Origin: a virus
Taxonomy: Duplodnaviria > Caudoviricetes
Reading direction: 5' to 3' (one strand)
Virus record (IMG/VR): IMGVR_UViG_3300043772_000816
Span: 1-39,137 of that record
Length of the DNA stretch: 39,137 bases
Shown here in pieces: positions 1 through 39,137 of this stretch (position 1 is the first letter of the stretch; the number at the start of each line of letters is the position of its first letter). The notes under the pieces are model-generated. The model worked only from the letters and a program-made list of their open reading frames with translations. It made no database searches and had not been told where the DNA came from. A program made the translations under genes and the position numbers.

Positions 1-57
1 GGTCGGAAACGCCTGCGGAGAAAAAACGCGAGTCGTGAAAACCGGCAACTTTACAGA

Positions 58-564
58 ATGAAACTAGAGACCATCTCGATTCAGTCGCTATCGCAAGACC
101 CGGCGAACCTCCGGAAACATTCGGAGCGGAACCTCGACGCGATTGCGGCGTCGCTTCGGAAGTTCGGTCAGCAGAAGCCGCTGGTCGTCGACCGCAACAA
201 CGTCGTGCTCGCGGGTAACGGGACGCTTGCCGCCGCGAAGGCGATTGGGTGGACGGAGATTGAAATTGTTCGGAGCGACCTGACTGGCGTTGGCGCTACG
301 GCGTTTGGGATCGCCGATAACCGAACCGCTGAGCTTGCCGAGTGGGACGAGAAGCTTGGCGAAGTCCTCGCGTCCTTAAAGGAGGAATCGTTTGACCTCG
401 CCGATATCGGATTCAACGAGGACGATCTTGCGCGGCTTACGCAAAGCGTCGCAGGCGAGGAGGAGGTCGCGCCTCCGGAAGACTTCCAAGAGGTCGACGA
501 GAACATCGAGACGGAACACGAATGCCCGAAGTGCGGTTACAAATGGAGCGGTAAACCGTCGTGA
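58..564 (+). CDS. ParB/Srx-like N-terminal domain protein with acidic linker and C-terminal CxxC knuckle
   Basis: DPANLRKH...SLRKFGQQKPLVVD...LAGNGTLAAAK...ADNRTAELAEWD is the ParB-like domain common beside phage DNA methylases; ends HECPKCGYKW; overlaps the next gene (GTGA). Confidence 0.85.
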   Translation: MKLETISIQSLSQDPANLRKHSERNLDAIAASLRKFGQQKPLVVDRNNVVLAGNGTLAAAKAIGWTEIEIVRSDLTGVGATAFGIADNRTAELAEWDEKLGEVLASLKEESFDLADIGFNEDDLARLTQSVAGEEEVAPPEDFQEVDENIETEHECPKCGYKWSGKPS

Positions 565-1622
565 CAAAGCCGCCGTATCGCGTACCAAGTATGGAGGAGG
601 TACGCGCCCTCCCTTGGAACGGCTTTACTTGCGCGAGTACCTTCTCGGGATGCGGAGGAAGTTCGACCGGCTACCGGATGGCCGGGTTTAAGGTAGTCTG
701 GGCGTCGGAGTTTATCGATGCGGCGCGCGAGTGTTACCGGACAAACGCAGCGGCTCATACGGTTGTAGACGGGAGGGATATCCGAAGCGTAACGGCGGCT
801 GACATCCTACGAGATACCGGACTGAAGGTTGGCGATCTCGACCTGTTCGATGGATCGCCTCCGTGCGCCTCGTTCTCTACAGCTGGTAAACGGGAGGCGG
901 GTTGGGGCAAGGTTAAGAAATACTCCGACAAATCGCAGAGAACTGACGACCTCTTCTTCGAGTTTTCGAGGCTCCTGCGCGATCTACAGCCGAAGGTTTT
1001 CGTCGCCGAGAATGTCAGCGGGTTAGTTAAGGGAACCGCAAAGGGTTACTTCCTCGATATCCTTAAGGAGTTAAAGTCGTGCGGCTATCGAGTATCGTGT
1101 CGGGTACTCGACGCGCAATGGCTCGGAGTCCCGCAGGGAAGGCAACGAACAATCTTCGTCGGAACGAGGAACGATTTGCGGATCGATCCCGTACACCCGA
1201 AGCCTTTGCCGTATCGGTTCACGATTCGTAACGCGATCTTCGACGCTCCCTTGAAGAATCGTATCGAGCCCGAATCGAGTATGGAACGACACGCGACCGG
1301 GCGTGAGTGGGATCGGATGGGAGGACCGGGAACGCAATCCGACAAATACTTTCAGCTTGTTCGTCCGAGCCTCGACGAACCGTGCCCGACCGTTACCGCT
1401 GCGGGAGGTAACGCCGGACTCGCGAGCGTTTGTCATCCTCTTGAGAAGCGTAAGTTTTCTATCGCAGAACTAAAGCGGCTTTGCGGATTTCCAGACGACT
1501 TTATTTTGACCGGAACTTACGCTCAGCAATGGGAGCGATGCGGACGAGCCGTGCCTCCGGTAATGATGAGTCATATTGCTGGCGCCGTTCGCGACGAGAT
1601 TCTGAGGAAACTTGGAAAATGA
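561..1622 (+). CDS. DNA cytosine-C5 transferase (C5-MTase fold), predicted carboxymethyltransferase
   Basis: Motif I FSGCGG, catalytic GSPPC (C102), ENV (E150), motif VIII QGRQRTIFVG, motif IX RKFSIAELKRLCGFPDDF; motif X reads GRAVPP (R329) instead of GNAVPP. Confidence 0.92.
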   Translation: MTKPPYRVPSMEEVRALPWNGFTCASTFSGCGGSSTGYRMAGFKVVWASEFIDAARECYRTNAAAHTVVDGRDIRSVTAADILRDTGLKVGDLDLFDGSPPCASFSTAGKREAGWGKVKKYSDKSQRTDDLFFEFSRLLRDLQPKVFVAENVSGLVKGTAKGYFLDILKELKSCGYRVSCRVLDAQWLGVPQGRQRTIFVGTRNDLRIDPVHPKPLPYRFTIRNAIFDAPLKNRIEPESSMERHATGREWDRMGGPGTQSDKYFQLVRPSLDEPCPTVTAAGGNAGLASVCHPLEKRKFSIAELKRLCGFPDDFILTGTYAQQWERCGRAVPPVMMSHIAGAVRDEILRKLGK

Positions 1623-2401
1623 ACAAGCCGGATGTTCGCTCGGTACTCCTGCGGTGGGCGCAAGCGATACCGGAACAAAAGGTTGCCGTGCTCCTTAGCT
1701 CGGGAATTGATTCCGCGTCGGTAATGTTCGCGCTGCTAGAGAGCGGAAAGACGGTTACCGCCTACAGCTTTATGCTCGACGGAAAGCTGTCGACCGACTT
1801 CTCCCTCGCTCGGAGAAACGCGGCGCGGTTCAAGTGCGACTTCGTTCCGGTATTTCTGCCGACGGATTTAGATCAACTGGTCGCGGATTTGCGGAAACTG
1901 AAGAAGCTCGGAGCTAGGAAGAAGACCGACTTTGAGTGCGGCTGGCCTATGCTCTACGCCTATCGGGCGACTCGGGAGAAGGTGGTCGCTTCCGGTATGG
2001 GCGCCGACGGTCACTTCTGCATTTCTAAAAAGGGAATGATTCACTTCCGCGAGCGCATCGACGTCTTCCGGCGAGGACTTTATCAGTCGCCGACCTACGC
2101 TCAAAAGCCGATCCATAACGCGCTCGCAGCGGAGTTAGGAAAGACGGCGGCTATGCCTTTCCTAGAACGAGCGATGCAGGAAGAGTTCCTCGGGACAACG
2201 TGGAACGAGGTAAACCGACCGAGGCAAAAGCAACCTATCCTGCGCGCGTTCCCGCAGCAATTTGAGGCGATTCGGATTTTGCCGCATACGAATTTGCAGT
2301 TAGGCGATAGCGGAATTGCGGAGCACTTTAACGGGCTACTGAAGTCGAAATTAAACACCGGCGCGTTTAATTCTGTGATCTCGATTTACAACCGTCTCTG
2401 A
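1619..2401 (+). CDS. Asparagine-synthetase-like (PP-loop) ATP-dependent amide ligase without a glutaminase domain
   Basis: ATG 1619 overlaps the MTase stop (ATGA); VAVLLSSGIDS PP-loop, VASGMGADG (cf. SGEGADE), MPFL; 260 aa with no N-terminal Ntn domain. Confidence 0.8.
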   Translation: MNKPDVRSVLLRWAQAIPEQKVAVLLSSGIDSASVMFALLESGKTVTAYSFMLDGKLSTDFSLARRNAARFKCDFVPVFLPTDLDQLVADLRKLKKLGARKKTDFECGWPMLYAYRATREKVVASGMGADGHFCISKKGMIHFRERIDVFRRGLYQSPTYAQKPIHNALAAELGKTAAMPFLERAMQEEFLGTTWNEVNRPRQKQPILRAFPQQFEAIRILPHTNLQLGDSGIAEHFNGLLKSKLNTGAFNSVISIYNRL

Positions 2402-2402
2402 A

Positions 2403-3068
2403 ATGAAAATCCCGAATGATTGGACCTTTAATAGCGCCGAGATTGCGGACGCTTTCGACCATCACGTTCGAGAACAACTCCCGTGGTATGACCTAACGAC
2501 TAACCTTGTCGCGCATATTGCGCGGCATTACATTCCCGAGGGAGGACGAGTCTACGATATCGGAGCGTCGACCGGAAACATTGGGCGCTCGATCTCCGAC
2601 ACGCTAGAAAAGCGCAAGGCGGAGTTTATCGCAATCGAATCCTCGAAAGAGATGTGCGAGAAGTACGCCGGACCTCCGCGCGTCGTTTGCGAGGACGCCT
2701 GCAGTTTCGAGTACAAGAGTTTCGATCTCGCGATCTGCTTTTTGGTTTTGATGTTTATGACTCCGAACCAGCGGGCGGAACTAATCCAAAAGCTGCAGCG
2801 GATGTGTAGGCTTGGAGGCGCAATCGTGATCTTCGATAAGCTACAGCCGGTCTCTGGATATCCGGCGACCGTTCTCTCGCGTCTTACTATCGCCGGGAAG
2901 GTAGCCTCGGGAGCCGAGCCGAAAGATATCATCGCGAAGGAACTCTCGCTTGCGGGCGCGCAGCGCCCTCTCGCGCCCTCCGAAATACCTCTCGGCTCAA
3001 TCGAGGTGTTCCGTTTCGGAGAGTTCGCAGGCTATCTTTGGCAGCAGAAATATCCGACCGCTGGTTAA
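2403..3068 (+). CDS. cmoA: CmoA-like carboxy-S-adenosylmethionine synthase / class I SAM enzyme
   Basis: [24 protein letters not shown] resembles CmoA [33 protein letters not shown] SAM motif; LVLMFM...R; [17 protein letters not shown]. Confidence 0.8.
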   Translation: [221 protein letters not shown]

Positions 3069-3069
3069 T

Positions 3070-3738
3070 ATGACCGACGACTCGCCGAGTCATTCCGATA
3101 TTCTCGCGAAGGCTAACATCGCGAACATAACCAAGAAGCTCAAAGCGGGTCGGACGCTAACGACCGCCGAGCGCAAAGCGCTTTCCGATTTTGAGTCACA
3201 GCAGACCGGGAACTGGGCTAAGGACTTATCGGCGCTTGCTCGCGAACTCGGTCTGTCTCGTCAGGCTATCTACGATGCGAGAGCGCGTTTCCCGAACGAA
3301 GCTCCGAAGAAACACCCTGACGGAAAGCGGGAGAACATAGAGGCGTGGAGGCAGTTTTGTTCGCAGCGATTAGTCGGCAAGGACGTCGCAACTCAAACGC
3401 TCGCCGATCTAAAGGCGCAGCTAATGCAGCGCGAAATTAAGCTGCGCGATATGCGAATTGCGCGAGAGTCAGGAGAGATGATAGACTCGGAGATCGTCGA
3501 CGAAATGCTCGGCACGCTAGCGCAAAAGCTCGATCTGCTTCTTCGTTTGAAGCTAGAGGTCGAGCTCGGTCCGCGAGTCGCGGGCAAGACAGCGGCGGAG
3601 GCGAACCTCGAAGGACGCACGATCCTCGACGAAATTCGGGACGTCGTAAACGCCAACATTGCTACGTTCCAAAACGAGGCGATCCGGCAGACGATACGTC
3701 AGGACGATGACGAGAGCGGAACAGACCGGGTCACGTAA
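3070..3738 (+). CDS. terS: Terminase small subunit (Nu1-like, HTH plus coiled coil)
   Basis: ATG 3070; HTH LSALARELGLSRQAIYDAR, then coiled coil LKAQLMQREIKLRDMRIARESGEMID typical of Nu1-like proteins; lies upstream of a GpA terminase. Confidence 0.7.
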   Translation: MTDDSPSHSDILAKANIANITKKLKAGRTLTTAERKALSDFESQQTGNWAKDLSALARELGLSRQAIYDARARFPNEAPKKHPDGKRENIEAWRQFCSQRLVGKDVATQTLADLKAQLMQREIKLRDMRIARESGEMIDSEIVDEMLGTLAQKLDLLLRLKLEVELGPRVAGKTAAEANLEGRTILDEIRDVVNANIATFQNEAIRQTIRQDDDESGTDRVT

Positions 3739-4087
3739 CCTCGACTTCTCGGGATGGGTCAGGCGGCGGCTTACTAGCGCACGCGGCTTTACGGTCTTCG
3801 ACGTCGACTTTATCTTTCGCGACTACGAGCGCAAGCTGCTGCAGATGGTCGAGGTAAAGACGCACGGCGCCGACCTATCGACGATGCAGCGCATCGCTCT
3901 CGCCGAGGTGGCGGCTATCCTGAGAAGCGGAATCGAGAACGGAGCGCCGAACCTAGGTTGGGAATGGCGCGGATTTCATACCGTTCGCCTCGAAGGAACC
4001 GCTCCCGATAACGGGAGGATTCTGTGGGACGGCGTCGAGATTACCGAGGAGAAATTAGTTAGCCTGCTGGAGATGCGGGAACTTTAA
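3707..4087 (+). CDS. Small PD-(D/E)xK-fold protein (putative nuclease)
   Basis: FDVDFIF...LQMVEVKT...LSTMQ, a D...ExK pattern followed by an S..Q helix. Confidence 0.55.
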   Translation: MTRAEQTGSRNLDFSGWVRRRLTSARGFTVFDVDFIFRDYERKLLQMVEVKTHGADLSTMQRIALAEVAAILRSGIENGAPNLGWEWRGFHTVRLEGTAPDNGRILWDGVEITEEKLVSLLEMREL

Positions 4088-4092
4088 TGTGT

Positions 4093-4107
4093 CGTAAGTA
4101 GCTGGGA
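4093..4107. promoter_or_regulatory. Repeated upstream motif CGTAAGTAGCTGGGA (copy 1)
   Basis: 13/15 identical to 31441-31455; both lie 90-97 nt before the first gene of an early-type cassette. Confidence 0.45.
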
Positions 4108-4159
4108 GGTAGCAGGAAGCGAATCGCAGGAGACCAAAGCCTGTATTCATATGGCTTAT

Positions 4160-4173
4160 CCGGAGCGGTTAGG
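4160..4173. promoter_or_regulatory. 14-bp quasi-palindromic operator-like site CCGGAGCGGTTAGG
   Basis: Similar to 4650-4663 and 38278-38291; sits between TGGCTT (4152) and TTTGGT (4175), which are 17 nt apart. Confidence 0.45.
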
Positions 4174-4189
4174 TTTTGGTGATCGCACG

Positions 4190-4339
4190 ATGACAAACAT
4201 CCTCCCTCCCGCCCTCCGAAGCAAGAAGCGGTCCGACTTCAACCTCGTCACGCACGGCGCGATGAGCCGCGAAGAGTATCTCCTCAAGTGGTACCGCGTC
4301 GAGGAGTCCCTCCGGAAGCAGACCTCCAAGAAGCTTTAA
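4190..4339 (+). CDS. Hypothetical protein (49 aa)
   Basis: ATG 4190 just after a putative promoter; C-ending codon usage like neighbouring genes. Confidence 0.5.
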   Translation: MTNILPPALRSKKRSDFNLVTHGAMSREEYLLKWYRVEESLRKQTSKKL

Positions 4340-4362
4340 CCTTAGCCAACCCAATCACGACA

Positions 4363-4620
4363 ATGTTCTTCGCCATCAAGACCAAGCTCATTCCCGCTAC
4401 CGATACCCGAGGCACGGCGCTTAAAGCCGCCGTCGTTGGAGAAGCCGGTCAATGCGGACGTCCCGCCACGATCTCCTACAATTACGAACTCTCGACGAAG
4501 GAAAATCATTCAGCCGCGCTCGCCGCCCTTCGGGCTATGTACCAGATGCCGCTGACCAGCGAGTTGGTCGGCTCTACCGCCTGCGGACGCGGCGAGATGA
4601 TTCACCTCTTCAAGCGCTAA
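4363..4620 (+). CDS. Hypothetical early phage protein
   Basis: A/C-rich leader then MFFAIKTKLIPATDTRGTALKA, resembling a recurrent phage family (I.TK..P.T.TRG.R.KA). Confidence 0.65.
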   Translation: MFFAIKTKLIPATDTRGTALKAAVVGEAGQCGRPATISYNYELSTKENHSAALAALRAMYQMPLTSELVGSTACGRGEMIHLFKR

Positions 4621-4649
4621 CAAGATTCCGCAAAATACATCTCGACACT

Positions 4650-4663
4650 CCGAACCGCTTCGG
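4650..4663. promoter_or_regulatory. 14-bp palindromic operator-like site CCGAACCGCTTCGG
   Basis: Near-perfect inverted repeat starting 2 nt after a -35-like TCGACA (4642-4647), the same spacing as the 4160 copy. Confidence 0.5.
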
Positions 4664-4713
4664 TTCTCCTCTCATAAGTTCAGTACGACAACGCAACCAA
4701 AACCCAACCGACA

Positions 4714-4980
4714 ATGACCACCAAGATCATCCAGACCCTAGCTGACTCCCGCGACGAGAAACGCGCCGCCGACGCGCGAGCCGAATACAACGACGCCCTC
4801 CGCGCCCGCATCGAGCGCGACCGGCAGGAATACATTCAAGCTCGTCTCCGCGAGTACCCGCAGATCGGAGTGCTGAACAGCGGCAAGTTCTACGCCTACG
4901 TCGGAGGCTACTCCCAGACCAACTACGTCGAGGGCTACTTCCTGACCAAGATCATCGATGCCATTAACTCTGCCAAGTAA
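4714..4980 (+). CDS. Hypothetical protein (88 aa)
   Basis: ORF with A/C-rich leader and strong coding-like codon bias. Confidence 0.7.
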   Translation: MTTKIIQTLADSRDEKRAADARAEYNDALRARIERDRQEYIQARLREYPQIGVLNSGKFYAYVGGYSQTNYVEGYFLTKIIDAINSAK

Positions 4981-4998
4981 TCCAAAACCAATACGACA

Positions 4999-6075
4999 AT
5001 GACCACGAACCTAATGCAAGCCTCCGCCCAATGGGCGTCCCGTCCCGCCGACCAGCGCTTTAAGACGCTGGCCGATCTCCGAACCTCGGTGCACAACCGC
5101 CGGATGGTCTCGCGCTCCGTCGACCTCCCGCTGACCCGCATCCGCGCCGAGGAGCGCAACGGCAGCATCATCCTTAACAGCGGCATCGCCGCCTGCGAGC
5201 CGAGCCACTGGAGCTTCGGTCAGTTCTCTTCGCTGATCGGCGCGCCCGCAAATTACCTCCGCAAGCTGCCGACCGATCTTGCCGTCAGCTGCATTAACAG
5301 CGGGATCGACCGCGCCTCGCGCGAGGAGGTCAAGTTTATGACTATCGCCGATCAAAGCGGCGAGCGCGCGAATACCCTGCAGGCGGTAACGAGCCCGACC
5401 TATGGCCGAATCTGGGACGCCGATTGCGTCGACGCCGTCGGGCGGATCGTCGAGCGGACTAACGGGAAGTTCTACAACCCGCTTGCCTATGACCGTCACA
5501 CCGGAGCGCCGGTCCCGTCCGGTCTCTACGCGAGCGACCGCGATGTGTTTATGTTTATGATCGACGGCGGCTCCCGGCTCGAAGTCGGACGGCGCGCCAA
5601 GCTCAATCGCGGGTTCTTCGTCTGGAACAGCGAAGTCGGCTCGAAGACCTTCGGGCTAATGACGTTCCTCTTCAACGAGGTCTGCGGCAATCATATCGTC
5701 TGGGGCGCGCAGAATATTAACAAGCTCGTCATCCGTCACTCCAAGTTCGGTCCGGCGCGCTTCGACTCCGACGCTGCGCCGATGCTGCAGCAGTACGCTG
5801 AGGCGTCTATCGCGAACGACGAGGCGACTATCAAGCGCGCGAACGAGAAGCTGCTCCCGAGCGGAGACGAACTCGACACGCTACTGGCTCCGTTCAAGTT
5901 CACGAAGGCAGAGACTCGCGAAGCGATCTCCTGCGCGATCAAGGAAGAGGGAGAGTGCCGCACGCTCTGGGATTTGGTGCAGGGCTACACCGCCTATGCT
6001 CGGGACTTCGACTTCGTCGACGCGCGAATCGATTTAGAGAAGCGCGCCGGTCAGCTGCTGAATCTGGTCGCTTAA
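4999..6075 (+). CDS. DUF932-family protein
   Basis: ASAQWASRPADQRFKTL, YGRIWDAD, LYASDRDVFMF, RGFFVWNSEVG, VCGNHIVWG, IRHSK, RIDLEKRAGQLL are typical DUF932 motifs. Confidence 0.85.
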   Translation: MTTNLMQASAQWASRPADQRFKTLADLRTSVHNRRMVSRSVDLPLTRIRAEERNGSIILNSGIAACEPSHWSFGQFSSLIGAPANYLRKLPTDLAVSCINSGIDRASREEVKFMTIADQSGERANTLQAVTSPTYGRIWDADCVDAVGRIVERTNGKFYNPLAYDRHTGAPVPSGLYASDRDVFMFMIDGGSRLEVGRRAKLNRGFFVWNSEVGSKTFGLMTFLFNEVCGNHIVWGAQNINKLVIRHSKFGPARFDSDAAPMLQQYAEASIANDEATIKRANEKLLPSGDELDTLLAPFKFTKAETREAISCAIKEEGECRTLWDLVQGYTAYARDFDFVDARIDLEKRAGQLLNLVA

Positions 6076-6120
6076 GGGTTAATCGAGCCCTCCTTCTGGG
6101 AGGGCTTTATTTAGCCCTTA
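6073..6120 (+). other. Long internal-loop RNA hairpin (copy 1)
   Basis: TAAGGGTTAA/TTAGCCCTTA outer stem and AGCCCTCC/GGAGGGCT inner stem; spans from the DUF932 stop codon to the A of the next ATG. Confidence 0.7.
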
Positions 6121-6308
6121 TGCATCCCGAACCTACCATACAGGCATCGCCTGTCTCCGAGCTACCGCCGGTCAATCTCTCGCAGTACGCGCGTCTGCTC
6201 GGGCGCCGAGGCGGCGCGGTTAAGTCCGAACGGAAGACGCTCGCCGCGAGGAAAAACGGAGCGCTCGGAGGACGCCCGAAGAAGGAACCGAAGCCCGCGA
6301 ATGAGTGA
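6120..6308 (+). CDS. Small basic KGG/AT-hook-like protein (62 aa)
   Basis: LGRRGGAVKSERKTLAARKNGALGGRPKK; ATG 6120; overlaps the terL start. Confidence 0.65.
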   Translation: MHPEPTIQASPVSELPPVNLSQYARLLGRRGGAVKSERKTLAARKNGALGGRPKKEPKPANE

Positions 6309-8097
6309 GGTCGAGGCGCGTCTCGGACGCCGATTCGTTTTTCCGAGACCGGATCGCGCTCCGATTTACGAGTGGGCGCGGAGGCATATTGTCCTTCCGG
6401 AGTCCTACGCAACTAGCGGACCGTTTAACGCGAAGATCACGCCGTGGCTGATGCCGATCTTCGACGCGCTCCAAGACCCGCTGATTCGGCGCGTACATTT
6501 CCGCAAAGCCGTGCAGATCGGCGGAACCTTGGTCGCCGACATTTGGATTCCTTGGCTTATCTGCAACGACGCCGGTCCTATCTCTTGGACGATGCAGACA
6601 GACGAAATGGTCGAGAAACATTGTAAGTCTCGGCTTAACCCGCTCCTCGAACGTTGTAAGCCGGTCGCGAGGCTACTACCAAAAATGGGACCGCAGAGGA
6701 CGCAGACCGAGATTTATTTCGGCGGGTTCTTTCTGACCCTCAATCCGGCTAATATCAGCACGCAGCAATCTCAGTCGATCCGGTACAAGGTGAACGACGA
6801 GATATGGCTCCCGAAGTGGCAGGACGTTTACGGTCACGCAATCGCTCGCGTATCGAAGTTTGAGGAGGTCGGACGGAGTAAGGTGTACAACGTCTCGCAA
6901 GCAGCCGTAATGGATGCGGAAACGGGTAACGTCGAAGACCTTTCCTACAGGAGCGGCGACCAACGCGAGTGGATGGCCGAATGTCCCGCGTGCCACAAGC
7001 TGCACGAAATCTCGTTTCTGAAGCGAGATGGGCGCGACGTCGTCGGCGGCGTCGTGTGGGATAAGTCGGCGAAGCGCGAGGACGACACCTTTGATATCCA
7101 GCGCGCCGTCGAGACTTGCCGCTTCCGCTGTTCGCACTGCGGGCACGAATCGCCTGACGAGGAAAGGACGCGCGCCGAGTGGCGGAAGACCGGCAGATTT
7201 GTCGCGACGAATACGCGCGCGCCGAGGGAACTGGTATCCTTCCGAATCGAGGCGCTTGTGAGTCGACCGATGAAGCTCCTTGTCGAAGAGTTTTGCGAGG
7301 CGCATAACCACGCCATCCGAGTCGGCGATACGACTTCGATGCAAGAGTTCCGAACCAAGCGCGAAGCTAAGCCGTGGCTAATGGAGCGGCGCGTGCTGAA
7401 CGTCTTCGTCCCGAAGGGAGATTACGCGGTAGCTGACTACGATAAGGGACAGCCTATGCCGAACGAGGTACTGCGGATGATGGCTATCGACAGGCAGCTA
7501 GATCACTGGTGGGTCGAGATCGGAGCCTTCGCCAACGAGCCGCGCCAGCACTACCGGCAGTTGTATTTCGGGCGCGTCGATACGCGCGCAGGGCTACGGC
7601 TTCTCCAGAAGCGGTACAAGATTCCGGATCAATGCGTGGCGCAGGACAGAGGCTACCGACCCGCAGATGTCGATCACGACTCAGCCGAGTTCGGGTGGCG
7701 TTCGATGCGTGGCTACGGGCGACGGACTTGGGCGCTACGCGATGACGCCAGCGGACAGGTAATTAACTTCCCGTTCTCCGAGCCGCACGTATCCGACTTC
7801 AGAGGAGGCGACGTCTACTTCTACAACTTCAGCGGCGATTACTTCAAGGACGTCCTTCAGACCGCGCTAGAGAACAAAGGCGATCTGCGGTGGGAACTCC
7901 CGAGCGATGTCAACCCGCTGTACCTAGAGCACCTTAAAGGCGAAGCCAAAGTCGAGGTTAGGTCGGGCGTTTGGGAGTGGCGCGAGGTAAAGCACAACGC
8001 GCCCAATCACGGTCTCGATACCAGCGCGATGCTGCTCTGTATGGCGACCATCGCGAACGTCTTCAAATACGTTCCGCCCAAAGAGGTAGCCCAATAG
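6301..8097 (+). CDS. terL: Terminase large subunit, lambda GpA family
   Basis: EWARRH...GPF...TPW, KAVQIGGT (GpA-type Walker A), YKVNDEI Walker B, GDQREW..ECPAC...RCSHCG zinc region, C-terminal NHGLD nuclease motif. Confidence 0.93.
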   Translation: MSEVEARLGRRFVFPRPDRAPIYEWARRHIVLPESYATSGPFNAKITPWLMPIFDALQDPLIRRVHFRKAVQIGGTLVADIWIPWLICNDAGPISWTMQTDEMVEKHCKSRLNPLLERCKPVARLLPKMGPQRTQTEIYFGGFFLTLNPANISTQQSQSIRYKVNDEIWLPKWQDVYGHAIARVSKFEEVGRSKVYNVSQAAVMDAETGNVEDLSYRSGDQREWMAECPACHKLHEISFLKRDGRDVVGGVVWDKSAKREDDTFDIQRAVETCRFRCSHCGHESPDEERTRAEWRKTGRFVATNTRAPRELVSFRIEALVSRPMKLLVEEFCEAHNHAIRVGDTTSMQEFRTKREAKPWLMERRVLNVFVPKGDYAVADYDKGQPMPNEVLRMMAIDRQLDHWWVEIGAFANEPRQHYRQLYFGRVDTRAGLRLLQKRYKIPDQCVAQDRGYRPADVDHDSAEFGWRSMRGYGRRTWALRDDASGQVINFPFSEPHVSDFRGGDVYFYNFSGDYFKDVLQTALENKGDLRWELPSDVNPLYLEHLKGEAKVEVRSGVWEWREVKHNAPNHGLDTSAMLLCMATIANVFKYVPPKEVAQ

Positions 8098-8131
8098 TCA
8101 AAGTGGCTTTTGACGGAGGCGGCTTTTGGAA

Positions 8132-8374
8132 ATGGCCGCGCTGTCTAATCCTTTCTTCGGCATTGATGTTGGCACGCTCAACACGCTGAAGACGAAGACG
8201 CTGGAGGCGATCCAAGCCGTCCTGCTGAATCAGAGCTACAGCCTCAACGGGAAATCCGTCAATCGGGCGGACCTCGACAAGCTGAATATGATGCTCGGGC
8301 AGCTGCAGTCTGCTATCGACGACGCAAACGGAATCACCACGACGACGTCGTTCGTCAGCTTCAACGGCTTCTGA
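8132..8374 (+). CDS. Head completion protein, gpW-like
   Basis: Between terL and portal; QSYSLNGKSVNRADL. Confidence 0.75.
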   Translation: MAALSNPFFGIDVGTLNTLKTKTLEAIQAVLLNQSYSLNGKSVNRADLDKLNMMLGQLQSAIDDANGITTTTSFVSFNGF

Positions 8375-8376
8375 CG

Positions 8377-10545
8377 ATGAGCAACCTCCCGACTTTTGAC
8401 GCCTCGCAAGTCATCTCGAATCGTCCTTGGTACGAGCGGGCGCTCGAAGCGGTGGCGCCGACCTATGCGTTGAAGCGGCTGGAGGCGCGCGTGCAGCGCG
8501 AACTGTTCTCGTACAACGCCAGCGTCACAAATCGGATTTACGCACCGCGAACCTACGGACAGCCGAGCGAGTCGGCGCAGACCACGCGCTCTCGCGTCGT
8601 GATGATGTGGGAGGCGCGGGAGCTGGTGGAGAACGTGCCGCAGGCTCGGGCAATCTCGCGCAAGTTCGGTCAGTTCCTGACGCCGACGGAATACAGCGCT
8701 GCGACCGGGGACAAGGACTACAACGCGCAGGTAAATGAGTTCTTCCACAACTGGTGCAAGTATTGCGATATTAGCGGGCGGCACAGCTTTCGGAAGCTGA
8801 TCCAGCTGGCGTGCGAAGAGCGCCCGGTCGATGGCGACTGCGGCTTTGCGATCCGGCGCTTCGACGAGGGTCTGAAGATTCAGATGATCCCGGCGACCCG
8901 AATCGGTAACCCGAACGAGATCGGAGCCGAGTCGAACAACTATTATCAGGGCGTCATCGTGGATGAGTTCGGGCGCCCGGTCGCGTATCGAATTTACCGG
9001 GTCACGCGCGAGGGCGTGTATTTCGGAGCCGAGGACATTCCGGCTTCCTCCTTCTGCCACTACTTCGATCCGTTCCGGTCGGATCAGATGCGCGGCATCA
9101 CGGACTTCCATTGCACCGAGCGGACGATCCGGATGCTCAACGAGATTCTCGAAGCCGAGAAAGCGGGCGTCCGGTTCGCAAGCCAGCAGGCTGCGCTGGT
9201 GTTCTCCGACCGAGGCAGCGCGAATCCGCGCAACCTCTTCACTCCCGGTCCTCCGAACCAAGTCCTGCCGAACGGTCAGGAGCAGCAGAACGAGTTCAGC
9301 CAAGTCGCGACCATCCGGTACTTCGGGACGGCGGACAAGGTCGAGGTAATGCCGTCGCGTCCCTCGAACGCCTTCGCGGGATTCATCGCGCATCTGATGC
9401 ACGAAATCTCTATTGGGACCGGCATCCCGCAGGGCGTCCTCTTCGGCACAGAGGACTACACCGGACCGAGCGTGCGCGCCGAGTTCGCCGCCGCTGACCG
9501 CGTGTTCCATCGCCATCAGGGCGTGCTGCAGGACAAAGTTCTCGACCCGATCAAGAACGCGGTGCTGCTCGACGCGATTGCCCGACAGGAATTGCCGCCG
9601 CCTCCACTTCAGAATGGCGAGACGATGGTGCAGGCGCTCCGTCGTGCTACCCGTGGCGAGTGGAGATTCCCGCCCAAGCTGACCATCGACGTTGGCCGCG
9701 AGAGCGCAGCCAATATGGCAGAGAACCGCCAAGGCGCGAAGTCCCTGCAAGAGATCGCCTCGCAGGAGGGAACCGATGCGTTCGCTCGGCTAGAGCAGAT
9801 TGCCGCCGAGGCTGCGTACATCAAAGAACTCTCGCAGCGTTACGGGATTCCCGAGACCGCGATCCGTATGGTCACGCAGCAGCTTCCCGCAAATCCCGCG
9901 ATGGCCGCCGCGCTCGGCACCGAGGTTACCAACGACGCCGTCGAGGCGGTCAATGCGACTACCGGCAAGGGCTCGCCGACCGCTACTGTTCCGACGGAAG
10001 GCAGCACCGAGGCGGCGCCGGTTTCAACCGAGGAGCCGGTATCCGCTGACGAAGCGCTGTCGCAGACTATCGAGGTCAACTTCGCCGAGAATACATACGT
10101 GCCGACGAAGCAGATGGCGGATAACGCGAGGCGGGCGCTTGCGGTGCGCGAGAAGAAACCCGCGTCGCAGCGCGGTATGACCGCCGTAGGACTAGCGCGC
10201 GCGCGCGATCTGCAAAACCGCAAACCTCTCAGCGAGGAAACCGTGCGGCGGATGAAGGCGTATTTTGACCGACACGAAGTCGATAAGAAGGGCGAAACGT
10301 GGTCGCAGCAAGGAAAGGGCTGGCAGGCGTGGATGGGCTGGGGCGGCGACGCCGGTCGGACTTGGGCTAACGCAATCGTCGAGCGGCTGAACTCGCGCGA
10401 GGAAAACTCCGCGCCAGCGCCGACCGTAACGCTCGAAAGTCCGGTCGAGGTCGATGCAGGGCTTCGCAAGCTGTCGGCTAAGGACTGGCTCGATGCCATC
10501 GCTATGATGCGGTCGCATACGCCTGTCGAAACGAAGCAGACTTAA
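8377..10545 (+). CDS. Portal protein (lambda family) with C-terminal extension
   Basis: ARELVEN, DGDCGF, QGVIVDEFGRPVAYRI, HYFDPFRSDQMRGI, W..P....ID..RE..A; about 190 extra C-terminal residues. Confidence 0.92.
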   Translation: MSNLPTFDASQVISNRPWYERALEAVAPTYALKRLEARVQRELFSYNASVTNRIYAPRTYGQPSESAQTTRSRVVMMWEARELVENVPQARAISRKFGQFLTPTEYSAATGDKDYNAQVNEFFHNWCKYCDISGRHSFRKLIQLACEERPVDGDCGFAIRRFDEGLKIQMIPATRIGNPNEIGAESNNYYQGVIVDEFGRPVAYRIYRVTREGVYFGAEDIPASSFCHYFDPFRSDQMRGITDFHCTERTIRMLNEILEAEKAGVRFASQQAALVFSDRGSANPRNLFTPGPPNQVLPNGQEQQNEFSQVATIRYFGTADKVEVMPSRPSNAFAGFIAHLMHEISIGTGIPQGVLFGTEDYTGPSVRAEFAAADRVFHRHQGVLQDKVLDPIKNAVLLDAIARQELPPPPLQNGETMVQALRRATRGEWRFPPKLTIDVGRESAANMAENRQGAKSLQEIASQEGTDAFARLEQIAAEAAYIKELSQRYGIPETAIRMVTQQLPANPAMAAALGTEVTNDAVEAVNATTGKGSPTATVPTEGSTEAAPVSTEEPVSADEALSQTIEVNFAENTYVPTKQMADNARRALAVREKKPASQRGMTAVGLARARDLQNRKPLSEETVRRMKAYFDRHEVDKKGETWSQQGKGWQAWMGWGGDAGRTWANAIVERLNSREENSAPAPTVTLESPVEVDAGLRKLSAKDWLDAIAMMRSHTPVETKQT

Positions 10546-10553
10546 AAACCGAA

Positions 10554-13500
10554 ATGGAAACCAAGCAGCAGATCGACCACCTCATTGAGCTTGCGATTGT
10601 TCAGCGCGCCGAACTCAAGCGGCTCGTTGAGCAGCTTCCGATCCTTCGGACGTTCCTGCTGGAGCAGATCAACGCGACCATCGAGGATATGGAGCCGCAA
10701 CTGCGCTCCGATCTGATCGAGTTCTGCGACGAGAAGACGAACGGGAAGATCGAGGACATCCGCAACTTCTTCTCCGAGGCAAAGGGCGAGTTCGCAAAGA
10801 AGAGCGAAGCCTTCTTCATCGAACTAGAGAAGGGCGTGCAGGCTCGGTACGCGCAGTTGGCGGCGGAGCGTGCGCTCGTCAGCGACTTCGCAGAGGATGC
10901 TCGCAAGGGACTGGAAGTCGCAGCACAGCAGGAGGCGGCAAAGATTCCCGGCCAAGTTGCAGAGTTGGTAAAGACGGAGCTTGCTCGGTTCCCGCGCGCC
11001 GGGGAAATCGATCAGCTTCGGAAGGAGTTCGCCGAGCCGAAGGGACTGAACCCGCGCGGCAAGTGGAGCGCGAGCGAGACGTACAACAAGCTCGACCTCG
11101 TCGCGTTCAACGGCGACTCGTTCGTGTCGAACATCGACGGGAACACCGAGAAGCCGGGACGCAACAGCAAGGTCTGGACGCTTTCGGCGGCGCGTGGATC
11201 GAGCGTAGGTGGCGGCGGGATCACCTCGCTCAACGACATTTACGGCACGCCTGCGGAGGGCGAGTTGCTGATCGGCAACGGAAGTTCCTTCGTGAGCAAC
11301 ACGCTCACGGCTGGCGCGAACGTCACGATCACGAACACTCCCGGCAACATCACCATTTCGGCTACGGGTGGTGGCGGCGGCGGCGCGGCTGAGACTCTGA
11401 CCGCTTCCGTTGTGAACGCCGAGAGCGTCGCGATCACAAAGGGCCAAGTGGTCTATCTGTTCGGCGCGACTGGCTTCCGGCCCTCGGTCAAGCTGGCGTA
11501 CAACACCAGCGACGCGACCTCGGCAAAAACGTTTGGCGTAGTCTCCTCGGCTAGCATCGCAGCGAACGGAATCGGAACTGTTACCTGTGTCGGCGTAGTC
11601 GATGGGCTTAACCTTGGAGCGTACAACGAAGGCGATACCCTGTACCTCGGCGCGACTCCCGGCTCGTTCACGGCGACCAAGCCGTATGCGCCGAACCATC
11701 TCGTCTACGTCGGCATCGTAGAGCGCGCAAACGCCGGGAACGGCGAACTGTATGTCCGAGTCCAGAACGGCTACGAGCTAGACGAAATCCACGACGTTCT
11801 GATCAGCAGCCCGACCAACGGTCAGGTGCTTGGGTATGACTTCGCGACGAGCCTCTGGAAGAACAGCAGCACGGCGACGCTGAGTGCGGTGACGGGACCG
11901 ACCTCGACCAACCTTACGCTGACTGGCGGGTCAAGTGGCGCGTCGCTGGTGCTAGGTCAGGGCGCAAATAGCAACGTAACGATCACGCCTCCCGGTACGG
12001 GCGAAATCCACATCGGCACGCAGATGCGGATTTACCCGACCGTTAATGGGTATGCGTCATTTGGTGGGGACGTAGTGCTTGGAACGTATTCGAATCACTC
12101 GGTTAATTTTTATCAGAATGGTGGAGAGAAGGCGCGGTTTAGCACCGGAGGCAACCTGCTGATCGGAGGGTTCACCGACATTCCCGGCAGCGGTGGGCTC
12201 AAGGTCTATGGCACAACCAACTCGTCGAGCGCCATCACGGGTTCGCTGCTCGTCGGCAACGGCACTAACGGTGGCTTGGGCGTTAGCCAAAACATCTACG
12301 CTGGTGGCGACATCGTAAGCACCAAGTCCAACGGGACGGTGAAATCTAGCGCGACGAATGCCAATGCATCGGTGGCTGCGGAACGTCTAGGAACGTCGCC
12401 GTCTTCCGTGTCGCTGATCGGAGCGGTCTCGCAGCCTCAACTTTCGTTCGCCTCGGACACGGCGGCGTCGTACACTTGGGGACGCATCCTGTCCAACGGC
12501 TCGGAAATCGTTCGGGTCTACAATGCAAACCTTGGGTCGATTGCCGACGTAGCTGGGTCTGGCATCGCGGTATCGGGTGGCATCAACAGCACGGGCACCG
12601 TCACCGCCAACAACTTTGCGCTCGGCACCGGAGGTCCGTCTGTGGCTGCAACGCAGAACGCGCGCGCGTCGCGGCAGGGATTGATCTCGCAAGGAACGTC
12701 GAGCGCCAATGTCGGAACTTTCGCCGCGTTCGGCACGGGAGATTACACGGCACAGGTTTGGGTGCGGCTTACTACGCCGACTGCGGCGAACGTCTTTCTG
12801 CGGATCGGTCAGGGCGGTATCGCGCAGTCGTGGGAATTTGGCACCACCGACTCGACACCGGCAGGACGGTTGTGCGTGCGGAATGCCAATGCTGGGGCAC
12901 AGCTTTTCGGCAGCACGATATTGCAGGCAAATACCGTGTATTGCGTGACTGCGGTGCGCGCGTCCGGCGTTACGACGATCTATCTTAATGGCTTATCTGA
13001 TGGATCGGGCACGTTAGCAACCGACTACACTAACGCTATTGGCGGACTGACGGTAATGCCGTCTGCTGGATTTATCGGAACGCCGTTGATCTACAACCGC
13101 GCCCTTTCCGCTGCCGAAGTGCGCGCGCTGTACGAGTCGGGTGCGCCTGCGGATACGGATTACAACAACGCCAACAATACCACCAATCTCGTAACCAACG
13201 GAGACTTTTCTTCGGCTACTGGATGGACGGTCCCTGCCGGAGTTTCGATTACCGGCGGTCAGGCGGTATTTACCGCTGCACCCGGCGGCGCACTTTTCAC
13301 TCAAGTGGCGCAAACGGTAGGCCGACGCTATCGTTGTACCTACACCATCTCTGGCCTATCTGCTGGTGGAGTGCGATTTTTCCTAGGCGGTACAAGTTCG
13401 GGCACCGCAGTTGCGCCGACTCGTACTGCAAACGGAACGTACATCGAGGAAATCACGGCGGTAGCGATCACCGGAATTGCTGTTGGCGGGATCGATATCT

Positions 13501-16259
13501 CGTCGCCCAACTTCACCGGCAACGTAGACAACATCTCCGTCTATCCCATCGGGCTGATGCTCGCTCCCGACGCCAACCAGCCGGGTAGCGGGAACCTGTG
13601 GTACGACACCTCTGGGAACAGCGCAACCATCACGCTTCCAGCCAGCGGCGTTAATTGGAACGTGCGGACGAGCGGTTACAACCCACAGGTCTCGTCGGTC
13701 AATGGCAGCTTGGGATTCATTGCCCGCAACAATAGTCAGGGCAACGCGGCGGTTGCCGCCATCGACCTACAGAACGAGTTCGGAGCGTCCTATGGGTTTG
13801 GTATGCGTTACTTCGGCAACAGCTTTACCCAAGTAAACGCCTACCGCGCCAACCGTGGTCTCTTGTACGGAGCGTTTGACCTCAACTTCCTGTCCGGCCA
13901 ATACAAGTTTTGGTTCGGCACGACAGGTGCCGCCATTGATAACTCGACTGCTTACGAGGGCTTCAACATCTACGGGCCGTCGATCAACAGCGGGACCGTT
14001 ACCGTTCTGTTTACGACGCCATCCTCCGCATTCGGCACCGGCGCGTTGATCGTTGGCGGTGGTGCTAGCTACGGCGGCGCGATCTTCAGTCAGCAGAACA
14101 GCAACTCCATCGTCACCGGGACGAACATTGCCAACACGAACCAAGGCACGGCAGCGACGCTGCGCCACACGCTGACGGCAGGGACGAACACCAGCACCAT
14201 CGAGGCGTACAGCAACGGGCACGCGACGTTCCCCGGTCGCCTGCGGTTCGGCACGCCCAACGGGCAGATGGACTTCGTTCCGTCTGGCGTGCTCGGGATG
14301 AGCGTCTCGGCGTCGGGCGTCACGGTGCCGAATCCGCTGACGGTCAGCGCAACCTCTGGCGGATCATTCATTGGTGACGGTGGCGCGGCAGTCGCTTCGC
14401 GGCAGCTTACGGTCCGCAGCATCAACGGGTCTGCGTTCCGTACCGTCGCGTCGTTCGTCAACGACATCACCGGCGCTGGAGCAACGACCAGCATTGAACT
14501 CATATCGGATGGCGTCACCGGACTGGCTCAAGTGTTCGGGCCTACCTACGGTACTGCGGCCTACGCTAACGGCGCGTTCCTCGTAAACGGTGCCGCCAAT
14601 GGTGTGGTCGGCTTGTCGGCTCACGGCGCTGGTGGGTTTATCCGCTTCGTCCAGCAGGCGTTCGGCAATGAGGTCGCACGGTTCGCGCCGACGAGCGCCA
14701 ACTTGCTGATCGGCGGCACGACAGACATTGCTGGGAGCAGCGGGCTTAAGGTCTTCGGAGGTACTCAATCTGTAGACAACATTAGCGGCGCGCTTCAAGT
14801 TGTGGGTGGGGTAGGGATTGGCGGTAACATCAATATGGGTGGCCGGTTGTTCGTGAACAATACCGGCGCCGCTAATGGAGCGTTGAGTGCGTCTGCCGTT
14901 GTTGCGACTTTCGGTGCAGATGCGACTTTAGGAGGGCTGAGCTTTAACGTTAAGGGATTCCCGTCAGCTACCGCCGGGAGCCGCTATGTCCAACTGACTG
15001 CGGCTGATACCCTCGATTTCCGCGAGCTTCGGATCAATGATCTAGGAGGTAACGTAGGGATCGGTGGTTCCAGCAGCACGATCACCGTAGGCGGAACGCT
15101 CATCGCCAACGCTGCGACCAACGCCTTCCGCATCCCTACCGCGCAGACGCCCGCCTCGCAGACGGCGTCCGGCACGCAGGGCCAGATCACTTGGGACGCC
15201 TCGTACCTGTACGTCTGCACCTCGACGAACAACTGGGGACGTAGCTCGCTCAACTGGGCAGGCGGCGGCGGTGGATCGTCCGCGCAAGTGGACACGTACA
15301 CGACCACGGGCTCGGTGCTTAGTTGGACGAAGCCTGCTGGCGCCAAGATGGTGCTGATCGTCTGCCTAGGAGCCGGTGGCGGTGGCGGAGGCGGATGTGG
15401 TGGTGCAGCCGGGACGGCACGTAACGGTGGCGCTGGTTCTGGTGGCGGCGCACGAAACGAGGTCTGGGTGCGTGGCGATGATATGCCATCGACGGCTTAC
15501 GTTATCGTAGGTGCGGGCGGCGCTGGCGGCGCGGGTGGCGTATCTGGGTCGGGATCGGTAGGATCGGCGGGAGGAAACTCGACGGTTGCGCGCAACAACA
15601 CCAGCCCTCCGACATCCGGCATCCTCCTATTTGCTGGCGGTGGCGGTGGCGGTGGCGGTGGTGTATCGGGCACGGCGCAGGGCGGCGGGTCTGGAGGTGG
15701 TACGGCTGGCGCGGGATCGTCTAATCCGAGTTCGGCAAATCTGGCTGGCGGCGCTCCAAATGGATTCTCTGGCATTACGATGCAAGTGACCGGCGGTGCT
15801 GGCGGCTCGGGACGAAGCTCCGAAAACGACGGCGGAAGCGCGGAGTGGGGCGGTGGCGGCGGCGGCGGTAACCGTCAAGGCTCGGACTTCTCAGCGCGGG
15901 CCGGTGGCGATTCAGTCCACGGTGGAGGCGGTGGCGCGTGCGGAAGTGGCGTAAGCGCGGCAAATAACGGGCAGGGCGGAACGAACGCAGGTACGTCTGG
16001 GTTCTGGGGTTCGGGTGCTGGAAGCGGAACTAACGGAGCTACCGGAGGAACTGGAACTGCTGGTGATGCCTACACTCTGACGGGCAACGGCGGTGGCGGC
16101 GGCGGTGGCGGTGGTGCTGGTACTGGCGGAACTGGAGGTACTGGCGGCGCCGGTGGTCTTGGCGGCGGTGGTGGCGGTGGTGGCGGTGGTGGAACCTCGA
16201 CCGGCGGAACTGGCGGCGCTGGCGGCAATGGCGTCGTGATCATTACAACTTACTTCTAA
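10554..16259 (+). CDS. Giant virion fibre / adhesin (coiled coil, carbohydrate-binding-like, LamG-like and Gly-rich regions)
   Basis: 1901 aa; helical N-terminus, RGKWSASETYNKLDLVAFNGDSFVS, LamG-like YTAQVWVR...IYLNG...IYNRALSAAEVRALY, C-terminal WTKPAGAKMV...GAGGGGG...GVVIITTYF. Confidence 0.8.
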   Translation: METKQQIDHLIELAIVQRAELKRLVEQLPILRTFLLEQINATIEDMEPQLRSDLIEFCDEKTNGKIEDIRNFFSEAKGEFAKKSEAFFIELEKGVQARYAQLAAERALVSDFAEDARKGLEVAAQQEAAKIPGQVAELVKTELARFPRAGEIDQLRKEFAEPKGLNPRGKWSASETYNKLDLVAFNGDSFVSNIDGNTEKPGRNSKVWTLSAARGSSVGGGGITSLNDIYGTPAEGELLIGNGSSFVSNTLTAGANVTITNTPGNITISATGGGGGGAAETLTASVVNAESVAITKGQVVYLFGATGFRPSVKLAYNTSDATSAKTFGVVSSASIAANGIGTVTCVGVVDGLNLGAYNEGDTLYLGATPGSFTATKPYAPNHLVYVGIVERANAGNGELYVRVQNGYELDEIHDVLISSPTNGQVLGYDFATSLWKNSSTATLSAVTGPTSTNLTLTGGSSGASLVLGQGANSNVTITPPGTGEIHIGTQMRIYPTVNGYASFGGDVVLGTYSNHSVNFYQNGGEKARFSTGGNLLIGGFTDIPGSGGLKVYGTTNSSSAITGSLLVGNGTNGGLGVSQNIYAGGDIVSTKSNGTVKSSATNANASVAAERLGTSPSSVSLIGAVSQPQLSFASDTAASYTWGRILSNGSEIVRVYNANLGSIADVAGSGIAVSGGINSTGTVTANNFALGTGGPSVAATQNARASRQGLISQGTSSANVGTFAAFGTGDYTAQVWVRLTTPTAANVFLRIGQGGIAQSWEFGTTDSTPAGRLCVRNANAGAQLFGSTILQANTVYCVTAVRASGVTTIYLNGLSDGSGTLATDYTNAIGGLTVMPSAGFIGTPLIYNRALSAAEVRALYESGAPADTDYNNANNTTNLVTNGDFSSATGWTVPAGVSITGGQAVFTAAPGGALFTQVAQTVGRRYRCTYTISGLSAGGVRFFLGGTSSGTAVAPTRTANGTYIEEITAVAITGIAVGGIDISSPNFTGNVDNISVYPIGLMLAPDANQPGSGNLWYDTSGNSATITLPASGVNWNVRTSGYNPQVSSVNGSLGFIARNNSQGNAAVAAIDLQNEFGASYGFGMRYFGNSFTQVNAYRANRGLLYGAFDLNFLSGQYKFWFGTTGAAIDNSTAYEGFNIYGPSINSGTVTVLFTTPSSAFGTGALIVGGGASYGGAIFSQQNSNSIVTGTNIANTNQGTAATLRHTLTAGTNTSTIEAYSNGHATFPGRLRFGTPNGQMDFVPSGVLGMSVSASGVTVPNPLTVSATSGGSFIGDGGAAVASRQLTVRSINGSAFRTVASFVNDITGAGATTSIELISDGVTGLAQVFGPTYGTAAYANGAFLVNGAANGVVGLSAHGAGGFIRFVQQAFGNEVARFAPTSANLLIGGTTDIAGSSGLKVFGGTQSVDNISGALQVVGGVGIGGNINMGGRLFVNNTGAANGALSASAVVATFGADATLGGLSFNVKGFPSATAGSRYVQLTAADTLDFRELRINDLGGNVGIGGSSSTITVGGTLIANAATNAFRIPTAQTPASQTASGTQGQITWDASYLYVCTSTNNWGRSSLNWAGGGGGSSAQVDTYTTTGSVLSWTKPAGAKMVLIVCLGAGGGGGGGCGGAAGTARNGGAGSGGGARNEVWVRGDDMPSTAYVIVGAGGAGGAGGVSGSGSVGSAGGNSTVARNNTSPPTSGILLFAGGGGGGGGGVSGTAQGGGSGGGTAGAGSSNPSSANLAGGAPNGFSGITMQVTGGAGGSGRSSENDGGSAEWGGGGGGGNRQGSDFSARAGGDSVHGGGGGACGSGVSAANNGQGGTNAGTSGFWGSGAGSGTNGATGGTGTAGDAYTLTGNGGGGGGGGGAGTGGTGGTGGAGGLGGGGGGGGGGGTSTGGTGGAGGNGVVIITTYF

Positions 16260-16260
16260 G

Positions 16261-16614
16261 ATGCAGATCAACCGAGCGCAGAAACTGTTCAGCCAGAGTC
16301 CCGACCCGATCACATCACAGGGTTGGGAGTTCGTTACCGCCGAGCAATGGAACGAGCTTGTCGCATCAGGATGGATTCCAACTGAGTATGCGCCACCCTA
16401 TCGCGTGAGTAAGGACACCATCGTGTCACGGGTGAACGACGCGAACAAGATTCCCGACCTGATGACGCTGCTCGCTTCGTTGCCAGCCGAGCAGCAGTTC
16501 CTCTGGGACAACTTCGCGTGGTTCTGGAGCACGAACCCGACGATCATTGGGATGTGCCAGCAACTCGGGCTTGATCCCGCCGTCATCCTTGCCTCCGACC
16601 CGTACCTCGTCTGA
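16261..16614 (+). CDS. Hypothetical protein, possible fibre chaperone
   Basis: Starts 1 nt after the fibre stop codon; position only. Confidence 0.6.
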   Translation: MQINRAQKLFSQSPDPITSQGWEFVTAEQWNELVASGWIPTEYAPPYRVSKDTIVSRVNDANKIPDLMTLLASLPAEQQFLWDNFAWFWSTNPTIIGMCQQLGLDPAVILASDPYLV

Positions 16615-16647
16615 TCCATTTCTCGATTTACCAACTCACCCAATAAT

Positions 16648-16917
16648 ATGGAAACGCTCATCGCTATCGATCCGGTCACGATCTGGACGCCGACCGGCAC
16701 CAAGACCGCCGTTAACTTCGGCGTTCGCTACGTCAATTATCAGAACGGTCCCGCCGTTGCCGACACCGTGTTGCTCGCCGCTGACGGCAGCGAGGTCGCT
16801 ACGCAACTGGTGCAGGCTACCACCGAGCAGACGGAGCAATGGAACGGCGACGACGACGTTCCGTTCTACACCGTCCTCGCGCAGAACGCCGGTTTGACTC
16901 CTGTCGTCACAGCGTGA
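16648..16917 (+). CDS. Hypothetical virion-associated protein
   Basis: 89-aa acidic beta-rich ORF with coding-like codon usage. Confidence 0.65.
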   Translation: METLIAIDPVTIWTPTGTKTAVNFGVRYVNYQNGPAVADTVLLAADGSEVATQLVQATTEQTEQWNGDDDVPFYTVLAQNAGLTPVVTA

Positions 16918-16938
16918 TTTGACGCGCTGAGGTGATTT

Positions 16939-17091
16939 ATGGACCAAAATCCGACTCCGAAACAGGCACTCGAAATTCTCGCGCAGGCTGCGACTCAGTT
17001 CCGTGGCACGCGCGCCGAACACGAAATCATTGAAAAAGCTTTCCGAACTCTGGCACCGCTGGTCGAGCCTACCGGCGGAAAGGAAAATTGA
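16939..17091 (+). CDS. Hypothetical protein (50 aa, not in the ORF track)
   Basis: MDQNPTPKQALEILAQAATQFRGTRAEHEIIEKAFRTLAPLVEPTGGKEN; TTGAC lies 20 nt before the ATG. Confidence 0.6.
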   Translation: MDQNPTPKQALEILAQAATQFRGTRAEHEIIEKAFRTLAPLVEPTGGKEN

Positions 17092-17167
17092 TCTGCTGAC
17101 GAAGGTGCAGCTTGCGACGCTCGGCGTCGGGCTGCTGATTCTCGTCGGCATCTTGTCTGGGTGCTGA
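17030..17167 (+). CDS. Possible 45-aa single-TM peptide
   Basis: TTG start; MKKLSELWHRWSSLPAERKIDLLTKVQLATLGVGLLILVGILSGC; fills the gap before the holin-like gene but overlaps the previous ORF by 62 nt. Confidence 0.35.
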   Translation: MKKLSELWHRWSSLPAERKIDLLTKVQLATLGVGLLILVGILSGC

Positions 17168-17169
17168 CG

Positions 17170-17604
17170 ATGAGCCTTCTGGCGTTTCTGGCTTCTGCCG
17201 CTGGAGGTACAATCCTCGGCGGCATCACGCAAGTTCTCGGTTCGGGCGTAGCCGAACTGAAGGAGTGGTCAGCGAGCAAGCGGCGCATCGCTGAGATTGC
17301 CGCGCTCAAGGAAAAGCAAATCGCCATCGCAGAGGTCGAGGCGTTTGCCAAGGCAGTCGAGGGTACGGCTGGGACTGGCTACACGCCGCCGCCTACCGCT
17401 CCGAACTGGATGCACGGTCTGATGACCATCGCTGCCTTCTCGACGCAGATGGTGCGTCCGCTGATGGTCGGCGGCGCGTGCTGGTACATCTGGAGCAGAC
17501 CGGCGGATCAACTGGCTGGGCTACAGCCGGAAATCCTAACGGTCTCTTTTGCGTGCGTCTACTTTTGGCTCGGCGTGCGGCATCAACTCACCCGCTCTAA
17601 ATGA
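17170..17604 (+). CDS. Holin-like membrane protein (3TM / GTA-holin-like)
   Basis: Hydrophobic N-terminus, coiled linker, MVRPLMVGGACWYIW and ILTVSFACVYFWLGVR (VRP...FWxGxR pattern). Confidence 0.6.
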   Translation: MSLLAFLASAAGGTILGGITQVLGSGVAELKEWSASKRRIAEIAALKEKQIAIAEVEAFAKAVEGTAGTGYTPPPTAPNWMHGLMTIAAFSTQMVRPLMVGGACWYIWSRPADQLAGLQPEILTVSFACVYFWLGVRHQLTRSK

Positions 17605-17819
17605 ATCCAGAAAGCTTCGACAAACTACAAACTTCCGTCGAGCGCATCGAGAAGGCGATCATCGGAGACGAGGAAATGGGTCATCGAGGGTTAGCCGCTC
17701 GGGTGGAATGGATCGAACGGAAGATCGTTCTGCACGAAAGACATATCTGGAAATGGATAGGAGCTATCGGCGCGTTCGGCATTTTGGTGCCAATCTTGAC
17801 GAAACTGTTAATTAAATGA
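17601..17819 (+). CDS. Small coiled-coil plus TM protein (lysis-associated?)
   Basis: IEKAIIGDEEMGHRGLAARV...KWIGAIGAFGILVPILTKLLIK C-terminal TM helix. Confidence 0.6.
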   Translation: MNPESFDKLQTSVERIEKAIIGDEEMGHRGLAARVEWIERKIVLHERHIWKWIGAIGAFGILVPILTKLLIK

Positions 17820-18766
17820 TGAAGCCTACTATCACTTTTGCCGTAGCGGCGGGACAGGTCGATACAGCGACCGGCGTCATCAAGGGCGTCTCGCTCATCA
17901 GCGAGGGACCGGCGCTCGGGCACGGCGTGATGGTCGACGCGAAGACCTTGCAGCAAGTGATGGAAGCCGCCTCAAAGTACGAAGGTGGTCTGAAGGTTAA
18001 AATGGATCACCACGGCGGTGCGGGTGACATCATCGGCTTCGTCGACAACTTGCGGATCGATGGCACGAAGCTGCTCGGTGATCTCAATCTGCTAAAGAAT
18101 TCGCCGCATCGTGACTACGTCTTGGAGATCGCGCAAAAGATTCCCGATACTTTTGGCCTATCCATCGCGTTCTCGGGAGCCGTAGAAACCGGCGAAGGCA
18201 AGATGATGCTCCAGAGGTGCTCCGAGATTTACTCGGTTGACCTCGTTTCGGAGCCAGCAGCAAACGCCGCCGGTTTGTTTGAGCGGCGACTCAAAGCTTT
18301 TCAGACCGCCGAGGGCACCACGCCCGAGGAGGAGAAACCTGAGATCGAAATCACCATTCCTATGAACGATGATGTTAAGAAAGAAATCGCGGGTATGATC
18401 GAATCCGCTATGATGGGTCTTTCGGAGCGCCTCTCCAAGCTGGAGGTCGGTATGCCGAAACCCGAAGACAAGCCTGCTGCGATGAGCACGCAGGCGGACG
18501 TAGTGCAGCTTGCGGCCAACAAGGCTGCGGAGTCTGCGCTTAAGGAGTTTGCCAAGACGATTGGTGCGCCTGCCGTGCCTGTCGTGTCGGCTGAAGCTCC
18601 CGCGAAGAAGGAGGAGTCGAAGCAGTTCGAGGACATCCTTCGCGCGAAGAAGACTGAACTGAAGGGCGACTTCGCTGCGGCGATGACGTTCTGCATCAAG
18701 AACCACTCTAGCGAATACGCCGCCTACCGGCAGCGGGTCGCGCAGGGCGAAATCGTTAAGTTCTAA
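17816..18766 (+). CDS. Prohead protease / scaffold fusion
   Basis: GVIKGVSLISEG, KMDH, GLSIAF, YSVDLVSEPAAN..GLF protease-like N-half; charged, Ala-rich scaffold-like C-half; upstream of capsid genes. Confidence 0.8.
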   Translation: MMKPTITFAVAAGQVDTATGVIKGVSLISEGPALGHGVMVDAKTLQQVMEAASKYEGGLKVKMDHHGGAGDIIGFVDNLRIDGTKLLGDLNLLKNSPHRDYVLEIAQKIPDTFGLSIAFSGAVETGEGKMMLQRCSEIYSVDLVSEPAANAAGLFERRLKAFQTAEGTTPEEEKPEIEITIPMNDDVKKEIAGMIESAMMGLSERLSKLEVGMPKPEDKPAAMSTQADVVQLAANKAAESALKEFAKTIGAPAVPVVSAEAPAKKEESKQFEDILRAKKTELKGDFAAAMTFCIKNHSSEYAAYRQRVAQGEIVKF

Positions 18767-18777
18767 CCTCTACTCAA

Positions 18778-19128
18778 ATGGCTACTCAATACCTCGGCAC
18801 GGGTACTTTCCTTGCCAACACCGTCATCACGCACGCTCTTGGTGTGGTGATCTCCACCAATCGCGGCGTTGATCTTTCGACCAGCACCGCTTGCGACGGC
18901 ATCGCCACCATCGATGCAGCTTCTGGTGATTACGTCACCGTGGCGTTTTTCACCAATCAGGGCACGCTCAACGGCACGCTGACCTCCGGGTCCGTGACTG
19001 TTGGGAATACCCTTTTCCTCGGTTCCAATGGCTTGCTTGCCATCACCGGGACCGTGACTGTCGGCAAGTCGCTGACCACGACTTCCGGCGCTGGCGCGGT
19101 GATCGAGTTCATCCCGAAGAACATCTAA
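18778..19128 (+). CDS. Capsid decoration / cement protein (DUF2190-like)
   Basis: Small Thr/Gly-rich protein, GIATIDAASGDYVTV...VTVG..LF...G...VGK; between scaffold and capsid genes. Confidence 0.7.
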   Translation: MATQYLGTGTFLANTVITHALGVVISTNRGVDLSTSTACDGIATIDAASGDYVTVAFFTNQGTLNGTLTSGSVTVGNTLFLGSNGLLAITGTVTVGKSLTTTSGAGAVIEFIPKNI

Positions 19129-19146
19129 CCTTAAACTTTACCTACA

Positions 19147-20112
19147 ATGTATTCCAATGCTGCCGCGATCTTTCGCGGCGATATCGCTGGGGTTCTGGAA
19201 CAGGCGAAGGACTGGGAGACGACCCTTATCGGCACGCGCGTGCTGCCGATCTTGAACGTCCCGGTTCGCGCCGGTCAGTACCCTTCGTTCCGTCTCCAGC
19301 AGGGACAACTGCTCAAGTCCGAGGTCAAGCCTCGTTCGCCTTACTCGACGTATGCTCGTGGCACTCGTGCGTTCCAGTACGAGACCTACGGCTGCGTCGA
19401 GCTGGGTTACGAGGAAGCCGTGGACGACACGGTGGCCGCTGATATGGCGCGCTTCTTCGATGCCGAGGTGATCGCCGCCAAGCTGGCGCAGCGCAAGCTG
19501 CTCCTCGCGCACGAACTGCGCGTTGCTGGTGCGATCTTCAACACCGGCAACTTTACCTCGACCAACTCCGGTACGGCCTACACCACTGCGAATCTCGCGA
19601 CGTTCGACGTTGGCGAGGACGTCCAGCTCGCTCTAGATCGTATGCTCGCCAACGGCGAGTCGACGAACAACGCGCGCGTCGTGATCCCGTATCCCGTGTG
19701 GACCCGCATCCGCGCTAGCACCAAGTTCCAGAATCGCCTGCGCGGTGCTGGTGTTTCGACGGATACGATCCTCAACGCTAGCACGCAGGCGGCTGCTGAA
19801 GTCTTCGGCGTTGCCGAGGTGCTGATCGGTCGGGCGTCCTACGACATCGCTCCCGAGGGCGTGGCGTATTCCGCCTCCAACGTGTGGGCGAATACCTACA
19901 TCTGGGTCGGCAACGTTACCGAGGGCGGTGGTGGGTTCTTCGGCGGTGGCGCCGGATTCACCCTCAACTGGTCAGAGTACGGTCCCGCCGTTGGCGTGTT
20001 CACGTACCGCGACGAATCGATCAAGAGCAACATCGTGCGCGCTTCTCAGTACGTTACCGAGAAGATCGTAAACACGAATGCCGGTCAGCTGATCGCGACT
20101 CAGTACGCTTAA
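19147..20112 (+). CDS. Major capsid protein
   Basis: 321 aa, IGTRVLP, LLAHELRVA, AEVFGVAEVLIG, final EKIVN..AGQLI; strong codon bias; followed by a terminator. Confidence 0.88.
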   Translation: MYSNAAAIFRGDIAGVLEQAKDWETTLIGTRVLPILNVPVRAGQYPSFRLQQGQLLKSEVKPRSPYSTYARGTRAFQYETYGCVELGYEEAVDDTVAADMARFFDAEVIAAKLAQRKLLLAHELRVAGAIFNTGNFTSTNSGTAYTTANLATFDVGEDVQLALDRMLANGESTNNARVVIPYPVWTRIRASTKFQNRLRGAGVSTDTILNASTQAAAEVFGVAEVLIGRASYDIAPEGVAYSASNVWANTYIWVGNVTEGGGGFFGGGAGFTLNWSEYGPAVGVFTYRDESIKSNIVRASQYVTEKIVNTNAGQLIATQYA

Positions 20113-20139
20113 CCTAGCGGGATAGAATCCCACTAGTCG

Positions 20140-20176
20140 ACCCGCGTTCCTTAACCGGAGCGCGGGTTTCTTTTTT
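20140..20176 (+). terminator. Rho-independent terminator after the capsid gene
   Basis: ACCCGCGTTCC-TTAACC-GGAGCGCGGGT followed by TTCTTTTTT. Confidence 0.9.
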
Positions 20177-20193
20177 ACGAAGCGCCAAGCCTT

Positions 20194-21900
20194 ATGCGCG
20201 TTTCACTCTGTGTCATCTGCGGGAACGAGGAGCAGCTTATCGTTCGGATGCTGAACTCCTTCGACGGAGTCTTCGACGAGTTGTCGATCACCCGAGCAAT
20301 CGGCAGCGCTAAACCGGATGGCACTATCGGGCTGGCCGAACTCTGGTGCAAGGAGCGCGGCATCGCTTGCGTGGTCAGTGAGTACCGCAACGGAGTCGGA
20401 ACCGAAGGCTGGGATCACGTCGACGATTTTGCTGCGGCGAGGAACCTCGCGTTTCAGAACGGCACGGGCGACTGGCTGATCTGGTGCGATTGCGACGACA
20501 AGTTCGCTGGCGATGCAAAGGCGTTCCGCGAACAACTGGAGAAAGCCGCCGCAGATCGGGCGATGGTGCGGTGCCTGTACGATGTGCAGGGCACGGGAAA
20601 GAAGCTGTACCGGGAGCGAGCGATCCGTCGCGATCTCTACCAGAAAGGTAGAAAGTGGCACCACTCGGTTCACGAAAATCTGCTGCTGCTTCAAGGCGAC
20701 CGGCACGAAGACTGGGAACAACCCGTCTGGCTGCACGCACCGCTGGAGGTTAAGAAGGAGAACCGGAAGCGTAATCTCCGAATCCTAGCGAACTCGGTAA
20801 AGGAAGTCGCGACGCAATATTTCTACATTCACCAAGAACATTTCTGCTCGGGCAACCGGGACGCTGCCGTAGAGTTCGGCAAGGTCGCTCTGGCTTTCCC
20901 TAATCTACAGCCAGCGTTCCGGTACGAGACGCTGCTGAATTTGGCGAAGCTCAGTACGTCGAGGCGGGATTCCAACGTATGGTTGATGGAGGCGCACGGC
21001 ATCTATCCGTGGTGCCGCGAAGCAATCGCCGCTCTCGTCCTCCTGCACTTCGAGTTCAAGGAATATGAGAAGGCAAAATACTGGGCGGACCAAATGGCTT
21101 CGATGCGAGAACCGTTGCCCAAGGACCGACCGTGGACGCACGAAGTGAAGTGGTACGGCTGGGCGGGATACGACCTGTACGCGCGCGCCTGCCGAGCGGT
21201 CGGGAACCGCGCTGCAGCTGATCTCGCGCAGTGGCAATATCACGCAGGCGCAACTCCGAAGATCAGCCTGCTTCACGCGACGCGAGGACGCCCATCGAAG
21301 GCGGTGCAGACGCGAGAGGCGTGGCTGAACACGGCGTCAGACCCGACTCGGGTTGAGCACATCTTCGCCATCGACCTCGACGACAAGACTTCGGTCGAGA
21401 TGGGCAAGCAGTTCTCGACCTATCTCAGCCCGAAGCAGAGTTGCGTATCGGCGTGGAACGGCGCCGCTCGGATGGCGCGCGGAGAGCTACTGGTGCAGCT
21501 TTCGGACGATTGGATGCCAGTGCGCGGCTGGGATCAGTTGCTGCTTAACGCCTGCGAGGGCGTCGATCTGAACAAGCAGCCGGTCGTCGTGGCTATCTCG
21601 GACGGACACCGGAAGGATGATCTTCTGTGTATGGCGATCCTCTCGCGGGCACGCTACGAGCAGCAGGGTAACGAGGTATTCCACGAAGGCTACGAGTCGG
21701 TCTTTTCGGATAATGAGTTTTCGTACCGCGCCGCGCGGGACAAGGTCATAATCGACGCTCGGTCTTGGCTAACGTTCGAGCACTGCCATCCCTGCTTCAA
21801 CAAGGCGCCGATTGATGCAACGTATCGACACAACAACCAGCAGGCGCGATATGAAGCGGGCAACGCTCTCTTCCGTAGCCGCAACCCAGACGCTCCCTAA
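20194..21900 (+). CDS. Two-domain glycosyltransferase (GT2 - TPR-like - GT-A)
   Basis: RVSLCVICGNEE...DDFAAARN...GDWLIWCDCDD...W...VHE (GT2), helical repeats, then a second domain KISLLHATRGRP...AWN..A..ARGELLVQLSDDW...FSDNEF. Confidence 0.88.
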   Translation: MRVSLCVICGNEEQLIVRMLNSFDGVFDELSITRAIGSAKPDGTIGLAELWCKERGIACVVSEYRNGVGTEGWDHVDDFAAARNLAFQNGTGDWLIWCDCDDKFAGDAKAFREQLEKAAADRAMVRCLYDVQGTGKKLYRERAIRRDLYQKGRKWHHSVHENLLLLQGDRHEDWEQPVWLHAPLEVKKENRKRNLRILANSVKEVATQYFYIHQEHFCSGNRDAAVEFGKVALAFPNLQPAFRYETLLNLAKLSTSRRDSNVWLMEAHGIYPWCREAIAALVLLHFEFKEYEKAKYWADQMASMREPLPKDRPWTHEVKWYGWAGYDLYARACRAVGNRAAADLAQWQYHAGATPKISLLHATRGRPSKAVQTREAWLNTASDPTRVEHIFAIDLDDKTSVEMGKQFSTYLSPKQSCVSAWNGAARMARGELLVQLSDDWMPVRGWDQLLLNACEGVDLNKQPVVVAISDGHRKDDLLCMAILSRARYEQQGNEVFHEGYESVFSDNEFSYRAARDKVIIDARSWLTFEHCHPCFNKAPIDATYRHNNQQARYEAGNALFRSRNPDAP

Positions 21901-22496
21901 TGCACCGACCAGCCATCTCCGTCCTGATACCGGCGACGCCGCGCCGGATCGTTAGCTGTTTGTGTCCTCTGCTCTCTACGCTAGAGGCGCAGATCACAAA
22001 GCTGGAGAATCCGCAGGCGGTCGAGGTACTGACCTTTCTCGATAACCGGATGAGAACTATCGGCGAGAAGCGAGACGCGCTGGTGCAGATGTCGCGCGGC
22101 GAGTTCGTCGCATTCTGCGATGATGATGATCTGGTATCCGACGACTACCTCCAGCTGCTAACCGACACCATCGCGGTCGCGTCGCGTCGGACCTCGGTCA
22201 TCACCTTCGATCAACGCGCCATCGTTAACGGAGTCGAATCCATCTGCTCCTTTTCGCTTCGGCATCCGAACGAGCCATTCAAGCAGCCATCATTCAAGCG
22301 GAGCGCGTGGCACGTATGCGCGTGGCGTGGCGATATGGCTCGGCGGGTTCGGTTCCCTGCGAACAACTACGGCGAGGATTGGGCGTGGGCGAAGCATCTA
22401 GTGATGGACGCAACCGGAGAAATCCACATCGGGAAAGTGCTGCACACCTACCGATACGACGATCAAGTCTCCGAGGCGCCTCCGCCGAGCAGCTAA
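21900..22496 (+). CDS. Glycosyltransferase family 2
   Basis: ISVLIPA, TIGEKRDAL...RGEFVAFCDDDD, YGEDWAW, LHTYRY. Confidence 0.88.
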   Translation: MHRPAISVLIPATPRRIVSCLCPLLSTLEAQITKLENPQAVEVLTFLDNRMRTIGEKRDALVQMSRGEFVAFCDDDDLVSDDYLQLLTDTIAVASRRTSVITFDQRAIVNGVESICSFSLRHPNEPFKQPSFKRSAWHVCAWRGDMARRVRFPANNYGEDWAWAKHLVMDATGEIHIGKVLHTYRYDDQVSEAPPPSS

Positions 22497-22518
22497 ATTT
22501 GCCAAGCGGGACTTTTGT

Positions 22519-22836
22519 ATGGCTGTACGCGACTTCGATCCCGCCCAACTCGCCACCGATTTTGGCGCGATTCTGGATCAGGCGGGCATCACGTTCGCGA
22601 TGGGCGGCTCGACCGTGACCGGAGTCTGGGCGCTGTCGCGCGACGTCTTCGATGCCTTCGAGGATCAGCGCCGGTCCGAGTCGAAATACACCATCTTCCT
22701 GCTCGCATCCCAGCTGGGCTCAGGTCCGTCTCTGTCGCAGACGCTGGTGCGGTCGGGCGTCACCTACTTCGTGGAGCAGATTCGGTTCGATGCAGAGGGA
22801 ACCGGCTGCGAGCTCGACGTCTGCAAGGTCATATGA
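22519..22836 (+). CDS. Head-tail joining protein (gpFII-like)
   Basis: Size, beta-rich pattern (QTLVRSGVTYFVEQIRFD) and position before tail genes. Confidence 0.65.
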   Translation: MAVRDFDPAQLATDFGAILDQAGITFAMGGSTVTGVWALSRDVFDAFEDQRRSESKYTIFLLASQLGSGPSLSQTLVRSGVTYFVEQIRFDAEGTGCELDVCKVI

Positions 22837-23609
22837 GCGGCTCCCTAGAAATCTCTTTAGAGGCGAGGCAGCTAGAGGTAAAGCTGTACGAGCTCTCCCG
22901 GCGGGTCGGGCTAGAGTTAGGTCCGATCATTCGCGAGGAGTCGAAGTATCTCGTCGCGAGCGCTGTCCGTAACACGCCTCCTCCGAGCAGGCAGGCGGGC
23001 GTGAACACCATACGCACCGACCTCAATCGCGTAGCGGTCCCGCTGAACTACCAAGCCTTCGAGGCAAAGGCGACGACGAACGGATTCTATCCATCCATCG
23101 CGAAGTACGTCCGGACGAAGAACGCGGGCAAGCTGCGCGAGCTGCTGCAGAACCCGAACCTAAATCTGTTCCGAGGGTTCAAGGTGCTCGGCAATCCTGC
23201 CGACATAAAAGCCGAGCATAAAGCGCGGCGGGTAAGTGGTCGCGTTACGAAAGTGGAAGCAAAGGCGGTAGCATTCCGCTCTGAGATGCGGAGTTATTTC
23301 CGAGACGTCAGCAAGCGGGTAGGCTTCGCGCTGAGCGGCTGGACGAACGCCGCTAACGTTCACGGCATCAAGATCAAGAAGTTCGCGCAGGGCTCCTATG
23401 CCGGGTCGCGCGCTGGCGCAGAATACTCCTTCGGGCGGAACCCATTCTTCATCGCGCGTAACGGCAACATCAAGGACTTCGCCTTGCAGAAGAAGATCGA
23501 GACCGCCGTAAAGTACCGGCTGCGGGTGACGGTCACGAAGGTCGAGCGCGCCGAAAAGAAACTAGCCATCAACCTCGGCTTCACGAAGCTGGCTGCAGGA
23601 TCGTACTAA
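22833..23609 (+). CDS. Tail completion / neck protein (basic)
   Basis: ATG 22833 overlaps the previous stop; basic 258-aa protein with AVRNTPP; sits at the HK97 gp10 / lambda Z position. Confidence 0.55.
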   Translation: MSGSLEISLEARQLEVKLYELSRRVGLELGPIIREESKYLVASAVRNTPPPSRQAGVNTIRTDLNRVAVPLNYQAFEAKATTNGFYPSIAKYVRTKNAGKLRELLQNPNLNLFRGFKVLGNPADIKAEHKARRVSGRVTKVEAKAVAFRSEMRSYFRDVSKRVGFALSGWTNAANVHGIKIKKFAQGSYAGSRAGAEYSFGRNPFFIARNGNIKDFALQKKIETAVKYRLRVTVTKVERAEKKLAINLGFTKLAAGSY

Positions 23610-23610
23610 G

Positions 23611-24042
23611 ATGAGCAGCAGAACATCTATCCGAAACGCTATCGGGAACGCTATCACCGGAGCGAGCGTTGTGGTGACGGCGAACCTCCTTCGCGGACGG
23701 GATCGCACGCTGGCGTCGACGAGCTTCCCGGCGTGCGCCGTCTACGCTGTCAACGAAGACATCGAGGTGCGCTCGCTCGCTCCGTCAAATCGCGTGCAGT
23801 ATCGAACGCTCGAAGTCTCGGTCGACTATTTCACGGCGGTCACCGCGAGCACGATCCTCGACGATCTGCTCGATACAGGCAGCGCGGCGGTCGAGGCGGC
23901 GGTTTTGGCAGATGTCACTCTAGGAGGCGCGTGCCGCGATCTCCATTTGACGAGGGTCAATTATGTGATCGAACCCGATGAGGAACGCCAATGGGGCGTG
24001 GCTCGTCATACGTTTCAAGCAATCTACCTAACTCAAGACTAA
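23611..24042 (+). CDS. Tail terminator (gpU-like)
   Basis: RTSIRNAI...FPACAVY...LLD...AVEAAVLADVTLGG. Confidence 0.75.
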   Translation: MSSRTSIRNAIGNAITGASVVVTANLLRGRDRTLASTSFPACAVYAVNEDIEVRSLAPSNRVQYRTLEVSVDYFTAVTASTILDDLLDTGSAAVEAAVLADVTLGGACRDLHLTRVNYVIEPDEERQWGVARHTFQAIYLTQD

Positions 24043-24043
24043 T

Positions 24044-24430
24044 ATGGCTAACCATCTCGGACGGGAGGGCTCCCTCCAAATCTCGGCGACCACCGTTGGC
24101 GAACTCCGCAATTATGCTCTCTCGCATACCTTCGACACCGTGGAGGACACCACGCTCGGCGACACCTACCGCACGCGCAAACCGACGCTCGGTACGTGGA
24201 GCCTCAACAGCGATCTCTTCTGGGACGAATTAAACGCGGGCCAGATCGCCCTTACGGTCGGTCAGACTGTTACCGTTGCGTTGTATCCAGAGGGTACGGC
24301 GGCGACCTCCCGGTACTACACCGGCCAAGGCATCGTCACGAAGTTCGACATCTCTGCGGCGTTCGACGGTATGGTCGAAGGCAGCATCACCGTCGAAGGC
24401 GCCAGCGCGCTGCAATCCCTGACCGCTTGA
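24044..24430 (+). CDS. Tail tube protein
   Basis: HLGREG...VGELRNY...VEDTTLGD...YPEG...YTGQGIVT...DGMVEGSITVEG. Confidence 0.85.
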   Translation: MANHLGREGSLQISATTVGELRNYALSHTFDTVEDTTLGDTYRTRKPTLGTWSLNSDLFWDELNAGQIALTVGQTVTVALYPEGTAATSRYYTGQGIVTKFDISAAFDGMVEGSITVEGASALQSLTA

Positions 24431-24438
24431 GGTGACTG

Positions 24439-24762
24439 ATGGACGCAATCGATCTAGTTAGGGAACACTTCGCTTCGCTCGGCACCAAGAAAATCGAGGT
24501 GCCGGAATGGAAGCTGACGATCTATTCCTCGCCTGTTACTCTCGCTGAGAAGAACCGGCTGTACCGCAAAAGCCGGGAGAGCGATATGGAGCTCCTCGTC
24601 GACATCGTGATTATGAAAGCATCCGATGCGGACGGGAAGAAGCTGTTCACGCTCGATCAGAAGATCACGCTTCTGAACCGAGCTGACTCCAACGTCCTCG
24701 CGCGCGTCGCTAATGCTATCCTGTCTGACGAGGCGCCGAAGGCGGAAGAGCTGGGAAACTGA
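24439..24762 (+). CDS. Tail assembly chaperone (gpG-like)
   Basis: IEVPEWKLTIY...DADGKKLF; ends at slippery G GGA AAC TGA. Confidence 0.85.
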   Translation: MDAIDLVREHFASLGTKKIEVPEWKLTIYSSPVTLAEKNRLYRKSRESDMELLVDIVIMKASDADGKKLFTLDQKITLLNRADSNVLARVANAILSDEAPKAEELGN

Positions 24763-24920
24763 TCGGCGGCGATGAGGCAGCCGACCTCGTCGCCGTCTAT
24801 GCGATTGCGGAAATGCTCGGCAAGTTCGCCAGCGAAGTGATGCAGATGCCGGTCGCGGAAATGCAGGGATGGATCGCGTATCTGAACCACAAAAACCGTA
24901 CCAACAAAAATGGCCGCTGA
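24753..24920 (+). CDS. gpT-like extension reached by a -1 frameshift at GGGAAAC
   Basis: The -1 frame reads KLIGGDEAADLVAVYAIAEMLGKFASEVMQMPVAEMQGWIAYLNHKNRTNKNGR*, with the typical A..LG...E...M...E...W.AY pattern. Confidence 0.8.
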   Translation, partial: GKLIGGDEAADLVAVYAIAEMLGKFASEVMQMPVAEMQGWIAYLNHKNRTNKNGR

Positions 24921-26265
24921 AGCCACAATCGCAATCAGGGCGCTCGACCTAACGCGCCGAGTCTTCGTCGGCATCCAGCAATCGCTGGAGAAGCTGAAGG
25001 GACAGGTCAGCAACGCGACCGTCGCGATCGGTGCGTTCTTTACGTTCCGAATGGCGAAGAAGGGCGTGACCGAATTTGCGAACGCGCTGCGCGACGTCGA
25101 GAAGGACGCAGAGAAGTTCGGTGCCACATCCGAGGAGATCGACAAGGTAACGCGCGCAACAGGCGCGCTCGATTCGCTGATGAAGGCGCTGAAGATGGGC
25201 GCCGTAAATGCGGTCAACCAAATCCTCGATCTGAAGGACGCGCTCACAGGAGTGTCGAAGGTGGAGTCGGCAAGCATCGCGGACCAAATCCGCGCGGATC
25301 GTGACGCGCCGAAGATTAAGGAACTGACGAATGACCTAGCCGAAATGCGGAGGGAATTGGCCGGAGTCGGAGACACTCCGTCCCGTCAGTTTGGGCGATT
25401 GGCGGAAGAGATTCAGCGGGTAAATTCGGCAGCGAAAGACCCAGCTATTTCTCAGGCGGTCGACAAGTTGAATAGGGAAAAGGAGGTGCTCGGGCTTTCG
25501 ACCGATCAGCGCAAGATCGCGCTGAAGGTGTATGACGAATACGTTAAGTCCGTCGAAGCAACGACTGAGGCGACGCAGGAGTTCTACCAGAAGCAGATGA
25601 CTGCCGAGGAGCAGCAGATCGCGCTCGGCAGTTCGATGCAAAGACTGGTCAAGGAGATCGAGGCGTTGAACTCTACGCTTGGTCCCGACTTCATTCCCGA
25701 GCTGGCGACGGAAGAGGAGCTCGCGAAGATGGAGAAACTCATCAGCCTACAGGAGCAGTATCGAAACGTGCTGGCGAAGCGGGAAATTCTAGAGACGACG
25801 ATGCAGAAGATCGCTCGTCAGTCGGGAGAAACCATCGCGCAGTCTCTGGAGGATGCGATTTTTATGGGCGGCAAACTGAGCGAGGTGCTGAAGACTCTGG
25901 CTCAAGACCTTCTGAGATTGGCGTTCCGAGAAGCCGTGACGGCTCCGCTCGGTGCTGGATTAGGAGGCTTCTTCAAAAACCTTTTCCGCGCCAACGGCGG
26001 TCCAGTCGGCGCTGGCAATCCCTACATCGTAGGCGAGCGCGGTCCCGAACTATTCGTGCCTCGAAACTCGGGATCGATCGTCAGCAACGAACGCTTGTCC
26101 GGCGCCTCGATGGGCGGAGGCGGAGTGAACATTACCTACAACATCGCGGCTGGCGTTTCGCGCGCGGAGCTCGCTCCGATCTTGGAGATGGAGCGGCGTC
26201 GCTTGAAGGCAGAGATTCCGGATATGGTGCGGCGCGGCGGTGCGTATCGGACGGCGTTCGCCTAA
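24910..26265 (+). CDS. Tape measure protein (short, 451 aa)
   Basis: Helical; IAIRALDLT N-terminus; lambda-type C-terminus FRANGGPVGAGNPYIVGERGPELFVP. Confidence 0.9.
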   Translation: MAAEATIAIRALDLTRRVFVGIQQSLEKLKGQVSNATVAIGAFFTFRMAKKGVTEFANALRDVEKDAEKFGATSEEIDKVTRATGALDSLMKALKMGAVNAVNQILDLKDALTGVSKVESASIADQIRADRDAPKIKELTNDLAEMRRELAGVGDTPSRQFGRLAEEIQRVNSAAKDPAISQAVDKLNREKEVLGLSTDQRKIALKVYDEYVKSVEATTEATQEFYQKQMTAEEQQIALGSSMQRLVKEIEALNSTLGPDFIPELATEEELAKMEKLISLQEQYRNVLAKREILETTMQKIARQSGETIAQSLEDAIFMGGKLSEVLKTLAQDLLRLAFREAVTAPLGAGLGGFFKNLFRANGGPVGAGNPYIVGERGPELFVPRNSGSIVSNERLSGASMGGGGVNITYNIAAGVSRAELAPILEMERRRLKAEIPDMVRRGGAYRTAFA

Positions 26266-26270
26266 CGCTT

Positions 26271-26852
26271 ATGGCAATCACCTATCCAGTCACGCCGCCA
26301 TCGCCGTTCCGCATCTCTCGGCTTTCGCTCTCTGGCTTCTCGGCGACCTCGCGCAACGTCTCTCCGTTCACCTATCAGATTCAGCAATACAATTGGCCGG
26401 GTCAGGCGTGGTCGGGTCAGGTCGAGTGTCCGCCGATGGTCCGAGCCGATGCGGAGGCAGTCATCGGATTTCTACTCTCCGTCCAGCGAGGAACCTTTTA
26501 TTTCCAAGACTACGCCAACCCGACGACGCGAGGCACTGTCACGGGAACGCTGACCGTGGCGAGCGCTACCGCGAACACTAGCACGCTAGGCATTACCGGA
26601 GCGACCGGCACTTTCGCTGTCGGCGACTGGCTGCAGATCGCGACCTCGCTGTACAAGGTCATCGTCGTGAACTCATCGACGAGCGTTGAGGTCTTTCCTG
26701 CTCTGCGAGCGAGCTACGCAGCGGGAACTTCAATCGTCTACTCGAACGCGAAGGGAGTGTTCCGCCTCTCGGAACCGCTGACCAACTGGTCTATCGACCT
26801 AGCCAAGATTTACGGTGTCGGGTTCGGCATCGTTGAGGACGTAGCGCAATGA
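26271..26852 (+). CDS. Distal tail protein
   Basis: Follows the tape measure; SPFTYQIQ...W...PPM...GDWLQI...FPALR...GVFRL. Confidence 0.75.
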   Translation: MAITYPVTPPSPFRISRLSLSGFSATSRNVSPFTYQIQQYNWPGQAWSGQVECPPMVRADAEAVIGFLLSVQRGTFYFQDYANPTTRGTVTGTLTVASATANTSTLGITGATGTFAVGDWLQIATSLYKVIVVNSSTSVEVFPALRASYAAGTSIVYSNAKGVFRLSEPLTNWSIDLAKIYGVGFGIVEDVAQ

Positions 26853-27505
26853 GCATTACTACCGCAGGACGGTCCCTCTCGGCAGCGATGGTGACCGAGG
26901 TCACGACGACGCAGCTATCTCCAATCTTGATGGCGTCGCTGAACTTCTCGACTCCGGTCTACCTGTGGACGGGATACGGGAATCTGGTCTACAACTCGGT
27001 CACGTATCTAGGGCTCGGAACATTCGGCACGATCTCGCCTGTGCAGGAGACGACTGACCTAGCCGCGCGTGGCATTTCGATGCGCCTGTCTGGCGTCCCG
27101 ACCGCGAGCATCGCCATCGCGCTGACCGAGACGTATCAAGGACGCGAGGCGAGTGTGATGTTCGGCGCGCTGTCTCCGACGGCTGGCACTCTGATCTCGT
27201 CTCCGGTCACGGTGTTCTCTGGGCGAATGGACGTGATGCAGATCACGGACGACGGACAGAACGCAGAGATCATCCTGACCGCCGAGTCCAAGCTGATGGA
27301 CTTCCAGCGCCCTAGGGAACTCCGTTACACGGACGAGGAGCAACAGACGCTGTTCCCGACGTCGCCCTCGATCACGATGCCCGACCTCGGACTGGAGTTC
27401 GTGAATGACCTACAGGAGAAACCCATTTACTGGGGAAATCCCGCGCAGGCTTCGGGTACGGATTGGGAGGGAGGCGACAAGACTGGAACCCAAGGATACG
27501 AATGA
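26849..27505 (+). CDS. Minor tail protein (gpL / hub-like)
   Basis: LWTGYG...YLGLG...LSGVP...FSGRMD...RYTDEEQQ..FP.D.GLEFV...WG. Confidence 0.75.
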   Translation: MSITTAGRSLSAAMVTEVTTTQLSPILMASLNFSTPVYLWTGYGNLVYNSVTYLGLGTFGTISPVQETTDLAARGISMRLSGVPTASIAIALTETYQGREASVMFGALSPTAGTLISSPVTVFSGRMDVMQITDDGQNAEIILTAESKLMDFQRPRELRYTDEEQQTLFPTSPSITMPDLGLEFVNDLQEKPIYWGNPAQASGTDWEGGDKTGTQGYE

Positions 27506-27921
27506 TCCGCAAACCGCATTGGCCGAATCTCCTGACGCAGTTCATCGAGGAGCGGCGGGCGGTTCCTTTTGTCTGGGGACAGAACGATTGCTGCCTGTTC
27601 GCTGCAGACTGGGTTGAGCGCTGCACCGGGCACGATCCTGCCGCTGAGCTTCGCGGCAAGTATTCGTCGGCGCTCAGCGCGGCGCGCATCCTAGAGAAAC
27701 ACGGAGGCGTTCGCGGGATCATACGCACGTTCGGCGAGCCGGTCGGGCTGGAACGTATCGATGGGAAGTTCGATCAACGAGGAGACCTTGTCGTCGCCGA
27801 TACAGGGAACGGAGAAAGCATCGGCATATCGATTGGGACACACGCTGCATTTGTGGGAGCGCGAGGAATACTCTTCGCGCCGTTCGACTTTCAAAAAGCC
27901 GGGTTCTTCTGGCGCGTCTAA
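27502..27921 (+). CDS. NlpC/P60-like tail assembly protein
   Basis: PFVWGQNDCCLFAADWV...TGHD...RGKY...QRGDLV. Confidence 0.8.
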   Translation: MIRKPHWPNLLTQFIEERRAVPFVWGQNDCCLFAADWVERCTGHDPAAELRGKYSSALSAARILEKHGGVRGIIRTFGEPVGLERIDGKFDQRGDLVVADTGNGESIGISIGTHAAFVGARGILFAPFDFQKAGFFWRV

Positions 27922-27923
27922 CA

Positions 27924-30900
27924 ATGGCTGAAACAATCGCGATCTGGTTGCTCACGACGTTCGGCACGGCGAACGCCGCTGGTGTCGTCGTCGTCTCGAT
28001 GGCAACGCTACAGGCGGTCACGGCAATCGTCTCCTTCGTCGCTCTCGTCGGCGCGAATATGGCGGTCAACAAACTGTTGGCGCCAAAGATGCCGAGTTAT
28101 GATGATCCGTCGTTGGCGAGTCGGACGCAGATGGTGCGCTCGCCAATCGCCGCGCGTCAGATCATCTACGGTCAGACGAAGGTCTCGGGCGTTATCGTCT
28201 ATCTCTCTACGACCGGAACAAAGAACGAGTACCTTCATATCGTCGTAGCTCTAGCCGGGCATCAGGTCGAAGAGATCGGTGACGTTTACTTCAACGATGA
28301 ACTTGCTCTGACCGGCGCGGGCAGCGGAGCCACCGGGCGCTTTACCGGAAAGGCAGACATCTACAAGAAGCTCGGATCAGATACGCAGACCGTCGAGACG
28401 AACCTCGAAGCGGCGACGGCAAGCTTGACCAACGGGAAGTGGACATCGCAGCACCGGCTTCTGGGCATCGCGTACATCTACGTGCGCCTGACTTGGGACC
28501 AGCAAGTGTTCGCGGGAGGCATCCCGAACATCAGCGCGATGGTCAAGGGCAAGCAAGTGTACGATACGCGAACCGCGACGACGGCGTACTCGGCCAACGC
28601 TGCGCTGTGTCTGCGCGATTACCTGACGAACTCCGTGTACGGACTCGGGCTCAGCGCGGGAGAGATCGATGATACTGCCTTCTCAGTTGCGGCGAATATC
28701 TGCGACGAAAACGTCCAGATCCTCCCGGCTTCTCCGACCACCTACGAAAAGCGGTACGAGACGAACGGCGTGGTCTACACCAGCGCCAGTCCAGATGAGA
28801 ACATCGGCAAGCTTCTGTCGGCGATGGGCGGACTGGTCGCCTACTCAGGTGGCAAGATCATCCCGTATGCGGCAGGCTACCGCATCCCGACCGTCACGCT
28901 GACCGATAGCGACTTCGCTGGACCGCTGAGCGTTCAGACCAAGACAAGCGCGCGCGACCGGGTGAATGCAGTCAAGGGCGTGTTCGTCTCGGAGAAGAGC
29001 GAGTGGCAACCGACCGACTTCCCGCCTGCGACCTCGGCAACCCTGCTCGCGCAGGACAACGGCATCCGCTACTGGCGCGACGTCGTCCTCCCGATGACGA
29101 CCTCCAGTTCTTGCGCGCAGCGCCTCGCGCGGATCGAGCTCCTGCGAGGACGGCAGGAGATTACCTTCACCGCGCGCTTCCGTCTAGACGCGATGCAAGT
29201 GCGCGCTGGCGATACGGTGAAGGTCACGCTCGCGAAGTTCGGTTGGACTGAGAAAGTCTTCGAGGTCATCGACTGGAACTTCGTCTCGGATGGTCAACCG
29301 CCACAACTCGCCATCGAAATGACGATGCGCGAGACGGCATCGAGCGTCTACGACTGGAGCATCACCGATGAAATCCAAGTCGTGCAGGCGCCGACCACCA
29401 CGCTGCCGAATCCTTTCGTGCTCGATGCTCCGACGAATCTTAGCCTTGTCGCAGATGGAACGACGCAGCTAATCCAAGCAGACGGCACGGCGCTGCCTCG
29501 GATCAAGGTGGCTTGGTCTGCGCCGACCGAACAGTTCATTCAGTCGGGCGGTAACGTCGTGATAGAATACAAGCAGGGCAACGCCGTTACCTATCTTACG
29601 TGGGCCAAGGTCGGAGGAAATCAGGAGCTCGACTACATTTCTTCCGACGTGCGGATCGGTACGAGCTACAACGTTCGTCTGTATGGTGAATCGTACTTCG
29701 GTGTGGCTACTAGCTACATCTCGGCAAGTGTCGTAGTGGCTAAGGACACGACAGCGCCTGCTGTACCAACGGGACTCGCTGCGGTAGTCGGAACAGGACA
29801 AGCCGTGTCGTTGGATTGGAACGATAACACCGAGCCCGACTTCTCCGAGTACGGTGTGTATCGAAACACGACTGGCGTCACTCCAGCTAACGACACCATC
29901 AATAAGGTCGCAGAAGTTCGCGCGTCCCGATTCATCGATACAGAAGTCGTGCTGGGTACGACGTATTATTACTGGATCACGGCATACGATTCCGTCGAGA
30001 ACGTGTCCGGTTTCGCGACCCGAGTGCAGGCAGTGCCGACGTACATCTCTGGCTCAAGCGTTGATCAGACGCCTCCCAGCACTCCGTCCAATGCTACGTT
30101 CAACAGCGAAGCGACGTACATTTCAGCAGACGGAACTTCGTTCGCGCGTATCACGCTAAATGCTCCAGCACTTCCTACTGGTGCCGTTGCGCTCGACATA
30201 CTCTATCGCAGGAACGGATCAAGTGACTGGCTCGTAGCGAATCAACTGTCGGCTGGAAGCGTGGCGGTATCCATCGACGATCTAACGTGCGGCGTGTCCT
30301 ATGACTTCGCAGCGCGAGGAGTGTCCAACTTTGGCAAGCTGTCGTCAGTGTCGACTGCGCTTACTCGCACTGCTCCAAGTTCGGCAACCGGACCCGGTGC
30401 TCCGACTGGTGTTACGTACACAGGTGGTGCTGCTGCAAACTACGGACGCCCTCCAAGTATGTTCGGGTCTTCAGTCCAAAGGTCATTGCGCGTGAACTGG
30501 ACTGCTCCTGCTGACAAGACGGTGTCGTATTATGAGTGGGCCAATCCACCAACCGATACGACTGCTGCGGCTAATGCTGCGACCAAAGTTCGCACGACCG
30601 ATTTGGAAGTAATCATTGCTGCTTCGATCTGGGCGACTGGCTACTTCTACGTCCGAGCGGTTGATCGTACCGGAGTTGCTGGATCTTGGGCTGGAGGTGG
30701 TACAAACATCGATACGATTGCTGGCTACGCAGCTGGTAATATGACGAATCAAAATTCGTCTGCGGTAACTACCACTGGCATCAAGACCGGAGGCGGTGCC
30801 TCAACGCGACAGGTTAACGTCGTCTACGAAACCAACGAGGTTGTCGCGATCACCGCAGGCGGACCGTATTACGACGCGAACATCGACCTTACGAATCGCG

Positions 30901-31085
30901 GCTTTGCTGCCAAACCGGATGAAGGTCTGGTCATCGTTGAGGACATCTTGTACGCAGGCTTCTACAATTCTCAGGTCGCTGGTTCGACGAGCACGAATGC
31001 CGTGGTGAGAATCTTCCGAAACGACGGCGGCACTCTCGGTGCTGGCAACTTGCGGCTCTCGGGACGGTTCACGGATTACTCGTAA
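27924..31085 (+). CDS. Tail tip / host-specificity protein (gpJ-like) with FN3 repeats
   Basis: RQIIYGQTKVSG, HRLLGIAYIY, NAALCLRDYL, AQRLARIEL, FN3-like PAVPTGL...LDW...Y.VYR. Confidence 0.88.
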   Translation: MAETIAIWLLTTFGTANAAGVVVVSMATLQAVTAIVSFVALVGANMAVNKLLAPKMPSYDDPSLASRTQMVRSPIAARQIIYGQTKVSGVIVYLSTTGTKNEYLHIVVALAGHQVEEIGDVYFNDELALTGAGSGATGRFTGKADIYKKLGSDTQTVETNLEAATASLTNGKWTSQHRLLGIAYIYVRLTWDQQVFAGGIPNISAMVKGKQVYDTRTATTAYSANAALCLRDYLTNSVYGLGLSAGEIDDTAFSVAANICDENVQILPASPTTYEKRYETNGVVYTSASPDENIGKLLSAMGGLVAYSGGKIIPYAAGYRIPTVTLTDSDFAGPLSVQTKTSARDRVNAVKGVFVSEKSEWQPTDFPPATSATLLAQDNGIRYWRDVVLPMTTSSSCAQRLARIELLRGRQEITFTARFRLDAMQVRAGDTVKVTLAKFGWTEKVFEVIDWNFVSDGQPPQLAIEMTMRETASSVYDWSITDEIQVVQAPTTTLPNPFVLDAPTNLSLVADGTTQLIQADGTALPRIKVAWSAPTEQFIQSGGNVVIEYKQGNAVTYLTWAKVGGNQELDYISSDVRIGTSYNVRLYGESYFGVATSYISASVVVAKDTTAPAVPTGLAAVVGTGQAVSLDWNDNTEPDFSEYGVYRNTTGVTPANDTINKVAEVRASRFIDTEVVLGTTYYYWITAYDSVENVSGFATRVQAVPTYISGSSVDQTPPSTPSNATFNSEATYISADGTSFARITLNAPALPTGAVALDILYRRNGSSDWLVANQLSAGSVAVSIDDLTCGVSYDFAARGVSNFGKLSSVSTALTRTAPSSATGPGAPTGVTYTGGAAANYGRPPSMFGSSVQRSLRVNWTAPADKTVSYYEWANPPTDTTAAANAATKVRTTDLEVIIAASIWATGYFYVRAVDRTGVAGSWAGGGTNIDTIAGYAAGNMTNQNSSAVTTTGIKTGGGASTRQVNVVYETNEVVAITAGGPYYDANIDLTNRGFAAKPDEGLVIVEDILYAGFYNSQVAGSTSTNAVVRIFRNDGGTLGAGNLRLSGRFTDYS

Positions 31086-31090
31086 CGCTT

Positions 31091-31417
31091 ATGGCCTTCC
31101 AAAAAACCTTTACGCTCCCGAGCGGAGTCTCGGGAAATTACATCCGGCTGGTGACGCACCGCTGGGACCGCGCCGCGCGCGAGTGCTCCGCTTTGTTCGC
31201 GCTCTACGTCGACGCGACGGCAGCGCAGGACGGCAAGCAGCCGCTTACGCCGTGGATCGCAAAGCTGTGGCTACGAGGCGACAAGTTCGATGAGTACCTA
31301 TCGAACGAAGAATTAACTACGCCGGGAATCCTCGCGCAGTTGTACGTCGCGGCTAAAGCCGAGCCGCTCGCCTGCGATTTCGGGAGCGATGCCTTCGCGG
31401 ACGCGGTCGATGTCTGA
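31091..31417 (+). CDS. Hypothetical tail-associated protein
   Basis: MAFQKTFTLPSGVSGNYIR...LYVAAK...FADAVDV; last gene of the tail operon. Confidence 0.65.
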   Translation: MAFQKTFTLPSGVSGNYIRLVTHRWDRAARECSALFALYVDATAAQDGKQPLTPWIAKLWLRGDKFDEYLSNEELTTPGILAQLYVAAKAEPLACDFGSDAFADAVDV

Positions 31418-31440
31418 CCTCCTGTGCAATTTTGATTCTC

Positions 31441-31516
31441 CGTAAGTCGTTGGGAATCAGCGCTCTAATAAGGCGCTGAATTATTATCTCGCACAGCGCG
31501 GGCGGGCGTCTATGGT
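31441..31516 (+). promoter_or_regulatory. Putative early promoter region with copy 2 of the CGTAAGTnGnTGGGA motif
   Basis: Motif at 31441-31455; hairpin TCAGCGC/GCGCTGA 31457-31479; CTCGCA-17 nt-TATGGT (31488-31516). Confidence 0.45.
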
Positions 31517-31530
31517 CGGCGGCGTACCCA

Positions 31531-31956
31531 ATGAATAACACGATCAAGACCCGCACCGTCCGCTTCAGCTTCGGCACCGTCAAGGGCGCCGCCCTTCAGA
31601 TCCCGGCTCAGCCGACCAACCTCGTTACCGTCGCCCGCCTCATCCGCGAGTCCTACCTCGCTTGGATGTTTAGCAAGCCCGCGATTATGAGCGACGAGTG
31701 CCTCCTCTCTTGTATCGGTCGCGATAACTTCGAGGCGGGAGCGCTCGGCGGCTGGGAGACCCGGCTCGACGCGAAGTCCTTCGCGATGCTGAAGGACTTG
31801 GTCAACGACGATACCGCGATGGCCCTCGCGATTGTTCGCTACCGGAACGCCAACGCCAGCGAGCGTACCGTCTGGAGCCTCGCGTCGAAGATCGAGGGTC
31901 TAAGCGCCGAGGTCCGCGCGATGATGCAGCAGCTCGCCGCTCTGAAAGCCGCCTAA
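31531..31956 (+). CDS. Hypothetical early protein
   Basis: 141-aa ORF with coding-like codon bias. Confidence 0.7.
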   Translation: MNNTIKTRTVRFSFGTVKGAALQIPAQPTNLVTVARLIRESYLAWMFSKPAIMSDECLLSCIGRDNFEAGALGGWETRLDAKSFAMLKDLVNDDTAMALAIVRYRNANASERTVWSLASKIEGLSAEVRAMMQQLAALKAA

Positions 31957-32008
31957 GTTGAGGATTCATCGAGCCCTCCACGGAGGGCTCCATTGAGTTC
32001 TTAACTTA
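31954..32008 (+). other. Long internal-loop RNA hairpin (copy 2)
   Basis: TAAGTTGAGGATTCA/TGAGTTCTTAACTTA outer stem (with G-U pairs) and GAGCCCTC-CACG-GAGGGCTC inner stem; begins at the upstream stop codon. Confidence 0.75.
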
Positions 32009-32025
32009 ACCCAACGACCAACGAT

Positions 32026-32271
32026 ATGAAATTCAGCGAAATCAACCTCCGGTTTATCGACGCGCACGGCGACTGCATCGACGTCAATGGACCGTTCTCG
32101 AACGCGACCGACGCGCGCAATTCGCTCGGGACTTTACCGAGCGACACGGTCGCTTGGGTTATCGAGCGGACCTTTAGGTACACGCCGAGCTCGGGTCGGT
32201 GCAACGTTCATAAGATTCTAGAGCGCGGCGGTAACGCGGAGGCGCTCGCGCTCGGAGGCTGGGACAACTGA
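32026..32271 (+). CDS. Hypothetical protein
   Basis: 81-aa ORF with A/C-rich leader. Confidence 0.65.
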   Translation: MKFSEINLRFIDAHGDCIDVNGPFSNATDARNSLGTLPSDTVAWVIERTFRYTPSSGRCNVHKILERGGNAEALALGGWDN

Positions 32272-32281
32272 GGACGAACCT

Positions 32282-32479
32282 ATGCAAGACCGCATTACCT
32301 TCGACGAGATGTGCCGACTCGAAAACGAGCGGCGGAAGCGGGAGAACCCGTGGACAGCGGAAGACGAAGCTAGGGTCAGCGCGAAGCGTGAGCAGGAGCG
32401 CGCCGCCCTCGCCGCTTGGGAAGCTAAGAATCCACAGAGGCAGGACGAAGACGAAGACGAAGAGGAGGACGAATTGTGA
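32282..32479 (+). CDS. Hypothetical protein with acidic tail
   Basis: 65 aa ending QDEDEDEEEDEL. Confidence 0.6.
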   Translation: MQDRITFDEMCRLENERRKRENPWTAEDEARVSAKREQERAALAAWEAKNPQRQDEDEDEEEDEL

Positions 32480-32853
32480 AGCGCCTCGTCGCAATCCTCG
32501 CGCTCGCCTCGGCGACGCACGCCTCGCCGCCGGATTCGTTCTGGCGCGCCATCCACCTCGTCGAGACCGGAGGCAAGCGCGGTGCCGTTATCGGCGACAA
32601 CGGTCGCGCGCTCGGTCCGCTTCAGATCCATCGCTCGTACTGGCAGGACGCCCGCGTCGGCGGTCGGTACGAGGACTGCGCTGACCTCGCCTATTCGATT
32701 AAGGTCGCCTCCGCCTACCTCCGTCGCTACGCGCCGCAGGCGTGGGCTAAGGGCGACACCACCACTCTCGCGCGTATCCACAACGGTGGGCCGCGCGGTA
32801 ACACCAAACCACAAACGATCCAGTACGCAGAGAAAGTTAAGAGGAACCTATGA
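32476..32853 (+). CDS. Secreted lysozyme-like protein (i-type/destabilase-like or lytic transglycosylase)
   Basis: Signal peptide MKRLVAILALASATHA; AIHLVETGG...GDNGRALGPLQIH..YWQDA...LARIHNGGPRG. Confidence 0.8.
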   Translation: MKRLVAILALASATHASPPDSFWRAIHLVETGGKRGAVIGDNGRALGPLQIHRSYWQDARVGGRYEDCADLAYSIKVASAYLRRYAPQAWAKGDTTTLARIHNGGPRGNTKPQTIQYAEKVKRNL

Positions 32854-33275
32854 CAACGGAACAGTTCGACCGAATCATTAGCGAGTTGCGCGGTATCCGC
32901 GAAGCTCTTACTACCAATGCAAAACCGCCGACCGCTCCAGCAACCACGCCTACTCGCGATGCGTTTGCCGCGCGTCCTGAGATTCCGCAGCCGACCGCTC
33001 TGGTCGACGATCCTGACGCCATCGTGGTGCACTTCGGGAAGAACTCGGGAACGCCTCTTGGCGCTCTCGGAGAGCGAAGCATCGAGTGGTACGCCTCGCT
33101 TAAGGAGCCGAAGCTTGATCGGAACGGGAAGCCGTTCCCGCCTCGCGCCGTAGACGTCGCTCTGGAAAACGCCGCTCGTCAGATCATTCACCGCCGCCGC
33201 AACACGCTCTCAGCGGTTCCGACTACCGCTGCCGTACCGAACGACTTTGATTCAGTAGACTCCGAAGCCTTCTGA
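32850..33275 (+). CDS. Hypothetical protein with FGK-x-x-G motif
   Basis: VHFGKNSGTPLGAL...IEWY resembles ExoX-C/DUF3820-like small domains. Confidence 0.6.
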   Translation: MTTEQFDRIISELRGIREALTTNAKPPTAPATTPTRDAFAARPEIPQPTALVDDPDAIVVHFGKNSGTPLGALGERSIEWYASLKEPKLDRNGKPFPPRAVDVALENAARQIIHRRRNTLSAVPTTAAVPNDFDSVDSEAF

Positions 33276-33307
33276 AAAAAACCCTGCCACCGACCAAGGT
33301 GGCAGGG
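33275..33307 (-). terminator. Terminator-like hairpin with U-tract on the minus strand
   Basis: AAAAAAA then CCCTGCCACC-GACCAA-GGTGGCAGGG (perfect 10-bp stem). Confidence 0.6.
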
Positions 33308-33339
33308 AACCCAATAGACAACGAACAACGATCAACAAA

Positions 33340-33975
33340 ATGGAAGACGTAAAAAACACCAGCACGGAAATCACGCAGCGCAAGACGCCCATCGGCTTCG
33401 GCTCGACCGGCGTGCAACTCGCCTCGCTCGAAGAAGCTTTCCGCTTCTCGAATGCGGTGGTCGCATCCGGCTTCGCGCCGAAGGGAATGGAGCGACCTGA
33501 GTCGGTCCTCGTTGCGATCCAACTCGGCGCCGAGATTGGACTTAGCCCGATGGCGGCGCTGCAGAATACGGCAATCATTAACGGGCGTCCCGCGATCTAT
33601 GGCGATGCCGCTTTGGCTCTCGTCCGGTCGAGCGGCTTGCTCGTCTCGTACAAGGAGGAGGAGATCGGAGAACCGGGCGCAGACACGCAGGGCTACCGCG
33701 TCACCGCTGTCCGGAAGGGAGATCAGTCGGCGGTCGAGACGTTTACCATAGCCGACGCGAAGAAGGCAAAGCTGTGGGGAAAGGCGGGACCGTGGTCGGA
33801 TTACCCAAAGCGTATGCTTCGATTTCGCGCGAGAGGTTACGTCCTTCGCGACCTCTTCGGCGACATCTTGAAAGGTCTTAGGACCGTCGAGGAGGCGCGG
33901 GATATCCCGAGCGAACCGATCAACGTCACGCCTCTCTCGGAGAAGGTCGCGACCGGACTAACCGCCAACCTTTGA
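33340..33975 (+). CDS. recT: RecT-like ssDNA annealing protein
   Basis: AIQLGAEIGLSPMAALQN..IINGRPAIYGD...FTIADAKKAKLWGK.GPWSDYPKRML..RAR...LRDLF.D.L.G...EE. Confidence 0.85.
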   Translation: MEDVKNTSTEITQRKTPIGFGSTGVQLASLEEAFRFSNAVVASGFAPKGMERPESVLVAIQLGAEIGLSPMAALQNTAIINGRPAIYGDAALALVRSSGLLVSYKEEEIGEPGADTQGYRVTAVRKGDQSAVETFTIADAKKAKLWGKAGPWSDYPKRMLRFRARGYVLRDLFGDILKGLRTVEEARDIPSEPINVTPLSEKVATGLTANL

Positions 33976-33979
33976 GCCG

Positions 33980-34267
33980 ATGAACCAGATCAAGACAGCG
34001 ATCATCAACAGCGCGGCGGAACAGTTCCGCAGCTTGTTCGAGACCAACTTCGAGAACATCCGGAAAGCCGCGACCGAGTCCTTCATCGAGGACGAAGCAC
34101 AGCACGAACTTCGCGCGAAGGTCTCCGTCGTCGTCGAGTTCGATGCCGTCGCTGAAGTCTCGCGCGTGACGGTGAAGCTCGGATGGTCGGCGCGTTATCG
34201 CGACGAGAGCGAAGCTCAAGTCGATCCGATGCAGACGAAGCTGCCGCTGGAAGGAGGTGCACTGTGA
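33980..34267 (+). CDS. Hypothetical protein
   Basis: 95 aa; ends DPMQTKLPL, a possible beta-clamp-binding-like motif. Confidence 0.65.
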   Translation: MNQIKTAIINSAAEQFRSLFETNFENIRKAATESFIEDEAQHELRAKVSVVVEFDAVAEVSRVTVKLGWSARYRDESEAQVDPMQTKLPLEGGAL

Positions 34268-34569
34268 ACCTAGACAGCATACAGAATTGGCTAGCCGAGG
34301 AGCAGGAGCGGCTGGGCAAGAAGCACAGCAATATCCTCGAACACCTTCAGCTAAACGTGCGCGCAGACATCGTTCGCGTGTGGGCTTGGGGAAAGCGGGA
34401 GCCGGATCGCGATCTGTATCGCTGCGGAGATGGAGCTAACTTCGACGAGGCAATCCACGACCTGACCAAAAAGTTCGAGTGCACGCAGAAGAAGGTCGAG
34501 GAGCTACGCAACAATGCGCGCGATTTGTTGCGCCGCGCCAGCGAGATGGAAAGGAGCCTCGACAAATGA
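34264..34569 (+). CDS. Hypothetical protein
   Basis: GTG start overlapping the previous stop, preceded by GGAGGT. Confidence 0.6.
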   Translation: MNLDSIQNWLAEEQERLGKKHSNILEHLQLNVRADIVRVWAWGKREPDRDLYRCGDGANFDEAIHDLTKKFECTQKKVEELRNNARDLLRRASEMERSLDK

Positions 34570-35396
34570 TCCTCGAAACGAGCGAGCAGTATCACGCGAA
34601 CCCTGCGGTCTCGCACAGCAAGCTTGAGGTCTACCGCCGTCGACCGCGCCTCTATCAGATGCGGTACGTCACGAAGGAGGTTCCGCCTCCCGAACAGACG
34701 GCGGCGTTTCGCATCGGTTCGGCTACGCACTGCGCGATCCTCGAACTGAACACGTTCGCTGATCGTTACGTCCTTCGACCCGAGGGCATCGACCGTCGAA
34801 CGAAGGACGGCAAGGCAGCGTGGGAATCCTTCGCGACGCAGCACGCAGGCAAGGAAATCCTCGACGTAGACGAGTGGAAACAGATCGCTGCTATGCAGGC
34901 GGCGGCACGCGAGCATCCGCTCGCTAGTCAGCTGCTTAGCAAGGGCACGCCCGAACTCGTCTGGCGGTCGCACGGCAACAGCTTCGCGCTGCAATGCCGC
35001 ACCGACTGGTTTAACGCTGAGGGCTGCGAGCTCTCGAAGGGTCGTCCCTACGTCGCTGACCTCAAGACTATCGACACGCTTGACGCAGACGCATACCGAT
35101 CCTTTGAGCGGTCCTGCTTCAGCTACGGGTATCACCGTCAGGCGGGCTTCTATCTCCCGCTGCTGACCGAGGTGCTCGGCAAGCCGGTCTACGATTTCAT
35201 CTTTATCGTAGTCGAGAAGCAGCCGCCGCACGGCATAGCCATCTTCCGGCTCGACGATCACGCCGTCTCGGTCGGACAGGACGAGACCATCGACGACCTC
35301 CGCAAGCTGAAGGTCTCAATCGAGACGAACGCTTGGCCCAACATCCCGAACGAGGTGACGGAACTCACCCTCCCGAAATGGTACGCAAACAAATGA
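34566..35396 (+). CDS. RecE / exonuclease VIII-like PD-(D/E)xK nuclease (DUF3799)
   Basis: YHANPAVSHSKL, IGSATHCAILE, DRRTKDGK, CRTDW...ADLKT, YGYHRQAGFY, FIVVEK.PP. Confidence 0.88.
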   Translation: MILETSEQYHANPAVSHSKLEVYRRRPRLYQMRYVTKEVPPPEQTAAFRIGSATHCAILELNTFADRYVLRPEGIDRRTKDGKAAWESFATQHAGKEILDVDEWKQIAAMQAAAREHPLASQLLSKGTPELVWRSHGNSFALQCRTDWFNAEGCELSKGRPYVADLKTIDTLDADAYRSFERSCFSYGYHRQAGFYLPLLTEVLGKPVYDFIFIVVEKQPPHGIAIFRLDDHAVSVGQDETIDDLRKLKVSIETNAWPNIPNEVTELTLPKWYANK

Positions 35397-35485
35397 TTAC
35401 CACACTAGCGATGTTCGGAGTCCTGCTGTTCGCCATCGTCGCCTATGCGCTGTTCACGGCGCAGGACGGAGGCGACGATGAGTAA
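35393..35485 (+). CDS. Small TM peptide (30 aa, not in the ORF track)
   Basis: MITTLAMFGVLLFAIVAYALFTAQDGGDDE; ATGA overlap with the exonuclease stop. Confidence 0.5.
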   Translation: MITTLAMFGVLLFAIVAYALFTAQDGGDDE

Positions 35486-35687
35486 CATCGAACTCATCGC
35501 TGCAGGCTTGCTCGCAACCGCCTGTGGTATCCTCGCAGGATACTGGCTAGGCGTGAAGGACGGAGAACAACTCGGACGCGATCAGGAGTGGATGGACTCC
35601 TTCTTCCGGCGCGTCGAAACCGACAAACGTAAACGAGACAAATATGGACGCTTCAAAACCACGACGACCACGCCGGACAAAAGCTGA
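35478..35687 (+). CDS. Small membrane-anchored protein
   Basis: N-terminal TM IAAGLLATACGILAGYWLG; C-terminal RDKYGRF motif. Confidence 0.6.
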   Translation: MSNIELIAAGLLATACGILAGYWLGVKDGEQLGRDQEWMDSFFRRVETDKRKRDKYGRFKTTTTTPDKS

Positions 35688-35880
35688 ACTGGCAAAGCAC
35701 GACGCCGAACTCGAACGGCTTATTCAAGAAATGAACGATCCCAAAACGACCGCTCTCAAGCTGGGCATTTCGAATTCACACGCTCACTTGCACTACCGCC
35801 TTAGAGGTATGCGGCGCGGTTACATTACCGATGCCGAGCGCATTAAAATCCTCGCCGCGCGGAAGGGAGTTATCCTGTGA
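35644..35880 (+). CDS. Small HTH-like protein (paralog A)
   Basis: PKTTALKLGISNSHA...MRRGYITDAER. Confidence 0.6.
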   Translation: MDASKPRRPRRTKAELAKHDAELERLIQEMNDPKTTALKLGISNSHAHLHYRLRGMRRGYITDAERIKILAARKGVIL

Positions 35881-36104
35881 GTAACGATCCCGCTTTTACA
35901 TATCGGTGTACGACGCACCATTATGCGTGCGACTGCCGGGAAGAAAAATTCGCACTGCTAGAGAAGGACAACTTCCGACTCAGGCTTGAGCAGGCGAAGT
36001 TCCGGACTGCGCTGACTAAGATCGTCGACGCGCCGCACGGTAATGACTACGGCACGTTCGCTCGTAAGACAGCCGGTCGCGCGCTCGGGAGGAAAAAGCG
36101 ATGA
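35877..36104 (+). CDS. Hypothetical protein
   Basis: CTTHHYACDCRE metal-binding-like motif; coupled starts and stops. Confidence 0.6.
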   Translation: MSNDPAFTYRCTTHHYACDCREEKFALLEKDNFRLRLEQAKFRTALTKIVDAPHGNDYGTFARKTAGRALGRKKR

Positions 36105-36313
36105 GCTACCCGCAAAATCCAAAGACGCCCGCGATTCAACGGATGCTGATGGAGATGAAATCCTCTAAGGAGATTCACTTAGCGCTGCGCGTATCAGGAA
36201 AAGAAATCTGCGATCAGGCGCAGGCGCTGAAGCTGCGGCGGGTTTATCTTACAGCGGACGAACGCAAGGTTATCGGCGAGCGCCGTAAGATGAAACCGGA
36301 GGACATCCCGTGA
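36101..36313 (+). CDS. Small HTH-like protein (paralog B)
   Basis: SKEIHLALRVSGKEI...LRRVYLTADER. Confidence 0.6.
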   Translation: MSYPQNPKTPAIQRMLMEMKSSKEIHLALRVSGKEICDQAQALKLRRVYLTADERKVIGERRKMKPEDIP

Positions 36314-36756
36314 GCCATTACGTCCTAACCTTTAACGGAGACCCGAAGCCGCAGCCGCGCCCGCGAGCCTTCGCTCGGAAGATGGGCGCGCGCTACGTCG
36401 CGCGGGTCTACGATTCCGACTCGGCAGATGCTTGGAAGGAGCTAATCAAACGCGAGTGCTGGGCGCAGAAGTACGGCGCGAATATCGGATTGGAGAACCT
36501 AGCAGTTGAGGTCCGTCTCTCCTTCCTCTTCGCGCGACCGAAGTCGCACTTCAAAGCCGACGGTACACTTAACTCGCGCGCTCCCGAATGGCATTGCCAG
36601 CGTCCCGACTCAGATAACTTAGCTAAGGCGGTCCTCGATGCCGTCACCGACTCGGGCGTCTTCTGGAAGGACGACGCACAGATTGTTGATCTAAGGGTTA
36701 CGAAAGACTGGAGCCGAGGTCAGCCGGGATGCCTAATGGAGATTCGCTCCCTATGA
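36310..36756 (+). CDS. rusA: RusA Holliday junction resolvase
   Basis: GDPKPQPRPR, RPDSDNLAKAVLDAV...WKDDAQIV. Confidence 0.92.
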   Translation: MSHYVLTFNGDPKPQPRPRAFARKMGARYVARVYDSDSADAWKELIKRECWAQKYGANIGLENLAVEVRLSFLFARPKSHFKADGTLNSRAPEWHCQRPDSDNLAKAVLDAVTDSGVFWKDDAQIVDLRVTKDWSRGQPGCLMEIRSL

Positions 36757-37457
36757 ACTGGGTCAACCTCAACGTCGCAACCCTCCGGTCTCCGGAGTTT
36801 ATCGGATGCGAGCCTGTTGCTCGGGCTACTTGGCTGTCGATCCTCGCGTACTGCTGCTCGCAGGAGAACGGCGGGAAAATCACCGCCTGCTCGGAATGGA
36901 AGGACCGGCAGTGGCAGCAGATTTGTGGCGTGACCTACGACGAGGTTCACTCGGCGCAGCCTCTTTTAGTCTGGGACGGAACCGACCTAGTCGTCTGGCA
37001 GTATCCGGCGGATAAGCAGGCCGAAATACAGGCGCGGCGGGAGGCAGGACGGCGCGGAGGTCTAAGCCGGTCCGAAGCAAAAGTCGAAGCCGTCCGAGTT
37101 AACGGAGCGAAGCAAAGCCAAAGCAAAGGCAAAGCTCAACCTAAGCACAGGCAAAGCTCAGACCAAACGGAAAGAGAAGGAGAAGGAGAAATAGAAAGGA
37201 AGGAGAAGACAGAAGGTGCGGAGGGTTCCGCACCAGCAGTCAGCGATTCCGAGTGGCTTGCTTCTCTAAGCGCCAATCCAGCGTACAAGACGCTGAACGT
37301 ACCAGCCGAGTTCGCCAAGATGAGTAGCTGGTGCGCCGTTAACAACCGCCAGCCGACGCGCCGCCGGTTCGTCAACTGGCTTAACCGATGCGACAAGCCG
37401 CTGGCGCCGCAGGGCGTACAGGGCGAGTTTCAGAGCGTGCGATCCAAAGACTGGTGA
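36753..37457 (+). CDS. Replication initiator protein
   Basis: wHTH-like N-terminus, AGRRGG, low-complexity linker carrying DNA repeats, C-terminal RRFVNWLNR; directly upstream of a DnaC-like gene. Confidence 0.75.
   Translation: MNWVNLNVATLRSPEFIGCEPVARATWLSILAYCCSQENGGKITACSEWKDRQWQQICGVTYDEVHSAQPLLVWDGTDLVVWQYPADKQAEIQARREAGRRGGLSRSEAKVEAVRVNGAKQSQSKGKAQPKHRQSSDQTEREGEGEIERKEKTEGAEGSAPAVSDSEWLASLSANPAYKTLNVPAEFAKMSSWCAVNNRQPTRRRFVNWLNRCDKPLAPQGVQGEFQSVRSKDW
37110..37216. repeat. Putative origin: iteron-like repeats plus purine-rich tract
   Basis: AAGCAAAGGCAAAGCTCA (37121) and AAGCACAGGCAAAGCTCA (37143), partial copy at 37110; near-pure A/G run 37169-37216. Confidence 0.65.
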
Positions 37458-37459
37458 CG

Positions 37460-38296
37460 ATGCCAACCCTCGACGTATTAGAAGCCGAGCGAGTCTTCGA
37501 CTCTATCGGGATTAAAATAAACCCTGACGCTGCTCACCGCACCGCGCTTGAACGCAAGCTGGTCGAAACGTGGGACGGAGACGACAAGTGGAGCCGAGGA
37601 GCTTGCAAGGTCTGCGCGGAGCCGATGGAGGAGACGAGTTGTAAGCTGATGGACTTCGAGCTCCCGATTAACGTTTGCGAGCGATGCGGACCAATGGTTT
37701 CGGCGCATTACAGCTGCGACCGCGCAGGCGACGAGATCGTCACGCAGAATCCGTGGTGGGACGAGAATTGTCCGCCGAACTATCAGGAACTGATTACCTC
37801 GAAGCGTTGGCCGGAACACTGCGACCGCGCCGCTATCGAGCGCGTGCAGAAGTGGACCGCGAGCGACCGCAAAGGGCTCGTCCTACTCGGACCGTCGGGA
37901 ATCGGGAAGACGCTCTCGCTATGGGCGAAGGCGCGCGACCTAGAGCGCTCAGGCGTAAAGCCTGTGTTCTTGTCCGCAGTTGAGTTCGCTCGTAAGCTCG
38001 CAGTCGCTGCGCGCGATCTCGATAAAGCTGACTGGCTGATGCGGGCGCCGGTCCTCATTATCGACGATCTAGGAAAAGAAAAGTTATCTGCAGCCGTCGC
38101 TCCGCTGATCTGGGAAGTCATCGACTCGCGGAACAACCATCGCCGCCTGACGCTTATCTCGACCCGCTTCCGAGGCAGCGAGTTCGTCGGGCGATTCTCC
38201 GAGCCGGTCCTCGGCGAAGACATACGAGGACGCATCGCCGATAGTTGCACCGTTGTTAATTTCGGTCTTGACAAAGTCCTAAGCGCTTCGGGATAG
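37460..38296 (+). CDS. DnaC/IstB-like helicase loader ATPase
   Basis: Two CxxC pairs, Walker A GPSGIGKT, Walker B LIIDDLGKE, IDSR...TLIST. Confidence 0.88.
   Translation: MPTLDVLEAERVFDSIGIKINPDAAHRTALERKLVETWDGDDKWSRGACKVCAEPMEETSCKLMDFELPINVCERCGPMVSAHYSCDRAGDEIVTQNPWWDENCPPNYQELITSKRWPEHCDRAAIERVQKWTASDRKGLVLLGPSGIGKTLSLWAKARDLERSGVKPVFLSAVEFARKLAVAARDLDKADWLMRAPVLIIDDLGKEKLSAAVAPLIWEVIDSRNNHRRLTLISTRFRGSEFVGRFSEPVLGEDIRGRIADSCTVVNFGLDKVLSASG
38268..38291 (+). promoter_or_regulatory. TTGACA plus operator-like palindrome CCTAAGCGCTTCGG
   Basis: Perfect -35 hexamer 38268-38273 followed by a third copy of the 14-bp motif at 38278-38291; no clear -10. Confidence 0.45.
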
Positions 38297-38303
38297 GTCT
38301 CGC

Positions 38304-38435
38304 GTGCGCGAATCAGGTAAACCCAAGAACATCTCCGCTCACACTTGGAAGAAGCATCAACGCATTAACGCACAGCTTCGCAAGGGTGGGCGGTCGAGGA
38401 CAACGAAGTGGAAAACAACGAACGCAGAGAGCTAG
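38304..38435 (+). CDS. Possible small basic protein (43 aa)
   Basis: GTG start; MRESGKPKNISAHTWKKHQRINAQLRKGGRSRTTKWKTTNAES; fills the gap after the loader gene. Confidence 0.35.
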   Translation: MRESGKPKNISAHTWKKHQRINAQLRKGGRSRTTKWKTTNAES

Positions 38436-38662
38436 AGGCATTTCGGCTGCTCGCTAAGACGCAGCGGGCGATAGCCACACTGGAAAATCATCAGAAGGCA
38501 CTCGCGCAGGAGTGCGGCGAACGGAGGAAGCGACTGCGCCGGATTATCGCAGCGATCCAGCAGAGGGACCAACTCGGGATGCTTCCTATTGAGGGCATCG
38601 ACAAGATCAGCGTGGGCGTCGAGGACGAGGCGCTGATCCACAATCCGATGCAAGGGCTCTAA
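38408..38662 (+). CDS. Hypothetical coiled-coil protein
   Basis: 84-aa ORF. Confidence 0.6.
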   Translation: MENNERRELEAFRLLAKTQRAIATLENHQKALAQECGERRKRLRRIIAAIQQRDQLGMLPIEGIDKISVGVEDEALIHNPMQGL

Positions 38663-38664
38663 CC

Positions 38665-39123
38665 GTGATCACGTACACGCTCAACCAGCAGCCGGTACAC
38701 CGCAACGTGTACGACGGCGCGAGTGACTCGGCTAAGTTAATGGCCGAACTGTTCGAGCGGCTGATCGAATTAGAGGAGACGAAGAAGGGACAAGCAGGCG
38801 GGTTGGTTAGGCGGCTTGCTACTCTCGCCGACCTATCGTCCGGCGCGTTTCGTATGGTACTTGAGTTTGGGAGAGGGAATACCCGCGCCCTCCTCGCCTC
38901 CTACGAGGAGCAGGCTATGCGCCGTGGCTGTACGCGACAGGCAATCCATTGGCAGTGGCAGCAGGATCTGAAAGCGATCAAGCTTTGTTTTCCCGAGCTG
39001 GAGACCCTAATGCGGGAGTATCGCGAGTCAATCGAGCGGCGAGAGGGCGCCCTTAGTGCCGCCGACGGTCTAAGGCTAGCGGTAGAGGGAGCGGCGCCGA
39101 GCGGCAAGAGGGAGGGCGCGTAA
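38665..39123 (+). CDS. HTH protein (sigma region-4-like), candidate late regulator
   Basis: SYEEQAMRRGCTRQAIHWQWQQDLKAIK; last gene of the replication region, where lambda-like phages place late activators. Confidence 0.5.
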   Translation: MITYTLNQQPVHRNVYDGASDSAKLMAELFERLIELEETKKGQAGGLVRRLATLADLSSGAFRMVLEFGRGNTRALLASYEEQAMRRGCTRQAIHWQWQQDLKAIKLCFPELETLMREYRESIERREGALSAADGLRLAVEGAAPSGKREGA

Positions 39124-39137
39124 ATGGCTTTAGAAGG

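Follow-up and report, generated by a model that had tools for sequence, protein, structure and literature searches.

Does a C5-cytosine transferase with Arg in place of Asn in motif X use Cx-SAM rather than SAM, and so carboxymethylate DNA rather than methylate it? This question is raised by one gene in the window, i.e., the whole virus record of 39,137 bases analyzed here, which includes terminase, portal, head, and tail genes. An earlier note on this DNA had claimed an Arg in motif X of an enzyme with otherwise intact catalytic motifs, and the translation bears out both points. Motif X reads CGRAVPP, with Arg329 encoded by CGA (Table 1). The usual Asn is present in the SAM-dependent enzymes compared, namely M.HaeIII and DNMT1 (GNAVP) and Escherichia coli Dcm (GNSV, N436), in line with the GNAV/GNSV that the note gave as the usual reading. 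Motif I FSGCGG (F28), E50, D73, motif IV, motif VI ENV (E150), and motif VIII Q-R-R (R194 and R196) are intact. When aligned with SpCmoX, Cys102 (codon 864–866) matches C98 at the position of the catalytic nucleophile, and Ala103 (codon 867–869) is at the HhaI Q82 position. In canonical C5-methyltransferases such as HaeIII and Dcm, the catalytic Cys is followed by Gln and motif X has Asn; the window enzyme instead has Ala103 and Arg329. Sequencing error or chance was ruled out as the source of Arg329. The residue is present in 72 of 80 related viral loci, including an independent contig (L001) with 99% identity. Moreover, it is found in 119 of the 120 best protein matches (the remaining one was not parsed) and is thus a family trait.

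Table 1. Coordinates of the cassette genes, the motifs discussed, and the terminase genes in the window.
Feature	Position	Strand	Basis or remark
ParB-like (PF02195) protein, 168 aa	58..564	+	GTGA overlap with cmoX start
cmoX, C5-cytosine transferase, 353 aa, GTG start, predicted Cx-SAM-dependent carboxymethyltransferase	561..1622	+	PF00145, E 1.9e-55
Motif IV, DGSPPC, and Ala103	849..869	+	Translation; alignment to SpCmoX
Motif X, CGRAVPP, residues 327–333	1539..1559	+	Translation
Arg329 codon (CGA), motif X	1545..1547	+	Equivalent of SpCmoX R350 / HhaI N304
cmoY, short asparagine-synthetase-like ATP-dependent amide ligase, 260 aa	1619..2401	+	PF00733, E 1.5e-9; SpCmoY 90/248
cmoA-like, predicted Cx-SAM synthase, 221 aa	2403..3068	+	TIGR00740 and 4GEK best matches
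ORF, probably terminase small subunit	3070..3738	+	Position alone; family match none
terL	6301–8097		Genome family search

The CmoA-CmoX-CmoY system of Synechococcus phage S-B43 was published in December 2025 (Yang et al., Nat Commun 2025;17:281; PMC12783734). According to that report, Cx-SAM is the product of SpCmoA, 5-carboxymethylcytosine is formed at GC by SpCmoX, and glycine is then ligated by SpCmoY. In the SpCmoX structure 8YF3, Arg350 takes the place of HhaI Asn304 and is in contact with the carboxymethyl moiety of Cx-SAM (PMC12783734). Among the 48 PDB sequence matches of the window CmoX, 8YF3 is the best (E 1.9e-67; next 3.4e-23). It is also the top match in a profile search and in a Foldseek search with an AlphaFold model of the window enzyme (E 1.1e-29; model pLDDT 90.7). 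The two proteins are identical at 145 of 327 positions (44%), and F25, E47, F48, D69, C98, and R350 of SpCmoX correspond to F28, E50, F51, D73, C102, and R329 of the window enzyme. R329 aligns with R350 and motif IX–X is ungapped, whereas the variable target-recognition region (about residues 207–262) fails to align. The window enzyme also has both SPPC and Arg, which form the CmoX filter of Yang et al. These similarities support the earlier reading that R329 may bind the Cx-SAM carboxylate. Based on the sequence comparisons, ORF 561–1622 is very probably a phage CmoX that likely carboxymethylates cytosine C5 in phage DNA, with Arg329 as the predicted carboxylate binder.

The locus is likely a further member of the published CmoX system rather than a discovery. 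It adds one member to a system of which the residue, its role, and the mining marker have been known since December 2025. The engineered M.MpeI N374K, which the earlier note cited as a precedent, is real (PMC12015181), and Yang et al. have already drawn this parallel (PMC12783734). The one-residue mining marker proposed in the note does track cmoA, as described below, but its novelty is rejected; Yang et al. had already described the residue, what it does in the structure, and how it serves in mining, having retrieved 5,615 homologs by SPPC and R350 (PMC12783734). The near-identical contig L001 and other contig ids gave no match among the entries of their source-data file examined, which include no IMGVR ids. 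As for the proposed Asn/Arg swap, the equivalent SpCmoX R350N accepts neither SAM nor Cx-SAM, while the wild type accepts Cx-SAM only (PMC12783734). Arg is therefore needed, but a mutant that is dead with both cofactors indicates no simple, reversible one-residue switch.

The cassette has the gene order parB-cmoX-cmoY-cmoA and is linked throughout by overlaps or 1-base gaps. An ATGA overlap joins the cmoY start to the cmoX stop, and the ORF that follows the cassette begins 1 base past the cmoA stop. The window CmoY has the ATP-binding domain of Asn synthetases (PF00733) without a glutaminase domain. It is 36% identical to SpCmoY and keeps the SSGIDS, KKTxFEC, and HxNLQLG motifs as well as the size. 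Because this CmoY is of the short SpCmoY type rather than glutaminase-fused, the amine that it joins is likely glycine or another amino acid, with glycine favored.

The protein encoded by 2403–3068 matches TIGR00740 with an E value of 4e-17 and 62.6 bits, under the 193.3-bit cut-off, and its best PDB match is E. coli CmoA (4GEK, E 2.4e-12). It is identical to SpCmoA at 46 of 206 positions, and across SpCmoA and two further CmoA homologs from phages its identity is 22–24%. The positions of Tyr39, Asp62, Gly64, Lys185, and Lys198 of E. coli CmoA are kept, but Glu180 stands at the position of Arg199, the carboxylate-binding (salt bridge) residue of the E. coli enzyme (PMC3663124). R160, E180, and Q187 are invariant in all 63 representatives of the window-type CmoA clade. 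In the alignment, Glu is likewise found at this position in SpCmoA, which is active. Furthermore, the same slot of Arg-type clusters is filled by a window-type CmoA in some cases and by an Arg199-type one in others, suggesting that the two types are interchangeable. Because of this shared slot and the Glu in SpCmoA, the 2403–3068 protein likely works like CmoA, as judged from the alignments, although it fails the bacterial TIGR00740 tests. It is classed here as phage CmoA-like and not as a member of bacterial CmoA.

For the co-occurrence of motif X residues and cmoA, loci were collected by viral-contig scans with the three window proteins and an Asn-type relative, plus 10 named phages. The 203 transferase ORFs of at least 280 aa form 109 clusters at 90% identity (five shorter pieces were dropped). 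A cmoA is present in the locus of 81 Arg clusters, one more contains a frameshifted copy, and three have none; by comparison, cmoA is found in 0 of 22 Asn clusters and 0 of 2 Met clusters. A search for the ligase at the Asn clusters also gave 0 of 22. Asn-type relatives with 52–65% identity to the window enzyme carry neither CmoA nor ligase. When the count was restricted to loci from the transferase query with at least 2 kb of downstream sequence, cmoA is near all 54 Arg clusters and near none of the 21 Asn clusters, which agrees with the enrichment anticipated in the earlier note, the clusters being related rather than independent. In whole-record searches, cmoA is absent from the complete genomes of one Asn-type and two Met-type phages, and none was found in nine Asn-type contigs that are 30–86% complete.

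Among the three Arg exceptions, one is a 22%-complete fragment and two are Erwinia jumbo phages with a cmoA about 13 and 19 kb away. In these two phages, Arg foretold a distant cmoA, which supports the claim that the motif X residue informs apart from the gene neighborhood. The Arg-type CmoX of Erwinia jumbo phages L085 (KY448244.1) and L087 (MZ475898.1) contains an intein-like insert at the catalytic Cys (SPP/C). Two other SPPC-type transferases, L088 (KX190833.1) and L089 (OY731433.1), have Met at motif X and Ser after the catalytic Cys; these are the two Met-type phages whose complete genomes lack cmoA.

The phylogenetic basis of this association is narrower than the counts suggest. In a quick unrooted tree of all 109 rows, Asn needs four changes, of which the starred branches force only one; in an unrooted tree of 49 chosen rows, three changes are needed and two are forced. 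An AU test on these 49 of the 109 rows did not reject a single Asn clade (p 0.505). Independent Arg/Asn switches were sought in these trees and were not demonstrated, and unrooted trees give no direction. Because a single Asn clade is not rejected and the Asn types are found in few clades, the counts are not phylogenetically independent. The association between Arg and cmoA may rest on one to three events, such that a Fisher p value overstates it.

By analogy with the S-B43 proteins, a pathway may be proposed for the window. The CmoA-like protein would make Cx-SAM from SAM and prephenate. Cys102 of CmoX would attack cytosine C6, which would accept the carboxymethyl group bound by Arg329 in a pocket made wider by Ala103 in place of the Gln of SAM enzymes, and 5-carboxymethylcytosine would be released. 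The short CmoY would then adenylate the carboxyl and attach an amino acid, with glycine as the most likely one. Such a DNA modification would likely serve as defense against host nucleases.

Other explanations differ in which cofactor is used. An enzyme that uses both SAM and Cx-SAM, producing a mixture of 5mC and 5-carboxymethyl-C, has some precedent in the engineered Asn-to-Lys variants M.MpeI N374K and M.MedI N377K, which still methylate with SAM (PMC12015181), and only one natural CmoX has been assayed. However, wild-type SpCmoX takes only Cx-SAM (PMC12783734), and the window enzyme lacks the Gln at the Q82 position, the loss of which lowers methylation in M.HhaI Q82A (PMC10666283). Dual use is therefore improbable. 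Alternatively, the CmoA clade without Arg199 may make a different acidic SAM analogue, or the final base may be unlike that of S-B43. The invariant residues specific to this clade fit such a difference, and some ligase clusters may use other amines (PMC12783734). Yet SpCmoA shares the Glu and still makes Cx-SAM, and the window CmoY retains the motifs and size of the SpCmoY type; another amine joined to this carboxymethyl handle would remain compatible with carboxymethyl transfer by CmoX. We consider this alternative very unlikely.

It is also conceivable, at a hardly appreciable probability, that the window enzyme is an ordinary SAM methyltransferase in which Arg binds SAM, and that its neighbor is a divergent SAM methyltransferase rather than a Cx-SAM synthase. 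The low identity of the window CmoA to its phage homologs and its lack of Arg199 are in line with this explanation. DNMT3A and DNMT3B are weak profile matches to the window enzyme, with no motif X alignment visible, and we take DNMT3A R891 to be at the position equivalent to HhaI N304. In simulations, Arg891-Trp893 of DNMT3A contacts SAM (PMC9072302). Because a SAM enzyme has these residues at the cofactor, a motif X Arg probably has no diagnostic value beyond the CmoX family. Within the family, however, the slot shared by window-type and Arg199-type CmoA, the lack of CmoA and ligase in the Asn relatives, and the carboxyl handle required by an amide ligase all argue against an ordinary methyltransferase and for a Cx-SAM-dependent enzyme.

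A second pocket site may contribute to cofactor choice. Q82 and N304 together shape the HhaI cofactor pocket and have long been used to widen it (PMC10666283). The residue after the catalytic Cys is A103 in the window enzyme and S99 in SpCmoX. Among 84 Arg clusters, this position has Ala (62), Ser (18), Lys (3), or Gln (1), whereas the 22 Asn clusters have Gln (19) or Val (3). The covariation of residue 103 with motif X suggests a two-site switch. A specificity that needs both sites would explain the dead R350N mutant, and the covarying pocket residue is thus a testable reason for the loss of activity. If such a switch exists, changing both positions is predicted to restore SAM use, and close natural Arg/Asn pairs permit a clean cofactor-switching study. 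A more tentative idea, which we regard as possible but rather doubtful, is that the switch has been flipped back in the relatives with Asn and Gln/Val (52–65% identity); these would have reverted to methyl transfer, with loss of both cmoA and the ligase. Q82, S99, and motif IV gave no match in the main text of Yang et al. (PMC12783734), and the logo in Fig. 8e of that paper may show the position.

The target sequence was sought from site avoidance in the window genome, and no consistent motif was found. ACCGGT, ACGCGT, CCGCGG, CGGCCG, CGTACG, CTCGAG, GCCGGC, and GGATCC are all absent (0 vs. 16–34 expected; 27 for GCCGGC), as is TGCGCA (0 vs. 15), and CGATCG occurs twice (59 expected). CATG (about 83 expected), TATA, and CCWGG are also absent from positions 1–39137; CATG is not avoided in L092, the next-closest relative. 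Such strong avoidance of restriction sites suggests that the host has many restriction enzymes. GC-containing sites are avoided in some cases and not in others. Because a shield like that of S-B43 would make avoidance of GC/CG sites unnecessary, the modification in the window is probably not a blanket GC shield, and the target of the enzyme may differ from GC. With its new variable region, such a CmoX could provide a carboxymethyltransferase of another specificity for DNA labeling and methylation sequencing.

Several other regions of the window are of interest. A short block (4288–6308) lies between the probable small and the large terminase genes, and a 358-aa ORF within it (4999–6075) belongs to phrog_1362, a family of unknown function. 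Past the portal gene, a 1,901-aa ORF (10554–16259) has no Pfam or PHROG match. Two glycosyltransferase genes (20194–21900 and 21900–22496) directly follow the major head gene and are more likely to be involved in glycosylation of the virion than of DNA.

The scans also recovered related lineages. One Arg-bearing lineage (L222, L225–L229, L231–L235, and L240; e.g., L222:1703–2743) has GGFPCAT and ERCGRAVTV, and a C5 transferase at L241:4051–4998 has FPCQD and AGRSICVP. These transferases all carry the Arg, are about 31% identical to the window protein, adjoin cmoY and cmoA, and fail the SPPC filter. The Arg-bearing GFPC lineage shows that the published filter undercounts the family. In addition, a window-type cmoA occurs without a C5 transferase at 30 of the 56 loci that the window CmoA retrieved (within L094–L130). 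At such loci (e.g., L094:2105–3616; also L243–L261), cmoA is beside parB, a gene for a 504-aa ParB-fused protein, and a small phosphatase-like gene. The 504-aa protein has DFGAG and SVLNSVPF motifs and was read as amino-methyltransferase-like. A cmoA is present at all 19 further loci of this protein, several of which are the same contigs. From these motifs and neighbors, the protein is a candidate N6-adenine or N4-cytosine carboxymethyltransferase, a kind of enzyme that Yang et al. report not having found (PMC12783734).

Compared with known systems, E. coli CmoA, the Cx-SAM synthase for tRNA cmo5U (4GEK and 4IWN), is the best PDB and NCBIfam match of the 2403–3068 protein. However, its partner is CmoB, whereas the partner of the window protein is a DNA C5 transferase, and Arg199 is replaced by Glu180. 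M.MpeI N374K and M.MedI N377K resemble the window enzyme in that a basic residue substitutes for the Asn of motif X, with a proposed salt bridge to the Cx-SAM carboxylate (PMC12015181). They differ in that the residue is an engineered Lys and the enzymes are CG-specific and still SAM-using (PMC12015181), whereas the window enzyme has a natural Arg together with Ala at the Q82 position. The closest cultured relatives are Streptomyces phage TurkishDelight (gp122–125; NC_073473.1) and Pseudomonas phage PaBG (KF147891.1), both with the motif X Arg and with cmoA and a ligase nearby; their CmoX proteins are 63% and 50% identical to that of the window, respectively. The TurkishDelight ligase is glutaminase-fused, unlike the short CmoY of the window. 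Finally, S-B43 (MN018232.1) is a 214-kb cyanophage with the gene order A-Y-X, whereas the window phage has 39 kb, 59% GC, and the order parB-X-Y-A; the variable regions are unrelated, and the window CmoA belongs to a distinct clade (22% identity). Nevertheless, the two phages share the same three genes, SPPC with the motif X Arg in CmoX (44% identity), a short CmoY without a glutaminase domain (36% identity), and a CmoA with Glu at the Arg199 position, and the ParB neighbor in the window is also found at many of the loci reported by Yang et al. (PMC12783734).
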